DNA of 64,000 nt, taken from the IMG/VR virus record IMGVR_UViG_3300009152_000030, positions 64,001-128,000 of that record. One strand, given 5' to 3'. The stretch is from a virus. Positions within the stretch are counted from its first letter, which is position 1; every line of letters begins with the position of its first letter. The notes under the pieces were generated by a model that worked only from the letters and a program-made list of their open reading frames with translations, was not told where the DNA came from and did no database searches. The position numbers were made by a program, and so were the translations under genes. Of this stretch, positions 1 through 64,000 are shown one piece after another.

Positions 1-2265
1 GATAATAAAGGCGAATCTCTTTTTCGTGGTGTGCAAATTTTTGGAGAGCAAATTAGAGGTACTTCTCCGGGCGAAAGAATAAATCTCTTGACTATCCATG
101 GCAGTCCTACAGGAGAGATGGCCACAAGTGTGTTTAACCCATTTAAGGTATTAACTGATAAAGACGTATCAGATCTTAGCAATTCTGTAGAAGATTTATA
201 TGTAGCAACTTGTTATCCTAATCAAGTTGGACAACGATATCGTTTTCTTAGAATGGCTGATCCCGAATCAAAAACGAAAAGCATGGTGGAGTTTTATTCA
301 AAATATCATGGTGGTTTTGGAGAAGATGCAGGCTCCGAGTACCAATGGCTTGTAACAGGACATGACGAACTCTCTCCTGCTGTTTATGAAAGAAAAGAGG
401 CACTAGCAAGACATTCTCCAACAGTTTTGGATGTTCCAAGTAGAATAGATTTAACAATGCAGTCTAGAGGACCTATATATATGGGTCCAAATCCAGCAGA
501 AAAACTTGATTTGTTAAGATCAGAGAATAAATCTGACAAATATCTAGAAAAAGTACATGAAGATTTTAAAAAAGCTACTAGAACTGGCGGACTTTTTACT
601 GAAGCTGGTGGATTTAAAAGTGTCCGGGTAGGAGATTTAGTCCCAAATGCTACAAATTTTTATGAGCATGTTTTTGGGAAAGCAGAGGATATTGTTCCTA
701 TTATTGACATTATAAGAAAACATGCAACTGCCAAAACACAAAACACAACAGAGTATCGTAGAGAAGTAGCCAAAGCTTTAGGATTTAGTGACGAAGGAAT
801 TGATTTATTAGAATTTACTAACTCTCCTGCTGTGAAAGACGCATTAGGTAGTACGCATGCGGACGGCGAATATCCTATTACTGAGTTTGTAGAAAAGGAA
901 ATAAGAAGCAGTCCTACAATTGACCAAGCACTTATATCCGGATTAAAGCCAAGAGATATACAAGAAAATATAGCTAAAAATATAGAAACTTTTATTGGAG
1001 ATCTCCCTACTGATTTAATTCCTGGCGGAAAAAGTCTTCGCACAGTTGAAACTGCAATTGAAAAAATAACTAAGAAAATAAATATAGGCCGCACAATTGC
1101 TCCTATAGCTGGACTTGCTGCTGCGCTAGGTATAGGGATTGGTTTTCCTTCTATAGCATCTGCCTCGACAGGCACTAGTCCAGTAGATGGCGGACTTGGT
1201 AGTACTTTAGCTATTGGAGCTGGGGCTGTTGGGGTTGCTACTGTTGCTGGAGTTGGAGCTTATTCTTATTCGAAGATAAGAAAAGCAGGTTTAAATCCAA
1301 GGGTTGCTGGAGGAGCAGCAGGTGGTGGGGCGGCAGGTGCGGCAGGAGCCGCAGCAGGTGCAGTAAATAGGAATAGGGGTTCTTGGATTTACAATAGCGG
1401 ATTTGTCCAAGAAGAACTTGATCTTACAACTAGAGGATTTTTTGCTGGTATTGGTTCAGTAATTAATGACTTTGGTTTTAACAGAAGAACTGGCAGCTTT
1501 GATACCAGTGGTAAACCTGATAGTTTTATTGATTCGCTTTTTGGTAAAGCATTAAAACAAGACGGATATGTTCACCCTGTTTTCAGGGCAGAAGAAGCCA
1601 CTTGGAGAGTTGCAAGTAACTTAGATGATGCATACAAAGGATGGAAAGATTTTGTAAAAACTTCGTACGATAACTCAAGTGGAATTACTAAACTTTTTCA
1701 AGGAGTTAGATATCATGGTTTTAAGATTTTAGATTCTGTTGGAGATGGATGGCTTAATAAGCAGTTGGTTAAGGCTGGCGGTTTTTCTACTATAATTGCA
1801 CCTGCACTTATGGCACATGGTGCTTTAGGTGACTTTAAAGAGGGTTATAGGAGAGGTGGCTTAATTGGTGGCGCATTCAAAACTGTGACAGGTCTTATAA
1901 GTGGGTTAGTTCAGAATAAAGTTATTGCAGGTATTCTTCTTAATCCAGCAACTGGTTTGCTTGGTGCAGGTATTACAGCAGCGGCGGGATATACTGCCTT
2001 TAAGATCTTTGACGTAAGAAACAAAGGCGCTGAGTATATAAGGTCTGGCCGCATGGGTGGACTATCATGGAACCGTGGGCCTACGCCAGGTATGTCTGGC
2101 TCAATGGCAGCAACAGCAAGACAGCGCGGACTTAATGCTATGAATAACTCAAGATTTAATGCAATGAAAGCAATGGGAAATGAAAGTTACATGATGAATG
2201 CACCCAAAAGCAGATATGCCAATTCAACTGCAATACATGGGATAACTCCTGTACTATCCTATTAA
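1..2265 (+). CDS. Putative virion/ejection membrane protein, paralogue A (5'-truncated by the window edge)
   Basis: The frame is open from base 1, so the GTG at 31 is probably not the true start. It has TIHG...VATCYP near the N-terminus and Gly/Ala-rich hydrophobic helices. The last 900 nt (1366-2265) are colinear with 4206-5105 of the next gene. Confidence 0.55.
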   Translation, partial: DNKGESLFRGVQIFGEQIRGTSPGERINLLTIHGSPTGEMATSVFNPFKVLTDKDVSDLSNSVEDLYVATCYPNQVGQRYRFLRMADPESKTKSMVEFYSKYHGGFGEDAGSEYQWLVTGHDELSPAVYERKEALARHSPTVLDVPSRIDLTMQSRGPIYMGPNPAEKLDLLRSENKSDKYLEKVHEDFKKATRTGGLFTEAGGFKSVRVGDLVPNATNFYEHVFGKAEDIVPIIDIIRKHATAKTQNTTEYRREVAKALGFSDEGIDLLEFTNSPAVKDALGSTHADGEYPITEFVEKEIRSSPTIDQALISGLKPRDIQENIAKNIETFIGDLPTDLIPGGKSLRTVETAIEKITKKINIGRTIAPIAGLAAALGIGIGFPSIASASTGTSPVDGGLGSTLAIGAGAVGVATVAGVGAYSYSKIRKAGLNPRVAGGAAGGGAAGAAGAAAGAVNRNRGSWIYNSGFVQEELDLTTRGFFAGIGSVINDFGFNRRTGSFDTSGKPDSFIDSLFGKALKQDGYVHPVFRAEEATWRVASNLDDAYKGWKDFVKTSYDNSSGITKLFQGVRYHGFKILDSVGDGWLNKQLVKAGGFSTIIAPALMAHGALGDFKEGYRRGGLIGGAFKTVTGLISGLVQNKVIAGILLNPATGLLGAGITAAAGYTAFKIFDVRNKGAEYIRSGRMGGLSWNRGPTPGMSGSMAATARQRGLNAMNNSRFNAMKAMGNESYMMNAPKSRYANSTAIHGITPVLSY

Positions 2266-2278
2266 ATAAGAGGTTAAC

Positions 2279-2347
2279 ATGGCTGAGAATCAATATCTTA
2301 AAAAAGTTATAAATCAGATGGCGTTTAGCACATTAAGAAGAGGATAA
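2279..2347 (+). CDS. 22-aa small ORF (MAENQYLKKVINQMAFSTLRRG), or the frameshifted 5' end of the next gene
   Basis: ATG at 2279 follows AAGAGG and the ORF fills the intergenic gap. Its stop overlaps the GAGGA RBS region of the ORF at 2352. Confidence 0.35.
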   Translation: MAENQYLKKVINQMAFSTLRRG

Positions 2348-2351
2348 GATT

Positions 2352-5105
2352 ATGTTTTTTAGAGACGGAAAACTTATTCCCTTTGCTGAGTTTGTAGGCA
2401 GTAATGATGCTCTTGATTTCTTTAAAAGTCAAGGTGTAGATACTAGCCAAGGTTATCCTGCGCTTATATCTGCTTGGAAAAATGCTCCTGAGGTTAAAGA
2501 TTTTTTAGGTAAGCGCCAAGATTTTCATTTTAATGAAGAGTTAAGAAAAGAAAGAGATCGACTTACTAAACATTGGTTTGGGGATCCTTCAGAAACTGTA
2601 CGCCCTCTTGCTTCAAATACTGAAGCTTTTTCTCTTGGTGTGGATTATTACAAAGAAGCAGCTTTCCGACAAGATGTCGCATTTAAACAAATTGAGCAGG
2701 TAATTGCTGGGAATCCTATGCTTTCAGAGCATGGGCAACTCATGGACAATTTTACAACGTTTGGTAGAGTCCACGGAGTGCAAGCAGACATCGCATTACC
2801 TAGCCAGAGAGAGCGGCTAGAAAGGGAATATATAGAAAAAGGATCTCCTAGAGACTTAACAATTCATGGTAACCCGAGGGAGCAATTTGTTACTATTCAT
2901 GGTTCATCAGAAGGAGACTTATATGACGCAGGCGGTAAATTACCTCTTGAACGGGTAGATGACCTTAAAAATGCATATGTAGCATGTTGTTATCCTAATC
3001 AAGTTCAAGGTAAATATCCTTTTTTAAAAATCAGATCACCTGAATCTACAGTTCCGAGTTTTGTTGGTAGTAGTAAGCTGGAAGTAATTGATGATCCGGT
3101 CTCAACATTTAATCCATCTATTAGTTCACATACTTCAATTCTTCCAGTTTCAAGTACAAGAGAAAAAGTAACAGAAGCTTCTAGGATGGGTTTTGATTTA
3201 GTAAGTCCTCTGACCGAAATGGAGGATGTTATTCATGGTAGGAGGCCAGCATTATTTTTTGCTGGGACCAAAGAAGAATTTAAAAAATCTTTCCTGCTCA
3301 GTACTACGCCTGATGATAATAGTCCTCTTAAAGCAGCAAAAACTGCCGTTCAAATGAAAGGTTCTGGAGCTTTAGTTGAATTTGAAGAAGAGTTTGAACT
3401 TGGAAATAAAGGATATTTTTTAGGTAAGCCTGAAACTATTGAAAAAATTAAAAGTCTTATTCAAGAAAATCAACATCTTGATCTTGATGCAGTTTTTGGT
3501 GCTCCTTTTGCAGAGCAGTTGTCAAGTCTTGATTTTGATCCAGAAACTGAGGCATTTGACAAAGAGATACGTAGCCTTTTAGGCTATACTCCAGAAAGTA
3601 CTGAACTTCGTTCATTCTTAAGAAGAAATGAGTTAGATGAACATATTTTGCCCATTTATCCTGCTAATCCATATCAAATTGATGTAGCGGGTGATGCAAG
3701 GCTGGAGGAGACTATAGGCTCAGTAAAAACTGCTGTTGTAAATAATTTATCTCCAAAAGAGATGCTGAATAATATAATTGAGAATTCGAAAGAAATAGCA
3801 AAAGCTGTAGATAAAGAAGGAGGACTTCCTCCGGCCCCTGCTGGTCCTACATTTAGGTCAGTTCGAACGAATCATTTAAGGGCACAATTTCTTAGCCCAA
3901 AGGGAAGTGCAGCAAGGTTAGAAGCTAAGTTTGGACGAGAGGTTTTAGAAAAATTAGTTAAAATAGGAAAAGTTGGAGGATTAGCATTAGCCTTAGGTAT
4001 TGGTGTTCCTGCTGTAGCTTCAGCCTCGACCGGTGCAGTGGGTGGTGGCGGTGGATTAGGCTCTACCCTGATAACAGGCGCTGCTATAATAGGAGGGATA
4101 GGAGTAGCAACAGGATTAGGTGTTGCTGCGTATAAGGGAGCGAAAGCAGCCAAAATTCCAAGTGTACTAGGAAATATTATGTCTGGACCAGGTGGTGGCA
4201 CAATTAATAGGAATACTGGTTCAAGAATCTATAACAGTGGATTTATCCAAGGTGAGCTAGATTTAACTACTAGAGGTTTTTTTGCCGGTATTGGGTCAGT
4301 CATTAACGACTTTGGTCTTAACCGCAGAATTAGTGGCTTTGACCAGAGTGGCAAAGCTTCAGGTTTCCTAGACTCATTCTTTGGTAAGGCTCTTGGGTCT
4401 ACCGGATATGTCCACCCTGTATACCGTGCTGAAGAAGCTTTTTGGCAAGTTGCTAATAACTTAGATGATGCCTACCAAGGATGGAAAAATTATATTAGCA
4501 CATCAGCTAGTAGATCTAGTGGTATAGCTAAGTTTTTTCATGGTGCACGTTACTCTGGATTTAAGCTACTTGACTCTGTTGGCGATGGATGGCTGAATAA
4601 GCAACTAGTCAAAATGGGCGGATTATCTACGATGATTGCTCCTGCCCTAATGGGTTATGGCGCAATAGGTGACTTTAAGTCTGGATACCGCACTGGAGGT
4701 GTCTTAGGTGGAATAGGAAATACAGCACTTGGAATAACTACTGGACTAGTCCAAAATAAAGTCATTGCTGGTGCTTTATTAAATCCTGCAATTGGTTTGA
4801 CTGGCGGAGCGGTTGCCGCTGCAGCTGGCTATACTGCTTTCAAGGTTTTTGATGTTAGAAACAAAGGCGCTCAATATATGAGATCAGGTCGAATGGGTGG
4901 TATTTCTTGGAATCGTGGCCCAACTCCTGGTATGTCAAGTTCTATGGGAGCTAGTGTTAGGCAGAGAGCAATAAATGCAATGGAAAATTCAAGGTTTAGT
5001 GCAATGAAGGCTATAGGCAATGAAAGTTATATGATGAGCGCTCCAAAGGCAAGATACTCAAGCTCAACTGCTATATACGGAACGTCTTCAATGCTATCTT
5101 ACTAG
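2352..5105 (+). CDS. Putative virion/ejection membrane protein, paralogue B
   Basis: 917-aa ORF with TIHG...VACCYP, hydrophobic Gly-rich helices and a C-terminal RQRAINAMENSRFSAMKAIGNE motif shared with paralogue A. Lies directly upstream of terL. Confidence 0.55.
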   Translation: MFFRDGKLIPFAEFVGSNDALDFFKSQGVDTSQGYPALISAWKNAPEVKDFLGKRQDFHFNEELRKERDRLTKHWFGDPSETVRPLASNTEAFSLGVDYYKEAAFRQDVAFKQIEQVIAGNPMLSEHGQLMDNFTTFGRVHGVQADIALPSQRERLEREYIEKGSPRDLTIHGNPREQFVTIHGSSEGDLYDAGGKLPLERVDDLKNAYVACCYPNQVQGKYPFLKIRSPESTVPSFVGSSKLEVIDDPVSTFNPSISSHTSILPVSSTREKVTEASRMGFDLVSPLTEMEDVIHGRRPALFFAGTKEEFKKSFLLSTTPDDNSPLKAAKTAVQMKGSGALVEFEEEFELGNKGYFLGKPETIEKIKSLIQENQHLDLDAVFGAPFAEQLSSLDFDPETEAFDKEIRSLLGYTPESTELRSFLRRNELDEHILPIYPANPYQIDVAGDARLEETIGSVKTAVVNNLSPKEMLNNIIENSKEIAKAVDKEGGLPPAPAGPTFRSVRTNHLRAQFLSPKGSAARLEAKFGREVLEKLVKIGKVGGLALALGIGVPAVASASTGAVGGGGGLGSTLITGAAIIGGIGVATGLGVAAYKGAKAAKIPSVLGNIMSGPGGGTINRNTGSRIYNSGFIQGELDLTTRGFFAGIGSVINDFGLNRRISGFDQSGKASGFLDSFFGKALGSTGYVHPVYRAEEAFWQVANNLDDAYQGWKNYISTSASRSSGIAKFFHGARYSGFKLLDSVGDGWLNKQLVKMGGLSTMIAPALMGYGAIGDFKSGYRTGGVLGGIGNTALGITTGLVQNKVIAGALLNPAIGLTGGAVAAAAGYTAFKVFDVRNKGAQYMRSGRMGGISWNRGPTPGMSSSMGASVRQRAINAMENSRFSAMKAIGNESYMMSAPKARYSSSTAIYGTSSMLSY

Positions 5106-5106
5106 T

Positions 5107-7245
5107 ATGAATCAAATACTTAAAATAGAAGAATTATATAAGAAAGTAGAAACTGAAAGTTCAGACATATCTTATGTGGACTATTGGACTAAAATTTCTA
5201 AAAATATAATTACCGATTACATTGAGAACTACGGTCTAAGAACTAAAACAAAGTCTGGAGCTAAATGTATTTCTGGTTGTGAGAATTGCCAAGTATCTCA
5301 TATTGAGAAGTACAAGAAAGACTATTCTACTCATCCTATTGAAAGTAAAAGAAAAGTAAAGGCTGATCCTAAAGCTTTTGCTACTCATCCTTTTCAGATT
5401 AGTTGTCCTTTGATACCTGAGAATTACTTAGAGCAATATTCAGAATTTGCCAATGAGTTGTCTGCTGAAGAAAAGGATGCATTGATTATTAATACTGATC
5501 CAGTTACATTTGCAAGTAAAATGTTTGGATGGAAACCTAGAGCACACCAAGAGATTGCTCTTCGCTGCCAAAGCAAAAAGAAAGTATTCAGGTTTGGAAG
5601 ACGATCTGGGAAGTCAGACGCTCTTGCTATTGAGATTTTGTTTCATGCTTTTACTAGAGTCAGAGAATACTTTGACGAAGAGATAAGAGAGAATGTCAAT
5701 GGCATTAAGATTCTTATTTGTTGCCCTTTTGACTCTCAAGTAACTGCAATTTTTAATAGAATACTTGAATTGCTTAATAGCAACTCAAGTTTGAAAAAAG
5801 AATTTAGATACAAGCAATCTCCCTACCATCAAATAAGATTAGAGAATGGTGCAATTATTTCTGGATTTACTACTGGTAGCAACGGCGCTAGCGCTGTTCG
5901 CGGTCAGGACGCGCACGTAATAATACTTGATGAGGTTGACTATATGACTGAGAAGGACTTTACAACAATCCTTCCTATTGCACAATCTCATAGTGATTGT
6001 CTTATTCGTGTAGCTTCTACTCCTAGTGGACTCCGTAGTAAGTTTTATGAGTGGTGCCAAGAAGCTCCAGACTGGAAAGAGTTTTATTTCCCAACTGCAG
6101 TTATTGATGAAACACCATTTGCTCAAACAAAGATTAACTGGAAGTCTCTTAGAAATGAAATGCGTAGAGAATATACCAGTGACGGCTGGTTACAAGAAGT
6201 TATGGCAATGTTTATCAGCAATGCTGATGGCGTATTTGCTGCACCTCTTGTTACTACTGCGATGGAAGGATACTCATATGCTCAAATGCGTGATGCAAAG
6301 ATGCAAGGAGAACTAGCAGGATTTAGATATAGCCTTGGTGTTGACTGGAACACTAGCTTTGGTACTTGGATATGTATTACTGGATTCCATCCTCAAGTTG
6401 GATTACAAGTTATGGAGATAGTTAATGTTCCAAAGCAAAACTTTACACAGTTACAAGGTCTTCAGAAAATAACAGAATTACTTAGCTTCTGGCAGCCTCA
6501 ACATATTTATGTGGACAAAGGTCACGGAGCAACTCAGTGGGAAACATTGAAGATGTGGTCATCACAGCAGAAAGCAGGCACGTACGAGTTCAATGTCCAA
6601 AGAAGAATTAAAGCATATGATTTTGGTAGTAAAATTTCTATAAGAGAACCTTCAACTGGTCGGCTTATTGAACATCCAGCTAAGCCGTTTCTAGTTGAGA
6701 ATGCAGTCAGACGCTTCGAAGACAGAATTATTAAGTTTTCTTTTGAGGATGATCTTCTTAGAAAACAACTACTTAACTATATCATTAAGTCTAGACAGCC
6801 AAATGGAACTCCAGTGTTTGGCCAAGATAATACAAGTATTGGTGACCATGCACTTGACGCATTTATGTTAAGTCTTGTTGCCTTTACAATAGAAGAAGGA
6901 CCAATGGCTCTTTCTAAGAATATGGTTTCTAGTTTGGGAATAACGGAGACACTTGGACATTCAATATTAAATGATCAAACTCAAGATCCTCATAGCAAGA
7001 AGTTGACTGGAGGAGAACTACTAAGACACTTGCAAAGTGAAAGGAATTCTGCTATAGATAGCAGAAAAAATGGTTCTGGTCCTTACCAAAAAACAACAGA
7101 ACACTACAGTGACCTTGATAGAAGAGCTTGGGAAAGAGATATGATTGTTACTAGAGACGGCAAAGGCAATATTGGACAGGCAATAGCTCCAGTATTTAAT
7201 TCTCGTCACAACTATCAAAGACCAAGTGGTCGAACAATTAAATAA
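5107..7245 (+). CDS. terL: Terminase large subunit
   Basis: Adenine-binding HQ, Walker A FGRRSGKS, Walker B IILDE, coupling motif ASTP, and nuclease motifs LGVDWN and DHALDA. Confidence 0.95.
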   Translation: MNQILKIEELYKKVETESSDISYVDYWTKISKNIITDYIENYGLRTKTKSGAKCISGCENCQVSHIEKYKKDYSTHPIESKRKVKADPKAFATHPFQISCPLIPENYLEQYSEFANELSAEEKDALIINTDPVTFASKMFGWKPRAHQEIALRCQSKKKVFRFGRRSGKSDALAIEILFHAFTRVREYFDEEIRENVNGIKILICCPFDSQVTAIFNRILELLNSNSSLKKEFRYKQSPYHQIRLENGAIISGFTTGSNGASAVRGQDAHVIILDEVDYMTEKDFTTILPIAQSHSDCLIRVASTPSGLRSKFYEWCQEAPDWKEFYFPTAVIDETPFAQTKINWKSLRNEMRREYTSDGWLQEVMAMFISNADGVFAAPLVTTAMEGYSYAQMRDAKMQGELAGFRYSLGVDWNTSFGTWICITGFHPQVGLQVMEIVNVPKQNFTQLQGLQKITELLSFWQPQHIYVDKGHGATQWETLKMWSSQQKAGTYEFNVQRRIKAYDFGSKISIREPSTGRLIEHPAKPFLVENAVRRFEDRIIKFSFEDDLLRKQLLNYIIKSRQPNGTPVFGQDNTSIGDHALDAFMLSLVAFTIEEGPMALSKNMVSSLGITETLGHSILNDQTQDPHSKKLTGGELLRHLQSERNSAIDSRKNGSGPYQKTTEHYSDLDRRAWERDMIVTRDGKGNIGQAIAPVFNSRHNYQRPSGRTIK

Positions 7246-7254
7246 GGAATTTTA

Positions 7255-7704
7255 ATGGCACTTGCACTATACATTAATGATCCAGTTACTGGACTTTCTG
7301 ATCAGATGGTGGACAACACCAATACAAAGATAATAGCTTTTCACGATACAACTGATGGGTCTTATCGTTATCAGACTTTAACTCTGCAGAACACAGATGA
7401 GAATCTTGGTTATACAAACATATCAGTAGCTATCGCTATCAATGGAGTAGAGAATGGTCCTATTTCAAATAATGGAATTATTTACCAGTTAATGCCAATG
7501 GAATCAACAACGGCAGACATACGTGATCAGAACTGGGAAAATCTTCCATATAATAATACGCTCACATTAGCAGATATTGAGCCAGGAGCAATCGCAAACA
7601 GGTATCTTATGTTAAAGACTTTTGTACCAAAAGGAAATGGTGTAAACTTTTTCAATGAGGCAACAATCAAGATCAATGCGACTGAGACAACCCTAGCAGG
7701 ATAA
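7255..7704 (+). CDS. Hypothetical beta-rich virion protein
   Basis: 149-aa ORF with an AAGGA RBS and beta-strand composition, inside the head module. Confidence 0.5.
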   Translation: MALALYINDPVTGLSDQMVDNTNTKIIAFHDTTDGSYRYQTLTLQNTDENLGYTNISVAIAINGVENGPISNNGIIYQLMPMESTTADIRDQNWENLPYNNTLTLADIEPGAIANRYLMLKTFVPKGNGVNFFNEATIKINATETTLAG

Positions 7705-7707
7705 AAA

Positions 7708-9966
7708 ATGGAAAGACTCCCTTTACAGAAAAGACAAATCTTTTCGATAACAAATACGCAACAAGACATTACACTAGAAGAAGTTGGTTCTAGCGACAAT
7801 AAAGATGTAAACAAACTATCTAAAAATGAACTGGATGGTCTTATTAAAGATCTTCTTTCTGCAATAGAACCCAACAAAGAATATAATCAAATCTTAGATA
7901 GTAACCTTTACAATGGTAAGGCAAAGAATCTTGACTTTCTTGGAGTAGAAGCTTTGCGCAAGGAAAATAGAGAAGAAGCAAAACGACAAGCAGCTATTCT
8001 AGACAATTTTTTGAGAGTTACAGCAGAAAGATTAGAAGATATAAACTATAGTGTTGAGTATGCAAAAGAAGACCATGACCAATGTCTAGTTGCTAACTTT
8101 TTATTTCCTAATCATCAAAAAGGAAAATTAACTTATCAGGAAATCAAACAACTTAAACAATATACAAAGCTATATAGAGAACTTAAAGCTGATAATCAAT
8201 TAAGGTCTGCTACAAAAGATATAAAAAATGATCCAATGGTTGGAATGGATGAAGATGAAGATCTTAATTCAAAGTATGGTCAAGTAATTAAATTGGCTTA
8301 CGCTTACCAGACAGAAAAGACTGCTAAAAAAGATTATGATCCTGAGCCTAAAAAGACATTGGGAAAGATGGCGTCTGATTGGCTTAATGAGCTAGAAGAA
8401 GATAAGAGATTCAAAGTTTACGAAGAATTTGATATTTTTAGAGATATGTTTGGACTTGAAACAACTTTAGCTCAAAATGAAACAAAACTGAGTGAAGACA
8501 ATATTAGTGCAAAAGTTGGGTTGATACCTTTGTTTAATGAGGCCGAGAAGACTAGGGAAGTTGTTCATGGCATAGAGAGTACCCTTAATGGAATAGACAA
8601 GCAAAATAGTGCTATTGACGTCTTGATGAGAGGCAAAGAACCTTCAAATGTAAAGGCAAGAGCAATAGGAGAACCTGCTAAGAGTCTTGGAGATCTAGTA
8701 ACGAACTGGGAAGGTTGCTATGAGTGCTTTGGTGGGGAGTGGGCTAAGTTAGCAGACAAGTTAGGAGATATTAAAGGCCCAGGAGATATATTTAAAGGCA
8801 GTGACTTTGTATTTGGTGTTGATCTTGAAGTAAAACTTAAAGAGCAGTTAGCAATTACAAAAGCTCTTCTTGACAAAATAAGATTTGCTAGTGACATTGA
8901 GTTTCAGTTAAAAGCTAACTATTGCTCTCTTCTACGACTTGGCTCTTTGTGTCCTCTTGAATTATTGTTTGTTATTGCAAGCTTAGGTGGACTTCTAGTT
9001 TATACTTGGTCTGAGATATTCTCTGCAAATGCAAACTTTGGATTAAATTTTCTAAGAGATCTCATTTTACGTGGAGTTGTTGAGCCCCTTTTAAATCTTT
9101 TGCAAATGAGTATTCGTGCAAATATTAGTCCTTTGCCTAACTATGCTTTATGTACTATTAACAGTCTTATTAGTGTTCAAGACATTGATAAGGCTGGAAA
9201 GCAGTATGGATTTACAACTGAAGAACTTTCTAATTGGGTGAATTCAGGGACAGCAGAAGATGAAAGCAAAATAAGTGCGCTTACAAAATTTAGTGAAACA
9301 TACTTCAATAATAGCAATGGTCAAGTTGGCGTAGACCAGCAAGCCGTAGGAACAGCCTTAGAAGGGGCATTAAATAATAATGGTATGAAGTTTTTATCAA
9401 CAATAACAAATCCCCTTTTTGGTAAAGGCGATGCTCTTGACTCAATTGAAATGATCAAGTCTGTCATATACGACTTTATTGATTGGGTTTCTTCTCAGTC
9501 AGACATTGTAAAGTATGGCCTTGATGCCTTGAAGGCTTTGATGGGTACTCAAGCTGATACCAATATTGTTCTCTGTACAAAGATTATGGCTTTGTCTCAG
9601 ACTCTAGCCTTTGCTCTAGGAGTTTACAAAGCAGCAACCTCTAAGGGAATTGAACCTTGCATTCCTATGAAAGATGATAATGGTAACCTAACAAATGAAA
9701 GCCCATGGGATCCCTGGGATCCGGATCCTAATAGTGACTTTCCAATGAAGGAGTACTTCAATAGCCAACCTGTTTACCAGGAAAAGGCAAGGAATAACAA
9801 GAGTAACAAAAAGACAAAGCCGATTAGATATCTAATAAATCCTGCAACTGATAGTAGATTTAATCTTACCAATTGCGATAGAGCAAAATCGTCTATAATA
9901 AGCAAAGGTGAAAGTCTGGATTTCTGGAGACGAGTTGCATTAGGAGCAAACGTAGACAATGTTTAA
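7708..9966 (+). CDS. Hypothetical head-module protein: coiled N-half, Cys-containing hydrophobic C-half
   Basis: 752-aa ORF overlapping the portal start. Contains CYEC and CSLLRLGSLCP, plus the hydrophobic helix LLFVIASLGGLLVYTW. Confidence 0.5.
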   Translation: MERLPLQKRQIFSITNTQQDITLEEVGSSDNKDVNKLSKNELDGLIKDLLSAIEPNKEYNQILDSNLYNGKAKNLDFLGVEALRKENREEAKRQAAILDNFLRVTAERLEDINYSVEYAKEDHDQCLVANFLFPNHQKGKLTYQEIKQLKQYTKLYRELKADNQLRSATKDIKNDPMVGMDEDEDLNSKYGQVIKLAYAYQTEKTAKKDYDPEPKKTLGKMASDWLNELEEDKRFKVYEEFDIFRDMFGLETTLAQNETKLSEDNISAKVGLIPLFNEAEKTREVVHGIESTLNGIDKQNSAIDVLMRGKEPSNVKARAIGEPAKSLGDLVTNWEGCYECFGGEWAKLADKLGDIKGPGDIFKGSDFVFGVDLEVKLKEQLAITKALLDKIRFASDIEFQLKANYCSLLRLGSLCPLELLFVIASLGGLLVYTWSEIFSANANFGLNFLRDLILRGVVEPLLNLLQMSIRANISPLPNYALCTINSLISVQDIDKAGKQYGFTTEELSNWVNSGTAEDESKISALTKFSETYFNNSNGQVGVDQQAVGTALEGALNNNGMKFLSTITNPLFGKGDALDSIEMIKSVIYDFIDWVSSQSDIVKYGLDALKALMGTQADTNIVLCTKIMALSQTLAFALGVYKAATSKGIEPCIPMKDDNGNLTNESPWDPWDPDPNSDFPMKEYFNSQPVYQEKARNNKSNKKTKPIRYLINPATDSRFNLTNCDRAKSSIISKGESLDFWRRVALGANVDNV

Positions 9967-11488
9967 ATTAAAAGCACAAGTTATTAATCTAAAAAATCTT
10001 GCATCTTCTATTCAAATAATAGATGATGCGGAGAGTAAGATACCTGCGCCAAGTTTAGAAAAAACAAAAGATCCAGTATTTAACTATAGAACAACTCGTC
10101 CATACTTTATGAACGATTGGCAGAAATTAGAACATGATTTTAAGGAGATAGATAAAGTTGCTACCATTGAAGCTTATTTACAAATAAGCTTTGACAAGAA
10201 ACTATCTTTATTTATGAAAGAAGGTTATGAGGTTGTAGGTAAAGATCGAGATCTTGTAGAATACGTAGAGCGCCGCTTGAAGGAAGTTTGTTATGTTAGC
10301 CGGACTACACCTCGCCAGTTTATAACTGATATAGCCAAAAATATTATTAGATATAGTAATTGTTTTGTTCTTGTTAAACGAGATGATAAGACATCTGGCG
10401 GCTATACTAGAACAGACTCTAAAGGCCGCAAAATAGCCCCAATTAGCTCACTTCATGTACTTCCCACCAGTATGATCCAGGTTAAGGTGAACGACCTTAA
10501 GCAGCCCATAAAGTATCGACAATACAGTGAAGAAGACTGGACTGAGAATACTCGTCCTACTGCTATATATGAGCCTAATGAAATTATTCATTTCCATGTT
10601 AATAAGCTTGAAGGCTTTATTGTTGGTACTCCAAGATGCAGCGCAGCAATTGAAGATATTAAAGCTTTGCGTCGCATTGAAACAGATGTAGAAGTTTTAC
10701 TTCATCAAAGTATCTTTCCAATTGTCCAGTACAAGATTGGTACTGATGCCATGCCTGCTACTATTCTTCCAGATGGAAGAGATGAGATTAGTATGGTTAC
10801 TGAGGTTATTAATAATCAGCCACCTGAAGGTTTCTTTGTTACTCCTGAGCGTCATGAAATTAAAATGATTGGCGCAGAGGGTCGTTCGCTTAGAGCCGAA
10901 GGTTATCTTGACTATTTCAAGAAGCGTGTTCTTGCTGCGCTTGGTTTGTCTACGGTTGACATTGGTGAAGGCGATACTGCAAATAGATCAACTGCTGCGA
11001 CTATGTCTAGTAGTCTTATTAATGCAGTAAAGAGTGACCAGCTGGTTTTCGAAGAACAAATCTATGCTCATTTGATTGTTCCTCTTTTACAAGAAAGTGC
11101 TAAAGATAATAGCTTTGACTGGCTAGATCCAGACAATAAAGTTGTTTTAAGATTTAAAGAGATAGATGTTGAAAACCAAATAAAGAAAGAGAATGCTGCA
11201 ATTCAGCTTTGGTTGAACAGCGCCATCAGCCATGATGAGCTTAGAGATCGGATTGGTCTTTCTGCTGCTCAGGAAGATGACTGGGATCATTCTTATTACA
11301 AGATGGTTACAGAAGCCCAAGAGCTCTTGAAACTTGGAGCTAACGTAATGTCACCTATTGCAGAAACCTCTGCTAGAAGTGACAAAACACCTATGTCCTC
11401 GTCTGATTTAAATAAGGCAAGAGAACTACAAGCCAAGTCGGCTGCTAAATCTTCTGGGAAACCTGCTGTTAAAAAAAAAATTCGATAG
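9959..11488 (+). CDS. Portal protein
   Basis: Located between terL and the protease. Portal-like segments: SNCFVLVKR, LHVLPTSMI, EIIHFH...GTP, KRVLAALGL, AISHDELRDRIG. Ends just after an A10 run. Confidence 0.9.
   Translation: MFKLKAQVINLKNLASSIQIIDDAESKIPAPSLEKTKDPVFNYRTTRPYFMNDWQKLEHDFKEIDKVATIEAYLQISFDKKLSLFMKEGYEVVGKDRDLVEYVERRLKEVCYVSRTTPRQFITDIAKNIIRYSNCFVLVKRDDKTSGGYTRTDSKGRKIAPISSLHVLPTSMIQVKVNDLKQPIKYRQYSEEDWTENTRPTAIYEPNEIIHFHVNKLEGFIVGTPRCSAAIEDIKALRRIETDVEVLLHQSIFPIVQYKIGTDAMPATILPDGRDEISMVTEVINNQPPEGFFVTPERHEIKMIGAEGRSLRAEGYLDYFKKRVLAALGLSTVDIGEGDTANRSTAATMSSSLINAVKSDQLVFEEQIYAHLIVPLLQESAKDNSFDWLDPDNKVVLRFKEIDVENQIKKENAAIQLWLNSAISHDELRDRIGLSAAQEDDWDHSYYKMVTEAQELLKLGANVMSPIAETSARSDKTPMSSSDLNKARELQAKSAAKSSGKPAVKKKIR
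11471..11480 (+). other. Candidate -1 slippage site (A10) linking the portal to the downstream frame
   Basis: The -1 frame is closed by TAA at 11470-11472 and then open from 11473 to 12123. The portal stop is at 11486-11488. Confidence 0.6.
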
Positions 11489-12123
11489 CGTCTCCTAGCG
11501 GTAAAACTAATGCGAATGCCGTCAGACCATCAAATCAGCATGGTACTAAAAGCGGCCCAGGAAGTTTAGTTACGAATAGTATTCTGGACTTTGATGAGTA
11601 TCGAGAGGATGTGAATGGATTAGTTAGTCATCTTAAAGAAAAAGCTGACTACGACGTTCATCCTGAATTTACCATTGATGCCGCTTTTGAGCGTTTTTCT
11701 GTTATGCTTAAAGATAACAGTATTAAGGCATACATAAAGGGCTATTCTGAATATGCGGATTCTTCTAATTTAACTTCTGAGACTCACACCGGAAACATAG
11801 AGTTCCAGTTGAAGGTCCAGAAGTTTTTTATAGATAAGTTGCATATTGAAATGCGCAATCGCCAAGGCAATACTATAACTGACACAGCAAAGACTATAGG
11901 TCATAGAATGATGACTATCTATGAGACAGAAAGAATGAGAAGTTATAACTGGGGTGTTTTCAATGCGTTGAAGGATAGTGGCGAAGAATCATACCAGGTA
12001 TATAATCAAAGTAGTCAGTCTATAATAGATAATAGAAAAATCTCAGATAGTAAGTATTATGATTTACCGCCTGATCATCCTAATAGCAAAGTCATTATAA
12101 GGAAGGCTAATGAAGATAAGTAA
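11473..12123 (+). CDS. Mu gpF/SPP1 gp7-like head morphogenesis domain, probably a frameshift extension of the portal (alternative GTG start at 11611)
   Basis: TERMRSYNWG and LPPDHPNSK resemble the TE..A.N.G and PPxHPNCRC motifs of the gpF family, but without the cysteines. There are 46 open codons upstream of the GTG. Confidence 0.6.
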   Translation, partial: KKNSIASPSGKTNANAVRPSNQHGTKSGPGSLVTNSILDFDEYREDVNGLVSHLKEKADYDVHPEFTIDAAFERFSVMLKDNSIKAYIKGYSEYADSSNLTSETHTGNIEFQLKVQKFFIDKLHIEMRNRQGNTITDTAKTIGHRMMTIYETERMRSYNWGVFNALKDSGEESYQVYNQSSQSIIDNRKISDSKYYDLPPDHPNSKVIIRKANEDK

Positions 12124-14848
12124 GAGACTATTACAAGAAGGTATTGTTCAGGACTATTTTGTTAATAGTGTTAAGGGTGATTTTACTCATGAAGTCTGGG
12201 ACAAGAAAAGCCCACACTTTCTTGATTTTAAATACTTTATTAGTGATGGCGTAGCAGAGAACAAGGTTGGTCTAGTAACTCTTACAAAGGTTACTCATGG
12301 GATGAGGCCCACTCAAAATAATCTTATCTATATGCCGTCTGATCTTAAAGACGCAATCCCTACACTTACTAACCCATACAACATTCCTATTAAGCCTATG
12401 CATAAGGAAGTTGCAGTTGTTGATGGTAAGAAAATTGAAAATAGAGAGGTAGGTGCAGTTGGCCGTGCAATTGGTGGAACTTGGGTAGACAACCCTAAGG
12501 CTGCTTATAATGTTAGCTCTACAATGATCAAGGATGGCCTTATGCTTAAGGCTCCTGACGTTGCTATGGCTCCCTATATGAAGAAGTTTGCTAAGTCTGG
12601 AATGATGACTGATGAGGATTTTGAAGGCCTTGGATGGGTACTCGTCAAGGGACTTGTTACGGATCCAGAGGCTGTAGAGAAAACTCTTGATGGGCGCTAT
12701 CTTACAGTTAGCGTTGAAATGACTCCTAATGATCTTTATGATTCTATTAGCGGCAGATCATACAAGACTGACGAAATGGAATGGGATATTGGTGATGACA
12801 TTGATGGCGTTAAAGCTTATGGTGTACCAAGTGGTCTTCGTTACCGTGGCTATGCTTACGTTACACATCCTGCCGACGTTCATGCCAGAGTAATGAATTA
12901 TAAAGAGGTTGGAGGCGATGCTCTTCAGCAATATCTAGATAACTTCAAGACTACTATGGTAATGACTGATTGTTTCAAGAATGCTGTTACTGATATTAGT
13001 GACTCAGAGATTATGGCAAGCTTTGACAATGGTCCAGTTGCAACAATACCAGTTGAAATTGTAGAAGATCATGCTGATCTTTATACTCAACTTTCAGAAG
13101 AAGAAAAAGCTTTGGCTGATTCTTTGATGACTCTTGCTAGTAAAGTCGGACCTCTTGATAAAGCTCCTGGTATTTGGGTTGGCTATGAAAGTGGCCCAGA
13201 GAATGAAAATCTTAGCATTGGTGTTAAGTGCGGAAACTGTGCGCTTCATGCCAGCGAGAATCGTTGTAAAATTATTTCCCAAACCATAGAGCCAAATGGC
13301 TACTGCAGATTTGCTGTTATTCCAGACGGACTTGTAACAGCAAACAAGATAGAACCTATGGAAGACCAAGCCAACCTAACTAATCAAGAGGAGCAAGAAA
13401 TGCCCAGCGTACTATCAGAAGACAATAAGAAGGAAATCCTTTCAATTGTTGACGAATACATTAAGTTAAAGTCTGTTGTTCCTGTAGAAGTAATTTCAGA
13501 ACTTGAAGAGCTACGCTCTGGTAAAGCTATTGCAGATGAAAAGCTTGCTAAAGTTGAACTTGATACTAAGTCACTACTAGACTCTGTTAAAGAGTTTCTT
13601 GCTAGTAACTTCAATGTAGAACTAGCCGATGATATGTCAGCTGAGATGTTTTCTGAGATGGTCAAAACAATCACTATTGATGATGCCGTCTGGACAACTG
13701 CTTACGTTAACAATCTTCCAGATAGTTCATTCTTCTATATCACTCCAGGTGGCGAGAAAGATGAAGAGGGCAAGACTAAGCCTCGTTCACTTCGCCATCT
13801 TCCATACAAGGGAGACGATGGTAAGGTTGATCTTCCTCATCTTCGTAATGCAATTGCTAGAGCACCTCAGGTTAGTGGTCTTGCACCTGAGAAGGTTAAG
13901 TCAATCCAGTCTCGTGCCCAGAAGATGCTTGCACGTATGCAAGATGCTGGCAAGTCCAAGATGGATGAGAGTGAATTTGGTGAAGATATTCAAGATTTAT
14001 TTGGTCCAGAAATGGATGATGAGGCTCAGGGTTTTGTGCCTACACCTGGTATGGCGTCAGCTGCAAAACGTGCTCTTGAGTGGCGTGCAGAGTTTAAGCG
14101 CGGTGGTACTGGCGTAGGCGTAGCGCGTGCACGAGATATTATCAATAAGAAAGAGCTTTCTCCTTCTACTGTTATGCGTATGAAGAGTTTCTTTGCACGT
14201 CATGAAGTTGACAAGAAAGCTTCTGGCTTCAATCAAGGCGAAGAAGGTTTTCCTTCTCCTGGTCGTATTGCTTGGGATCTTTGGGGAGGCGATGGTGGCA
14301 AGAGCTGGGCAAATGCTAAAGCTGCTCAAGTTGAACGTATGAGAGCTGAAGATTCCGTAAAGGGTCCTTGGGTTATGGGCGACTTTGTTTACAATGAGCC
14401 CGCTACTGAGTCTACAATTGAAACTGCAGTTGAAGATGCGTATACTCCAGAAAAGACTTATACAACTCCATCTACTCCCACATTTGCAGTTGGTGATTTT
14501 GTTGCCTATCGTCTTGATAGCAAGGGTAATGAAGTTGGTATTAGTTCAGGTTCACTTGGTGAACAGGATGACGCAGTTGAAATGAAAGAAGGATATGGAG
14601 TGATTGATGCTATGCATAGCAAAGGAACTGTTACTCATGGTCCTGGTCTAAGTGTAGATGCATCAGAGGAAGATCCTGCTACTATTCTTACTATTGCTAA
14701 GATGGGTGAAGATGGCTTGTATGACAAGACTGAGGAAGTAACTGTCAAGAAGAGGTCTGAGCTAAGAAAGATTATGGCTCCTATTGTGTGGAGTAAGAAA
14801 GAGACTCCTCCGCTTGGCGCTTATCCTGCTCCTGGTATAGGTGGCTAA
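12110..14848 (+). CDS. Prohead (capsid maturation) protease with several appended domains
   Basis: N-terminal protease-like region (PMH, AVGR, LDGRYLTVSV, YVTHPAD), located after the portal. Followed by a CxxC..C..C domain, a coiled coil and three more compact domains. Confidence 0.8.
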   Translation: MKISKRLLQEGIVQDYFVNSVKGDFTHEVWDKKSPHFLDFKYFISDGVAENKVGLVTLTKVTHGMRPTQNNLIYMPSDLKDAIPTLTNPYNIPIKPMHKEVAVVDGKKIENREVGAVGRAIGGTWVDNPKAAYNVSSTMIKDGLMLKAPDVAMAPYMKKFAKSGMMTDEDFEGLGWVLVKGLVTDPEAVEKTLDGRYLTVSVEMTPNDLYDSISGRSYKTDEMEWDIGDDIDGVKAYGVPSGLRYRGYAYVTHPADVHARVMNYKEVGGDALQQYLDNFKTTMVMTDCFKNAVTDISDSEIMASFDNGPVATIPVEIVEDHADLYTQLSEEEKALADSLMTLASKVGPLDKAPGIWVGYESGPENENLSIGVKCGNCALHASENRCKIISQTIEPNGYCRFAVIPDGLVTANKIEPMEDQANLTNQEEQEMPSVLSEDNKKEILSIVDEYIKLKSVVPVEVISELEELRSGKAIADEKLAKVELDTKSLLDSVKEFLASNFNVELADDMSAEMFSEMVKTITIDDAVWTTAYVNNLPDSSFFYITPGGEKDEEGKTKPRSLRHLPYKGDDGKVDLPHLRNAIARAPQVSGLAPEKVKSIQSRAQKMLARMQDAGKSKMDESEFGEDIQDLFGPEMDDEAQGFVPTPGMASAAKRALEWRAEFKRGGTGVGVARARDIINKKELSPSTVMRMKSFFARHEVDKKASGFNQGEEGFPSPGRIAWDLWGGDGGKSWANAKAAQVERMRAEDSVKGPWVMGDFVYNEPATESTIETAVEDAYTPEKTYTTPSTPTFAVGDFVAYRLDSKGNEVGISSGSLGEQDDAVEMKEGYGVIDAMHSKGTVTHGPGLSVDASEEDPATILTIAKMGEDGLYDKTEEVTVKKRSELRKIMAPIVWSKKETPPLGAYPAPGIGG

Positions 14849-14861
14849 AGTATAGAAATTA

Positions 14862-14870
14862 TGCTAGAAT
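14862..14870 (+). promoter_or_regulatory. Possible extended -10 promoter for the dps-decoration-MCP genes
   Basis: TG-C-TAGAAT in the AT-rich gap before the GGAGG RBS of dps. Confidence 0.35.
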
Positions 14871-14915
14871 CACTATGTAATTATTAATTTAACTTAATCC
14901 TTTTGGAGGAATAAT

Positions 14916-15728
14916 ATGGAAACTGAAATGACACCTGGCGCTAGCCAAGTAGCTGATGCCCTTGAAGATCTACTTTGTAACGTAGTAGTTTTCTACTTCT
15001 CTGCTCATCGTGCACACTGGAATGTAGCTGGTCCTGACTTTACTGAATATCATCAACTTTTTGGAGCTATCTATGATGACGTTTTTGAGTCAATAGATGA
15101 TCTTGCTGAGAACATTCGTAAGCTTGGTGAGTTTCCTCCTGCTCTTGGTCATATAGTAGAGACGGCATCATTTAAAGATGATTCTACGACTACCGAAGCA
15201 AAAGAACTTGCTCTCGACATTTATAAAAAGAATGTTACTATGATTGCAATGCTTAAGGCTGCTTTTGATGCTTGTAATGCTGCAAACGAACAAGGCGTTG
15301 CTAATTTTGTTGCTGAGCGTATTGATATGCATCAGAAGTGGCAATGGCAACTTGGTTCTTCTTTGCAGACTGCTGGTATGCAAATTCCAGTTGAAGATCC
15401 TGCGCAAGAAGTTACAGAAGAGATGAGTGGTCCTATGGATTCTGCAGAAGAAGCAACAACTGAGATTACAGATAGTTCAGAGTCAGAAGAGATTCTTATT
15501 GAGGATTCTGCTGAGCCTAAAGAGCTGGGTAAGAAGCTTGATGTGAATACCATTGAAGACGCAATAGATACTACAGAGGAATACTACACATCTGTAGAGC
15601 GCAGAGTGGCTAGTAAATACAAAGAATTACGAAATCATGATATAAATAAAGCTGAGAACTATCTTGTTCAACAAGTGCGTTCTGGCTTTGTTTCAGGAAA
15701 GTTTAACCCACTAGATGTGAAAGTCTAA
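14916..15728 (+). CDS. dps: Dps family ferritin-like protein with an acidic C-terminal extension
   Basis: Ferroxidase signature HWNVAGPDFTEYHQLF...DDLAENIRKLG and C-terminal helix HQKWQWQL. About 120 extra residues follow, mostly acidic. GGAGG RBS. Confidence 0.9.
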   Translation: METEMTPGASQVADALEDLLCNVVVFYFSAHRAHWNVAGPDFTEYHQLFGAIYDDVFESIDDLAENIRKLGEFPPALGHIVETASFKDDSTTTEAKELALDIYKKNVTMIAMLKAAFDACNAANEQGVANFVAERIDMHQKWQWQLGSSLQTAGMQIPVEDPAQEVTEEMSGPMDSAEEATTEITDSSESEEILIEDSAEPKELGKKLDVNTIEDAIDTTEEYYTSVERRVASKYKELRNHDINKAENYLVQQVRSGFVSGKFNPLDVKV

Positions 15729-15749
15729 CCCAAATTATAGGAGAAAATT

Positions 15750-17282
15750 ATGGCAACATACAGAAAGTTTAGAGATATCGATTACGGTAAGCCGATTATT
15801 GCCCCTACGCACGGCGACACAGTTGCCCCTCAGAATGACCTTGCCGCTGCGGCTTGGCTTCCTGTCAATGGCAGCGATGCAAACACAGCAATGGGATTCC
15901 ATTCATATGACTACCAACGTCACGTCTTTACCGACAAGATTGTTATTATGCCCGGCAAGCTTGTTGCTCTTACTCGTGAGTCACTTACAGATAGCGGCGC
16001 TGGCCTTGCTGAAATCAATAAGGGTAGTGTTGGCCGTCTAGTCCCCGCTGGTGTTCGTCTTGCCTGGAAGGCTGCGGCTGACACTGTGGATGTTGTCCTT
16101 GAGTATACTGCAGCTGACGTTGCTGAACGCATTGAAGATCTTGGCACTGGTCTACCAGTTGAAGGCGCGAAGACCTATACCAAGCTAGTCCTTGCTGAAA
16201 AGCTTCGTGAGCGTGGTTTACTTACCCCATCAGAGACACTTGATGCCTTTATCTCTCGTCCAATTGGTGTAGCTGCTAACGTGGTTTACGCTTGGGCCGG
16301 TGGTGATGGTACGCAGCCTAAGGGCCTTCGTTTCATGAATTATCGTCGTGAGAACAAGTCAACGTTCTGGACTGGTCAGGACCACACTCTTCGTCTTCCA
16401 GTTGCGCCAGCTAAGTCCTATGACATAGTCAATCTTACCATTGATGGTGATCCTTATGATGCTAGCGCCTCATGGGATGCAACTAAGAAGCTTGTTGTTT
16501 GCGGTGCAGGCAATACTGTTGGTGCTGCATCGGCAACAACAATTGCTCATTTCTACCATGCTACAGATGTTGCTAAAAAGGCTACTTATGCTCAATTAAC
16601 AACTGCCTTTGACAGCCGTTATGCTGCTCTTGCAACAAGCGCAACAGGTCTTGTCATTGCACTTGGTCATCAAGGTGTTGAGTCTAATATTTACAATACT
16701 ATTGAAGTTTGGACTGCTACTTACTCAGGCGGTGACACACTAGTCAAGGGTACAAGCATTACTTCAACTTGGCTAAAGTCCGAGAAGACAAGCCCTGCTG
16801 GTGTTAAAGCTGTAGGCGATTATTTTGTGGATCGTGATCTTGGCCTTCTTTTTGTAGAGGCTAGTTTCCCAGCCACTGGTAATACGGCTATTGGTTTCCG
16901 TCTTGCTGCTGATACCGAAGCATATACAGGTAATGTTTTTGCTGCTGTTGGTAAGGCTGTCAAGCCTGGCGACTATCTTGCTTATGACAGATTTTCAAAC
17001 TTTGTTCCTTACATTGCTCGTCCTGACGAGACCGATAATAATAACGGTGGGTCAGTAGACACTGTTGCTACGGCATTCCATCGTCCAGAGGACATTGTTG
17101 GTAAGTGCTATACTCTTGATCGTTCACCTAAGGCTGATCTTGCTACCGTCAAGACTTTCCATGATTATGAAGGCGTGTCACTCGCTGATCGTACTCCTGG
17201 TTCGGCTAATGACGGTCATCCTGCAGAAATTCATCAATCACTTGGTGGTCAGTTCGCTGCCATCGTGCGCGTCCTACTCTAA
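15750..17282 (+). CDS. Capsid decoration/structural protein
   Basis: Immediately upstream of the MCP. Has IVIMPGKLVAL, PIGVA and VKPGDYL motifs typical of beta-tulip-like decoration proteins, and high-expression codon usage. Confidence 0.65.
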   Translation: MATYRKFRDIDYGKPIIAPTHGDTVAPQNDLAAAAWLPVNGSDANTAMGFHSYDYQRHVFTDKIVIMPGKLVALTRESLTDSGAGLAEINKGSVGRLVPAGVRLAWKAAADTVDVVLEYTAADVAERIEDLGTGLPVEGAKTYTKLVLAEKLRERGLLTPSETLDAFISRPIGVAANVVYAWAGGDGTQPKGLRFMNYRRENKSTFWTGQDHTLRLPVAPAKSYDIVNLTIDGDPYDASASWDATKKLVVCGAGNTVGAASATTIAHFYHATDVAKKATYAQLTTAFDSRYAALATSATGLVIALGHQGVESNIYNTIEVWTATYSGGDTLVKGTSITSTWLKSEKTSPAGVKAVGDYFVDRDLGLLFVEASFPATGNTAIGFRLAADTEAYTGNVFAAVGKAVKPGDYLAYDRFSNFVPYIARPDETDNNNGGSVDTVATAFHRPEDIVGKCYTLDRSPKADLATVKTFHDYEGVSLADRTPGSANDGHPAEIHQSLGGQFAAIVRVLL

Positions 17283-17316
17283 TTAAAATCATAATCTCAA
17301 TAAGGAGAACCGAAAA

Positions 17317-18600
17317 ATGTCAAGACTAAAGCACAAGAACCTAGAAATTGCTGATCAGAGTGAGCTTACAGCGCTCATCAAGAACAACGGTTGGCTTCCT
17401 GGCTCAGACCACTCCAGCGACTCACGTCTTTCAATTGAAGACGCGATTACGTCAGCTGAGCTTGGGCCCTGGGTCAAGCACTCAATTGTTGAGATTATGA
17501 TGGAGCCAATGGAGCCCATGATGAACCTTACCCCACTCCTTGATACCATTCCTGCGCCGGATGGTATTACTGAGTTCCGCCTTCCTGCCCTTTCAGCTTT
17601 CACTGTCCATAAGGTCACTGAGCTTGAAGGTTACCGTGAAGAGCGTGTGACAACTGGCGGTGGTATGGCTACGGCCGCCATCGACAAGTGGGGTGTTATG
17701 ATCTCCCTTACGCAAGAGGCTATCAAGGCTTCCAACTGGAATCTCCTTGGTTATCTTGCCCGTGAGGCTGGTCGTGCTTTCGCTCGCCGCAAGGAGACCG
17801 AAATCGCTAAGCATATCACGAATATCAGCGTTCCTGCGTTTGACAATCTTAATCCTACTCAGTCAGCTCTTGGTATCACGACTGGTCGTGACATCACGAT
17901 GAAGACCAATGGTACTCTTACCATGGATGACCTCTTCAACGCTTATCATCTTCTCATTCAGAGAGGCTTTACCCCTGATACGCTTATCTGCCATCCTCTT
18001 ACGTACCTTATGTTTGTCCGCGACCCCGTCCTTCGTGCATTTGCAATGCAGAGCGGCAGCGGCAATCTCTTTGGCAACTATTCGGGTTCAGCCGCTAACG
18101 TTACCGGTGTTCCTGACGCCGTTAAGGGTGTTCTTTCAAAGGGTTACTCACGCGGTCAGCTTGGTACTGGTGCCGATGGCTCCAAGGCCTCGCTTAAGGA
18201 CTTCAACGTTAATGCCATTACAGCTGCTCCTAACCTTCCTCTTGGTCTTCCGTTTGGCCTTCGCATCGTGACCTCACGCTTCATGCCTTACGATCCTGCT
18301 ACTAAGCTTACCGATATTGTTCTTTGCGATAGCAAGTCACTTGGTGCTCTAATCGTTGGTTCAGGCATTGTTGCTGACGAGTGGGAGGACAAGTACTTTG
18401 AGACCTTCAAGATGAAGTGGTCAGAGAAGTGGGGTATCTTTATGTATAACGAAGGCCAGGGTCTAGTTACGCTTAAGAATATCTTCTGCGACCAGAACTT
18501 CTACTCGCCTGAAATTGCACGTCCTTACTACAATGTTACTGACGGTAGTTTTGATCCTGCTGGCACTGACGTTGATGGTGGCTCTAACTTCCCTGGTTAA
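17317..18600 (+). CDS. Major capsid protein (HK97-fold)
   Basis: 427 aa. Contains KWGVMISLTQEAI, AGRAFARRKE and FTPDTLICHP. TAAGGAG RBS, strong codon bias, followed by a terminator. Confidence 0.9.
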   Translation: MSRLKHKNLEIADQSELTALIKNNGWLPGSDHSSDSRLSIEDAITSAELGPWVKHSIVEIMMEPMEPMMNLTPLLDTIPAPDGITEFRLPALSAFTVHKVTELEGYREERVTTGGGMATAAIDKWGVMISLTQEAIKASNWNLLGYLAREAGRAFARRKETEIAKHITNISVPAFDNLNPTQSALGITTGRDITMKTNGTLTMDDLFNAYHLLIQRGFTPDTLICHPLTYLMFVRDPVLRAFAMQSGSGNLFGNYSGSAANVTGVPDAVKGVLSKGYSRGQLGTGADGSKASLKDFNVNAITAAPNLPLGLPFGLRIVTSRFMPYDPATKLTDIVLCDSKSLGALIVGSGIVADEWEDKYFETFKMKWSEKWGIFMYNEGQGLVTLKNIFCDQNFYSPEIARPYYNVTDGSFDPAGTDVDGGSNFPG

Positions 18601-18620
18601 TAACTAGGTAAGTAATAAAT

Positions 18621-18656
18621 AGCCCTCAGGTCGAAAGGCCTGGGGGCTTTCTTTTT
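18621..18656 (+). terminator. Rho-independent terminator after the MCP
   Basis: 12-bp stem AGCCCTCAGGTC / GGCCTGGGGGCT with a GAAA loop, followed by TTCTTTTT. Confidence 0.9.
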
Positions 18657-18664
18657 GTTATAAT
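18656..18664 (+). promoter_or_regulatory. Extended -10 promoter element
   Basis: Perfect TG-n-TATAAT at the end of the terminator T-tract, upstream of the AGGAG RBS of the ORF at 18699. Confidence 0.5.
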
Positions 18665-18698
18665 GTCGGTATCTAGATATTAGTTACTAGGAGTAGAC

Positions 18699-18917
18699 AT
18701 GAGTGTAGAAGATAGAATTGCAAAAGCTTTAGCCAATATTACTTCTCAGAAGGAAATGGATGCTTTATTTAAGAGGTTGGCTTTTGAAGAATATCAAGCA
18801 ATCATGGAGAATGAAGATGCTGTTGTTGAGGTTGAGAGTCTTGAGACCCAAGAAATTACTTTAGTTACTGGCTGCGAAGTTGAATGTACTCTTGAATCTT
18901 ACATTGAGGAGTTTTAA
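18699..18917 (+). CDS. Small acidic hypothetical protein
   Basis: 72 aa with an AGGAG RBS. Confidence 0.6.
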   Translation: MSVEDRIAKALANITSQKEMDALFKRLAFEEYQAIMENEDAVVEVESLETQEITLVTGCEVECTLESYIEEF

Positions 18918-18919
18918 CA

Positions 18920-20026
18920 ATGGCTTTTACTATTGCTTCAGTTTGGCCAGATGATGGCTTTAATGTTTTTCCTACAGGGGAAAAGATTGAAATTCTTTTT
19001 AACCAAGAAGTTTCTGAGTTTCTTGCTGAGAATAGTATTAGTTTAGTTGGTCCTGATAATCATATTGTTACTGGTATTGAATTTGAAGAGAGACTTTATA
19101 AGTTCTCAAATGACACAAACTATTCAAAAGTACTTGAGACTCTACATCTTAAAGGTGAAGTTCCAGTCGAGTTAGAGATTGTTAGATGCGACGCTTCCGG
19201 TGCAACTCTTGAAGATCAAATGAGTTATGCATATGATGCGGATGTCAAAAGCAAATTAATTGTTAGACCTAAGTCATTCCTACAAGAGAAGACAGACTAC
19301 CGTTTATTAATCAGTGGTTCATCTACCCCTGATAATGAATGGAGTTATATTGGATCTCGAACTGTATTTGATGCAGAAAAAGATTTATTAACTTCGACTG
19401 GAGAAGGAATACTTAGAACTAGTGGGTATTACACCGGTGAAGCAGATGATGTTCTTGTTGTTGAAGTTACCAAAGCAGGAAGTTCTTCAACCTGTAAGTT
19501 AAATTGGTATTTTGAAAGCACCTCACTTGTGACCCATGATCTGCTACCCTTGACTGGGCGCAATAAGATTGCAAAGGATAAAGATATCTATTTAGAGTTA
19601 ATTGGTGGGGCATCTGACGCATTTAAAATAGGTGATGCCTGGACTATCAATTTACGTCCAATAGAATATCTTGCGGATACTTATAAAGTTGACTTCTCAA
19701 CGGCAGTAAATCAAGTTAAAGAATTACCTACTGCAGTCTCACAGAGTCCCATTGGGCTAGACGCTCCAACGCAGGCAGAGATAAACATAGCTGCCACTGA
19801 ATTCCAACTAGTAAAGATTGAGCCTGAGTACGGCTCTAGTAATATATCTTTAAAAACTAAGCAAATCATTCTTACTTTTAATAAAAATGTTGATCCCACC
19901 ACTGTAACGGCAGATACTGTTAAGTTGTTTAGGAATATTATGGATGGCAATCAAGACGCAGTCGATGTTGGCTACTCTTGGATTGTTAATGGCAAAAAAA
20001 TTATCATTAACATAATAAGGGAATAA
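18920..20026 (+). CDS. Ig-like (Big_5-type) domain virion protein
   Basis: Two segments of the type V.P......V......I.I.FN..VD (SVWPDDG..IEILFNQEV and IEPEYG..IILTFNKNVDP). Confidence 0.65.
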   Translation: MAFTIASVWPDDGFNVFPTGEKIEILFNQEVSEFLAENSISLVGPDNHIVTGIEFEERLYKFSNDTNYSKVLETLHLKGEVPVELEIVRCDASGATLEDQMSYAYDADVKSKLIVRPKSFLQEKTDYRLLISGSSTPDNEWSYIGSRTVFDAEKDLLTSTGEGILRTSGYYTGEADDVLVVEVTKAGSSSTCKLNWYFESTSLVTHDLLPLTGRNKIAKDKDIYLELIGGASDAFKIGDAWTINLRPIEYLADTYKVDFSTAVNQVKELPTAVSQSPIGLDAPTQAEINIAATEFQLVKIEPEYGSSNISLKTKQIILTFNKNVDPTTVTADTVKLFRNIMDGNQDAVDVGYSWIVNGKKIIINIIRE

Positions 20027-20027
20027 T

Positions 20028-21116
20028 ATGTTAACCGTAAGCCAAGGAGACACAGTAGATATTGTTTGCCAAGTCAGAGATGGTAATGGATACTTAGCTA
20101 ATGGGCTTAGTCCTGTTGTGTCTATTTATCCTTATGGTAGAAAGCCTGGTTTACCTGGGGTAAATCTGGAAGATGATGCAATTGTCTACCAGGACGATCC
20201 TGGCGCGGCAACTAAATATGGTCAGTACACTTATAGTTATTTGACTGCTGATGACGCACAAGTTGGTGAATGGTGGGCTTACTTTGAAGTGAATGTTGGA
20301 ACAGCACTTGTTCCTGTTATGTTTACAAGCCTTATTCCATTTACTGTTGGCTCTAGCGGTGATGACATCAATGCCTATTCACAAGATGAGGGTTTTGATA
20401 CTTTACTTAATAATAATCAATATGTTATTGAGATTAGAGGTATTAAGGAAGTCGGCGCAGCCGTTGACTCTGTCGGTATAGAAGACGAGTCTTGGTTTAC
20501 TAGTAGATATACTCCTATGTATGCAACTTATGATCAGGTAATATCAAGCGTAGGTAGCATTGTAGGCGACGTAGATGCTGATACAGTTAACTATCTTATC
20601 TATAGATATTCAAAGATTGTTGACGCAATGGTCTTTAATATGCCTCGTCAAAATGGAACACAGAAGTGGCTTGATTATGTCAAGATGGAATATGTAATCA
20701 TCAATAGTTCTGTTGATCTTATTGAAAATATTTCACTTGCTTTAGGTGCTCCTCGTGCTAAGCAACTTGGTGATCTTAAAGTTGAGTGGGCCGATAATGC
20801 TACTGCACTAAAAGCAAAAATTGAACAAATGAGAAAGCGTGATGAAGACTTACATAGAATTCTTCACAGCAATGGCAATCTATCTTATGGTGCTAGTCTT
20901 AATGCGGGTATGGCAATCAAAGGATATCTTGGAGCAGACTATCCTGCTTTTGGTAGATCAATTGATAATATGCCTAAGTTTGCACCTAGCGTCAACGTTA
21001 AGACTAGGCTACCTGGATCTTACAGATACTACCCAGACTATGCCTATCAAAACCGTTATCGTTACCGGTACCTCTATAGAAATATAAATGGTAACTATCC
21101 AGATTATGGCAGCTAA
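20028..21116 (+). CDS. Neck/head-tail adaptor with an N-terminal Ig-like domain
   Basis: N-terminal QGDTV...GQYTYSY..VGEW Ig-like region. C-terminal adaptor-like region (MYAT..., KQLGDLKVEW). Position after the MCP. Confidence 0.55.
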   Translation: MLTVSQGDTVDIVCQVRDGNGYLANGLSPVVSIYPYGRKPGLPGVNLEDDAIVYQDDPGAATKYGQYTYSYLTADDAQVGEWWAYFEVNVGTALVPVMFTSLIPFTVGSSGDDINAYSQDEGFDTLLNNNQYVIEIRGIKEVGAAVDSVGIEDESWFTSRYTPMYATYDQVISSVGSIVGDVDADTVNYLIYRYSKIVDAMVFNMPRQNGTQKWLDYVKMEYVIINSSVDLIENISLALGAPRAKQLGDLKVEWADNATALKAKIEQMRKRDEDLHRILHSNGNLSYGASLNAGMAIKGYLGADYPAFGRSIDNMPKFAPSVNVKTRLPGSYRYYPDYAYQNRYRYRYLYRNINGNYPDYGS

Positions 21117-21125
21117 GGAGGACTA

Positions 21126-21674
21126 ATGCCAATAGGAAAAAGTCGTTTTTATCGGTCCAGTTCAGGTCCAAAGACTACACAAAAAGAAGTAGACTTGCGC
21201 AAAGAAACCAAGGATACTTTTACAGGTTCAGTTTATGAAATCCCAAAGGCATTCAAGGTTATGCTTAGGAAGTTTAGGCGCAACGAAAACAAGTATAGAA
21301 TTCCCTGTTCTTGTAATGTAGCAAAAGAAGGACAAGGTCATCAGAAATGCAGTGTCTGCTTAGGGGAGGGATATCTCTGGGATGAGCACTATGTAGATAC
21401 TTTTAAAGTAGATATTGGAAGTGATCAAGAAAAAGCAGGCGCATCTCTTTTAACTGAAATAGGTAGAAGCAAAAAGCAATTCTGCAAGTTTTATGTACAG
21501 AATACAGTTGGAATAGACTACGAAGATAAGATCATAGAACTTGCTTTGGAACCTGATGGTGCCCTTGTTAAACCAGAGCGCCGCAATATTATATGGACAA
21601 TCAATACACTAAATGAGAAGAGATCAGATACTGGTCGAATAGAGTACATAATCTTATACTGCAGGAAATATTAA
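21126..21674 (+). CDS. Head closure/neck protein with a Zn-ribbon
   Basis: CSC...CSVCLGEGY motif, as in neck proteins of large myoviruses. Confidence 0.65.
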   Translation: MPIGKSRFYRSSSGPKTTQKEVDLRKETKDTFTGSVYEIPKAFKVMLRKFRRNENKYRIPCSCNVAKEGQGHQKCSVCLGEGYLWDEHYVDTFKVDIGSDQEKAGASLLTEIGRSKKQFCKFYVQNTVGIDYEDKIIELALEPDGALVKPERRNIIWTINTLNEKRSDTGRIEYIILYCRKY

Positions 21675-21675
21675 T

Positions 21676-22419
21676 ATGTTAAATCCTTTAACTCCTCAAC
21701 TTCTAAAAGATTTAAATGAAGCTCAGCAAACTACTCTTGTTACTATTATGGAGTCGGAGAATTTAGGCAATGTCCAACTTGAGCCAATGCCTACTAATAT
21801 AATTCTTGAGCCAGGTGGCAAAGCTATAGTTAGACTTCAGAATGAAAGATTTAAGGTAAATACAATTTACGAGGTTATGGAGATTCTTCAGCAGATTATC
21901 AATATGGCTACTTCAACTATGAAGCCAGCTTGGTTAAATAATGATCGTCTTATAATTCAAAGACCAATTATTAACGTTGAAAGTGAAACTCCTAATATTG
22001 TTTTTTTAGTAAGAGACGGAAAACCTGGCGCTGCTGGTAGTGGTCCAGTCAACTCACCTTCTCGAAGAATGGTGACTAGCATACTTCTTGGGAAGTATAT
22101 TGATCCGCAGGATGATACCTCTGAGGTTTACATATATGGTCAAAGATTAGATTACAATATCAATCTTAGTATATACGGGAAAACTGCGCATGAGGCGGAC
22201 CAGATCAAGGAGTGGATTGCAGATATTATAAAGACTTATCTATGGTATGTTAAATACAGTGGAGTCCTAGACTTCACGTTTGTTGAGGATACAGGAGATG
22301 ACACAGAAGCCCTTAGACACAAAAGAACTTTAAAATATGCTGTTTCAATTGAAAAACTTACTTGGACCAGTATTCTTGTCCTCAAACAAATTATTCTACA
22401 GATAACACCCTCAAGTTAA
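21676..22419 (+). CDS. Tail completion/terminator-like protein
   Basis: Directly upstream of the sheath gene. Has a DYNINLSIYGKTAHEADQI pattern. Confidence 0.55.
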   Translation: MLNPLTPQLLKDLNEAQQTTLVTIMESENLGNVQLEPMPTNIILEPGGKAIVRLQNERFKVNTIYEVMEILQQIINMATSTMKPAWLNNDRLIIQRPIINVESETPNIVFLVRDGKPGAAGSGPVNSPSRRMVTSILLGKYIDPQDDTSEVYIYGQRLDYNINLSIYGKTAHEADQIKEWIADIIKTYLWYVKYSGVLDFTFVEDTGDDTEALRHKRTLKYAVSIEKLTWTSILVLKQIILQITPSS

Positions 22420-22439
22420 TTTAATTCAAAGGAGAAAAT

Positions 22440-25400
22440 ATGCCATATGTAAATTTACCTGGTAGTTATGTAGAGCTTCAGGACGGAAACCTCGGCCAGA
22501 TTTCGGCAAATACTAGTCAGTCAGTTCTAGTAATTGGTACAGCTAGCAAAGGTTTAACAAGTGAGCCCTATCAAGTGACTGATATTGCTTCTGTCGTTCG
22601 TGAGTTTGGTGCGACATCCGAGCTAACTCGTGGTGCTTCCGAAGTCAAGAAAGGTGGTGGTACAAACATTTACCTATATCGTCTTCCTGGCACTGCTCCT
22701 TCTGTCTCTGCCATTGGCGCTGACTACGATGGCTCAGGTGTTGCTGGTATTAAGATTACCCCGATTCAACAATCTCCAGAAGCAGCTGCAAATTATGCTG
22801 TTGCCTATAAGCATGCTGAACTTTACTCAAGTGATGGAGCCGGAGAACTAGCGGACAAAAGCCGTGTTGTAGCTCAACTTGTTGTTGTCAATCTTACGAC
22901 TGACGCTATTGTCTGGATGGGGGATGCCTTTGACGGCGCTACTTCTGATAATGGTGAAGTTGATGTAAGCTTTGATATGGCAGACATTGATCTTGGTCTT
23001 GGTTCTGCAAAAGATTCAGATGCACTAGAGACTTTAAAGCTTGCGGTCACCATTCCTGGTAGTTACAGTGGTGGAGATTATTCCGTTTCGGTCTCTGGCG
23101 TGACTGTAACAGGTGATCTTTCATCGGTTGCTTATGAAGAAGTCTCTGCAGCTTCTAGCACTAATACCAATCAGCCAGTAGGTGTTACGGAATGGTATTT
23201 CCATACAATGCCAAAGTTTACGGTTACACTTCCAACAGGCAGTGGCACCGGTGTCTATACTGCTGCTCAGGTTAGCATTGTGGACGGTGGCATGGACGCA
23301 GCAAATGAAGTTAAACTTTATGATGGTCTTATTGCTGGTACTAATACCTCAAGTGTCTTCCTTGTTGACAGAGGGGAAGGGGCCGATGGATCTGGCCTTG
23401 AGATTGATGTCTCAATTAATTATGCTACATCAGGTGCTTATACAGTTTCACAAGTTAACGTTACTGATGCAGGCCAAGATTATATGGTTGGCGACGTACT
23501 TGTTTGGAAGGGCACAGACCTTGGTGGGACAAGCGCCAATGATCTTACACTTACTGTTACTGAAGTTGATGCAGGGGAAGGTGGTACAGTTACTGGCTTT
23601 ATTGTTTCTGGTACAAGATTTGTACACAAGCCATTTAAAGCTGGCGTTTCACCAAGTACCCTTACCATTCTAGGTACTGCACTAGGAGGTTCAACAGCTG
23701 CACATGATCTTACTCTTACAGTTACAAGTGTAACCTCTCTTGGCTTAATCTCTACCGTCAGTGTTACGGGTAGTCGTCAAGCTCAAACGTTAACGCCAAC
23801 TGCTATTGCTACAAGACTTGAGGCAGACTTTGTGGCGTCTACTTTGTCTGAAATTTTTTCTATTAATCGTTCTTCTGGAGAAATTACATTTACACCTAAT
23901 GGTCCTACAAATGGAACATCTAATGTACTAGTGTACCCTTCTGATCATCCTTGGGCTGGCTATGCAGCTAGACCCTTTGTTAGTGCCCCTCTTGTTGTTG
24001 GTGGGTCAGGAATAACAATTGCGGGTAGTTCTGCCTCACATCGTCGTAGTCGTGATATTGGCCTTTATCCTCTATCTCTTGACAGAGCTTTTTCTTCTGT
24101 TCAGGGTGGTGTCTATGTGCCTCTGTCAAAGGTTAAAGATGGTGGTGCGGTTCTTTCCTACGGTCTTCGTGGTTCCGCTTTCTATCAGTGCGGATCTTCA
24201 GCCTATCTAGCTGCAAATGCTCTTGGTACAAGTCAAGTTGTTTATGATCTTGGCGATACAGGGCAAAGCCTATCCCTTATAAAGAGATACGAAAAGATTC
24301 ATACTGCATTTGAGGATCTTGACCTTGCCGCATTCGACTTTATTGTTCCTCTTTCTGTCCATCTAAATAGTCCTAACATTGCAGATGGCCTTGAGACTAC
24401 ATGGGCTGATAGTTCTTACCCAGTTCCTGGGTCCTCGAAGGACGTTCTTGGTTATCTTGCTACTGTTAACAATGGCGACTATACCTATACTTACTACTGG
24501 TCAGATGACTCCATTTCTGCTAAGATTGCAAGCGCTGGCGTTGTAGAAGATGCATCACCTTCTCTTCTTTACACTGAAGTGAACTTTGCTCATCTTCTAG
24601 CTAAGTACTGTCATGAAAACTCAAGTGATTACAAGTTTGTTCATGGTGTAATTGGTACAACTCTTCCAAGTGGCCTTAATCCTCGTGCCATTAGAGCTTA
24701 CTATGGTAGCGCTCCTTCTTACGTCTTTGACGGCGAAGAGAATGCTTACTATGTGACAGAGAATGGCGTTGGTCTTCTTGGTCATAAGTTTGTTGGTGGT
24801 CATACTACTTTCAATAATGGTCTTAAACATGGTGGCCTTTTCCTTACCAAGGATGGCCTAATCGATTATGCTGATGCCAATCTTGTTCTTGACGAGAATC
24901 AGAAAAAGGTTGATCTTGGTAAGTATATCAGTGTTGTTGCCTTCTTTGGTAGAACTACGGATGACTTGAATCCTCGTCGTCCTAACTACATTTTGAATGC
25001 TGCTACAATGGTTGCTGGTCTTCTTCCTACAATTTCAGTTGCAAACTCACTAATCAACGAAAAGCTTACTCAGCTTACTGTTGACTACAGAACTGAGACT
25101 AAGGTTATTGATGCTGGTTGCGGTCTTGGTCTTGTTATGGCTAAGAGCGAGCCTAATGGTGTCTCTGCTTCAATTGCTGACTCACCGACATTTGCATCAC
25201 CAACCTCTGACTACACAAGACTTACAACGGTCAGAATCATCTCAAGACTAGTTGATCAGTTGAGAGTTGCGACTCGTCCTTTCATTGGCAAGGGTCTTTC
25301 CGCGCCCATGAGAGCTGCTCTTGAATCCGCCATTGGTGAAGTCCTTAAGGATAACATTGCTGGTGAGCCTATCCAGACGGTTACTAGTGCTTCGTTCAAG

Positions 25401-25514
25401 ATTGAGCAAAGCGCTTCAGACCGTGTTCTTGGTAAGATGAAAGTGAGGCTTACAATTACTCCGGTATTTGAGCTTCGCCAGATTACCTTCTCAGTCAACT
25501 TAAGCGCACAGTAA
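22440..25514 (+). CDS. Contractile tail sheath protein with a large beta-rich insertion
   Basis: N-terminal LPGSYVE...VLVIGTASKG. C-terminal DYTRLTTVRI, PFIGK and LTITPVFELRQI. Confidence 0.92.
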   Translation: MPYVNLPGSYVELQDGNLGQISANTSQSVLVIGTASKGLTSEPYQVTDIASVVREFGATSELTRGASEVKKGGGTNIYLYRLPGTAPSVSAIGADYDGSGVAGIKITPIQQSPEAAANYAVAYKHAELYSSDGAGELADKSRVVAQLVVVNLTTDAIVWMGDAFDGATSDNGEVDVSFDMADIDLGLGSAKDSDALETLKLAVTIPGSYSGGDYSVSVSGVTVTGDLSSVAYEEVSAASSTNTNQPVGVTEWYFHTMPKFTVTLPTGSGTGVYTAAQVSIVDGGMDAANEVKLYDGLIAGTNTSSVFLVDRGEGADGSGLEIDVSINYATSGAYTVSQVNVTDAGQDYMVGDVLVWKGTDLGGTSANDLTLTVTEVDAGEGGTVTGFIVSGTRFVHKPFKAGVSPSTLTILGTALGGSTAAHDLTLTVTSVTSLGLISTVSVTGSRQAQTLTPTAIATRLEADFVASTLSEIFSINRSSGEITFTPNGPTNGTSNVLVYPSDHPWAGYAARPFVSAPLVVGGSGITIAGSSASHRRSRDIGLYPLSLDRAFSSVQGGVYVPLSKVKDGGAVLSYGLRGSAFYQCGSSAYLAANALGTSQVVYDLGDTGQSLSLIKRYEKIHTAFEDLDLAAFDFIVPLSVHLNSPNIADGLETTWADSSYPVPGSSKDVLGYLATVNNGDYTYTYYWSDDSISAKIASAGVVEDASPSLLYTEVNFAHLLAKYCHENSSDYKFVHGVIGTTLPSGLNPRAIRAYYGSAPSYVFDGEENAYYVTENGVGLLGHKFVGGHTTFNNGLKHGGLFLTKDGLIDYADANLVLDENQKKVDLGKYISVVAFFGRTTDDLNPRRPNYILNAATMVAGLLPTISVANSLINEKLTQLTVDYRTETKVIDAGCGLGLVMAKSEPNGVSASIADSPTFASPTSDYTRLTTVRIISRLVDQLRVATRPFIGKGLSAPMRAALESAIGEVLKDNIAGEPIQTVTSASFKIEQSASDRVLGKMKVRLTITPVFELRQITFSVNLSAQ

Positions 25515-25532
25515 TTCTAAAGGAGAACAAAA

Positions 25533-26171
25533 ATGGCCGCAGCAGATTTTACAACAAGATCATTTAACAGCTTCTCCGGAGCAGACATTAAAGCTGTCTT
25601 TGGCGCTAAGGAAGTTGGTAACCTAATGGCAGTCTCTTACGCAATTCAGCGTGAAAAGGCTCCTATCTACGTTCTAGGTGAAGCAAACCCTCGTGGTTTC
25701 TCACGTGGCAAGCGTGGTATTGCTGGTTCACTTATCTTTATTCAGTTTGATACCCATGCTATTCTTGAACAGTTCCAAGGTGGTGACCTTGGTAACTTTG
25801 TCAAGAAGAAGTATGAAATCTCTCCTGGAGATCTAAAGAAAGATGACGCAGCTCTTAGTGCTATTGCATCAACTCTTGATACAGCCGCACTTGGTGAAGT
25901 CACAAAGGCTTTCTATGCCGACCAGATTCCTCCTTTCGACATTACAGTTGCGGCTTGTAATGAGTTTGGCATTCAAGCTCGTTGCGTTATTCACGGCTGT
26001 GAACTCATGAATGAAGGTTGGGGTATGGGTATCGAAGACCGTCAAGCTGATATGCAGACAACATATCTTGCCCGTGCGGTTACTCGTTGGACCGCTAGCA
26101 GAGACGAAGGCTCGGGTATTACCAACGTTGGTACAATCAAGCGCGATGGTGGCTCGATCACTATCTCCTAG
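25533..26171 (+). CDS. Major tail tube protein
   Basis: Follows the sheath. Contains SFSGADI...REKAPIYVLG..PRGFSRGKRGIAGSLIF...IPPFDI. High-expression codons, followed by a terminator. Confidence 0.8.
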   Translation: MAAADFTTRSFNSFSGADIKAVFGAKEVGNLMAVSYAIQREKAPIYVLGEANPRGFSRGKRGIAGSLIFIQFDTHAILEQFQGGDLGNFVKKKYEISPGDLKKDDAALSAIASTLDTAALGEVTKAFYADQIPPFDITVAACNEFGIQARCVIHGCELMNEGWGMGIEDRQADMQTTYLARAVTRWTASRDEGSGITNVGTIKRDGGSITIS

Positions 26172-26191
26172 TACTAAAGTCAGACAATAGG

Positions 26192-26229
26192 AAGCCCACG
26201 TATATAATATATACGTGGGTTTTTTATTT
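26192..26229 (+). terminator. Rho-independent terminator after the tube gene
   Basis: Hairpin GCCCACGTATAT-AAT-ATATACGTGGGT followed by TTTTTATTT. Confidence 0.85.
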
Positions 26230-26243
26230 ATGGAGGATTGGTT

Positions 26244-26372
26244 ATGGAAAAGCAATCTTTAACTGATAGAATAAAATTATCTATAGCAATAATAATAATT
26301 ATTGTAGTGTTTCTTGGCTATGTCTATCTTACAGACATATTAAATAAATTTGAGTCTCACTTAAAAAGGTAA
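26244..26372 (+). CDS. 42-aa single-pass membrane protein (absent from the ORF track)
   Basis: GGAGG RBS at 26232-26236. Translation: MEKQSLTDRIKLSIAIIIIIVVFLGYVYLTDILNKFESHLKR. The stop abuts the next ATG. Confidence 0.7.
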   Translation: MEKQSLTDRIKLSIAIIIIIVVFLGYVYLTDILNKFESHLKR

Positions 26373-26373
26373 C

Positions 26374-27150
26374 ATGTCAGGTACATTCTCACAAGGCTAC
26401 TCTAGAACTGGTAGAATGGGATTCTCTGGTTGTGATATAAACGCTATTATTCGTTTGCCACAGTACATGAGAGGAACCCAACAGTTGAATGAAGAAAAGG
26501 TATTTAATATTGGTACTTTGCAAACTATAAGTATTTCAACTTATAATGCTAAGACTCCTGTTAAGGCTTTGGGATTTAAAAGTCCAATTGGAGTAGCAAG
26601 AGGAGGAAGAACCATTGCTGGCACTTTGATCTTTAACCAAATGCATCTACATGTTTTGAATGAGAATGCATTTGCAACTGGATATACAACCTTAAACGAT
26701 AAGGGAGGATTCCTTACTTATAGCTCAGGAGATGTTGACTATGTAATCCCAGAGAAGTCTGAAGAGATAAACAAAGAAAAACTAAAAAAGCAGTGGGATT
26801 TTTCTTGGGATACAAGTCTCTTTGGAGAAGTAAGTAAGCCAAGTGACTTGCCGCCATTTGACATTATTATTTTGTTTCTAAACGAGGATAATGATGTTGG
26901 CAAGATTATTCTATATGGTGTTGACATTGTACATGATTCACAAACAATGTCAGTAGAAGATATATATACTGAAGTACAATATCAGTATATTGCAAGAGAC
27001 ATCGAATATTTTCATGCCGTTAGGCTTAGTGATACACGTAGCTGGAGAAGCCAAGCAAATTCACCTAAGGTTGCAAGTGTTGCATCTGAGGATGTAGCTC
27101 CTCTACCAGATTCATCACCGGCCCCATCACATGAGGAAGAAACAAGTTAA
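26374..27150 (+). CDS. Tail tube-like paralogue 2 (tube initiator/baseplate)
   Basis: FSGCDI, RGGRTIAGTLIF, LPPFDI and YQYIARD match the major tube protein. Confidence 0.7.
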   Translation: MSGTFSQGYSRTGRMGFSGCDINAIIRLPQYMRGTQQLNEEKVFNIGTLQTISISTYNAKTPVKALGFKSPIGVARGGRTIAGTLIFNQMHLHVLNENAFATGYTTLNDKGGFLTYSSGDVDYVIPEKSEEINKEKLKKQWDFSWDTSLFGEVSKPSDLPPFDIIILFLNEDNDVGKIILYGVDIVHDSQTMSVEDIYTEVQYQYIARDIEYFHAVRLSDTRSWRSQANSPKVASVASEDVAPLPDSSPAPSHEEETS

Positions 27151-27196
27151 ACTTGAATAAGTAATTTATATACTAGAAATAATTTCTGGAGATTGA

Positions 27197-28081
27197 ATGG
27201 GAAGACAAGTTGCAAGTATATATACTGGATCTAATATTTCTCTTACTATAGGAGAAACATTAGTTGGTAATGCTTTTGGTATTTCATATGATCTTTCTCA
27301 GAATAAAAGACCTATTTATGGATACAACAGTACGCTATTTGATGCTATTTCAACTGGACAAGTTATTGTAATAGGTCAGTTATATTTAACTTATCAACAT
27401 GCAAATTATCTTTCTAAAATTATGAGAGATTACTACAATTTTCCAAATAGATCTACTGATTATAAAAAAGATCAAGTTAATGGAGTAATTGATAGAAATG
27501 CATTTATTCGTAATGATGAGAACGCTCAAGCGGATGCCGAAAATACTATAAGAGAAATAGTAACTGGAACTACAATTGGCGGTGCTGCAAGGCAAGATAA
27601 GAACTACGATGAGCTGTTAAATGACTTGTTTAATAGTCCTTCAAAACTACAAGATTATCGCTCTGCGTTTTCTCCAAGAGAAAATCAATTAAATGGAATT
27701 GACCTTAGCAAAAGCAATGGAAAATTTGGTTATGCTTCAGGGTCAGTAACTGATCCAAGAAATATTCAATTATTTGGTGATCTTGGATCACAAGATTCTC
27801 TTTATAAAAGACCAGACCAATTTTCCAATAACTCAAGCGCAGCAGTATGGCCAGGTATAGACATTGTGATTACATATGGTGATCCTAAATTTAATAACGA
27901 ACAAACTGGTATCCTAGACTATAGTAACTCCTTTTCAACTGTATTGAAAAGTGTTCATTTTATAGGCGAAAGCCAACAGGTAATGGCGGATGATCAACCT
28001 GTGATGGAGGTCTATAAGTTTATAGCTAGAGACAAATATACATTAATTAAACCTGAAGTCGCAGAAGAAAGTAAAAAATAA
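27197..28081 (+). CDS. Tail tube-like paralogue 3
   Basis: YTGSNI, ISYDLSQNKRPIYGY and YKFIARD are a divergent match to the two preceding tube-like genes. Confidence 0.65.
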   Translation: MGRQVASIYTGSNISLTIGETLVGNAFGISYDLSQNKRPIYGYNSTLFDAISTGQVIVIGQLYLTYQHANYLSKIMRDYYNFPNRSTDYKKDQVNGVIDRNAFIRNDENAQADAENTIREIVTGTTIGGAARQDKNYDELLNDLFNSPSKLQDYRSAFSPRENQLNGIDLSKSNGKFGYASGSVTDPRNIQLFGDLGSQDSLYKRPDQFSNNSSAAVWPGIDIVITYGDPKFNNEQTGILDYSNSFSTVLKSVHFIGESQQVMADDQPVMEVYKFIARDKYTLIKPEVAEESKK

Positions 28082-28095
28082 TAATAGGAGTTTTT

Positions 28096-28614
28096 ATGGT
28101 AGACTTAGATAATAACTTAGAAGATGAAGCCGATATTAAATTAGCTGCAAAGCTTGACAAAGCTAGAAAGGAAAAAGAGAAAAAGGAAGCTGAAGCCGTT
28201 GCTTCTGTTGTTTCAGAAACCGATCTCCCAGATGATGGTCCTGAGTCAGAGCCAATGGACGAAAAGGAACTGCTTTATAGTTCACTTGAAAAGCTTGGAT
28301 GCTCAAAGTCGTACCTAGTTAAGATGAAGGAACGCCATGGTACTGTAATTGTCTATCCACATGAGGATGGCAAGTGGTTTGTTGTTAGACCACTCAGAGT
28401 CCGTGAAATGAAAATGATTCGTGAGATTGCAGGACAAGATCCCGAAAAGCTCAATAAGGAAATCCTAGAAGCAGGATGTGTATTCCCAATGCTTTCAGAA
28501 GAAGCCATTTCGGATCTTCCAGCTGGTCTTCCGGATCTGCTTGTTAACATGATTAGCCGACTTAGTGCATTCATTCCAGTTGAACTTGCATTCTCGCTAA
28601 GCAAAGAGCTCTAA
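28096..28614 (+). CDS. Tail assembly chaperone (putative)
   Basis: Acidic protein after the tube genes, with an FVVRPL...CVFP...LPAGLP pattern. Confidence 0.6.
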   Translation: MVDLDNNLEDEADIKLAAKLDKARKEKEKKEAEAVASVVSETDLPDDGPESEPMDEKELLYSSLEKLGCSKSYLVKMKERHGTVIVYPHEDGKWFVVRPLRVREMKMIREIAGQDPEKLNKEILEAGCVFPMLSEEAISDLPAGLPDLLVNMISRLSAFIPVELAFSLSKEL

Positions 28615-28631
28615 ACATAATAAGATAAAAA

Positions 28632-29690
28632 ATGGAAATTGATATCTTTGAACATAAAGATATTCCCTTATATGTTATAGATATTCCTTACAACTTATCT
28701 AGTAAGTTGACTGTATTCTATACTCGTATTCCATGGGGAGAATATAAGAGAATTCGTTTTGCAGAACGAGCTCAAAGTATTGCTCCATGGGATCTAAAGA
28801 TGAAAATCTTTAGGGATTATACAGTTAGAGATCCAGGTTGGACAGATATGGAAATAGATCTATTGCCTGCAGGTGTAGTAGATACTATTGCAGATCTTAT
28901 TATGTATGTTAGTGATTCCGGAATCATACCTGATAAAGATGGCAGGATTAATATTCCTGCGTTTACATATAGATTAAATATGTATAGAAGCATTGCAAGA
29001 ACAAATGTTGAATATCAGATGTATACTGTTATTTGTCTGGTGTTCAAAGCCTATACTTTTGAGATGCTAGATAAACTATCTTTTGACAAGATATCAAGTC
29101 TGTTTGCTAGCGCTGAAAGATACTTGCTAGAGAATGGTATGCTCAAGCAGCCACTAGAAATTTACAATCCCGAAGACCAAATACCAGAAGAGGATTCAGC
29201 GCCTAAACCTCCTGTGAAGACTAATGTTGCACCAGACTCTGAAGAGGGTAGCTTCTTGAAGGAACTCTTAAAAGTAAGAGAACAGCAAGAAAAACAAGAA
29301 GCAAAGCTTAGGAAAGAAGAGGATGTTAGAAGGGAGCAACAAGACAAACCAAAACAAGAAGAAGAGATCAAGAAAAAAGTCCAAGAAAAAATAGGTAGAA
29401 CTGAATACATTCCACCAAAGGATGCTGTGGCTATTTCAAATGGCGTTGCTGTTAATGTCCCAGGAATTAAAATTAATAGAGAAAACCGACTTGGAGGATT
29501 TGAAAGTTCTGACTTTACTGGCGCAACCATGACAGATGCAGAAGCATTGGCAATGCAAATGGAAATGGGACTAATGCCAGCAGGGTATGAACTCATTGTA
29601 CAGAAGCAGGAAAGAGAGCGAGACGAAGCTGCTAAAATGCCAAAACAAAAGCCAAATTTCAAAAAGAGGTTTAAAACTAAACCAGAATAG
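28632..29690 (+). CDS. Second tail assembly chaperone-like protein
   Basis: Shares the LPAG motif (LLPAGVVDTI) with the previous gene and precedes the giant tail genes. Confidence 0.5.
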   Translation: MEIDIFEHKDIPLYVIDIPYNLSSKLTVFYTRIPWGEYKRIRFAERAQSIAPWDLKMKIFRDYTVRDPGWTDMEIDLLPAGVVDTIADLIMYVSDSGIIPDKDGRINIPAFTYRLNMYRSIARTNVEYQMYTVICLVFKAYTFEMLDKLSFDKISSLFASAERYLLENGMLKQPLEIYNPEDQIPEEDSAPKPPVKTNVAPDSEEGSFLKELLKVREQQEKQEAKLRKEEDVRREQQDKPKQEEEIKKKVQEKIGRTEYIPPKDAVAISNGVAVNVPGIKINRENRLGGFESSDFTGATMTDAEALAMQMEMGLMPAGYELIVQKQERERDEAAKMPKQKPNFKKRFKTKPE

Positions 29691-29737
29691 CAAGGTTTAG
29701 GAGAAAATAAGAATATACTCTTTTATAGTAAGTTAAT

Positions 29738-32700
29738 ATGGCTCTACCTAATGTAATTGCAGAACAACTTGCTCAATACCATGATCTTACCCAATCTGTG
29801 GAAAGATCACAGTATTCTGAAGATAAGCAAACATGGGCAGAAAGCTCTGGAGCTGCAGGCGAAGAAATAACTATAGCTGACCAAGCTCTAAATCTTGCAA
29901 TGAAGAGTGCAGCTGGTGGTCTTGTTTTTTTTATGGGACCAAGTGCAATACGTGGGGCCGGTGAGCTTTCAAAAAGCACAAAGTTCCAGTCTTGGCAATT
30001 AGGGGGAAGTTTTAGTCACGTCAATAAAGTAAGCGATGTCTTTAACCTGAAGACTGGCAAAGAGGCTATGAAGACTCTAAGAGCTGTTACTTTTAGAGCT
30101 AGTCAAGAATTGATGAATATTACTTCATCAGATGATCCTCAAAGTTTTTGGTATGCTGGCATTAAGAAGGTAGAGCAAAGTGGATTAAATTTACCTATAT
30201 TTGATAATGTTGTTAAGCTTTTTGCCAAAGCTACATATATGAGTGATGTTTTATCCTACACTACAAAAAGAAAAGGTAGAACAGTTTTGAACGTAAGTAT
30301 GAATGCTCTTGGGGCTACTAATAGATCCAGAACATTAGATTTATATGCAAAACAATTAAAGATGAATCGAAAGAAGCTAGAGTTATTAGACTATCTAGTC
30401 TTTGAGGATGGAGACGTATTTGCTGGTAGATTGAATATGTACGGCGAAGTAGTAGCGGCAGCTGGTCCTCAGAAAAAACTAAACAAGAAAGCAGCAAGAC
30501 TAGTTGACAAAGGTTTGTTTACCGAAGCTTTACTTGGAATAGTTGAACCTTCCCTTGGTTTAAAAAATAGAAAGACAGGGGCAACTTTTGCCGAAGGCAT
30601 TGGTGGAAAGGAAGGGTTTGTTCTGTTAGCCAAAGATAGCATAGACCCAGAGTTGAATCGACTAATAGGTCGAATGCAGAATTTAACTAAAGTACGGTTT
30701 TTGCCTGGTGCGAATGGGAGAGGAAACTCGCTTGCTGATCTTGGACTTTTTAAAAGCACTAATTTAAAAAGATATGCAACTACAGCATTATTAACTGAAG
30801 CTTACGGAACTATGGCACTCCAAAGAACCTCAAGATTGTTCTCGGAATTGTATAACCAAGTAGGTGATTTTTTTGAATATATATCGCCTGCGCCTAAGCA
30901 GAAGATTTACAACTTCTTATCTAAGAATAATCTTGCTCCAAGAATAGAACATGGCCATGGCGCAGCAATGCTTGTTAGGTATGCTGGCATGGCAGCTAAG
31001 GTTGCTTTTACTTTAGCAACTGTTAATCAGCTTGGCTGGAATATGATGAATGGAGATCCTGTTACTTCTACTGCCTCAGGAGCAGTTCAGACAGTTGGAT
31101 TAACTGTTGCTGGTGCTTATCTTGGAAAGAAAATTCCAGAGATCTTATCTGATGATTTAGGATTTGCTCCTGTCTTTAAAAAGATGGCAATGCAAGTCAC
31201 AAGTAATTCACAAAGGCGTACGCTTGTGGGCGCGGGGATGGGCGCAGCTTTAGGTGTTATGGGAATGGCCGGAGTAGGTCCATTTGCTGCTGGGCCAATT
31301 CCAGGAGTTGCTAATCTTGTAGCAAGAGGCAGTGAGATTAGAAGTTACATAGGAGAAATTGTTCCTATTAATGCGTGGCGACGTAGCGTTGAAGAGATGA
31401 TGCCTGGATCTACTGGAGTTATACCTGCTATGGGTATTGGATTTTTAGCTGGTGCAAGTTATGTTGCAGCAACTAGAGGTATTAGAATTTCTGACACTCT
31501 TAAGATTGGTGGATTATCTAAAGATACGATTGTTGAACAACAAGAAAGAGCAAAATTCCTAAGAGCTAAGTTTAGAGGCAAAGAAGGTATTACTCTTGCC
31601 GAAATGGGCAATGAAGTAAGAGAACAAGCTGGCAGGGTTCTTAGAGCTAATAAGGCACACCAAGATGCTTATGCAAATCTTTCTGATAAAGAAAAAATAA
31701 GATCGAGAAGAACGCTAGAGTCTACTATAAGAAAAATCAGAGGAGATACTGGTGGACTATCTGCTAAGCAAAGTGAGGTTGTAGAGCAAAATATGAATTC
31801 TTATATTTCCTCTCTTGAGAGAGAAGGAGAGTATGGACTATTAAATAATCCAATAGGAAAGGTTGCAGACATCTCTAACTTTGATCAAATAGCAGAACAT
31901 ATAACTGACCATACATATGCGGAAGCAAAAAGTAAAATCTTTGCAAGTGAAAAAAGTGCTCTTGGGAGACTGAGAGAGGCTATACGTGTTGCACCCAGAG
32001 CTAGAAGTATTCTATATGCCTCTACCGTGGCAGCTGCAGCATGGTTTGTCGGCACGGGCAGTATCGGTACCCTTGAGCGTCCCTCCGAGCTTAGAGAGCT
32101 AAACCAAGGCAAACGACTTGAGGCTGTTAGGCGTGGTCAGAAATGGGAAATGGGTCAGACAGGATATGAAGGAACAGATATACTCTATTACCGTCCTACT
32201 CTAACTGCGCGGTTAAGTTCTGGAGCTGCACAGGCCGGTGCCTCAGGTGGCCATGGTCCATTAATGGAAATGGCACTGAAGAACTTTACTTATAAACTTG
32301 AAAAGGAAAATTACTGGACTAGACCAGCTCCTATAACTGGAGCTGCGTTTGATCAAGTTCCTTTTATCTATCCACTTATACAACCTATTGCTGACCTTAT
32401 AAAGAAGCCAAGACTAATGCACGTAGGAGAGTGGGCTCGTGCAGACTCAGAAGGTAACGTTAAGTTAGTGGAACGCTCTACTGGGCTTGATGAAATTCCA
32501 GACTTAAGTATTGGCGGATTAGGAATGCCTGCTCCTTATTCTCCGTACTCTCCTGGTAGAGTATTAGGAGATTTCTGGGAACAAACAACCTCTCTTGGTG
32601 GACTTGTTGGTTTCTATGCAAAGACTGCAAAAAACTACTTAACAGGTACACCGGGAATTGCTGATCAAAGACAAGAGTTAGAATCCTTTTCTCGTAACAT

Positions 32701-34633
32701 GGATATGGCTAGCAGATTCTATGACTTGCAAGGTGGTGGTTCATTCTTAGGAATTCCTTTCGTATCAGAACCTATACGTCGTTTCTTGCATAAGGACGAT
32801 CTAAAGCAATATAATCCAATTCGAAATTCTATGCCTAGCTGGATGCCAGATAGTTTTAAGTTTGGTAACCAGTATACCAGTACTAGATACGGAGAAGGCG
32901 AATATAGAATGCCAGGAAAAGGATATGTAGCTTTACATACTGAACTAAAGGGTGTCAACCCAGAAGATTATCCTTTACTGCATAAAATGAATATTTTAGG
33001 AGATGTTGCCCCTCAGTCCCCGCAATACAAGGGTTATCGCCGTCAAGCTGAACTTATGAAAGCTTCAGGAGAAATGACTACAGAAGAACAAAAGTTCTTT
33101 TATAGACATAAGCAAATGGTAGAGAACAAAGCCACTGACAAGGGAATAGACTCTTACCAGTTTAAACCAAGTACTTATGACACCATTAGTGGAAATATTA
33201 CATCAGTAGATGCTTCTAGTATGAGCTTTACTGTTGCAGGATATGGTGGCAGGTTTGGCATAGCTGGAATATCTAATGACTCAGATGCTTTAATTAGCGA
33301 TTTTAACTTATCAATTAAACAGGCAGCAAAGTTAAAGACTAGGAATGAAAAAGCTTTCTCTAGTAAAATCCAAGTTGGCCAAGGTGTTACAGTTGATGTG
33401 CCAGCCAGCATTGGACAAGCGGTTGACAGTACTGGCGTAATCAGGGGTGCCGTTAGTAACAATGGCTTCAATGTTAACAAAGATATAAGGGAAGAAGGTA
33501 AATTTGCAAAAGATGATTCGCCTATTGCCGATTACGCAATGAGTAATCCAATTGGCAAAATGTTTGGTAGAGCATGGGAAGCCACAACTCATATTGCAAA
33601 TAGAGTGGCTCAGCCAATAGAACACATTGGTATGTTTGGTATGTCGCCTGTCAATAAACTATTACCCTTCAGAGATGCTCTTGAAGAATACGAATCAAGA
33701 GAACTTTATGGTACAGAAATGAAAGGATGGGATAGTCCTGTTGCTGGTTGGATAGCTCCTGCTATTAAATCTGCAATGCATAATTGGTTAGGGTTTGACT
33801 TTGAATCTCCTGGTATCAGAGAAAAAAGACAAACAGAGGAATATTTTGATAAGTTAAAATATGTAAAGTATTCAGGACTTTCACAGGCCGCAGAAATTCA
33901 AGGAAATACACAATTAGCTAATCAATATCAGAATATTGCCCAGGACACATACGTAGGAGGAACAGGTTATGTTTCGGAAGAAAGACTAGGGAATGTTCTA
34001 GGAGGTAGAGAATCTATGTTTGCGGCAGGGTTTGCCAGAGAAATGAACCCTGGAAGACAGGCAGAGATTATTGATGCATTGCCAGATTACAAGGCAAGAC
34101 TCATGGAAGGTTTCTATATGAACCAAGACCTAGAGGCAATAAACCGCGCAGCTGGAGCTGCACCTATGTCGACTTATGGTATGGACTATGCGGCAGATCT
34201 TATTGTGAAAAAACAAAAAGAAGGCTTTGATGTATCTGATCCTCAGTTGGTAGATAGTGCAAAGCTACAAGAAGTATCTCAATTTTTTAATCATAGATCT
34301 ATGCCTGCTGTTGACTGGATTGGTTTTAATCCTGCAGTTGACTTAGAAGATGTTAAGTTGAAGTACATTGAGAGCGAAGGTATGAACTACCATGACTTTG
34401 GTATTTATCCAAGTCGTGCTTCTTACATGCCAAGAAAGCCGTACATAGATGAAAAAGCAATGCAAGATTTGAATAACTTAAGTGCCAGAAATGGCCTGAA
34501 TGGAATGGCTAACGCAGCAAAGATGTATAGCTCATATGGAGTGAATAGTTATAATATCCAAGGACCTAATAGAAACCAAGATTTTGTTAGCTTAACATTT
34601 AATGAGTACAATACTCTTAATCCGTTTATGTAA
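29738..34633 (+). CDS. Giant tape-measure-position/ejection protein with hydrophobic helices and a degenerate thermonuclease (SNase)-like domain
   Basis: 1631 aa, located after the chaperones, with several Gly/Ala hydrophobic segments. SNase-like pattern at about 33185-33507. Confidence 0.55.
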   Translation: MALPNVIAEQLAQYHDLTQSVERSQYSEDKQTWAESSGAAGEEITIADQALNLAMKSAAGGLVFFMGPSAIRGAGELSKSTKFQSWQLGGSFSHVNKVSDVFNLKTGKEAMKTLRAVTFRASQELMNITSSDDPQSFWYAGIKKVEQSGLNLPIFDNVVKLFAKATYMSDVLSYTTKRKGRTVLNVSMNALGATNRSRTLDLYAKQLKMNRKKLELLDYLVFEDGDVFAGRLNMYGEVVAAAGPQKKLNKKAARLVDKGLFTEALLGIVEPSLGLKNRKTGATFAEGIGGKEGFVLLAKDSIDPELNRLIGRMQNLTKVRFLPGANGRGNSLADLGLFKSTNLKRYATTALLTEAYGTMALQRTSRLFSELYNQVGDFFEYISPAPKQKIYNFLSKNNLAPRIEHGHGAAMLVRYAGMAAKVAFTLATVNQLGWNMMNGDPVTSTASGAVQTVGLTVAGAYLGKKIPEILSDDLGFAPVFKKMAMQVTSNSQRRTLVGAGMGAALGVMGMAGVGPFAAGPIPGVANLVARGSEIRSYIGEIVPINAWRRSVEEMMPGSTGVIPAMGIGFLAGASYVAATRGIRISDTLKIGGLSKDTIVEQQERAKFLRAKFRGKEGITLAEMGNEVREQAGRVLRANKAHQDAYANLSDKEKIRSRRTLESTIRKIRGDTGGLSAKQSEVVEQNMNSYISSLEREGEYGLLNNPIGKVADISNFDQIAEHITDHTYAEAKSKIFASEKSALGRLREAIRVAPRARSILYASTVAAAAWFVGTGSIGTLERPSELRELNQGKRLEAVRRGQKWEMGQTGYEGTDILYYRPTLTARLSSGAAQAGASGGHGPLMEMALKNFTYKLEKENYWTRPAPITGAAFDQVPFIYPLIQPIADLIKKPRLMHVGEWARADSEGNVKLVERSTGLDEIPDLSIGGLGMPAPYSPYSPGRVLGDFWEQTTSLGGLVGFYAKTAKNYLTGTPGIADQRQELESFSRNMDMASRFYDLQGGGSFLGIPFVSEPIRRFLHKDDLKQYNPIRNSMPSWMPDSFKFGNQYTSTRYGEGEYRMPGKGYVALHTELKGVNPEDYPLLHKMNILGDVAPQSPQYKGYRRQAELMKASGEMTTEEQKFFYRHKQMVENKATDKGIDSYQFKPSTYDTISGNITSVDASSMSFTVAGYGGRFGIAGISNDSDALISDFNLSIKQAAKLKTRNEKAFSSKIQVGQGVTVDVPASIGQAVDSTGVIRGAVSNNGFNVNKDIREEGKFAKDDSPIADYAMSNPIGKMFGRAWEATTHIANRVAQPIEHIGMFGMSPVNKLLPFRDALEEYESRELYGTEMKGWDSPVAGWIAPAIKSAMHNWLGFDFESPGIREKRQTEEYFDKLKYVKYSGLSQAAEIQGNTQLANQYQNIAQDTYVGGTGYVSEERLGNVLGGRESMFAAGFAREMNPGRQAEIIDALPDYKARLMEGFYMNQDLEAINRAAGAAPMSTYGMDYAADLIVKKQKEGFDVSDPQLVDSAKLQEVSQFFNHRSMPAVDWIGFNPAVDLEDVKLKYIESEGMNYHDFGIYPSRASYMPRKPYIDEKAMQDLNNLSARNGLNGMANAAKMYSSYGVNSYNIQGPNRNQDFVSLTFNEYNTLNPFM

Positions 34634-34641
34634 GTTTAAAT

Positions 34642-37600
34642 ATGATTAGCGATAAGATTTTTAATCTATTAAGTATAGGATTAGGAGCACTTGCCTTTGG
34701 TAAAGCAAAAGGCAAAGATCTAACATTAGATGCTCTTCGAACTATGATTACTGGAACTAATGCGTCTCCTCTTGCCGGTGAGACACTTTCTGAGTTTCAA
34801 GGTGGTACATTTTTTGATGTACTAAGTCAGCAAAATAGAAATAATAGCAGAAGAGCAAATAGCAACGATTCCCTTGCCTATACTGTCAATCACGCTTTAA
34901 GCAGTGAACAATTAGCTTACCTATTTGATCAACATCAAAAAAGGTTCAAAGGTGACAGGGTTAGAGGAGGAGGTCTAAGTTTAGCAAGTAGATTTACTAG
35001 TAGTACTCCAATGGGAGCTACTGGAGTACCCGGAGGTATTCCTATTCTGGGTGGTCCTACTCCTATGAAGAATTTTACGTTTGCAGCAGATGGTCAAACC
35101 TTTATTGGACAACAGGCTGAGGCTACTCGTCAAACTATACTTGACATTATGACAAATAAACGTTTCTCTGGCATGTTCACGGGAACTCAAAAACAAAGAA
35201 GTTACGACTCACTTCTAAAGCGAGTACAATCTGAAAGTTTTGGACCAATGAATTCCAAAGCAGCCCAAAGAGGATTAAAACCAATTCTTAATAGTTTTAA
35301 TATGCTTTATGGTGGCGTTGAAGGTATGTCTGATACTTTTGCAAAAAGATTACATGGTAATCGAGCTATGCTTGAAACTGGCTCACGAGGATTACTTAAG
35401 TTTAGTACAGCTAACAATTCATTATCTAATGTAAGTTTTCTTTCTAATTCAGATTTAACTACTCAAGAACTTGAAAGAGTTAAAGATTTTGAATCACAGA
35501 TTCGCCAAAGAGGAGTTGGTGCTACATTTGATAGATCTAACATTGTAGAAATTAACCAAAAGATTGGAGCAAGTGATTATAAGAAATTTAGATATGCACA
35601 ATATAGAATAGGAGATGGTGATACTGCTGAAAGCATTATGATTCCAGTCCAAGATTTAGCTCATTATGTAGATGAAAGCACAGGAGGCCAAGTCTACCAT
35701 AGAGATGCAGCTGGTTCTGTTATGTATAGCCCAACTGGCAAAGTTATGCGTATTAACAAGGATAAGTCCAGTGAAGTAATGAGTGGACTTGAGTACTTGT
35801 TTGGCAAGGAAAGCAAAGATAAAGCTGGAAGGAGTGTTCGCTCTGGCGGGCAGATTATGAGTCTCATTGATAAAAGTATGAAGCAAGGTCAAAGAATTGG
35901 TAGTTCTTTATTTGGCGGAAAAGATGTAGACGTAGATGATCAGTATAAAATACTTCAATATGTGGATCCTGCAAGAACTCCGAGTAGAGCTTTGTCATTA
36001 AAAGCGGCACAAATGAAAGTTGTTCGCTCTATGAATCCTATGGATCCTGACGCAGATATTGATGCATCAGATGCTAGTAGACTAAGTGACTTTGATGAAA
36101 TATCAAGACAAGCAGCTAGTCATAATTATGTAATTGAACCACTTACAAGTCCAAACCAAACAAGAAAAGATATCTTTAACTGGAGAGGCGTCGAGAGAGA
36201 TGCCGCTGGTCAGATTGTAAGTACAAATACTCCTGACTATATCAGAGCAGCCCTTGGGGAAGTAGATCCCAGCACAGGTGAATTCTATTCTGTAAACGAC
36301 ATAGGTCGTCGTCCTGGCAGACATATTATCAATGCTTATAACGTAGAAAATAGAGGCTCTCAAAGAGCTCTTGGTCATTTACGTGCAACACTTGGTGATC
36401 TCTATGCATTCAGAGGATCAGGCGCATTTGCTGACATGGAGAAGTCAGGCATGATTGGATTTGTTCATGGTAGTTGGTTAACAACTAAAAGAAGCATGAG
36501 AGAAAATCCACAGGCCGTCCCTGAAGGTACTAGAATTAGAGTAGGAGCAAGTGAAGGAGAGCAAGTAGTTCATCCTGGCCGACACTTTACTGTTGATAAA
36601 AGCACAAAAGGTGATCCAGCTTCAAGGCAGGCATTTTCTTTCAATGCCAAGTTTAAAGGAATTATTGATGCAGCTGAGGCTGCTGGCACTGGGGACGCAG
36701 CCGCTAGACAAGCCGCCATTAGAAGGGAACTGGAAGCCAATCCTATTTTATTGAATGAAGGAGATTGGCTAGGTAAGTCAGTAGAAGGAGATGACATAAC
36801 AGACGTTACTGTTAATGTTCCTGGCCAAGGAAGACTTGCTGTTCTGGACGTTATTCCTGGAATGGATGATTATACTTTTAGCATTGGTAGAGTAAGTGGA
36901 TTTGGTGAAGGTACTAAAACCTTTGGCGCAACAACAAGTACAGAAAGTTCTTTGTTTGATGAACGGCTATCTGATGCTGAAAAACAATTAGTAAAAGATT
37001 TTTCTTTGGAACAGAAAAACCAATTCTATACAAAAGCTAAAGAATCGGCAAAAGCTAATAAAGTTGCTCTTTATGATCAAGAAGTCCAAAGACGTGCTCC
37101 AGAAATAGACGCAGCAAAAAAGGCTCTAGACGATCTAACGAATAAGAAAAAAATTGCCGCAGCTCAAAAAGAAATGCTAGGCAAGCGTAAAAAGTTTACT
37201 AGAGGTGAAGAGAAGAGATTTATGGGTAACTTAAGAGGCGGAGCCCTTGAGAAAGCTTATGAAGGCCATAAGGTAACTCTTGATGATAGGGCTTCGCTTG
37301 GTCAAGAAAGGGAATTGCTAGAGAGACTGCCTGAAGGGCTGTCTGAAATTTTTCCAGTTGGACCTAAAGGTCCTTCTATAACAAAAACTGCCATAACAAA
37401 AAGACTTAATAAGATTAAAAAAAGTATAGCAGATCTTGACGAGAACGATCTTACCCGGAGAAAAAAATATACAGTTCCAGAATCTGAATTGCTTGATGCT
37501 GTTTTTCCAAATAGACCAAGCTTTGGTAAAGGAACAGAAACTGGATCTATTTCATTGTTTGATTTGATAGCTGAAAGAGATCAGCTTCTAAAGACTAGAA

Positions 37601-40600
37601 AACAAAAACTTCCCCGGCTCAAAAGTATGGATTTCCAAGCTAAGGCTATAGGTGAAGTTCAAGCTCTTTTTAATATTCATGAAGAGGCAAAATTTTGGCA
37701 TAAAAATAAAGATGCTATAGGTTGGTTATCTAATCAATCTAACCTAGATGATAAAGACAAAATGCTTCTGTCAAGAATGCAAAATTACTTTGGAGGAACT
37801 GTAGAAGAAGGTGAAGATGGAAAACGTATATACAGAGACGGTGTTTCTAAAAGACTAAAAAAGCAGCAAAAGAAAGTAAAAGAACTTGATACTGAATTTA
37901 GAAGAAGAGGATTTGGGCCTTTAGCTGAGGCTGAAAAATACTTTCGTGATAATCTTGAAAGATCAAGAGCAAAAGACAAAAACAAACCCTCATGGATGAG
38001 GGCATCAAGAGTAAAACTTGATACAGCATTAACATCAACATTTACTGCTCCGACAAAGCGTGATTATTCTGTCTTAGAAAGAATTGCAAAAAAATACAAA
38101 GAAAATCCTGCCCGCGCAGGGGATGCTTCTACAAATATGATCCAAGAAATACTTGGAATAGACAAATCTCAGCAATCAGCATTTGGTATGTTTTTCAATG
38201 TTGAAGGTGATCCAGATCCAGATAGTGCCTCTCAGAAATATTACTCTGATCACGGCACAGGTCTCTTTGAAAGAGGAGAAGGAAGATTAGGTGCTACTCT
38301 GAATAGTTCAGGCATTCCATTAGCAGAAAGAAAAGCTAATAAAAGTTTAATGAAAGTCATAGGCAGTGACGCAGAAGAGCAAGCTGCTTATAAGGAAGAA
38401 AATCTTAATAGACTTAAGCAAGTAAATAAGATGATTGCAAAAGGAAAAACAATTGCATATAGAAGAATAGCAGCAGATCTAGGAGAACAGGAAGCAGTTA
38501 AGAAGTTTGGATCTGTTGCTGAACAAATTGATCTAAAACCACAAGTTGCAGCAGCTCACCAGGCTTTAAAAACAATCAATGAAGAATTGGCTAGTTTTAA
38601 AGATCAACTCCCCGGTTACGATCCAGACGCAACAAAAAGTGGTTGGGAATCAATAAGAGATTCCGTCAGAACAGGAAAAATTAATGATATAGTGACAGCA
38701 AGATCTGCACCTGCTATTGAAAATGCATTTAATCAAGTTGACCCTGCGTTTATGGGATCAACTGCAGCAAACAGAACTCTTCCATTTACAACCTTTATAG
38801 GTGAAGGTCGTAACTTTACAAAAGGAACCAATATCCGACAAATAAGAACTCAGCAAGAAAGTGCAATAGGTTTTTTGTTGAATAGGTTTGATGCAGATAA
38901 TAATCCTACTCTAGGACTACAGGATATTAGAAATTATGCAGGAGATATAAGTTCTCCCGCAAATCCAGCTTATCAAGCTTTTCATGCAGGCATGAGAAAA
39001 GGATTAGGAGATGAGAACTATTCCCTAGAAGATACTAATGCATTGATTAGCTATTTAAAGAGAGCACAAGATGCGTTCAAAGAAGATCCATCTCTTCTAA
39101 AAGAAAGAGAACAATTACTAGGTAATGTCTTTGGCTTTGAACAGGGAGGAACTGATCAGGCAGGGTTCCGTCTTGAGAATCTAATTGAGAGTGATCCTCA
39201 AGCACTCTTAGATCTTGGCTTAGACAAGGACTTTGTTGATAGCCTAGGTGCTGGTATCAAGAACTCAAAGCAAGTGTTTAATCTTTCATTACATGGAGTA
39301 GCAGATTCATCTTCTGTAATCGAAGGTAACAATGCAAGAATGGAACGTCGTTTTATTGACCATGTTTTCTATCAGTTAATGGACTCTCAGAATGAGCGTC
39401 ATGGACATATGAAAAAAGTATGGGAAACGATACAACAGAGAGTCATGACTTATGATCCTGGCTATGTTGAGCAATTAGGTAGCTTTGCAAAAAATGCAAT
39501 TCGTGAAACAACAAAGAAAGATAGAGTTTTAGATCTTGGAGGAACTGATGCTGAAGATCTTCGCCGCAAGGCTCTTAGCGCTATAAGGACAAAAGGTGGA
39601 TTCCTAAAACATGGAAAAGATCAGATTTATATCCCAGCCGCAGACGAGTTAAAGAAATTATCTTTAAGAGATTCAAGAGCCGGCCGCCACGTTGAAGATA
39701 CAGACCTTGAGGAGATGATTACTGAAATACTTAGAACTGTTGAAACAAACATAACTGATGTAGACAAAAAAACCTTTGCAACATTGAGGGGCCAACTTAT
39801 GCAAGTTGGAGCAAGAAAAGGAATGGAAGCTTTCAACGCCCCATTTGAAGGAAGACTTCGTGGAGCAGAATATGGAATGGTCATTGCAAACTTAGATGAT
39901 AAGGTTGCAAAAGAAACTCAAGGCTATGGTGTTGGTCTAAGTAGAAGAGTTATTGATGAGCACTTTAATGAAGCAATGAGAACTGCTTCTAAAAGTGAAA
40001 GAAACTACCTGAAAAAAATGAAGAAGGGAGTACTAGAAGAAGGCAAATACTACGCCGTTATGGGTTGGCAGAACCCGCAGATAGGCCCTGAGTCTGTCTC
40101 TACAATGGCAGGGTATTACGATGCCCGCAGAGACAGGACAGGAGGGTATACCGCTAATCTTCTAGGAGAAAAAGTAGATTTTGAAGGTGCAAAGATTTGG
40201 AAAAGAATTGGTGGCTTTATCACAGGTAAAACATCGTCAGACTTTGACGGTGACACTGCGGCAGTAATGATGGTTGGTGCTGGTGACAGAAATAGATCTG
40301 GTAAGAATATTTCAGATTACTGGCAACAACAAAGTGACTTAATTAGTCAACCTAGTTTAAGCAAACAATATCAACGTCAGAAAAACTACGGCTTGAGAAG
40401 CCAAAGCAATGAGGCTACTCTTGAGAAATCTTTCAAAGATCTACTGAAAGGCCCAAATATTTCGCCAACTAGAAAGCAAGAAGCTTTCCTTAGGCAAGCT
40501 GGACAAGAAGACGTTGGTCTAATCTCAAATACTGCCAGAGCTATGCATAGAATAAACTACATAATGAAAGGTACTGGCGGAATTGATAGTGGATCTTCTG

Positions 40601-41661
40601 AGGAAATGACGAACTTCTTACAGGCCTTAGAGCAGAAAGCCGTTGGTTTCAAACACATGGCAGTCTCTCCTCGGGCTATGCTTTATCAGCGCTTTCATAG
40701 TGCTATTTCTAATGAGAACGTAGAGGAAGGATTTGCCCAGTATAAGTCTCTAGTAAAGGACTTAGGTTTTAGAGATGCAGATAAGATTGATACAAATAGT
40801 GATCAGGCTCTTGGCGCGTTCTCTCTTGCAAGAGCCTCTCTTGTAGGCGGGGGACAAAAAGCAGAAAAGATGACAGCTGAAGATGCATTGAATTCTTTCC
40901 TGTCAGGAAGTGCAGATTCTGATTTTGCATTACATCAATTAGACTCTGATAGAAGTGACATGCTATTAAATTTTGCTATGTCAGCCTTACCTAAAGGAAG
41001 ACAAGAAGAATTTAAGAAAAAAGTAAATCAGTTTAAAGAAGGATTAACCGGCAGAGGTGGCACAGCACTTGGCGATAGCTTATCTCAACTAAATCAGTCA
41101 GAGAAAGCAAGAGCTGCAGCTCGGGTAAAGAATGCCTCAGGTGCTAGTCTAGCAAGAGCAGAAATAAAAGAAGCAAAAGAATCATCTAAGTCTTTATTTG
41201 CTAATAAGTTCGCAAGAGCTGGTATGGTTGGCGCGGCTGTTATGGCTGGAGCATATGCTTTATTCAACTCTGGTTACGATGACGAGCCACTTACTGACCT
41301 TCCACCTCCACCACCTGGTAGAATGATGATGACCCCAACTAATGCAGATATGCAAGTTATTAATAGTGGTAATCTACTTAGTGATAACTATTCTAGTTAT
41401 AATCGAGGCAATGACGAAGAAATGGCAAGGACGGCTGGCTCACCTGAAATGTCAGGAACAATGAGTGCCCCTAATAGTATTGCTGCTAAGTCTTACTTGA
41501 ATAATGCGAATGTAAGAATATCAAACAGAGGAATGATTGTTGATAAAACAAATCCTGTTGAATATGCAAGAGCAATCCAGGGAATAATTCCTGGAGCTCA
41601 AGTTGGGGTAAGTATCAATCATAATTACAATATACCTACAGACTTAGAAAGAGAACTATAA
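34642..41661 (+). CDS. Putative single-chain two-barrel virion RNA polymerase
   Basis: 2339 aa. SDFDGD at 40237-40254, preceded by WQNP and followed by VGLISN...QKAVGFKH. Beta-subunit-like EGDWLGK and GEGTK motifs lie upstream. Confidence 0.7.
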   Translation: MISDKIFNLLSIGLGALAFGKAKGKDLTLDALRTMITGTNASPLAGETLSEFQGGTFFDVLSQQNRNNSRRANSNDSLAYTVNHALSSEQLAYLFDQHQKRFKGDRVRGGGLSLASRFTSSTPMGATGVPGGIPILGGPTPMKNFTFAADGQTFIGQQAEATRQTILDIMTNKRFSGMFTGTQKQRSYDSLLKRVQSESFGPMNSKAAQRGLKPILNSFNMLYGGVEGMSDTFAKRLHGNRAMLETGSRGLLKFSTANNSLSNVSFLSNSDLTTQELERVKDFESQIRQRGVGATFDRSNIVEINQKIGASDYKKFRYAQYRIGDGDTAESIMIPVQDLAHYVDESTGGQVYHRDAAGSVMYSPTGKVMRINKDKSSEVMSGLEYLFGKESKDKAGRSVRSGGQIMSLIDKSMKQGQRIGSSLFGGKDVDVDDQYKILQYVDPARTPSRALSLKAAQMKVVRSMNPMDPDADIDASDASRLSDFDEISRQAASHNYVIEPLTSPNQTRKDIFNWRGVERDAAGQIVSTNTPDYIRAALGEVDPSTGEFYSVNDIGRRPGRHIINAYNVENRGSQRALGHLRATLGDLYAFRGSGAFADMEKSGMIGFVHGSWLTTKRSMRENPQAVPEGTRIRVGASEGEQVVHPGRHFTVDKSTKGDPASRQAFSFNAKFKGIIDAAEAAGTGDAAARQAAIRRELEANPILLNEGDWLGKSVEGDDITDVTVNVPGQGRLAVLDVIPGMDDYTFSIGRVSGFGEGTKTFGATTSTESSLFDERLSDAEKQLVKDFSLEQKNQFYTKAKESAKANKVALYDQEVQRRAPEIDAAKKALDDLTNKKKIAAAQKEMLGKRKKFTRGEEKRFMGNLRGGALEKAYEGHKVTLDDRASLGQERELLERLPEGLSEIFPVGPKGPSITKTAITKRLNKIKKSIADLDENDLTRRKKYTVPESELLDAVFPNRPSFGKGTETGSISLFDLIAERDQLLKTRKQKLPRLKSMDFQAKAIGEVQALFNIHEEAKFWHKNKDAIGWLSNQSNLDDKDKMLLSRMQNYFGGTVEEGEDGKRIYRDGVSKRLKKQQKKVKELDTEFRRRGFGPLAEAEKYFRDNLERSRAKDKNKPSWMRASRVKLDTALTSTFTAPTKRDYSVLERIAKKYKENPARAGDASTNMIQEILGIDKSQQSAFGMFFNVEGDPDPDSASQKYYSDHGTGLFERGEGRLGATLNSSGIPLAERKANKSLMKVIGSDAEEQAAYKEENLNRLKQVNKMIAKGKTIAYRRIAADLGEQEAVKKFGSVAEQIDLKPQVAAAHQALKTINEELASFKDQLPGYDPDATKSGWESIRDSVRTGKINDIVTARSAPAIENAFNQVDPAFMGSTAANRTLPFTTFIGEGRNFTKGTNIRQIRTQQESAIGFLLNRFDADNNPTLGLQDIRNYAGDISSPANPAYQAFHAGMRKGLGDENYSLEDTNALISYLKRAQDAFKEDPSLLKEREQLLGNVFGFEQGGTDQAGFRLENLIESDPQALLDLGLDKDFVDSLGAGIKNSKQVFNLSLHGVADSSSVIEGNNARMERRFIDHVFYQLMDSQNERHGHMKKVWETIQQRVMTYDPGYVEQLGSFAKNAIRETTKKDRVLDLGGTDAEDLRRKALSAIRTKGGFLKHGKDQIYIPAADELKKLSLRDSRAGRHVEDTDLEEMITEILRTVETNITDVDKKTFATLRGQLMQVGARKGMEAFNAPFEGRLRGAEYGMVIANLDDKVAKETQGYGVGLSRRVIDEHFNEAMRTASKSERNYLKKMKKGVLEEGKYYAVMGWQNPQIGPESVSTMAGYYDARRDRTGGYTANLLGEKVDFEGAKIWKRIGGFITGKTSSDFDGDTAAVMMVGAGDRNRSGKNISDYWQQQSDLISQPSLSKQYQRQKNYGLRSQSNEATLEKSFKDLLKGPNISPTRKQEAFLRQAGQEDVGLISNTARAMHRINYIMKGTGGIDSGSSEEMTNFLQALEQKAVGFKHMAVSPRAMLYQRFHSAISNENVEEGFAQYKSLVKDLGFRDADKIDTNSDQALGAFSLARASLVGGGQKAEKMTAEDALNSFLSGSADSDFALHQLDSDRSDMLLNFAMSALPKGRQEEFKKKVNQFKEGLTGRGGTALGDSLSQLNQSEKARAAARVKNASGASLARAEIKEAKESSKSLFANKFARAGMVGAAVMAGAYALFNSGYDDEPLTDLPPPPPGRMMMTPTNADMQVINSGNLLSDNYSSYNRGNDEEMARTAGSPEMSGTMSAPNSIAAKSYLNNANVRISNRGMIVDKTNPVEYARAIQGIIPGAQVGVSINHNYNIPTDLEREL

Positions 41662-43013
41662 TGGCTTCAAACAGATATCTACCAAGTACAAGTGGAATAA
41701 TTCTTCCAGATGCTTATAGTGCAAAAAACTATTTAGACCTTGGTGTTGACGGTGATATTTCTATTGTTGCAAATGCGGCGGGTGGATACTCATCTTATGG
41801 TGACAAATTTAACCATGGATTTTGGATTAATGATTTATATTTTGAAGTACCTCCTGAGAGAATAAGTTCTCAGGAAGAAAACTCATATGCGGAATTCCAA
41901 AGTTTAAGAAGCAATTCTGCTTCAAAGATACCAGTAGGCATTGCAAGTGAAATTTTTTCAATCAACTTAAATATTCCAAGTAAAAATTCAATTGTTAATA
42001 TTGACGATAGAACCTCTGAGAGTGGGTCAACTACTGCGGAATATTACGTTAACAATACTCAGAAACGTGGTGGAATTCTAGATCTAATAATTCAGTTCAA
42101 GCATATTCCATTCTCGGTAATTGAGAATGCTTTTTTGCGAGCAAAACTAAAAATACCCCATACACATAATATGGTGTTTTGCATGCATAACTTGGCAATT
42201 TCTACAAGTCCAGGTGAGCCTGGTACTATTGTTGCTACTCTTACAGTAAGCCCAATGGGCTATACTCCGTATAGTGATAAGTGGCTATTCAAAAAGAATT
42301 GGGACGCCAAGAGTGGATCGTCTTTCTATGATGTTAATATGAATTACGCTGGAATATTAAGTAAACTACCTAATTGGAATAAATATCCTTCTAGGTTACA
42401 AGAATCAAATCTAGATCCGTCAATGACTACATATTATTTTGGATCAAAAGATTGGACAGTTAATCCTAAACTTAGCGCAGACAGTAAAACTCAGGTTACT
42501 ACTACTGAGAGTGATCTATCAGTTGTTAATCCTGCATATCAAACAATTGACTCTATTAATAGTCTTGATCAAAACTATATGGTTAAGAGTGATATTACAC
42601 AGTTTGCATATGAAAGTAGTCTTTACAAGCAATATATAGATTGGCTACATGCAAGATGGGCACAGAAAATTGTCAATAATAATAAAGAAGATGAATCAAA
42701 TAGATATGACTTTACTCAAATTAGTCCTTATGGCTCAGAAGACCATAACTTAGGAGATTCTATAATATTGAAGTGGAAAGAGTTTAAGTCTATATCAATT
42801 GATCCAGAAGTTGCGGACGTAATAAGAACTTATTTTAAAAGAAAACTAGCACTTGACCGTGCAAGACTATTCAAGGTTAGATTCCAGGGTGATGGACAAA
42901 TGACTATAGATGGATATGATAAAAATGAATTAGCTGCATTCAGAGAATTAGAAATTACAATGGGTGCTAGTGGTGGACAACCTGGGCGCAGCGGAAATGG
43001 AAAAGTGAATTAA
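41661..43013 (+). CDS. Baseplate hub-associated protein (possible N-terminal part of a split hub)
   Basis: The INDLYFEVPPERI...SLRS and PFSVIEN pattern resembles tube-fold hub domains. Translationally coupled to the previous gene (TAATG). Confidence 0.5.
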   Translation: MASNRYLPSTSGIILPDAYSAKNYLDLGVDGDISIVANAAGGYSSYGDKFNHGFWINDLYFEVPPERISSQEENSYAEFQSLRSNSASKIPVGIASEIFSINLNIPSKNSIVNIDDRTSESGSTTAEYYVNNTQKRGGILDLIIQFKHIPFSVIENAFLRAKLKIPHTHNMVFCMHNLAISTSPGEPGTIVATLTVSPMGYTPYSDKWLFKKNWDAKSGSSFYDVNMNYAGILSKLPNWNKYPSRLQESNLDPSMTTYYFGSKDWTVNPKLSADSKTQVTTTESDLSVVNPAYQTIDSINSLDQNYMVKSDITQFAYESSLYKQYIDWLHARWAQKIVNNNKEDESNRYDFTQISPYGSEDHNLGDSIILKWKEFKSISIDPEVADVIRTYFKRKLALDRARLFKVRFQGDGQMTIDGYDKNELAAFRELEITMGASGGQPGRSGNGKVN

Positions 43014-43034
43014 TTCTAGAGGTAGGGAAATTAA

Positions 43035-45350
43035 ATGGCAGAGCAAACGTACAGTGATGATTCATCTTATGATGAAGAAATGTCTTTACCTGATCCGTAT
43101 TCAAATATGAGTCCAATTGGTATTCCTGGTCCAGTAACTCCGCCAACATGGATACCGTCTCAGCCAAAACCAAAAGCTAGTTTGCTTGATCGCGGTGCAG
43201 CTGCTTTTAATGATGTATGGCAGTCAGCGAAAGATGGTAGTTTGCCTGAAAAGTACATAGTCAACCCTATTAAGGATTTTTATACAGACCCTGGCTTTTC
43301 AGGTATAAGAAGAGCTGAAGACTTGTCCGAAGACCAAAGAACTAGGCAAGAGCAAGTAGAAATAGATAAAAAAAATAATGTTGATCTTTTAAAACCTGTA
43401 ATTCCAGGACCAAGCGCCAATAGTCCACCTGGATCTGGTAGTGGATCAGGTTCTGGTAGTGGGATGGGGAGCGGATCCGGGAGCGGATCCGGGAGCGGGA
43501 TTCCTTCTCGCAATGAAGCACCAGAAAATATGCCACTTAAAGAAGATAACATACTTGATTATAGGCCTGAAAAACCTGTTAAAGGACTAAGACCTTTTGA
43601 TATAAGAAAATTAGACCTATTTAAGTTAGCAAATTTTTCAGCAGATATAGGTTATACTCTTAATTTTAATATGGTTTTGCTTAGAGCTGCAATGGCAAGA
43701 AGAGAAGCAGGCCTAATACTTATAGGTCCTAAAGGTAAACGGGTAGCTTATGGAGAGCGATGGTACAGCACAAACGACTCTTCAGCAACAGGTCTTTTGC
43801 AATATTTAGGGATATGGGCAATGGCCGCCGTTTTAGAAAAAGCTCCTAAAGCATATAGAGATTTACTTCTTCCTGAATACGTTGACGAGTACAATGCTGA
43901 GAAAGAAGCTTGGTCAACAAATCAAAGAATTCTTAAAGAATACCAACTAATGAAACCAGCGTGGTTTGACGCAAGAACCGAAGTTGATCCTAATAATCCT
44001 GCTCAAAGAAGATGGAAAAAAGAACATAATCCTTATCCTTTTCTTCCTATGCAAGTTCGGGATGGCAGCACCTTTACTAATATTCATTATTTAGATTCAA
44101 GATTTGCAGTAGACGAAATGGCTTTTTTAGATACTTTTGGTAATATGGTTGAAGAACAGTTAAAGTGTGTAGTTGATAACTTAGTTATATATGGAGCAGG
44201 AGAGCAAAAAGCAAGTCTTGTCCCTGAATTAGTTGCAAGTGGAAATCCGGATAATGGAACTTATAGAGTTAAAGGTAGGATTGATGGAGTTTTTCCATAT
44301 TGGGCAATGTATATTGCCCACTTTGCAGGCACTTCAGCTGCTCCAAAATGGATTAGGGCTGATAATATTCTATTGGCAAGTAATTCTAGAGATAAATACC
44401 AGTGGACAAGTCCTGCTCTTGGTGTAGGGCCAAATGACAATCCTTTAAGTAAAAAAGACGATACATTAGATCTGTATTACCAGAATGATGCAGCTTTTGC
44501 TATAAAAAATCCATTTGCAATGATGCCAGATGAAAAAAATAAAGTTCCTGGAACAAATAGTTTTATAAAAAGTTACACCATGAAAGAATTTGGGCAAGGT
44601 CTCCATAGAGCTCATCAAGGCTATACAAAAGGTTATATATTAACTTCTCTTCCTAGTAGTGATTTATGTTTCTATGGTAATACATGGGATAAAGTCATAG
44701 GTGGCATGCAAAAAGATATGCATGATTACTACGTTAAAGCCTATAACAAATATGTTTTGCCTAACATTCAGGGCATAGCAGATAAATATAAATTAAAAGC
44801 ATATCGTCCTTCTCCTGAAAAACAACAAGTTTTGCTTTTTGCTGATTTCTCTGATCGAATAAATGAATACTATAGAAAAAGAGATGATTTTTTCCTAGCT
44901 TTTACTGGATTAGGGCCTGAAGCAAAAGGGTTGTCTGTTCTTGAGATTCTTGATAGGGACTTACAAAGTAATCTTCCTACTCAGGGAGCATACAGAGAAC
45001 AAATGTCTCAGGATATGATGCCAGACATGTTTGAGCATTTCCTTAATTTTTATAGCATTTACGCTGCAAATAAAGGATATGGACTATATTCTGAAGGAGA
45101 ACCAATAATTCCTCAACTTAATATTAGTCCTACTGTTACGGCTATTGCATTAACAAGGGAAGAAAAATACCAAGAACTAGAGGCTGACTTAAGAAAGGAT
45201 CATTGGATAATAAATCCAAATGTAAGTCTTACAAAGGATACGGCAACAACACCGGCGGGAGCGCCAGCAAACCCAACAGCAACTCCAACTGCAAAAGCCG
45301 GATCTGCACCGGCAGAGTTTCCAGCAAGAGGTGGAAGTGGAGAACAATAG
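43035..45350 (+). CDS. Tail-associated lytic transglycosylase-like protein
   Basis: AMARRE (candidate catalytic Glu at 43704), SSATGLLQY and MYIAHFAG motifs. GS-repeat and Pro-rich linkers. Confidence 0.65.
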   Translation: MAEQTYSDDSSYDEEMSLPDPYSNMSPIGIPGPVTPPTWIPSQPKPKASLLDRGAAAFNDVWQSAKDGSLPEKYIVNPIKDFYTDPGFSGIRRAEDLSEDQRTRQEQVEIDKKNNVDLLKPVIPGPSANSPPGSGSGSGSGSGMGSGSGSGSGSGIPSRNEAPENMPLKEDNILDYRPEKPVKGLRPFDIRKLDLFKLANFSADIGYTLNFNMVLLRAAMARREAGLILIGPKGKRVAYGERWYSTNDSSATGLLQYLGIWAMAAVLEKAPKAYRDLLLPEYVDEYNAEKEAWSTNQRILKEYQLMKPAWFDARTEVDPNNPAQRRWKKEHNPYPFLPMQVRDGSTFTNIHYLDSRFAVDEMAFLDTFGNMVEEQLKCVVDNLVIYGAGEQKASLVPELVASGNPDNGTYRVKGRIDGVFPYWAMYIAHFAGTSAAPKWIRADNILLASNSRDKYQWTSPALGVGPNDNPLSKKDDTLDLYYQNDAAFAIKNPFAMMPDEKNKVPGTNSFIKSYTMKEFGQGLHRAHQGYTKGYILTSLPSSDLCFYGNTWDKVIGGMQKDMHDYYVKAYNKYVLPNIQGIADKYKLKAYRPSPEKQQVLLFADFSDRINEYYRKRDDFFLAFTGLGPEAKGLSVLEILDRDLQSNLPTQGAYREQMSQDMMPDMFEHFLNFYSIYAANKGYGLYSEGEPIIPQLNISPTVTAIALTREEKYQELEADLRKDHWIINPNVSLTKDTATTPAGAPANPTATPTAKAGSAPAEFPARGGSGEQ
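43431..43499 (+). repeat. Gly-Ser coding repeat, including tandem GGGAGCGGATCC units
   Basis: Encodes GSGSGSGSGSGMGSGSGSGSGSG. The 12-nt unit is repeated about 2.5 times. Confidence 0.85.
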
Positions 45351-45408
45351 TATCCTATAAATATAGAATAATATAAAACATTAATACTTATTTTAAAAGG
45401 TAAAGACT

Positions 45409-46884
45409 ATGTCAAGAGAAACTGAGTTTGCTTGTTTAATTACTCCCGAAATAGCTTATGATAGGGCAGCCTTAGCAAATATTAAACATAGATATTTTGG
45501 GAACGGCCCCAAATACTATTTCCGAGAAAAATCAGAGGATGAGAGTAAAAATAATAATCGTACTTGTTCTCAAGGATGGGGATGTATTGCAGATGCAGAT
45601 CCAAGACTTGAGTACATGATGATGACAGCAAGTAAGTTTTTACCAAGTGGGTGGACCGTTCATAATACAGGGTGTGTTTACGCAGATGGCGATGGCGCGG
45701 GAGCTGATGCGACGAGTCCAGTATATCTCAGAGCCTCTGGGAGTACTAAGAATCATTTTGCTGGATTAGCAATAGACATAGCAATAAAAACTGCTGATGG
45801 CACTACTCTTTCAAATATTAGAAATTATAGATCCTTTAGAACATATGAGTTGTTTGCTCAAATTATTGGAAAACTTATACACGAAAATTTAGTAACAGAC
45901 GAACAAGGTATTCCTGTTGATTGGAGAGATTTAATTGTTAACAAACAAGGACCAAACGGTGAAGCACCACTTCCTGCAGGTCATCATGGAGCACGACGTC
46001 AGTTCGATGCAGATGGAAAAGAATTCTGGTCCTTTAATGACAATGGGAAATTGATAAAGCATCAAAGTGGTCTTGGCCAGGAAGAGGGAGATTACCTTTT
46101 TACTCCCAGAAATGCTCCTACTACTGGCTTAGGATTTAGATGGGGAGGTTACTTTGGTACAGGAAAGTATTATCTTAGAAGTGAAAAAACTACAACTGAG
46201 CAATTACGTAAACCGAATAACGATGGCAAATTCGAGGGAGAAATAGTAGAGTGGAATCCTGGAAAAAAAATCTTTGAAAAACATAAGATTCCCCTAGTTG
46301 ATGAGGAGGGTGTTCAGGTGGTAGTCTGGAGACCAGATAAGTTTGACAAAAAAGGTAAGCTAATTGAAGCTGCACACTGGGAGAAGCAATATTGGGACGA
46401 AGTAGATAATATTGGTTGGGATTCTATGCATTTTGATTTTCGACCGATTGGAGGTGGGTGGAATCCTGGGGGACTAGATTCAAGGTCAAGAGAGTTATTA
46501 ACAATTCCAGTTGGACTGGGTAACCCAACAGGAGAACCTATCCCTCCAAGAAGTGTAGGGTTGTCAAAGACTGGAGTCCAGAATTTAAGATTACCACTAA
46601 CTCCAGAAGAGTCTTACCATAGATTTAATGAAACTTTAGGAATTCCTATTCCTAAAGATTTTGTTGGCGTAGCACCTCCTCCGGTAATGTTAAATAATCG
46701 AATATCCGAACTTGAATATAATGCACGGGAGGCAGAAATAGAAGCCAGCCAAATGACTCCGTATACCGGCTATTCTGATCCTGATAGTCAGCCTGTAACT
46801 GTTCCAATAGTTACAACAAGTACTAAAAGTAAAACATCGCAGCCGCGTGAGCGTGCACCAAGTGGTCCTTACCGTGAGCGTTAA
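45409..46884 (+). CDS. M15-family Zn peptidoglycan peptidase
   Basis: HFAGLAID (HxxGxAxD), RWGG and DSMHF motifs. Confidence 0.7.
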   Translation: MSRETEFACLITPEIAYDRAALANIKHRYFGNGPKYYFREKSEDESKNNNRTCSQGWGCIADADPRLEYMMMTASKFLPSGWTVHNTGCVYADGDGAGADATSPVYLRASGSTKNHFAGLAIDIAIKTADGTTLSNIRNYRSFRTYELFAQIIGKLIHENLVTDEQGIPVDWRDLIVNKQGPNGEAPLPAGHHGARRQFDADGKEFWSFNDNGKLIKHQSGLGQEEGDYLFTPRNAPTTGLGFRWGGYFGTGKYYLRSEKTTTEQLRKPNNDGKFEGEIVEWNPGKKIFEKHKIPLVDEEGVQVVVWRPDKFDKKGKLIEAAHWEKQYWDEVDNIGWDSMHFDFRPIGGGWNPGGLDSRSRELLTIPVGLGNPTGEPIPPRSVGLSKTGVQNLRLPLTPEESYHRFNETLGIPIPKDFVGVAPPPVMLNNRISELEYNAREAEIEASQMTPYTGYSDPDSQPVTVPIVTTSTKSKTSQPRERAPSGPYRER

Positions 46885-47003
46885 GGCAAGATACAATTGA
46901 ATAAATAATTCAAGAAAGCAAGAGGACGATAGAATAAAGTAAGTAAATAAATAAATGATCTCCTTGCTTAATATAGTATAGAGATCTAAAAGGAAGATTA
47001 CTA

Positions 47004-50000
47004 ATGAGTGAACAAAGAAAAAGTACATATACTTTTGGAACTGATAGGTATGTTCCTGATCCTTGTGCTTCAAAGACTTACTTTAGAAGGGATCCTGCTA
47101 AGCGAAATCCTTTAACTGATGCTCCAGCAGGATGGCATAATCTGGTAGACGTAGATCCTCGTCTAGAAGCTATGATCAAAGCGGCAAGTAAATTTTTGCC
47201 TCCAGGCTGGCAGGTAACAAATAAAGGTAGTGTAAATGAACCAGGCTCTAAAAATATACCAAGACCTTTTACAGGTCATACAACAAGAGCAAAATCCCAA
47301 CAACGTCCTGCAACGATACTAAGAAGTACCAGTGGCAAAGCTCATCATCCAAGAGGACGGGCTATAGATACTGCTCTTATAGATGATAATGGTGACGCTC
47401 TACCCAACATTAGAAGTGCTAATTATTTTAGAGTCTATGAGTTATTTGCACAAATAGTTGTTAAGTGTATAAAAGAGGGGTTGGTTGTCAAGGACAATGG
47501 AGACGCATACGACTGGAGTGATCTTCTTCCAGGAGGCGCTGGACATTCAAGAGGCCCAACAAACGATCAGGGAGACGCTTTAGATCGCTCTTATCAGAAC
47601 GGAGGTTTGAATGCGGCGGGCCAGCAAACAGGTATTCCGCAGGGAGGTACTGGTGTTCGTTGGATGGGTTATCTAATTGACAATGATGGCACTGGTACTG
47701 ACATTACTGCAGATACAATGCACTTTGACTTTGGTGGAGGTGGAGGTGGAGGTGGAACTTTTGCAACTGGCGCTTCACAAGAGGTAATTACTCGATTAAA
47801 GAGACTTGCAAAAAATCAAAATATCTCTATTAAGAATGAATTAGGTGGGGAAAATCCTATTACTAAGGGTGTTCCAAATTGGGCAGCATTCAAATTGCCA
47901 CAAAGCGCAGAAGAAAGTGCAGCTAGGTTCAGAGAAGCTCTTGGGCTACGACCTATTGAAGTTGCACAGGTTGATCCACCTACCCCACCAGTTGAAGTGC
48001 CGGCCGTACTACCACCGCCTCCTGCAGTTGCAGTACTACCAGCACCTCCTGCAGTAGAACCTACGCCGCCTCCTCCTCCTCCTGCAGAAGTTACTCCTGC
48101 TCCTACACCAGCACCAGTGCCCCCGCCACCAGAGCCTGCTAAGCCAGAGATAGCCCCGCCGGCAGAGACTGAAGGCGAACTTTTACTTGCTGTTAGGAAA
48201 TATAAAAAGCAGATTGAAGAACTTAAAGAGATGGGATGGAACCTTTACACAAAAGATCTAACTTCATTTGATTTATTCTATAAAGAAAATACGTTGATAA
48301 TTCCAACGTCAACTAATCCTAATATAAAATTTGATAGATCTGGTATAGGCATAGATAATGTCTATACGTCTAGTCACTTATTTTGTGACTTTATATCTGC
48401 AACGTCTTTCAACGTATTTAAGAAATTACCTATTCAAGGAATTAGTATGCCAACTGCCCAATTTCTTGGGCGTGCTGATAACAGCTTCTTAGTTTCATTT
48501 AAGTCTCTTGGTTTAGATTCTGTTCGTCAAATAGAAGTCATAAAAGATACTCTAAAGAAGCAAGCTATACAGTATAAGTTTATTCCTGAGTCTTATGTTC
48601 TAAGAGTAGAGAATAACTTTATTAATGCAATGGGAGATCTATATTTTGTAATCAATGGATTAGATAGTGCAACACTACCTGAAACGCCAGGTACTTATGC
48701 AACTGAAATGCGATTAACTGCTAATGATATTTACATTAAGAATCCAAAGATTAAAAGACAATCACTAGTCAGTAGTAAAGATATTAAAAGAACTTTTATA
48801 GAAGAGTTGCTTTCAAGAACAAGTGTTACTTATGGGATAGAAGTACCTGGTAAAGAAAATATAATTTCAAGTATTGATTCTATTTCTAATAATTATGATC
48901 CAACGTCTATTACGGCAACTGATCCAAATGAAGCTGTTATAGACTTATTAGACTCAAGTCTTAATAAGATTCAAGATGAACTTTTCTTGTATTGGAATAC
49001 AACAAGAAGTGTTTGGTACAACGATACCCTTCAAGGCCTAGGTGAAGGCCATAAAGCCTTCATGCGTAATATTTGTGGCATTATTAATCTTTGCAATAGG
49101 TTAATTATTCCCAATGGCTATAGATATATAGATACTGATTATCGACTCAAAATCCCAGAAGGAAAAGAGATAATTGATTTATTCCATCGCAAAGGAAATG
49201 GGTTTCTACATCCTACTCTTAGATACGATGAACCTTATTTATGGCTTAAAGACTATAGTAAAAAATACGAAAGTGAATTTCTTCCAGGAGGTATGGGCAC
49301 AGTACTTGGACAACAATATATTTTATTCCAGTTGCTTGCTCCTATTGGTCTTGATGGTATTGCTCCGGCCTATTGGGATTTTAAACTTGAGTTTGAGCAT
49401 ACAGAATATGACTTAAGTGAATTGCCACTTCGTATTGAAGCTTTTAGCTTTGCCGATGGTGAAGGGCAAAGCTCTTATGCTGATGCATTAAATGCTTGGT
49501 CTAAGTCAGGAGATGTAAAAACAAACCCAATGGCTCCATTTATTAGATCTCATAGATCTGTTCTTGCCCTTGCGAGGAATACTTGGTTTCTTTGGATGTG
49601 GCGAACTTCTCTTATGCAACAGAATGCTACTGGAAATAGTGCACTAGGTTATGCCGCATCTTTTTTTGAAGGTACTCCTAGAGTATTTGTTGAGCTTCGT
49701 GATGCTAATAAAACCAAAACAGATACAGCTCTTCGTGAAAATTGGCATTATGTTAGATATTTTGCGCCAAATGAAATTTTCCAGGAAGAAATTCCTGGCC
49801 CAAATTTTCTCAGAGGTCTAACCGTCGAAGCCAAAGAATACGGCGTTAATATATTTGAGCTAGTCAAGCCTATTACAAGTCTTGAAACTCTAATGTTTCC
49901 CCAAGATGATATTGGGGGAGGCTTTAAAGATGGAGATGACGTCTCTACAAGTAATCCTTATACAATTATGAAGCCTGGCGCTAAGATGTTATTTAAACCT

Positions 50001-53000
50001 TGGAAAGGTTTTGATGTTAAAGATATGATTCTTGATATTGCATTAGTTTGGGGTGGTGAATTTGTAGTTGCAAAAATAGGAGCAGGAATTGTAAAGGTTG
50101 GATCTTTTATTATTGGCAAAGGAACTGCTGTAGTCAAAGCAGGAGGAGCAGTAGTTGCTAACACTAAAGCAGGCTCAACGGTAATGACAACCGCAGGAGC
50201 TGTTACTGCATGGTGGAAAACAAGTGGTTTTGTTGTGGCTTGTACGCAAAAACTTTCTGCTATCAGACATTGGCTGCTTTGGAATTCAGCAGCTACGGAT
50301 ATTAGAATTGCTGGTCTTTTAGTAAAAGATAAAGTTTCTGCTATCGGAAGCCGTCTAGGGATGGCAGCAGCAACTGTTCCCAAGACTTCAATTAGAGCAC
50401 GCGTAGCTGCCCAAGATGCGTTAGCCGCTGGGGGTATGAGCTCAAAGACTATTCAATTTGTTCCAGGAAAACAAACACTTATTACAGCTGCTTCAGTTGC
50501 TGGTGAAGATATATACGATGCCTACAGTAAGAGTTTAACGCAAGACCAGCTTAATACTGAATTAGCAAAAAACAGAATTAATAATAGTGTTGGTGGGTTT
50601 GGTCTGAATTCTGCTAATGCTCAATTAAACGTCGAAAGTTTCTATTATGATTTTCATGAAAGAACAATCAATGGCGCAAATCCTAATTATGATCAAGATT
50701 CAGTTGTATTAACAAGTATTACAAGATGGCAAGGAGGAGCTTCTGGGGATATAATTGATGCCGACGTAGGACTTGATATTGAACGCTTTTTTGAAGCTGC
50801 AGGTCGAGATGGAGATCCAGTTAAAAAACCTCTTCTATTAAAAAATAACAAAGGATACAAAAATCCAAGAAAAGTTGTTGATTTTGTTACTGAGTTTGAA
50901 GAGATTATTAATAACCCAGGATCAAATGGTTGGATGAAGTTAACTGTTCCTAACAAGTACTTTATGGATTATATTTGGAACTATTTAATTATTCCTTATT
51001 TGAATAATGTTTTTGATTTCGAGAATATCTATAAAATTAGCACTGAGACAGAATTCTTCCCAAAGACAAGAGAACTTTTAATTGCACAAGAACAGAGCCT
51101 AGTGGAAGCTACATACGAAGACTTAGATCTTCCTTTGCATCCTTACTGGAATCAAAGAGTAAGTGCTCTTGGATTTGATGCAGTTGTAGATAATTTTTAT
51201 CAGAATCAAGATATGCCTGATAATCAAGTTATTGCTAATTTCTCAAGAGGAAATAGTTTTACTGAGCCAGATTTTTATCTTTATAATCCATCGATTGACG
51301 GCAATGACGAACTACTTGCGGATCGACAGATTGATAACACAAAACTAAGCGCAAGATGGTCCGCTGAAGATATATATAATTTTGGAATTAATATGTCTGC
51401 TAACCTTGCTGCTGGAGATGTTGAGAGACTTCAAAAAACAGGTAGCCCTTTAAACGCAGATTTACGAGGTGGAACTCCTGCTACCCGCAAAAATTTTAAA
51501 GATACATACAAGTCATTCCTTGATCAGAATAAATTAATGGAAGGAGTAATTGGAGCTTGGAATAACGAAATTCATGATACGCAAGTTGCTCCCAAGCAGG
51601 ATCCTAATCTTGATAATGCTGACAAAGTTGATAAGGCTACTGGTGAAAATCTTGCATATCCAAAGTCAAAAAGCCCAAAGGCTGGATGGGAAGAACTAGT
51701 ATTATGGCTTGGCCCTAATCAAGACTTACTTGCTCCTATGTCTATGAACTTTGACAAAAGTGATAGTGAGAACATTAACCTAAGAATGAGTACACTTGCA
51801 AACGTTACTCTTCAGGATTTTAATAGAGTCAAAGGAGAAGACTATATTCTTAGAATGCAGCAATATCTTCGAGAAGATTATAACGAGTTCTTAAAAAGCA
51901 TTAAGCGCCCAGAAGTTGGCGAGACAGAAGAAGGTATTTCTCCTGATGAGTCCATAGAACCTTCTCCTGCCGGAACTGCAGAAAAACCAAGACAAAAATT
52001 TGGACAACCAGAAGAAACTAATCAATCAGTGGCAAGACCAGATTTTAATCTTTATAACTTTTTTGATGACGACTGTGGCGGAGGAGATCCTTCAGTCCTG
52101 TTACAGTTTTCTACTGAAAGATACGCAAACTTAACTAGATTACATGATGGACTAAAAAGCATTGGTAGAAAAAAACTAGCAGCAAGAAGAGCTTATCCTG
52201 TTTGTAAAATTTATCTAATAGAAGAAGACGATATTTATAATTCAGAATATGTAGAGTTAGATGAAATTTATACATATTCTAAAATTGAGCGATTGGAAAT
52301 TGCTGATAGTCGTAAACGTCCAAGTTCTATTTGTCGACTTACATTTGTAGATCCAAATGGTGTCCTTACTGGTTTTAATCAGTTCTCAAAAGCAGCCAAC
52401 TCTATATTGATTGGCGATGATAAGATTACTGAAAGAAGAGCTAATGTTGGAACTGGGTTAGATTTCGAATCTAGCAATGCGCTTGTTAGAGGTACAGAAT
52501 TTGAGCAATCCGATATTGGGTTTGTTTTAAATGCGGGGATGAAGATTAAAGTATGCTTAGGTTTTAGTAATGATGCTAATAAGCTAGAAGAGGTATTTCT
52601 TGGAGAAATTACTGATATTAATCTAGATGGCTCTGGGAATAAGATTGAAGTTGTTGCCCAGTCTTATGGAGCTGAATTAATTGCAAAATTAAAAGGAACT
52701 ACGCCAAAAGAGACATCAGTTCAGCATATGGATACTTTTGATCTTTTAGCTAGATTAATGTTTGAGCCAGAAATCATTCACTTTGGTAAAAAGAAATTTG
52801 ACAGTATTATTTCCTTTGGTGAAGACAAAAGTATTGAAGTATCAAACTTGGCTTATAAAGAAGGATTTGCTGTTGGCGGTATGCATAATGCTAGAAGAAA
52901 AGGTGGTTTTATAAACTATCTTTATACTTTTGAGGATAGTCTTGATATGAACTGGATTGACGGGACTCTTGACGCCTTAGAGAATTGGAAAACAAATGCA

Positions 53001-55169
53001 AATAAAGCTTATGTTATAAAGCCCAATGCAGGTCCTCAGGATGATAATCTATATATCCCTAGCTACCAACCCTTACAAGGTTACTATTGGTATGACTGGT
53101 TTGGCACATGGACTGGTGCACTAACAAGAGATGGTACAGCACGTGTTGTTCAAGTTGAAGATGGGCAAGTAAAAGAATTCGAAGATAGAGCCAAGAAGGC
53201 TGGAATTCCTACTTATTCTGCATGGGCAGCAGCAGCAACAACTCTTCCATTGGCTTGGAAATTGGGTAAAGGTGCGGGCGCTATTACTAAAACAAAAATT
53301 GGTCTTATAATAGCAGGAGCCTTAGGCTTTGGAGTTATACTTAAAGCCGTGTTCCAGGCAATGGGAACAGCCGGATACTATACAGTTGACTGGTTGCTTG
53401 GGCCAGATCAAGAGGAAGTGGAAAAAACGCTTGAAGAAGCAAAGTCTTATGGTGGTACTATCTTAGAAAGACATGCCCTTGCAAAAAGTAACCAAGACGA
53501 ACATAAACAAAATAGTCCAATGTTAATTTCCGTTTATGATCCTGAAACATTAATTTATAATGTTTTCTACTCTACAATCTGGGATGTCTTTGAGGAGATG
53601 ACCTATCGCCACCCTAGTTATGTCAAGCATCCTAGAATTTATAAGAATAGCAATAGAATGACTATGTTCTTTGGTCTTCCTGATCAAAATATGTGGGAAT
53701 ACTGTGGAGATCCTCTAGATGTTTATCGTCAAAATAAAATCTTTAGAAAAATACTAAAGTCAGGCGGAAAGCTAGAAGAAGGTAGCCCTTTCTTGCAAGA
53801 AACAAGAAGAGATACAAGAAGTGACTACACTCTTCCTGACTATGGGAATGTGCCAAGTGTTAATTCTGAAGAAATTGCAAATTTTGTCAGAATAGCAAGA
53901 AGACGTTTTAGACCATTCAGAACTTGGCATAATCTCAACTCCTATACAGACATTATTAGCAATGATATAGAGGCTACAGCTGATGGCTGGTATACAGAAG
54001 TTGAAGTGCAATTTAATGACAGCACCATAAAGGGTGGTGCGGTTACAGAGATTAAAAATCCTAATGCATTCATTGACTGGAATGCTAACAATTCTGTTAC
54101 AAGAAAGGCAAATATAGATTTATCTCCTCAGTTTATAAGAAAGACTACATACCAATTTCCTAACTGCAAAAGTAAAGGAATGGCTTCAACCTATGCAAGA
54201 TCAATACTTGCGAAACAAGCAAAAGAAATGTACAAAGGCTCACTTACAATTATGGGTAATCCCCATATCAAACCTTATGATATTTGTATCTTAAACGATA
54301 CTTATAACAATATTTATGGGCCTATAGAAGTTGAGGAAGTGCATCATATCTTTAGTCCAGAAACTGGGTATATTACACAACTTTACCCTGACACACTTGT
54401 AGTTGAAGAAGATGTTACTCCTTATATTATTTTCAATGGACTACAGAGTGGTGTTTACACTAGAACTCAATACTATATGGAATTAGCCCTTGCAGCTTTC
54501 CCAACATGGGGTGAAAAGAATAATATGACAAGTGAGGGACAGTACTATCTCGATAGTTTAAACCAAGTAATAGAAAATTACAGACAAAAAGTTATTGGAA
54601 TGCAAGAAGAAATAAGTGCTGCTGCCGATTTTACTGAGTTTTTATCAACAGGGGCTGGCGCTCTTGGCGGAATTGGCGGTGGATTATTAGGGTTAAGTAC
54701 TAAAAGATTCGTATTTGGATTTGGTGGATTTGGCAGTGCCGCTAGCGCACTTCTAGGATCTGCAATTGCTGGAAGCCTAGCTTATTTCTATGCATCTTCA
54801 TCTTTAACTTCAATCATATATAACTATATTGCTGAAGGTCGGGCCTACATGATGATTCCTTTGACAAGAGAAGGTATCCCCATGGTGGCAGGAACAAACA
54901 TAGGCATGAGTACTGGTATGTATAAGTCCCCTGGTCAATATATCCGTCAGTACTGGATGGATGGTGGACTTGGGCAGTCTATGACAAGAGCGGATTCTAT
55001 AATGAAAACTGCAAATGCAAGATTAAGATACGGCGCAGCAATGGATAACACTTTACTTGAAGCTCAGTTCACAGCAGACGACCTAGGCTTCACCTATGAT
55101 AAGATGTTTGAAGATATTGGTGGTAAACTTGCAAATGATTACTTGTTCCCCAAGGTAAAGAAACAATAA
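47004..55169 (+). CDS. Giant baseplate hub protein with an N-terminal M15 peptidase domain
   Basis: HPRGRAID...RWMG...DTMHF, then a Pro-rich linker. Hub-like C-terminal segments: GMKIKVCLGF..LEEVFLGEITD and YKGSLTIMGNPHIKPYD...VEEVHH. Confidence 0.75.
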   Translation: MSEQRKSTYTFGTDRYVPDPCASKTYFRRDPAKRNPLTDAPAGWHNLVDVDPRLEAMIKAASKFLPPGWQVTNKGSVNEPGSKNIPRPFTGHTTRAKSQQRPATILRSTSGKAHHPRGRAIDTALIDDNGDALPNIRSANYFRVYELFAQIVVKCIKEGLVVKDNGDAYDWSDLLPGGAGHSRGPTNDQGDALDRSYQNGGLNAAGQQTGIPQGGTGVRWMGYLIDNDGTGTDITADTMHFDFGGGGGGGGTFATGASQEVITRLKRLAKNQNISIKNELGGENPITKGVPNWAAFKLPQSAEESAARFREALGLRPIEVAQVDPPTPPVEVPAVLPPPPAVAVLPAPPAVEPTPPPPPPAEVTPAPTPAPVPPPPEPAKPEIAPPAETEGELLLAVRKYKKQIEELKEMGWNLYTKDLTSFDLFYKENTLIIPTSTNPNIKFDRSGIGIDNVYTSSHLFCDFISATSFNVFKKLPIQGISMPTAQFLGRADNSFLVSFKSLGLDSVRQIEVIKDTLKKQAIQYKFIPESYVLRVENNFINAMGDLYFVINGLDSATLPETPGTYATEMRLTANDIYIKNPKIKRQSLVSSKDIKRTFIEELLSRTSVTYGIEVPGKENIISSIDSISNNYDPTSITATDPNEAVIDLLDSSLNKIQDELFLYWNTTRSVWYNDTLQGLGEGHKAFMRNICGIINLCNRLIIPNGYRYIDTDYRLKIPEGKEIIDLFHRKGNGFLHPTLRYDEPYLWLKDYSKKYESEFLPGGMGTVLGQQYILFQLLAPIGLDGIAPAYWDFKLEFEHTEYDLSELPLRIEAFSFADGEGQSSYADALNAWSKSGDVKTNPMAPFIRSHRSVLALARNTWFLWMWRTSLMQQNATGNSALGYAASFFEGTPRVFVELRDANKTKTDTALRENWHYVRYFAPNEIFQEEIPGPNFLRGLTVEAKEYGVNIFELVKPITSLETLMFPQDDIGGGFKDGDDVSTSNPYTIMKPGAKMLFKPWKGFDVKDMILDIALVWGGEFVVAKIGAGIVKVGSFIIGKGTAVVKAGGAVVANTKAGSTVMTTAGAVTAWWKTSGFVVACTQKLSAIRHWLLWNSAATDIRIAGLLVKDKVSAIGSRLGMAAATVPKTSIRARVAAQDALAAGGMSSKTIQFVPGKQTLITAASVAGEDIYDAYSKSLTQDQLNTELAKNRINNSVGGFGLNSANAQLNVESFYYDFHERTINGANPNYDQDSVVLTSITRWQGGASGDIIDADVGLDIERFFEAAGRDGDPVKKPLLLKNNKGYKNPRKVVDFVTEFEEIINNPGSNGWMKLTVPNKYFMDYIWNYLIIPYLNNVFDFENIYKISTETEFFPKTRELLIAQEQSLVEATYEDLDLPLHPYWNQRVSALGFDAVVDNFYQNQDMPDNQVIANFSRGNSFTEPDFYLYNPSIDGNDELLADRQIDNTKLSARWSAEDIYNFGINMSANLAAGDVERLQKTGSPLNADLRGGTPATRKNFKDTYKSFLDQNKLMEGVIGAWNNEIHDTQVAPKQDPNLDNADKVDKATGENLAYPKSKSPKAGWEELVLWLGPNQDLLAPMSMNFDKSDSENINLRMSTLANVTLQDFNRVKGEDYILRMQQYLREDYNEFLKSIKRPEVGETEEGISPDESIEPSPAGTAEKPRQKFGQPEETNQSVARPDFNLYNFFDDDCGGGDPSVLLQFSTERYANLTRLHDGLKSIGRKKLAARRAYPVCKIYLIEEDDIYNSEYVELDEIYTYSKIERLEIADSRKRPSSICRLTFVDPNGVLTGFNQFSKAANSILIGDDKITERRANVGTGLDFESSNALVRGTEFEQSDIGFVLNAGMKIKVCLGFSNDANKLEEVFLGEITDINLDGSGNKIEVVAQSYGAELIAKLKGTTPKETSVQHMDTFDLLARLMFEPEIIHFGKKKFDSIISFGEDKSIEVSNLAYKEGFAVGGMHNARRKGGFINYLYTFEDSLDMNWIDGTLDALENWKTNANKAYVIKPNAGPQDDNLYIPSYQPLQGYYWYDWFGTWTGALTRDGTARVVQVEDGQVKEFEDRAKKAGIPTYSAWAAAATTLPLAWKLGKGAGAITKTKIGLIIAGALGFGVILKAVFQAMGTAGYYTVDWLLGPDQEEVEKTLEEAKSYGGTILERHALAKSNQDEHKQNSPMLISVYDPETLIYNVFYSTIWDVFEEMTYRHPSYVKHPRIYKNSNRMTMFFGLPDQNMWEYCGDPLDVYRQNKIFRKILKSGGKLEEGSPFLQETRRDTRSDYTLPDYGNVPSVNSEEIANFVRIARRRFRPFRTWHNLNSYTDIISNDIEATADGWYTEVEVQFNDSTIKGGAVTEIKNPNAFIDWNANNSVTRKANIDLSPQFIRKTTYQFPNCKSKGMASTYARSILAKQAKEMYKGSLTIMGNPHIKPYDICILNDTYNNIYGPIEVEEVHHIFSPETGYITQLYPDTLVVEEDVTPYIIFNGLQSGVYTRTQYYMELALAAFPTWGEKNNMTSEGQYYLDSLNQVIENYRQKVIGMQEEISAAADFTEFLSTGAGALGGIGGGLLGLSTKRFVFGFGGFGSAASALLGSAIAGSLAYFYASSSLTSIIYNYIAEGRAYMMIPLTREGIPMVAGTNIGMSTGMYKSPGQYIRQYWMDGGLGQSMTRADSIMKTANARLRYGAAMDNTLLEAQFTADDLGFTYDKMFEDIGGKLANDYLFPKVKKQ
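47976..48161 (+). repeat. Proline-rich low-complexity linker
   Basis: PPTPPVEVPAVLPPPPAVAVLPAPPAVEPTPPPPP..., with an internal repeat of GTACTACCA. Confidence 0.8.
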
Positions 55170-55744
55170 TGCCCAAAGTACCAAAGACAAATATTGGCTA
55201 TAAAATAAACAAATCCTTTGACCAGCAGTCGGTAGGTAGTCCAGGGTTACATACTTCTGTGAGTGTTAAGGGTTATATTCAATCGGTTTTCTTTCCAGGG
55301 GATATTTTACCCTCAGGGACTCAACTTGTTGGTAATAGTGTTTATATTGACTTTAGAATTAGCCTAATACAAGGTAGAGATAAAGCTGGAAATAAAAGTA
55401 TTGTACATGGAGAAGTTCTGGACGTTGAGTGGAATAATATATTAGAAAGTAACTCTAGGAGTGAAAGTCCTAAAGTATTTAGATTAACTTCTACTCCTCA
55501 AGAATTGTTTACTAGCTTTGGTTCAAAGCAAACAATAGAAAGAATACAACCTGTTATTGAGTATACATTTAGTCCTACAAGTTTTTTATCTGGTGTTGCT
55601 ACTATAATTGGAGATTCTAGATTTGGCAATGGAGGAGAAATTTCTCCTGAGCAATGGTCATATACACATAATAAAAATAGATCTGGTAATGCTATTCAAA
55701 TATTCTCAGCAATGCTAAATAATATAAAAATCCCTGGGTTTTAA
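55169..55744 (+). CDS. Baseplate protein (possible spike N-terminal part)
   Basis: Coupled to the hub gene (TAATG). Assigned by position only. Confidence 0.4.
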   Translation: MPKVPKTNIGYKINKSFDQQSVGSPGLHTSVSVKGYIQSVFFPGDILPSGTQLVGNSVYIDFRISLIQGRDKAGNKSIVHGEVLDVEWNNILESNSRSESPKVFRLTSTPQELFTSFGSKQTIERIQPVIEYTFSPTSFLSGVATIIGDSRFGNGGEISPEQWSYTHNKNRSGNAIQIFSAMLNNIKIPGF

Positions 55745-55752
55745 GGAACAAA

Positions 55753-56070
55753 ATGGCTGAAACAAAAATTATCAAGCTCCCTGACGGAGAAGCTTTTATT
55801 GAAGTTGGATTAGATTATGTAAGAATAGGAGCAGGAACAGAAACTTTCCTTGTCCTAGATAAAAAATCTATGAACGCAGGAGCTGGCTCTATGAACTGGC
55901 AAATGAGCCCTGACCAGATGACATACTATGGCATGCTAACTCATGTTAATCCAATTGCTGGAATGTTTCCAATTGGTCCAAAGTATATGATTAGTCCAGG
56001 TCCACTGCTTGCTTTTGCTAATATGTTTGCTATGAATGCACTAATAGGCGGCGCTGTAGGTATGCTTTAA
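55753..56070 (+). CDS. Baseplate protein (possible spike beta-strand segment)
   Basis: Short beta repeats (AFIEVGLDYVRIGAG). Position between the hub and gp25-like genes. Confidence 0.4.
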   Translation: MAETKIIKLPDGEAFIEVGLDYVRIGAGTETFLVLDKKSMNAGAGSMNWQMSPDQMTYYGMLTHVNPIAGMFPIGPKYMISPGPLLAFANMFAMNALIGGAVGML

Positions 56071-56543
56071 TGGCTTCAATTCAAGATCCATATGGAGTAA
56101 AAGATATAAAGATTTCACCTAACTGGGACTTTGCATTGACTAGCAGACCAGAGGGTTATTCGGATCTTGCTTTTACAGACGAGTCAAGTCTTGATACTTT
56201 TAAACAGGTAATTAGATTATGTTTAAATACAGCAGTGGGAACATATAAAACTAACTTACAGTTTGGTGCGTCTCCTAAAGGGAAAAAAAGTCTTGTGACT
56301 TCAAATGGAATGGCTCAGCTAAGATCTTATATATATCAGAATATGGTTAATAGTAATATTAATCCAAATAGGTACGCATTAAAAGTTGATGTAATTCCTG
56401 ATCCAGTTAATAAAGAAGCAGTTATTATTCATGTGCAATTGAATATTCCTTCAGTTAATGGTGGCACTATACCAGTTATGATCAACTCTGTATTCTATGA
56501 TGGCACGCAGGAACTTAAAACAATTACAGGTTTTGGAGAATAA
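56070..56543 (+). CDS. Baseplate wedge/sheath initiator (T4 gp25/P2 W-like)
   Basis: DLA...QVIRLCLNTAVGTY....FG pattern, directly before the J-like gene. Confidence 0.7.
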   Translation: MASIQDPYGVKDIKISPNWDFALTSRPEGYSDLAFTDESSLDTFKQVIRLCLNTAVGTYKTNLQFGASPKGKKSLVTSNGMAQLRSYIYQNMVNSNINPNRYALKVDVIPDPVNKEAVIIHVQLNIPSVNGGTIPVMINSVFYDGTQELKTITGFGE

Positions 56544-56545
56544 TA

Positions 56546-57721
56546 ATGGGAATAAGATCTGAAAACGCTATAAGAAAAGAAATCATTAATGATTCAAAGC
56601 GTAGACTTGGTGCTACGTATTATGGAGCTGGCTCTATGTTAGATGGCCTTGCGACGGATATAAGCAAGCAAATTGCACAGCTAGAAGCCCAACAAGAACA
56701 AATCTTAAGAGATATACATTTCAATACAATTGCAGAAGACCAAATTTCAAAGTATGCAGAAGATTTTAATGTCAAGAGAAAGATCGGCAGAAAAGCTAAG
56801 TCTGAATCCACTGACTTTAATGTATTAGTTAGTTCAACAAATGGGTTATCCATTAATAGCAATTTAAGACTAAACAATATTGAAATAGTAGGATTAACAC
56901 TTACAAGTGGAAATAAGAAATATTTTATAACAGAAATTGAACCTAATGGATATTCTCAGCTAAGTGCGTATGTTGGTGTCCAGGCCTATGCTTTGGGTGC
57001 AGATTTCAATGTATCTAAAGGTGAGTTAAATAAATTTGAAAAATCTTATCAAGGGCTTACCGTTACAAACACAAGAGCAATCTTGAATGGAGAAGATCTA
57101 GAAACAATGGATTCTATAAGAAATAGAATCCTTGAGAAAATTGAATCAAATGCAAATACTGAATTTATTTTAAATAGCGCAATTTCAAGACTATCTGGAT
57201 TAGGTAAAACTACAATAATAAGAAACTATGATGGCCCTGGAGCTTTAATGGTTTGTGTCCAACCTTACTCTGGAGTTGTATATCCTGAGTCAACAATCCG
57301 AGAGCTACAAACAAAGTTAGAAATGGAAATAGGTGCTGGAAGAAAAGTTCTGGTTAAAAACTTTGATCCAGTTGGATTTGTTTTTAAAACAACAATTACA
57401 GCAAAAGCAGGATTTACAGCTACAAATCTTATTGATAGTGTAAAGATTGCAATTAGTGATTACTTCAACGGACTTAGTGGAGGCCAAAGTGTTTCACTTG
57501 GTGCTCTTGCTGCACGAGTATTAAATTCAGTTCCTGGTGTTAAAAGTTTAGGCTCCGGCTCAAACAGTTTTGACTCTGTTGTTTACACAACTTACGAAGG
57601 AAGTGCAAAGTTTAAATATATAGCAAGTCCAGGTGAAAGTATTTCTATTTTAGATACTCAAATTGCAACATTAGGTTCACCCGATGGTTCTCCCGCTGTA
57701 ATCATAGATGTAATCGAATAA
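56546..57721 (+). CDS. Baseplate J-like wedge protein
   Basis: GSMLDGL, VQAYALGADFNV, VTNTRAILNGEDLETMDSIRNRI and GPG motifs. Confidence 0.85.
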   Translation: MGIRSENAIRKEIINDSKRRLGATYYGAGSMLDGLATDISKQIAQLEAQQEQILRDIHFNTIAEDQISKYAEDFNVKRKIGRKAKSESTDFNVLVSSTNGLSINSNLRLNNIEIVGLTLTSGNKKYFITEIEPNGYSQLSAYVGVQAYALGADFNVSKGELNKFEKSYQGLTVTNTRAILNGEDLETMDSIRNRILEKIESNANTEFILNSAISRLSGLGKTTIIRNYDGPGALMVCVQPYSGVVYPESTIRELQTKLEMEIGAGRKVLVKNFDPVGFVFKTTITAKAGFTATNLIDSVKIAISDYFNGLSGGQSVSLGALAARVLNSVPGVKSLGSGSNSFDSVVYTTYEGSAKFKYIASPGESISILDTQIATLGSPDGSPAVIIDVIE

Positions 57722-57722
57722 C

Positions 57723-59405
57723 ATGAGTTTTTATAAAGAACTAAGAAAAAGACCTTACTATTCATTAAGTGCGCAAAAACTTGCCAATTCCTTTCCGGAT
57801 TGGTCTCTTGCAAGATCGGATAAGCATAGTAATTTCCAAACAATAATGTCTGACATGTCAGAGCAATTTGATATGTTTTCATTTTTAGTGCATAACAACT
57901 ATAATAATCAATTCTATCCAGAACAAGATGTTACCTTACCAACTTATTACTATAAGTACTCTGATGATGGAAGTGTTTTTTTTACAGTAGGCACGGGAAC
58001 TTTTAATCTACCACCAAGTACTGTTGTTGGAAAGATTGGAGCAACAACATATGAGCTAACCCCCTGCTCTTATGGTGATATTCTAGATTTAGGAAATCGC
58101 CAATACCTAAGCTTTGAAGAGTCTATTGATAGAGATGCAAGAGTCTCGGTCTTGGAAGCAAAAAATGCGTATGGCTCTAATCCTTATCTTGGTTTTTTTG
58201 ATAGTATCAAAAGTAAAAGCGAGTTCATTCTTTTTATTAAAGAGCCAATCTACTTAGGGTTTGCTTTAATACCAAAAGATGAGACTCTTGAAATTGTAAA
58301 AGAAGATTTCTTTGCTAAAAGAAAAAACTCAGCAGGAAAAAGTGCTTATATTTTTGGTAATGCTATTCTTGCAGAATATCAAACAACTGCTAATATATCA
58401 CTTATTAACCTATTACCAAAGTATGAACATTCATTTGAAGGAGTTATTGCTCCGGGAATTTATGTTATGAAATTTGACCTACTACTTGAAAGTCAATTAG
58501 ACAACTTCTATGTACAATTGGTAATAAATAATTCGTTTCCTTCTTCAAGAAAGAAAACATTATATACTAGAAACTATACAATTGAAAATGCAAACAAAAC
58601 ATCTTTTATGTCTATAAAAGATGATTCACTAGTTGTTGAAAGCATTGACTATGTTCAAGAAACTAGCGATTTTGTACTTGATAGTTATCTACTATTTGAT
58701 GATAACAATGAAACAGTATATCCTTCTTCTTTCTTAAAGAAAGAAGTAATCATGTATGCATTAGAGAATCCGAGTGACTCAGAAGAACCTAGCAAACTTC
58801 ATATGTATGATTTGTTTTTACATGGAGCTCATAGTGTATACAATGACAACACTACTTATGCAATGAATGTTGTCTGTGATAAGATCGACTACAAGCCTGG
58901 AGATGAAATATATCTTGAAACTAGACCAGTAGAATTTCTTTACGGAAACAAAGTAAGAACTTTTGTAATGCAAGTTGAAAATATTGAAAGTGGATTGAAA
59001 TATTATATTGGTGCCGATGGCTATAACTTCGCAGAGGAAGATCCTTGGGATCCAGGTCCAGTTAGAACTTTTGATTTAAAGAATCAAGAAGTAAGATGGA
59101 AGTATACTCTTCCCGTCGATCTAGTAGGAACTTTTGTCTTTACTGTTTTTGATGTAAATACAAGACTAACAATTGGTAAAAAAATTATTAATGTTGATTA
59201 CAAAGTGCCTTATAAGAGTTTTATTTTAGATGCGAATTACACTGGATACGAATTAGGTTTCAATCCAGACCAAGAACTTGAACTTACAAAAAGTATTAAT
59301 GAAATAAAATGTTTGTCCTTTATTAAGGATGGTTGGATTTATGATGCAACAAGTAATGCTATTTATACAAATACAGAGTTTGATGAACTTGTAACGGGGT
59401 ATTAA
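57723..59405 (+). CDS. Baseplate/structural protein
   Basis: 560-aa ORF after the J-like gene, with an N-terminal N.FP.W motif. Confidence 0.5.
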   Translation: MSFYKELRKRPYYSLSAQKLANSFPDWSLARSDKHSNFQTIMSDMSEQFDMFSFLVHNNYNNQFYPEQDVTLPTYYYKYSDDGSVFFTVGTGTFNLPPSTVVGKIGATTYELTPCSYGDILDLGNRQYLSFEESIDRDARVSVLEAKNAYGSNPYLGFFDSIKSKSEFILFIKEPIYLGFALIPKDETLEIVKEDFFAKRKNSAGKSAYIFGNAILAEYQTTANISLINLLPKYEHSFEGVIAPGIYVMKFDLLLESQLDNFYVQLVINNSFPSSRKKTLYTRNYTIENANKTSFMSIKDDSLVVESIDYVQETSDFVLDSYLLFDDNNETVYPSSFLKKEVIMYALENPSDSEEPSKLHMYDLFLHGAHSVYNDNTTYAMNVVCDKIDYKPGDEIYLETRPVEFLYGNKVRTFVMQVENIESGLKYYIGADGYNFAEEDPWDPGPVRTFDLKNQEVRWKYTLPVDLVGTFVFTVFDVNTRLTIGKKIINVDYKVPYKSFILDANYTGYELGFNPDQELELTKSINEIKCLSFIKDGWIYDATSNAIYTNTEFDELVTGY

Positions 59406-60307
59406 TGTCTACTTTTCGGAAAATTGATTCGCCAAAGTCTAGCATAGACATAGATAATGCTGCTTTTAAGTTTGGACTTGTTAGAGGAGACAAAGAGTCC
59501 ATTAAGGATTTTAAAAGACGTGTTCTGTCTTTGTTCACACATAGCTCATCATTGACTGACCAAGGTATCTCTGCAACGCTTGCAAGGGCTTTTAACACTA
59601 GGCCATACCTTGCTGGCTATATCGACACCCAACCAAACGCAATGGTACCGCCAACACGGATTAATTTTGATGGATATACCCTAATGGTGGAGAGTGGCGC
59701 AGGAAGTAGAGTTTCTCCTGGTGGAATTCTCTATACAAAAATTGGTGCGGAAACATTAGTATCTGACTGTGTGACTCTTCTTGCAGAAGATAATGTTGCT
59801 ATATATAACATTATAGATCCAAGATTTAATAATAAAAAACTATTATCAATCTTGCCGTTTAAAAACTATGAAGATGATCTCTCGGCAGACGTAAGACCAG
59901 GAGTTAATAGATTACCTCATAGGAATATAGTTCCAGATTCTTTTATCTCCGATAGCATTATTATTAGAACTAGAAAATCAAGCCCAAGAGAAGTTGCGTC
60001 TTCTGGAGACTATTATTACGATGGAGTAGATAAATTAATTATTTATGATTCTAGTAGATTTGGAGATATTAAAGTATCATATTCAGTAGTGCATAGATAT
60101 ATACCAATTTACTATTGTCCAGTAAAAGTAGTAAGTGCATACAAAATATTACAAACCATGGCTTCAAATGTTGAAACTGCCTCTTCAGTCGTACCTGTCT
60201 CAGACAGTGATATAGATATTCTTTGGGATATCTTCATTACAAGTAAGGTCTGGAAAAGCAATCAAACAAGCCCCATATCTGCAAACGGAACATTCTATGG
60301 CTCTTAA
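59405..60307 (+). CDS. Baseplate wedge protein (P2 I-like N-terminus)
   Basis: IDNAAFKFGLVRGDKESIKDFKRRV matches the D...G..R..GE.D..YR.R pattern. Confidence 0.6.
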   Translation: MSTFRKIDSPKSSIDIDNAAFKFGLVRGDKESIKDFKRRVLSLFTHSSSLTDQGISATLARAFNTRPYLAGYIDTQPNAMVPPTRINFDGYTLMVESGAGSRVSPGGILYTKIGAETLVSDCVTLLAEDNVAIYNIIDPRFNNKKLLSILPFKNYEDDLSADVRPGVNRLPHRNIVPDSFISDSIIIRTRKSSPREVASSGDYYYDGVDKLIIYDSSRFGDIKVSYSVVHRYIPIYYCPVKVVSAYKILQTMASNVETASSVVPVSDSDIDILWDIFITSKVWKSNQTSPISANGTFYGS

Positions 60308-63242
60308 AAATATAGAAAATAGCATACAAGAAATTAATTTCCCAATTAATATCTATAGCTATATTGGAGACGTAGACGAAATAAAAAAAGAATATCCAAA
60401 AGATTCAGGACTAAATTACAATAGTACTTTTGGCCAAGGTAATTTTTTCAATGAAGTTGTAGGAAATAAATTTTTTCCTGTTTATATGCCAACCAATGAA
60501 ATACCGAGATCTTCTTATCGGAGTGGTGTTGAGAACTTTAATGATTTGACTTCATCTCTTAAGGATGGAGTTTTTTACGTTAAGCCAGGAGAGTACAGTA
60601 TTCAAGGTACAGTTATGTACTTAAACTACTTAAACTATCAAAACCTAGCAACTAGTACATTGGCCCAACAGGTATTAACTCTACCAACCTATAACACTAA
60701 GCCTAGTTTAAATTTCTTTAAAGCAGCAGTGTATAAAAATGAATCTTTCTGGATGTCTCCCAGTGAACATAATATTGCCGGTGAATATAGCCCACAAAAC
60801 TATATAGGTTATAGTTTTACAAATGATCAAAATCTTTTGGTCAATAATTATGTCTATAGAGGATCAGAAATTAAATTGCCTGTTGTCAGTAAAAGATTTT
60901 ATGAAGCAGACTTTGATATATCAAGTGAAAGTTTAGAACTGCATGCAGAACTTCTTGGTGTTATTCAAGCTAAAAATGTGAAAACTACCCAATACTTTAA
61001 CTCTGTATACTCACCTATGACAGAAATAACTAGTAGTCCAGGAGTTCTTACTGATAGTAAAACACATATTGCTGTAGACACAGATGGCACTGTAGATTTC
61101 TACACTTTAAAGAACTCATATATGGAAGCTGAGCTATATGGACTTGAGCAAATTTTAAAGAAAATTGCAGATGATCCAGGTGGGCCTGGAATAAGCGAGT
61201 ATGATGGGGAAAAAGTATGTTATGTAAATAGATATAAAGGTGAAGTCTTTTTTAGTAAACGGACATTACTGGGAAATATTAGTTCCTTATCTTTGCCTAA
61301 TTTTGGTGGAACTGGTGTAGCTATTCCAAGTCAGTATTTAACAGGTGGGGAATTAGATCCTAGTGAAAATCCTTATTTTGTAATTACCTTTGATGAGCCT
61401 TCAATAGCTGCTATGTTTGATGATTGTGGTCTTGTTCGTATAACCGGAGTAGACAGCGGCTATATACCTAAGGAAAACGTTTTAATCTTTAATAAGATTG
61501 GCAGCAAGACCGTACAGTTCAGATGGCCAGACTTTGAAGAGTACTTAGGAGATCCTTTATATACAAAAGAAACATTTGGAAATAAGATTTTTATAAATCC
61601 TTATACTGCAATGCTTACTCCAGACGTAGACTCCAAAGTATATGCGCTTTATGATGCAGTAATTGAGTTTCAAAAAGAAGTTCCAATTGCCAAAAGAGAA
61701 TTTTTATTCTCAGAAATAAAGCCTTGGCTTTGGAAGAAGCAGAGAACAATTGCTGTTCTCTCAAAAAGTGAAAAGGTTTACCCTTATTACATTTCTTTAA
61801 AACCAATAGATACACCTTATCTTTATACAAAAAATGGAATCAGTGTATATGGACCATTGTACAATGGAGCAGAGATAGTTTTACTAGAAGGGCAAGTTAC
61901 ATCTTATGATGGTCAACCTGTTATTGAGTGCGATGTAACTGTAAATGTTTTAACAGGAGAAGGTAACCTTGATGGTGAAACATCAATTGTTGTAACAACA
62001 GATGACGAAGGTAAGTTTTATACTTCTTATGATCCTAAATCTTCACGAGCTGCTTGGTTAAACTTCAAAGATGGCGATATTATAAGAGGCGCAACTTCTA
62101 CAACTTTACATGCTAATAGCGACTATAATGATTCTAAGTTATTTGAATACATTAACAGTGGTGATCAAGAAGTTATTATATATACAATATTAAAAGATGA
62201 CGGTAGTCTTGGTACATTAGGTAATAGGTTAATACTTGGAAGTAAAGACTATTTACTATCTGGTATGTCTCCAAGAGAAGAATATAAGAAAATGCTAACC
62301 GGGCCCTTTGGATACCGATTTGAAGGAAGAGGATTACATGGATTTTATATTTTTGATTTTCTGAGTGAAGAAGATGTTGCTAAGTATGTTGGTGGAAAAG
62401 TTAAACTATCTTATCTCTCATACTCAGGCTCTGATACTGAGGCAGATTTTATAATTAAAGATATACAAAGTTATCCTGAAGTTTGGCGTACTGCAGATCC
62501 ACTTGTTTACCAATACCCTAAAGATATTATTGATTACCGATTTAATACTTATCTAGTTTTTATTGAAGAGATAGATACTAATGGAGTAGTAAACGCAGCG
62601 GATATAAATACTATAGGAGTAGCGTCTTTCTTCACGTCTTCAGACGTACAATATGACAACGCTAAACTGAATGGAAGAAGAGTTGTTATTGCAGAAGCAA
62701 AAACCCATCGAGAGGATTGGTTACATCCAAGTATAGATGACTATTTAATTGATAAACAAATATTTGGCCCTGTTTTTACTAGCACTTATAACTCGTACAA
62801 TAGGAGTTTTACAGTAAACTCTGTGCTACCTTTATCAGATTCAAGTGATCCAAGTAAAATAATTGCAGGATTTTCTTTATTCCCAGAAAAGTTTGCAACT
62901 TTACAAGCAACAACTCTGGGCAAATATAACATCCCAATTTACTCTAATAAAGCTCAGTTCTATATAACTTTAAATGATAGAGATAGAGGTGTTGTAAAAA
63001 CACTATTAAATAAATATGTCCCTTATGGCTTTAGAATAAGAGATGATGTGAACTACGTAGGAAGTTCGACTATAGATATGGAAACATTTCTTACAATTAA
63101 TGTAACTTCAGGAAATTCCTTTTCAAGTCATAAATTTCCTTTAATTTCCTACCTAGATGGCAATGGTATTATTTATTCAGGCACAGCATACAAAACAGAT
63201 TCTTCGTCTTTGGGCTTGACTTTAAAATCAACTGAAGATTAA
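60297..63242 (+). CDS. Large baseplate/structural protein with an Ig-like (Big_1-type) domain
   Basis: GQVTSYDGQPV...VTV...GNL...VTTDDEGKFYTSY segment. Confidence 0.55.
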   Translation: MALKNIENSIQEINFPINIYSYIGDVDEIKKEYPKDSGLNYNSTFGQGNFFNEVVGNKFFPVYMPTNEIPRSSYRSGVENFNDLTSSLKDGVFYVKPGEYSIQGTVMYLNYLNYQNLATSTLAQQVLTLPTYNTKPSLNFFKAAVYKNESFWMSPSEHNIAGEYSPQNYIGYSFTNDQNLLVNNYVYRGSEIKLPVVSKRFYEADFDISSESLELHAELLGVIQAKNVKTTQYFNSVYSPMTEITSSPGVLTDSKTHIAVDTDGTVDFYTLKNSYMEAELYGLEQILKKIADDPGGPGISEYDGEKVCYVNRYKGEVFFSKRTLLGNISSLSLPNFGGTGVAIPSQYLTGGELDPSENPYFVITFDEPSIAAMFDDCGLVRITGVDSGYIPKENVLIFNKIGSKTVQFRWPDFEEYLGDPLYTKETFGNKIFINPYTAMLTPDVDSKVYALYDAVIEFQKEVPIAKREFLFSEIKPWLWKKQRTIAVLSKSEKVYPYYISLKPIDTPYLYTKNGISVYGPLYNGAEIVLLEGQVTSYDGQPVIECDVTVNVLTGEGNLDGETSIVVTTDDEGKFYTSYDPKSSRAAWLNFKDGDIIRGATSTTLHANSDYNDSKLFEYINSGDQEVIIYTILKDDGSLGTLGNRLILGSKDYLLSGMSPREEYKKMLTGPFGYRFEGRGLHGFYIFDFLSEEDVAKYVGGKVKLSYLSYSGSDTEADFIIKDIQSYPEVWRTADPLVYQYPKDIIDYRFNTYLVFIEEIDTNGVVNAADINTIGVASFFTSSDVQYDNAKLNGRRVVIAEAKTHREDWLHPSIDDYLIDKQIFGPVFTSTYNSYNRSFTVNSVLPLSDSSDPSKIIAGFSLFPEKFATLQATTLGKYNIPIYSNKAQFYITLNDRDRGVVKTLLNKYVPYGFRIRDDVNYVGSSTIDMETFLTINVTSGNSFSSHKFPLISYLDGNGIIYSGTAYKTDSSSLGLTLKSTED

Positions 63243-63258
63243 ATATAAGGAATTATAA

Positions 63259-64000
63259 ATGAGTGATTTTCTTAAGACTCCGGCTACCAATGTAGTGTCA
63301 ACTATCTGGACGGCAGGAGAGCAGCCAACAGCAAGGAAGTTCAATGTTACGTTTAATAGCTATTATCAAGCTTTAAATACTGTATGTAAAATCCTAGGAC
63401 CCCTGGACAATGATAATCCTTCATTTAATAGTCGAGGAACCATAGTCTCTTCTTATACATATGGAAAAATGAATGATGAGGAGCGAGAGATCCTGTATGA
63501 AGATGCCGAAAAAGCTATAGTAAATAGCTTTAATCTTGCAAGAATTATTGGACCTCATGCTTCTTTAAATCCTATTTATCTTCCAGGGTCAGTGCATACA
63601 AAAGTAGAGCAGGCAACTGGATGGCTCTTGAACTCTACCAAGAAAGTTCAGCAATTACCTTTCCCACCTTATACAGCAGGAACTCCATATACACAGGCCG
63701 GTGCCAATTGGACTTGTAGTTATGACGTAGAGATATGGAGTGGTGGAGCACTATCCTCTGCTTGGAAACCAGTTCCAACACCAAGTATGGCCGTAACAAC
63801 TAAGACTAATAAGGTTTGGCATTTAAGTGTTGATGGAACACTTTACTCCAATCAAGCTTTTACTTCTGGAGATTACATCAAGTATACTTTACGTGTCCCT
63901 AATACATTTGGAGTGCTAGATTCAGGTTACAATTGCATTCCTGACTTGTCTATTTTTTCTCTAACCGATTATGCGCGTGGGATTTTATACGACGAATTGG
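63259..64000 (+). CDS. Structural (baseplate/fibre-attachment) protein, 3'-truncated by the window edge
   Basis: AAGGA RBS and ATG at 63259 (MSDFLKTPATNVVSTIWTAGEQPTARKFN...). Hand translation shows no stop before the end of the window. Confidence 0.7.
   Translation, partial: MSDFLKTPATNVVSTIWTAGEQPTARKFNVTFNSYYQALNTVCKILGPLDNDNPSFNSRGTIVSSYTYGKMNDEEREILYEDAEKAIVNSFNLARIIGPHASLNPIYLPGSVHTKVEQATGWLLNSTKKVQQLPFPPYTAGTPYTQAGANWTCSYDVEIWSGGALSSAWKPVPTPSMAVTTKTNKVWHLSVDGTLYSNQAFTSGDYIKYTLRVPNTFGVLDSGYNCIPDLSIFSLTDYARGILYDEL

Follow-up and report, generated by a model that had tools for sequence, protein, structure and literature searches.

The window analysed here, a 64,000-nucleotide stretch from an uncultured phage with a 174-kb genome of 40% GC, contains a portal gene whose 3′ end meets a second long open frame at a run of ten adenines. 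No match for the region was found by blastn among GenBank phages. The features of the locus, all on the + strand, are as follows.

9959–11488, + strand: portal gene in the zero frame (ORF list and translation); the short product has 509 aa and ends ...PAVKKKIR
11470–11472, + strand: TAA of the −1 frame, which closes that frame directly 5′ of the A10 run (sequence)
11471–11480, + strand: A10 slip run, the proposed recoding site, AAA AAA AAA A in the portal frame (sequence)
11479–12123, + strand: −1 frame extension as read after a shift (NSIASPSGK... to the stop), 214 aa (translation)
11486–11488, + strand: TAG, the stop of the short portal, two codons past the run (sequence and translation)
11524–11550, + strand: linker motif RPSNQHGTK (P-x-N-Q-H-G-T-K) (alignment A2 of relatives)
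11578–12120, + strand: putative folded MuF-like (SPP1 gp7 / Mu gpF type) head-morphogenesis domain (AF2, BFVD and homologue profiles)
11611–11613, + strand: GTG, a proposed independent start with GAGG only 2 nt upstream, rejected as a conserved start

The anatomy of the junction can be read directly. The portal ORF ends GTT AAA AAA AAA ATT CGA TAG, with GTT on the 5′ side of the run and TTCGATAG on its 3′ side. The −1 frame is open from 11473 to 12123, its translation beginning KKNSIASPSGKTNANAVRPSNQHGTKSGPGS..., and it overlaps the portal frame at 11473–11485 only. A shift at the run would join 507 residues of portal to 214 residues of extension in a predicted long product of 721 aa, with KKKNSIASPSGK as the junction peptide and NSIASPSGK as the first peptide of the extension. 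An initial annotation of this DNA had described the same portal end, a −1 frame that opens at the A-run after the TAA, the single short overlap of the frames and a fusion of about 721 aa, and sequence and translation agree with it on each count. The first frame was identified as a portal by a PHROG profile search (phrog_9232 portal, E 2.5e-36, residues 55–499); its match to the Pfam Phage_portal profile (PF04860) is weak, with 27.7 bits under a cut-off of 39.1. The AF2 model of a homologue in which both halves form one chain has confident helix and sheet elements across the portal part, although it was not compared with solved portals. Gene callers split the locus into a portal and an orphan 'hypothetical protein' of 130–200 aa that is without the most conserved motif, and the annotation of this phage group should join both parts.

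The junction was compared across relatives drawn from independent projects (IMG/VR, ENA, Logan and one GTDB MAG). The set consists of the 17 IMG/VR viral loci that reach the junction together with L052–L054, L057 and L058, several being duplicates; a scan of metagenome contigs supplied one additional contig only. Every related contig that covers the junction (23/23) has A10, or A9 in one lineage, at this point, with the C-domain in the −1 frame. The run is exactly A10 in the 17 IMG/VR relatives (the window clade and the L012 clade) and in L053, L054, L057 and L058, and it is A9 in L052. Portal identity to the window ranges from 51 to 96%. The conserved slippery run that the recoding idea calls for in relatives is thus present, as A10 or A9, in every one of the 23 split contigs. 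Across the relatives the run occupies two codon registers, AAA AAA AAA A versus CAA AAA AAA AAG. A −1 frame stop stands immediately before the run (position −1 from the run start) in every register-0 relative, whereas L053 and L054 have no such stop just before it. The zero-frame stop is 15 nt from the run start in the main clade and 48 nt from it in the L012 clade; in L053 and L054 it adjoins the run, which there ends A_AAA_AAG, as TAG or TAA. The linker flanking the run is hypervariable, and the run itself is kept (A9–A10). As a control for lysine coding, we examined the 14 columns away from the run in which Lys is invariant: AAA and AAG both occur in 13 of them, with AAA usage of 54%. By this control the run is retained at the nucleotide level beyond coding need, at the junction of two conserved out-of-frame ORFs. 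The A10 run alone is not beyond chance, because about one run of at least ten adenines is expected in a genome of this size and composition, and exactly one was found. What is beyond chance is the conservation of the run in relatives and its placement there. The genome holds seven other A/T runs of at least 8 nt (one A9 and six of 8 nt), none of which connects two long frames, and the A9 (genome position 55623) falls between genes.

Ten distinct relatives carry the portal, the motif and the C-domain in one ORF of 680–740 aa, with no homopolymer run of 6–7 nt or more at the junction. These fused relatives include the Bacillus jumbo phages vB_BceM_WH1 (gp113) and Edson, whose proteins are true homologues over the C-domain and share the NQHG linker motif with the window. 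The existence of portal–MuF fusions, which the initial annotation had taken as known, therefore holds for relatives of the window as well as for Microbacterium phages (PMC7302621). In a maximum-likelihood (ML) tree of the portal core, all 13 split portals group together in a single clade (100/100), which sits inside the fused forms. At the level of portal-core sequences, this tree shows a single origin of the split form from single-ORF portal–MuF fusion ancestors. An uninterrupted portal–MuF frame is absent in the window and in the whole split clade (break at 11471–11488) and is found only in outgroup relatives.

These comparisons bear on whether the frame break is real. The main alternative had been a homopolymer error in assembly or sequencing, in which the real genome has A11 and one 721-aa ORF and the run was under-called by one base. 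Homopolymers are a classic place for such errors, and single-ORF fused relatives do exist. However, an artefact would mean that different projects and assemblers had all dropped the same single base, in 23 contigs that include the A9 lineage and the other-register lineages, and the in-frame version was never seen. Moreover, an invariant 11-nt homopolymer in a hypervariable linker would need an explanation even if the run were A11, and the fused relatives are without any run. The run and the same −1 offset recur in 23 contigs, and an error of this kind is scarcely conceivable. A different possibility is that replication slippage toggles the DNA itself between A10 and A11, so that the MuF extension is switched genome by genome and not per transcript. 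Runs of ten adenines are unstable in replication, and contingency loci of this type are common in bacteria. A toggling locus should nevertheless show both states, whereas 23 of 23 consensus sequences are out of frame and none is in frame. Minor subpopulations are not excluded without reads, and phase variation of the DNA remains a slim possibility.

We then considered whether the −1 frame is translated as an extension of the portal or as a gene of its own. In relatives the extension is matched end to end (residues 1–216), with 64–98% identity. Over the 90 nt past the run (11482–11571), the −1 frame varies at 28 of its 30 third codon positions, at 16 of the 30 first and at 9 of the 30 second ones, and pairwise differences are 0.47 at third positions versus 0.15 and 0.12 at the others. 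Judged by codon position, these 90 nt are evolving as coding sequence in the −1 frame; coding conservation of 11473–11610, which had been put forward as a test of recoding, is met by this clear signature. The same segment contains RPSNQHGTK, the best-conserved motif of the family, in which P19, N21 and Q22 are invariant and G24 and T25 nearly so (alignment A2). The motif region is disordered in both AF2 models, that of the window C-domain and that of the fused homologue. No ATG, GTG or TTG is present in the −1 frame upstream of the motif, which is therefore reachable only via a change of frame.

If the C-domain were instead a separate gene with a start codon of its own, for instance GTG 11611, the A-run would be an incidental Lys-rich tail of the portal. 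Gene callers do give stand-alone ORFs of 128–197 aa here, GAGG precedes GTG 11611, and MuF proteins are encoded separately in most phages (PMC6316719, PMC7911831). However, RPSNQHGTK lies upstream of all candidate starts, in sequence that evolves as −1 frame coding, and the candidates vary by lineage. The GTG codon at 11611 is absent in L005, L009 and L052–L054, and another codon takes its place in the L012 clade; later candidates are unconserved between lineages and have no conserved Shine–Dalgarno (SD) sequence, and the first candidate in L005 falls at residue 78, within a helix. Nor is there any excess of promoters, as promoter and terminator scans between the two ORFs returned nothing above shuffles. 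Two genes would also leave the invariant run unexplained. The earlier suggestion of independent initiation at GTG 11611 fails on the unconserved codon and on the motif upstream of it, and a two-gene arrangement is very unlikely.

A separate idea, that RPSNQHGTK is a recurring prohead-protease site, was rejected on its single occurrence in the genome.

The extension had been labelled gpF-like from the outset. The AF2 model of the C-domain, a helical bundle with a small sheet that ends in PPDHPNS, has a pLDDT of 81 overall and of 82–96 over residues 41–210. The top 50 BFVD matches to this model are mostly 'Minor capsid protein', 'Phage head morphogenesis domain' and portal fusions, with a probability of about 1 and E from 5.6e-7 to 5e-2. 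A Foldseek search of the PDB with the same model matched no solved structure (best E 0.28), and the window C-domain protein itself gave no Pfam or PHROG match at E 0.1 / 0.01. Among homologues that align across the whole C-domain (A2), four match phrog_4728 head morphogenesis (1.3e-10) and others match minor head protein PHROGs (7e-9 to 5e-6); the Phage_Mu_F profile (PF04233) reaches at most 2.2e-5 and 25.6 bits with the homologues, under its cut-off of 29.6. Of the MuF C-terminal motif, PPxHxNC-x-C with an upstream CxxC, the window C-domain retains PP-D-HPN. Neither the split clade nor its nearest fused sisters keep any of the four motif cysteines, all of which have been substituted there; L043, L044, L046 and L050 have them. 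The gpF-like label is thus upheld by the profiles of the fused homologues and by fold matches, and not by any profile match of the window protein. Assignment of the C-domain as a divergent MuF/SPP1-gp7-like domain is supported indirectly, and for the window protein the only evidence is transitive or comes from the fold.

The missing cysteines of the CxxC...CxC motif, found in distant relatives, could also be read as a sign of decay, in which a frameshift mutation inactivated the MuF half and left a pseudogene. The nearest fused sisters, however, have lost the same cysteines. In addition, the extension is under strong purifying selection, with its 64–98% identity maintained over the full 216 aa and a clear third-position bias; no stops occur over 638–650 nt in any lineage, and the frame break is still there in lineages whose portal identity is down to 51%. 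Decay of the MuF half can hardly be entertained.

These observations suggest that the A-run is a selected programmed recoding site inside the portal gene, yielding a 509-aa portal and a 721-aa portal–MuF protein, a reading that we consider very probable even in the absence of expression data. In this scheme, the two halves of an ancestral single-ORF portal–MuF gene would have been put −1 out of frame in the flexible linker, at a run of 9–10 A. Standard decoding would end two codons past the run and give the 509-aa portal, and a fraction of products would continue in the −1 frame to give the 721-aa chain, in the order portal core, flexible linker with RPSNQHGTK, MuF-like domain. The short and long chains share the whole portal core and should therefore co-assemble in the dodecamer, in which the MuF-like domain would be borne by only some subunits and would face the capsid interior, on the crown side of the ring. 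The AF2 models are of monomers and hold no information on the number of extended subunits tolerated per ring. That both products are made, in what ratio (a sub-stoichiometric number of extended subunits included), whether they co-assemble and by which mechanism are inferences from conservation, with no RNA, peptide or virion data behind them.

Two routes into the −1 frame can be envisaged: RNA polymerase (RNAP) may insert one extra A while transcribing the run, or the ribosome may slip back one base on A_AAA_AAA. The criterion for transcriptional slippage, a homopolymeric A/T run of at least 8–9 nt, about the length of the RNA:DNA hybrid, is met by A10 in the window and A9–A10 in relatives. 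For programmed ribosomal frameshifting (PRF), the zero-frame X_XXY_YYZ heptamer is present (A_AAA_AAA in the window, A_AAA_AAG in L053 and L054), but the criterion of a conserved stimulator, either a downstream hairpin or pseudoknot or an upstream SD-like element, is not met. RNA folding downstream of the run was not above shuffles (z −0.47), and no consensus downstream structure was obtained (alifold −1.9 kcal/mol, one covarying pair). None of 13 lineages has an upstream nascent-RNA hairpin like those that enhance slippage in certain IS elements (z −1.0 to +0.5), Rfam had no match at the junction, and no SD-like element is conserved in the hypervariable upstream sequence. These searches leave the run as the sole conserved signal, with no RNA structure, SD-like element or internal start conserved.

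In a purely ribosomal variant, a faithful A10 mRNA would be decoded with a −1 slip on A_AAA_AAA (A_AAA_AAG in L053 and L054); tRNA-Lys would occupy both the P and the A site, and the nearby zero-frame stop would help. A valid portal-frame heptamer exists in every lineage, and in L053 and L054 the run ends A_AAA_AAG with the stop directly after it; ribosomal frameshifting is therefore fully compatible with the locus, and its product would be the same as that of slippage. However, A_AAA_AAA without stimulators is a weak shifter in E. coli. On the other hand, phage structural genes that are recoded, for example those of tail chaperones and capsid proteins, usually rely on −1 PRF (PMC5009743, PMC10885494). 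Slippage is favoured over PRF because a run of at least 9 nt (9–10 A) is kept in two registers though seven suffice for PRF, and because there is no downstream structure (no conserved hairpin or pseudoknot), upstream hairpin, Rfam element or SD-like sequence between the hypervariable flanks. The purely ribosomal variant is, on balance, unlikely, if still a serious contender.

Single-base insertions by RNAP climb exponentially with the length of A/T runs up to 9–11 nt (PMC5574713). E. coli RNAP slips only on runs of 8 A or longer, and phage T7 RNAP is much more prone to slip (PMC6260861). The yields can be substantial, with 25–30% extended Spa13 and a 1:1 ratio for Thermus dnaX (PMC5009743). 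Granted a selected recoding site, we lean somewhat towards a mainly transcriptional slippage, give a mainly ribosomal −1 frameshift a clearly smaller chance and leave the remainder to both acting together; the host and the late-gene polymerase are unidentified. The full proposal, that RNAP slippage on A10 determines, transcript by transcript, the number of subunits in the twelve-membered portal that bear an internal MuF-like domain together with the RPSNQHGTK linker, is put forward tentatively, at slightly under even confidence. The enzyme that slips could be an unusual polymerase of the phage itself; a search for the T7-like RNAP family had no match in the genome, and none in control genomes either.

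The nearest familiar parallel is the frameshift of the lambda gpG/gpGT tail assembly chaperone, reportedly described by Xu, Hendrix & Duda in 2004. In both cases a conserved recoding site lies near the 3′ end of a phage structural gene (PMC5009743), and short and C-terminally extended products arise in a fixed ratio from one mRNA region whose ORFs overlap by few bases. The lambda site, however, serves a tail chaperone gene pair and not a portal and MuF, and slip elements of the lambda type are bare heptamers such as G_GGA_AAG, whereas here the element is a 9–10-nt homopolymer and the mechanism may be transcriptional. Slippage at Thermus thermophilus dnaX (A9), Shigella spa13/mxiE and IS elements (PMC5009743) likewise depends on a homopolymer of about the RNA:DNA hybrid length, with no other signal needed; two protein forms come from each gene, and selection maintains the out-of-frame genomic state. 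Those are cellular or IS genes and not a phage portal, and slippage makes the short form in dnaX, whereas here, as in spa13, it would make the long form. The same slippage review (PMC5009743) describes no phage portal gene (the word 'portal' is absent).

Among phage structural proteins, the capsid frameshifts of T7 10A/10B, the Lactobacillus phage A2 major head protein and Listeria PSA and A118 (PMC10885494, PMC10299305) place a minority of C-terminally extended subunits in the same shell. They extend the major capsid protein, whereas the portal is the dodecamer of a unique vertex and its extension is a whole MuF-like domain. A functional likeness is offered by SPP1 portal gp6 and gp7, where the MuF-type protein reaches the capsid interior via the portal, which brings gp7 into the procapsid in few copies (PMC6316719). 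In SPP1 the two are separate genes joined by non-covalent binding; here the link would be covalent and its frequency set by recoding. The fusions of Microbacterium clusters EA3/EA5/EA8/EB (PMC7302621), Bacillus vB_BceM_WH1 gp113 and Edson have the same domain order, although homology of the Microbacterium proteins is not established. Unlike the window, these fusions are one uninterrupted ORF with no A-run, and all twelve subunits therefore carry the domain.

In phages, programmed frameshifts are textbook knowledge where tail chaperones are concerned, and a few capsid proteins are known to have them as well. In the literature searched, no portal gene is reported to be recoded, the gene clusters of the Sharma 2011 survey lying outside its scope. 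If true, the site described here would be, as far as could be found, the first recoding event in a portal gene, and it would represent a genetically encoded construction of a deliberately asymmetric portal ring, kept down to ~50% portal identity. The portal is the unique vertex for DNA entry and exit; if both forms are made, the ring would be compositionally mixed by design, which is relevant to the counting of minor head proteins into capsids and to the breaking of symmetry at the portal.

Among the relatives, fused portals, A9/A10 split portals in two registers and a portal that ends after the motif form a natural series. Taken in the order fused, split and ending after the motif, they would provide a ready comparative system for the effect of MuF copy number.

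The source record comprises 174,117 bp with a GC content of 39.7% and is rated complete by CheckV. The portal ORF in the window ends GTT AAA AAA AAA ATT CGA TAG, and the junction consists of the following elements:

9959–11488, + strand: portal ORF, 509 aa (phrog_9232, E 2.5e-36; weak match to Pfam Phage_portal)
11470–11472, + strand: TAA closing the −1 frame (from the sequence)
11471–11480, + strand: A10 run (from the sequence)
11473–12123, + strand: open −1 frame, 216 codons

On re-reading the sequence, every element of this junction is as the initial annotation described it, including the 13 nt shared by the two open frames and the 721-aa length of the fusion. Approximately one run of at least ten A residues is expected at this genome size and composition, and exactly one is observed; the A10 run alone is no more than chance would provide, and the comparison with relatives carries the evidence. 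None of the remaining A/T runs of at least 8 nt in the genome connects two long frames. The sole other run of at least nine, an A9 at genome position 55623 (8378 bases upstream of the window start), falls in intergenic sequence rich in AT (…CCGAAAAAAAAATATATATATAAATAG) and connects no long frames.

When the portal and the downstream product were used as queries against IMG/VR, they retrieved loci from ~18 related contigs. The junction is spanned by 17 of these, whose portals are 75–96% and extensions 64–98% identical to those of the window. All 17 carry T followed by exactly A10, with the first A beginning a portal codon and TAA overlapping the run in the −1 frame, which is open for 638–650 nt. 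A HMMER search of 1.84 billion representatives returned only 14 matches, and three of these that appeared to be 'stand-alone' (identities of 42%, 34% and 30%) were traced to contigs L052, L053 and L054. In each contig, a portal of 507–519 aa precedes the C-terminal domain (C-domain), which lies in the −1 frame, and the junction carries a run. The junction reads CTT AAA AAA AAA GTA (A9) in L052 and ACT CAA AAA AAA AAG TAG/TAA (A10, in a different codon register) in L053 and L054. A metagenome contig (L057) has T + A10 and the layout of the window, and a 5.6-kb contig (L058, JBBARF010000182.1), whose portal is 82% identical, has the T + A10 junction at 4278–4287 and this layout too. In total, the run (A10, or A9) and frame break, which the initial annotation had proposed seeking in related phages, are present in 23 contigs (some of them duplicates) that derive from several projects and assemblers, with portal identities to the window as low as 51%; no in-frame version occurs among them. 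An assembly error at the homopolymer would require the identical under-call in 23 assemblies, the A9 and the second register included. Were the run instead subject to phase variation at the DNA level, some in-frame consensus sequences would be expected and none was found, although minor subpopulations cannot be excluded without reads.

The base 5′ of the run is T in all lineages in which the run begins at a codon start, whichever codon it completes (GTT, ATT, ACT, TCT or CTT), and C in L053 and L054. This T, by which a −1-frame TAA falls precisely at the run, may be inherited within the lineage or may influence slippage as a flanking base. The MAG into which L058 is binned is labelled Bacteriovoracaceae, which hints only weakly at a Bdellovibrionota host.

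The linker encoded by the 60 nt upstream of the run, rich in Ala, Lys, Ser and Pro, is hypervariable and can barely be aligned across sub-clades, yet the run itself is invariant, an invariance that an assembly error would leave unexplained. As a control, we took the 18 columns of the portal and C-domain codon alignments that are Lys throughout the 13 distinct sequences. AAA and AAG are mixed in 14 of the 18, including the third codon of the run (AAG in L053 and L054 only), and 13 of the 14 columns outside the run are mixed; of the four all-AAA columns, three lie inside the run. Overall AAA usage is 54%. The hypervariable flank and this codon usage indicate that the nucleotides of the run are under selection.

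The 90 nt after the run (11482–11571), which encode ...NANAVRPSNQHGTKSGPGSLV..., were compared among 15 relatives by −1 frame codon position. Variable sites number 28/30 at third, 16/30 at first and 9/30 at second positions, with mean pairwise differences of 0.47, 0.15 and 0.12, respectively. All relatives, split and fused alike, carry within a disordered linker the motif P-x-N-Q-[HYF]-G-T-K (11524–11550 in the window), the P-x-N-Q-H-G-T-K core of which is the sole invariant element across 24 aligned C-terminal regions; the motif is unique in the genome, is absent from the short 509-aa portal and could be a binding peptide or processing site. No ATG, GTG or TTG lies upstream of the motif in the −1 frame, so the motif can be made only by entry into this frame from the portal, and independent initiation of the C-domain cannot produce it. 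The earliest start candidates fall at residues 36–78, depending on lineage, without a conserved Shine–Dalgarno (SD) sequence. The GTG at 11611, one of these candidates and offered in the initial annotation as a possible independent start, does not hold up as a conserved start: its GAGG lies merely 2 nt upstream and the codon is absent from several relatives. Pseudogenization of the MuF half is contradicted on two counts: purifying selection is strong, and the frames are unbroken in all lineages. These patterns indicate that the whole extension, beginning at the run, is translated.

Two routes into the −1 frame would yield the identical 721-aa protein: the mRNA could gain one A at the run, or the ribosome could slip −1 on A_AAA_AAA. 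Downstream RNA folding does not exceed that of shuffles and gives no consensus structure, no upstream hairpin was detected in 13 lineages, and neither an Rfam element nor a promoter or terminator signal above shuffles was found at the site. No SD-like sequence is conserved, because the upstream region is hypervariable. The conserved feature around the site is a run length of 9–10, held across two codon registers, and nothing else is conserved there. A ribosomal shift requires seven bases only, whereas RNA-polymerase slippage depends on a homopolymer of about the length of the RNA:DNA hybrid; the retained length therefore reads as a signature of the latter. Ribosomal −1 frameshifting is not excluded, since a valid heptamer is present in every lineage and L053 and L054 finish A_AAA_AAG with a stop immediately after. 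Recoding is probably by transcriptional slippage, to which we give somewhat better than an even chance, with ribosomal frameshifting a possible but less likely route and the remainder falling to both together. At A/T runs, single-base insertions climb exponentially with length up to 9–11 nt (PMC5574713). The Escherichia coli polymerase requires at least eight A residues and T7 RNA polymerase slips far more readily (PMC6260861). Among programmed cases, slippage extends 25–30% of Spa13, and in Thermus dnaX the ratio is 1:1 (PMC5009743). Should the late genes of this phage be transcribed by a phage polymerase, the product ratio would depend on the slippage propensity of that enzyme.

In more distant relatives, the portal core, motif-bearing linker and C-domain form one uninterrupted ORF of ~680–740 aa. 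This fused set includes loci L021–L024, L043–L048 and L050, proteins P0009, P0010, P0012, P0013 and P0018, and the Bacillus jumbo phages vB_BceM_WH1 (gp113, annotated as portal) and Edson. None of these has a homopolymer at the junction, and in the closest fused sister examined the whole CDS is free of A-runs of six or more. In a maximum-likelihood portal-core tree, the 13 split portals form one clade (100/100) nested within fused forms, for which the simplest history would be one frame-breaking event in a fused ancestor, then long retention. The portal of L049, a relative on a long branch, is 565 aa long and stops directly after the motif; no MuF domain comes after it. A 196.6-kb contig (L059, CAYVGZ010000001.1), whose portal is 28% identical and of the fused L021–L024 type, is binned as a Bathyarchaeia MAG, within which it probably represents a large phage or virus.

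The C-domain protein of the window has no family match of its own in Pfam or PHROG. Its AF2 model from the 24-sequence alignment is confident (pLDDT 81), has disordered residues 1–35, then a helical bundle and small sheet, and matches nothing in the PDB. In BFVD, the top match is a protein of 682 aa, as long as the Bacillus jumbo-phage portal, and those ranked next are mostly labelled 'Minor capsid protein' or 'Phage head morphogenesis domain' or are portal fusions. Those fused homologues whose alignment spans the entire domain match phrog_4728 head morphogenesis (1.3e-10) and several minor-head-protein PHROGs, and score just under threshold for Pfam Phage_Mu_F. The split clade retains the C-terminal PPxHPN. 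On this indirect evidence from fold and homologues, the earlier label 'gpF-like' is fair for a divergent member. None of the CxxC...CxC cysteines present in L043, L044, L046 and L050 (alignment columns ~255–290; window ~12000–12110) survives in the split clade or its closest fused sisters; their loss with PPxHPN kept suggests a putative metal-free variant of the MuF domain. The model of a full-length fused homologue comprises portal-core elements, the crown helix, a ~45-residue disordered linker with the motif and then the MuF-like domain. Because the portal crown faces the capsid interior, this domain is predicted to sit inside the head.

With the full portal core present in each, the two products would be expected to co-assemble, and the long form would tether the MuF-like domain and motif to some of the twelve portal subunits; in the absence of expression data, this sub-stoichiometric outcome is an inference. 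In SPP1, the portal brings a few copies of the MuF-family gp7 into the procapsid interior, and virions lacking gp7 are only ~25% infectious (PMC6316719). Single-ORF portal–MuF fusions have been described in Microbacterium phages (PMC7302621), and the recoded arrangement is intermediate between separate genes and full fusion. Portals are not mentioned in a 2016 recoding review (PMC5009743) or in the PRFect paper (PMC10885494), and no such case was found in the papers searched on portals with frameshifting, slippage or realignment (the Sharma 2011 survey was not covered). Programmed recoding that gives a C-extended phage structural protein is known; what appears to be new is its inferred occurrence in a portal gene, probably by transcriptional slippage.

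The junction is flanked by two large ORFs:

7708–9966, + strand: 752-aa ORF directly upstream, overlapping the portal start by 8 nt
12110–14848, + strand: 912-aa ORF, starting 14 nt before the extension stop

The overlap of the 912-aa ORF with the extension suggests that the two may be translationally coupled. Its only family match covers residues 645–743 (phrog_2859, unknown function, E 1.2e-29), and it is probably the protease/scaffold region; the order of portal, C-domain and large protein is the same in L053, L054 and a further related locus, L060. The 752-aa ORF has no Pfam or PHROG assignment, and a large ORF homologous to it lies upstream of the portal in L052.

What the first reader, a model, noticed from the sequence alone, without database searches (positions are those of the whole stretch)
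14916..15728. Dps ferritin fused to a scaffold-like tail in the capsid operon: possible capsid-loaded iron/ROS shield
Seen: a complete Dps domain (about 14943-15365) retaining its His/Asp/Glu ferroxidase ligands. It sits between the prohead protease and decoration/MCP genes, where a scaffold gene normally lies. It carries a very acidic linker and ends in an amphipathic/basic helix (YKELRNHDINKAENYLVQQVRSGFVSGKFNP). Known: Dps forms dodecamers that oxidise Fe2+ and protect DNA. Scaffolds such as P22's bind coat protein through a C-terminal helix. HK97-fold encapsulins load ferritin-like cargo via terminal targeting peptides. Inference: this phage packs Dps into the prohead in an encapsulin-like way, to protect packaged DNA from Fenton damage, carry iron, or act as an oligomeric scaffold core.
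Basis: partly seen in the sequence, partly recalled or inferred. Interest (0 to 1): 0.88.

Follow-up and report, generated by a model that had tools for sequence, protein, structure and literature searches.

The report
Dps mini-ferritin carrying scaffold capsid-binding tail
An uncultured 174-kb aquatic phage joins an intact iron-oxidising Dps "mini-ferritin" to the short end-piece that its relatives carry at the tip of their capsid protease-scaffold protein, so the phage most likely loads Dps into its assembling head; nobody has yet measured this.

Summary
ORF 14916-15728 (+) encodes 270 aa in three parts:
- an intact Dps domain (aa 9-152), with the His/His/Asp/Glu ferroxidase ligands invariant in 29 orthologues;
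- a disordered acidic linker;
- a C-terminal helix-turn-helix that is better conserved than the Dps domain.

The gene lies between a 912-aa protein and the decoration-like and major capsid genes. That protein's N-terminus matches the prohead protease of Bacillus phage 0305phi8-36. The order is the same in every related contig that reaches far enough.

The last ~48 aa are homologous to the extreme C-termini of protease-scaffold proteins in relatives that lack Dps (hhalign 95% probability, E 1.7e-8). A profile built only from those relatives finds one site in the whole 174-kb genome, and it is this tail.

In other uncultured phages the same Dps clade sits inside protease-scaffold proteins or is fused to S78 or XkdF head proteases.

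Best reading: Dps is carried into the prohead on the lineage's scaffold tail. Binding to the capsid protein, presence in virions and iron chemistry are all untested. A tail-plus-capsid-protein co-fold gave no verdict. Notes from this scan record related Dps-head fusions on other DNA. I found no paper describing this.

The parts
14905..14910 (+). GGAGGA ribosome-binding site, 5 nt before the ATG of the Dps-tail gene
   Evidence: Read directly in the sequence.
14916..15728 (+). Dps-tail gene (P0001, 270 aa; the stop codon is included)
   Evidence: ORF list and translation. More than 50 full-length orthologues of 259-289 aa have the same architecture.
14940..15371 (+). Dps four-helix-bundle domain, aa 9-152, with ferroxidase ligands H34, H46, D61 and E65
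   Evidence: Pfam PF00210 at E 2.7e-15. PDB Dps hits. AlphaFold2 pLDDT about 95 and Foldseek TM 0.86-0.93 to Dps structures. The ligands are invariant.
15372..15578 (+). Acidic, length-variable, disordered linker, aa 153-221. It includes a conserved KELGKKLD box at aa 202-209.
   Evidence: 16 acidic and 0 basic residues in aa 153-200. pLDDT about 30 over aa 161-220. The linker is 47% identical on average, against 71% for the Dps domain and 87% for the tail.
15579..15725 (+). Scaffold-type C-terminal module, aa 222-270: a helix-turn-helix (226-241, 243-256) plus a terminal GFVSGKFNP-type peptide
   Evidence: hhalign against the C-termini of protease-scaffold proteins from Dps-lacking relatives gives probability 95.4% and E 1.7e-8. 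The reciprocal profile hits only window 15579-15710 in the whole genome, at E 3.4e-4. The family's tail profile matches the very ends of L029/L030/L032. Model pLDDT is 84-89.
12110..14848 (+). Upstream 912-aa head protein P0122. It has a prohead-protease domain (aa about 50-271, window 12257-12922), a Cys-rich and coiled-coil segment, a phrog_2859 domain (aa 645-743), and a C-terminal region that looked Tudor-like by eye only (no Pfam or PHROG hit).
   Evidence: BLASTP to 0305phi8-36 gp123 protease/scaffold gives E 6e-11. Alignment A8 has an invariant His, a DGR..T.SV segment and a PAD motif. phrog_2859 matches at E 1.2e-29. The protein is collinear with the single 778-aa protein of the sister clade. 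It has neither the tail motif nor a gp123-type scaffold domain.
15750..17282 (+). 510-aa protein P0123 in the decoration-protein slot, immediately downstream
   Evidence: It occupies the same slot as 0305phi8-36 gp124 and ME3 gp021 and matches ME3 gp021 weakly (E 0.001). Homologues sit in this slot across the surveyed loci. It is hypervariable (55-93% identical) where the capsid protein is 95-99% identical.
17317..18600 (+). Major capsid protein (427 aa, HK97 fold, no long N-terminal delta domain)
   Evidence: Pfam PF25209 at E 1.4e-10. tblastn to the capsid proteins of phages ME3 and 0305phi8-36.
9959..11488 (+). Portal protein
   Evidence: phrog_9232 at E 2.5e-36. 33% identical to the ME3 portal, E 4e-69.

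Best explanation
P0001 is a cargo-on-scaffold-tail protein.

**What relatives have.** In this 0305phi8-36-like head module, relatives make a single protein: protease, then a coiled-coil scaffold, then a short C-terminal helix-turn-helix motif.

**What this clade has.** That unit is split. The protease and several passenger domains form the 912-aa upstream protein. The C-terminal motif is attached through a flexible acidic linker to an intact Dps mini-ferritin.

**Inferred mechanism.**
1. During late expression from the head operon, the tail docks on the inner face of assembling capsid protein. This is what the shared C-termini of protease and scaffold proteins do in lambda, Mu, P2, P22 and HK97.
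2. Dps is thereby enclosed in the prohead. It probably enters as a dodecamer with up to 12 outward-pointing tails, which would make it multivalent.
3. Once inside it could act as an oligomeric scaffold node. It could also stay there as an iron-oxidising, peroxide-consuming internal head protein that protects the packaged DNA or travels with it.

**Shown here:** the domain structure, the homology of the tail to scaffold C-termini, the synteny, and recurrent in-frame fusions elsewhere.

**Inferred only:** binding to the capsid protein, encapsidation, dodecamer formation, what happens to Dps at maturation, and its enzymatic role.
For: 1. **Tail homology, forward direction.** hhalign of the window-family tail (A2) against the C-termini of protease-scaffold proteins from 14 Dps-lacking relatives (A9) gives probability 95.4% and E 1.7e-8, aligning P0001 222-269 end to end. 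The tail profile matches the last ~50 aa of the 778-aa protease-scaffold ORFs of L029/L030/L032 at E 2e-5 to 8e-5.
2. **Tail homology, reciprocal direction.** The A9 profile contains no window-family sequence. It hits one place in the 174-kb genome in six frames, window 15579-15710, at E 3.4e-4.
3. **Specificity control.** The same tail against a different helical scaffold C-terminus, the gp123 type (A7), scores 0.14% probability.
4. **Collinearity.** The sister-clade protein L029 (778 aa) aligns to P0122 7-353 and 642-748, and then to P0001 224-259.
5. **No other scaffold.** The genome has no gp123-type scaffold domain and no second copy of the tail.
6. **Synteny.** The order portal, 170-aa gene, 912-aa protein, Dps-tail, 510-aa protein, capsid protein is kept in L004, in every one of the 18 capsid-protein-recruited IMG/VR loci that extends far enough upstream, and in further loci recruited with the protease.
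7. **Independent fusions of the same Dps clade.**
   - Dps with Peptidase_S78, lying between the portal and capsid protein genes (P0090 E 1.6e-37; P0185; P0186).
   - XkdF protease, Dps and Tudor (P0187).
   - About 30 clusters of roughly 620-aa proteins. Their N-termini match the P0122 protease and their C-termini match the gp123* scaffold. One of them lies in a head module.
8. **Conservation pattern.** The tail is 87% identical on average across 28 orthologues. The Dps domain is 71% and the linker 47%.
9. **Ferroxidase ligands.** They are invariant.
Against: - There is no direct evidence of binding or encapsidation.
- A plain profile search of 1.84 billion proteins found the tail only in its own family. 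The link to scaffold C-termini therefore rests on profile-profile and small-database searches of a short helical segment.
- P0001 has no coiled-coil scaffold body.
- The upstream protease protein lacks the tail motif, so how the protease itself enters the head is unexplained.
- An assembled Dps dodecamer of about 9 nm could neither leave a closed shell nor pass the portal. That raises an unanswered question about its fate.
- Some free-standing phage Dps genes of this clade lie outside recognisable head modules.
Confidence: 0.62

Rival explanations
1. P0001 is simply this phage's scaffolding protein. The Dps domain serves only as a stable 12-mer hub that presents 12 capsid-binding tails. The protein is degraded or expelled before DNA packaging. 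Mature virions then carry no Dps, and there is no iron or DNA-protection role.
For: P0001 holds the only copy of the lineage's scaffold C-terminal motif in the genome. No gp123-type scaffold domain is present anywhere. The capsid protein has no long delta domain, since the Pfam match starts near aa 62-70. P0001 sits in the scaffold slot.
Against: The four ferroxidase ligands are invariant across orthologues that are only 54-60% identical overall, which points to selection on catalysis. The upstream P0122 keeps a coiled-coil segment at aa 416-501 that aligns weakly with the sister clade's scaffold body (E 0.02) and could still supply scaffolding. In other lineages Dps is added to complete protease-scaffold proteins, so there it is a passenger and not the scaffold.
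Confidence: 0.2
2. P0001 is a cytoplasmic auxiliary gene. It would be a late-expressed Dps that lowers Fenton damage or manages iron in the infected cell. On this view the tail serves another purpose, such as self-association or regulation, and the position in the head operon only provides late timing.
For: Phage Dps genes have been read this way in gut phages (PMC8008677). Several free-standing Dps genes of roughly 160 aa from the same clade exist, and one lies outside a recognisable head module. The whole protein is acidic (pI 4.4) and has no Lys-rich DNA-binding tail.
Against: This view does not explain the tail's homology to scaffold C-termini. It does not explain why the tail is more conserved than the enzyme domain. 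It does not explain the strict position between protease and capsid genes. It does not explain the repeated in-frame fusions to head proteases and scaffolds.
Confidence: 0.12
3. The tail binds a head component other than the capsid protein, such as the portal, the 912-aa protease protein or the 510-aa decoration-slot protein. Dps would then be placed at a special site, for example the portal vertex or the outer surface, and not throughout the interior.
For: Nothing here identifies the partner. The co-fold gave no verdict. The protease protein lacks its own tail motif and may need an adaptor.
Against: In the well-studied systems (my own knowledge: P22 gp8, lambda C/Nu3, Mu I/Z, P2 gpO, the HK97 protease) the C-terminus of scaffold and protease-scaffold proteins contacts the capsid protein. 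The 510-aa protein is hypervariable while the tail is highly conserved, which argues against that protein as the partner.
Confidence: 0.06

Closest known systems
Bacillus phage 0305phi8-36 gp123/gp123* (nested protease/scaffold) and the equivalent single protease-scaffold proteins of uncultured relatives (L027, L029-L032, L070, L072, L082, L083)
   Same: The head-module order is the same: portal, protease(-scaffold), decoration protein, capsid protein. The P0122 N-terminus is homologous to the gp123 protease. The P0001 tail is homologous to the C-terminal motif of the nearer relatives' protease-scaffold proteins.
   Different: Here the unit is split into two genes. The coiled-coil scaffold body before the C-terminal motif is replaced by a Dps domain plus an acidic linker. 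The tail is not detectably related to the gp123 C-terminus itself.
P22 scaffolding protein gp8: its C-terminal helix-turn-helix coat-binding domain, and engineered P22 particles loaded with cargo fused to that domain
   Same: A small C-terminal helix-turn-helix with basic residues follows a flexible region (model). The engineered system shows that fusing a cargo to a scaffold C-terminus is enough to encapsidate it (review PMC8939255).
   Different: No sequence homology was tested or claimed. The P22 case is man-made, whereas this is a natural gene conserved in a phage lineage. Binding has not been shown here.
Encapsulin ferritin-like cargo (for example the Thermotoga maritima Flp) loaded through a C-terminal targeting peptide
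   Same: A ferroxidase-type four-helix-bundle protein is directed by a C-terminal extension into an HK97-fold shell (PMC8939255).
   Different: The shell here is a DNA-packaging phage capsid. The cargo is Dps (a 12-mer mini-ferritin), not Flp. The address is a roughly 48-aa scaffold-derived helix-turn-helix, not a short peptide. No encapsulin family hit was found.
Bacterial Dps (E. coli Dps, Listeria Dps, P. aeruginosa PA0962 / 8ff9)
   Same: The fold and the His/His/Asp/Glu inter-subunit ferroxidase ligands match.
   Different: There is a 118-aa C-terminal extension and no Lys-rich DNA-binding tail. The protein is very acidic (pI 4.4). Gly replaces the carboxylate four residues after the second His. 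The gene sits in a phage head operon.
Capsid-targeted passengers in other phages: the HK97 protease C-terminal encapsidation signal and the T4 capsid-targeting sequence of internal proteins (my own knowledge; Duda et al. 2013 is listed in the references of PMC12749128)
   Same: A short terminal signal, shared with or derived from the assembly machinery, carries a non-structural protein into the prohead.
   Different: The passenger here is an iron-oxidising cage protein. The signal is the lineage's scaffold C-terminus. No processing site has been identified.

Membership tests
Dps (DNA-binding protein from starved cells; Pfam PF00210 ferritin-like, Dps subfamily) | Four-helix bundle with a short helix in the long BC loop | tested here: met
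   AlphaFold2 gives helices 9-36, 42-69, 77-83, 95-122 and 126-152 at pLDDT about 95. Foldseek TM (target) is 0.86-0.93 with rmsd 1.2-1.5 A to Dps crystal structures.
Dps (DNA-binding protein from starved cells; Pfam PF00210 ferritin-like, Dps subfamily) | Inter-subunit ferroxidase ligands His, His, Asp and Glu with 12/15/4 spacing | tested here: met
   H34, H46, D61 and E65 align with the ligand columns of solved Dps proteins. They are invariant in 29 orthologues.
Dps (DNA-binding protein from starved cells; Pfam PF00210 ferritin-like, Dps subfamily) | Additional carboxylate four residues after the second His (Asp in Listeria and E. coli Dps; recalled from my own knowledge) | tested here: not met
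   This position is an invariant Gly (G50) in the whole family. The residue is not universal among Dps proteins, so this alone does not exclude activity.
Dps (DNA-binding protein from starved cells; Pfam PF00210 ferritin-like, Dps subfamily) | Assembly into a hollow dodecamer, with iron oxidation and storage | not tested
Activity needs the bench.
Scaffold / protease-scaffold proteins of 0305phi8-36-like head modules | Gene lies between the protease domain and the decoration and capsid genes | tested here: met
Scaffold / protease-scaffold proteins of 0305phi8-36-like head modules | Lineage-specific C-terminal motif at the extreme C-terminus | tested here: met
   hhalign probability 95.4%, E 1.7e-8. 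HMM hits at the ORF ends of L029/L030/L032. A single reciprocal hit in the whole genome.
Scaffold / protease-scaffold proteins of 0305phi8-36-like head modules | Extended coiled-coil scaffold body | tested here: not met
   P0001 has a disordered acidic linker (pLDDT about 30) and no long helix between Dps and the tail. The gp123-type scaffold profile finds nothing in the window or the genome.
Scaffold / protease-scaffold proteins of 0305phi8-36-like head modules | Binds the capsid protein and is present in proheads | not testable with these tools
   The co-fold job returned no verdict. This needs co-expression or proteomics.
Encapsulin cargo-loading peptides | Short C-terminal targeting peptide next to a non-viral encapsulin shell gene | tested here: not met
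   The shell gene is a phage capsid protein in a complete 174-kb virus record with terminase, portal and tail genes. The address is a roughly 48-aa helix-turn-helix. The resemblance is functional only.
Peptidase_S78 / HK97-type prohead protease (for the upstream P0122) | Significant match to the S78 family profile | tested here: inconclusive
   There is no Pfam hit. hhalign to S78 domains of the Dps fusions is not significant. P0122 is clearly homologous to the gp123 protease of 0305phi8-36 (E 6e-11), whose record says it was identified with HK97 gp4 / P2 gpO models. The fold prediction failed with pLDDT 28.6.

The most novel reading that the evidence does not exclude
The Dps dodecamer, with twelve scaffold tails on flexible acidic tethers, is itself the nucleating scaffold hub of this capsid. 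It then remains trapped in the DNA-filled head as a natural cage within a cage. There it oxidises Fe2+ and consumes peroxide next to the genome. That would make this and many other aquatic phages iron-bearing particles with built-in protection against oxidative damage.
Probability: 0.2. Interest if true: 0.88.

Novelty: new variant of a known kind. Interest (0 to 1): 0.7.

Why it matters
**Capsid loading.** Loading proteins into capsids through scaffold or protease termini is known. So is loading ferritin-like cargo into encapsulins. I did not find a natural phage gene described that puts a complete Dps mini-ferritin on the lineage's own scaffold tail.

**If Dps is encapsidated:**
- It would be a new class of internal head protein with redox and iron chemistry.
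- It would bear on how phage DNA survives in sunlit, oxic, iron-poor waters.
- It would bear on how much iron aquatic virus particles carry.
- It would be a natural counterpart of engineered nested protein cages.

**Scaffold biology.** The comparison also pins down a compact, portable capsid-addressing module of about 48 aa. It shows that one ancestral protease-scaffold gene has been cut and refilled with different passenger domains in different lineages. That gives direct material for studying how scaffold proteins tolerate cargo.

Tried and rejected
- **Co-fold of the capsid protein with the tail** (alignments A10 and A2): no verdict, score 0.00, controls not run. I do not count it either way.
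- **Profile search of the tail against 1.84 billion representative proteins**: it found only the gene's own family (P0034) and two short entries. P0125 begins at the edge of its contig. P0107 carries a non-Dps N-terminus.
- **Tail against the gp123-type scaffold C-terminus** (hhalign): unrelated, probability 0.14%.
- **Pfam and PHROG scans of the tail alone**: nothing.
- **Tail profile against all ORFs of the window**: no second copy.
- **Structure prediction of P0122 aa 1-300** with a shallow alignment: failed, pLDDT 28.6, so no fold search was made.
- **hhalign of the P0122 N-terminus against S78 domains**: not significant.
- **The search for related loci with the single L027 protein**: no match. 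The alignment-based scan worked.
- **Co-variation of tail and capsid-protein divergence**: uninformative. The tail simply tracks the Dps domain of the same gene (r 0.97).
- **Megablast of the head module against GenBank phages**: no close cultured relative.
- **DNA-binding tail, as in E. coli or mycobacterial Dps:** rejected. The protein is strongly acidic and the extension is neutral.
- **Frameshift or read-through fusion of P0122 with P0001:** rejected. The frames differ, and 67 nt containing stop codons and a separate strong ribosome-binding site separate the genes.
Full report
**1. What is there**

The ORF at 14916-15728 (+) is open for 270 aa. It starts at an ATG 5 nt downstream of a GGAGGA site.

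Residues 14-152 match Pfam Ferritin PF00210 (E 2.7e-15) and PHROG 3636 (E 1.9e-24). The nearest solved proteins are all Dps, with 8ff9 best at E 1.5e-18.

An AlphaFold2 model built on 29 orthologues gives a four-helix bundle for aa 9-152 at pLDDT about 95. It superposes on Dps crystal structures with TM 0.86-0.93 normalised to the target and rmsd 1.2-1.5 A.

The ferroxidase ligands H34, H46, D61 and E65 have the canonical spacing. They are invariant in all 29 sequences, including those only 54-60% identical overall. The position four residues after the second His is an invariant Gly.

After the domain comes a linker. Residues 153-200 hold 16 acidic and no basic residues. The linker varies in length between orthologues and is disordered in the model (pLDDT about 30 over 161-220). 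The model then shows two helices, 226-241 and 243-256, at pLDDT 84-89, followed by an extended end.

Averaged over 28 orthologues, identity to the window protein differs by region:

| Region | Mean identity |
|---|---|
| Last 49 aa (tail) | 87% |
| Dps domain | 71% |
| Linker | 47% |

**2. Genomic setting**

The window is bases 64001-128000 of a 174,117-bp virus record that CheckV rates as 100% complete. The record has one Dps gene.

The local gene order is:
- large terminase candidate (7708-9966);
- portal (9959-11488);
- a 170-aa gene;
- the 912-aa protein P0122;
- the Dps-tail gene P0001;
- the 510-aa protein P0123;
- an HK97-fold major capsid protein (17317-18600);
- a 72-aa gene;
- a Big_5 protein.

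The nearest cultured relatives by capsid protein and portal are the jumbo myophages Acinetobacter ME3 and Bacillus 0305phi8-36. The order in 0305phi8-36 is portal, gp123 protease/scaffold (with a nested gp123* scaffold), gp124 decoration protein, gp125 capsid protein.

P0122 residues 50-271 align with the gp123 protease region at E 6e-11. A four-way alignment shows an invariant His, a DGR..T.SV segment and a PAD motif. Pfam S78 does not recognise this domain and profile comparison with S78 domains was not significant. I therefore call it the gp123-type prohead protease, not an S78 member.

P0123 occupies the decoration slot. It is hypervariable (55-93% identical) in phages whose capsid proteins are 95-99% identical.

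**3. Synteny**

The order portal, 170, 912, Dps-tail, 510, capsid protein is kept wherever the contig reaches that far. This holds for L004, for the 18 IMG/VR loci found with the capsid protein, and for further loci found with the protease. The gene is therefore not at unrelated loci in close relatives.

**4. The decisive comparison**

I collected 80 viral loci that encode the P0122/gp123-type protease (alignment A8) and annotated them with profiles for protease, Dps, tail, gp123-type scaffold, decoration protein and capsid protein.

- Distant members have a single protease ORF of 413-727 aa that also carries the gp123-type scaffold domain.
- Nearer relatives lack Dps (capsid protein 46-47% identical; L027, L029-L032, and also L061, L070, L072, L077, L082, L083). 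They have one 547-778-aa ORF with the protease at the front, a coiled coil, and a shared short motif at the extreme C-terminus: an aromatic residue then Glu, an A-E-x-Y-L core, and a G-F-H/N-P-like end.

The window-family tail profile matches the last ~50 residues of L029/L030/L032 at E 2e-5 to 8e-5.

Profile-profile comparison of the tail family (A2) with the 14 C-termini from Dps-lacking phages (A9) gives 95.4% probability and E 1.7e-8. It aligns P0001 222-269 with the ends of those proteins.

In the reverse direction, the A9 profile contains no window-family sequence. It finds exactly one place in the whole genome in six frames, window 15579-15710 (P0001 222-265), at E 3.4e-4.

As a specificity control, the tail against the unrelated helical gp123-type scaffold C-terminus scores 0.14%.

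The sister-clade 778-aa protein is collinear with the two window genes taken together. Its protease matches P0122 7-353, its phrog_2859 domain matches P0122 642-748, and its C-terminus matches P0001 224-259.

The genome has no gp123-type scaffold domain and no second copy of the tail.

It came out in favour, although a plain sequence-profile search of 1.84 billion proteins had missed it.

**5. Dps and head machinery elsewhere**

The closest Dps domains outside the gene's own family (50-64% identical) sit inside head-assembly proteins:
- Dps with Peptidase_S78 (P0090, P0099, P0185, P0186; S78 at E 1.6e-37 and 1.9e-49). P0090 lies directly between the portal and the capsid protein gene.
- S78 and XkdF protease signatures, then DUF6321, then Dps, then a coiled-coil tail (P0130; about 18 related clusters with DUF6321).
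- XkdF protease, Dps and Tudor (P0187).
- Dps, then a P0122-like middle segment, then DUF5824 (P0184).
- The phrog_2859 domain followed by Dps (P0058, P0061, P0185).
- About 30 clusters of 597-654-aa proteins. Their N-termini are homologous to the P0122 protease. Their C-terminal 130 aa align with the gp123* scaffold at 30% identity, pairwise E 6e-5. One of them lies upstream of a 251-aa gene and a capsid protein gene.

Different lineages end these proteins with different short conserved C-terminal peptides. This is as expected if each matches its own capsid protein.

Dps is therefore a recurrent passenger of protease-scaffold proteins. The window clade is the variant in which the passenger and the tail have become a separate gene.

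**6. Mechanism**

It is established for lambda C/Nu3, Mu I/Z, P2 gpO, P22 gp8 and the HK97 protease that the C-terminus of scaffold or protease-scaffold proteins contacts the capsid protein and is what gets the protein enclosed. This is my own knowledge. The HK97 paper is listed in the references of PMC12749128 but could not be opened. Fusing foreign cargo to the P22 scaffold C-terminus is a standard way to fill P22 particles (PMC8939255).

By homology and position I infer that the P0001 tail docks on the inner capsid surface and carries Dps into the prohead. In solved Dps dodecamers both termini lie on the outer surface (my own knowledge). A 12-mer would therefore display up to 12 tails on tethers of about 70 residues, making a multivalent particle that could also help nucleate assembly.

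Three points are open:
- whether Dps is then degraded, trapped or ejected;
- whether the 912-aa protease protein, which lacks the tail motif, needs P0001 or something else to enter the head;
- whether P0122's own coiled-coil segment still supplies scaffolding.

The invariant ferroxidase ligands argue that catalysis matters, not merely oligomerisation.

**7. Rivals**

- A pure scaffold role with no function in the virion (0.20).
- A cytoplasmic auxiliary Dps whose tail does something else (0.12).
- Docking to a partner other than the capsid protein (0.06).

Evidence for and against each is given in the rival-explanations section.

**8. Comparison with what is known, and novelty**

I searched the held literature for Dps with prohead protease, scaffold, virion, encapsulin cargo or jumbo phage. 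I found no description of a Dps joined to phage head-assembly proteins. One paper treats phage DPS genes as auxiliary oxidative-stress enzymes (PMC8008677).

This scan has noted related things before on other DNA:
- two first-reader notes on what appear to be orthologues (e1-5645114, e1-5645101);
- follow-up reports on Dps inside a head-protease polyprotein (e1-5345744);
- a mini-Dps next to capsid genes (e1-3296063).

The tail-to-scaffold homology was not mentioned in the excerpts I saw.

I classify the finding as a new variant of a known kind: capsid loading through a scaffold or protease terminus, with a cargo type and split-gene form I did not find described. Interest 0.7.

**9. Limits**

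- Everything about binding, encapsidation, oligomer state and chemistry is inferred.
- The tail homology rests on a short helical segment, although three searches agree and the control is negative.
- The co-fold job gave no verdict and is not used as evidence.

Noticed in passing
window 12110-14848 (P0122): The 912-aa protease protein is a chain of modules: protease, a Cys-rich segment, a coiled coil, a phrog_2859 domain at aa 645-743, and a C-terminal region that looked Tudor-like by eye only. In other phages some of these modules are fused directly to Dps: the phrog_2859 domain in P0058, P0061 and P0185, and the aa 327-491 segment in P0184. Pfam Tudor domains are also fused to Dps elsewhere (P0115, P0187). 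This suggests a shared pool of capsid-delivered passenger domains. P0122 itself lacks the scaffold tail motif, so how it enters the head is unexplained.
   Followed up: partly
L006:145-651 (protein P0107, on a 1,873-bp metagenome contig): The same conserved tail module is attached here to about 85 aa of unrelated, non-Dps sequence. The gene lies directly upstream of a homologue of the 510-aa protein. The foreign part matches nothing in the window or in the other loci (tblastx). It is either an alternative cargo on the same tail or a chimeric assembly.
   Followed up: partly
window 11611-12123 (170-aa gene) versus L027:4516-6657: The small gene after the portal is homologous to the C-terminal ~80 aa of the longer (713-aa) portal ORF of the Dps-lacking relative L027 (E 1e-13). 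The portal gene therefore seems to be split in this clade. The stop-to-stop frame is 216 codons, so the true start may lie upstream of the GTG.
   Followed up: no
window 7708-9966 versus L004, L011-L013, L016, L026: The terminase-like 752-aa protein is only 29-33% identical in phages whose portal and capsid proteins are 78-99% identical to the window's. In L015 and L020 it is 93% and 77% identical. This points to module exchange at the terminase-portal boundary.
   Followed up: no
window 15750-17282 (P0123): The decoration-slot protein varies from 55 to 93% identity among phages whose capsid proteins are 95-99% identical. That fits a surface-exposed protein under diversifying selection or frequent recombination.
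   Followed up: no
L007/L008:8001-9119 (P0089) and L007:9210 onward: In freshwater phage contigs of up to about 126 kb, a Dps of this clade carries a different ~200-aa C-terminal domain. It sits between a 571-586-aa gene and a giant ORF of more than 3,341 aa, downstream of the terminase. It occurs on at least 24 contigs.
   Followed up: no
P0094 and P0098 (379 and 427 aa): These Dps domains are flanked on both sides by CxxC-rich, zinc-ribbon-like segments and a proline-rich N-terminus. This is yet another architecture of the same phage Dps clade.
   Followed up: no
window 15519-15542 (P0001 aa 202-209): A KELGKKLD box at the start of the tail module is nearly invariant. A K-x-L-G element precedes the C-terminal helices in many Dps-lacking relatives too, for example KALGD, KQLGS and NSLGE. 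It could be part of the binding module or a maturation-protease site. It was not tested.
   Followed up: no
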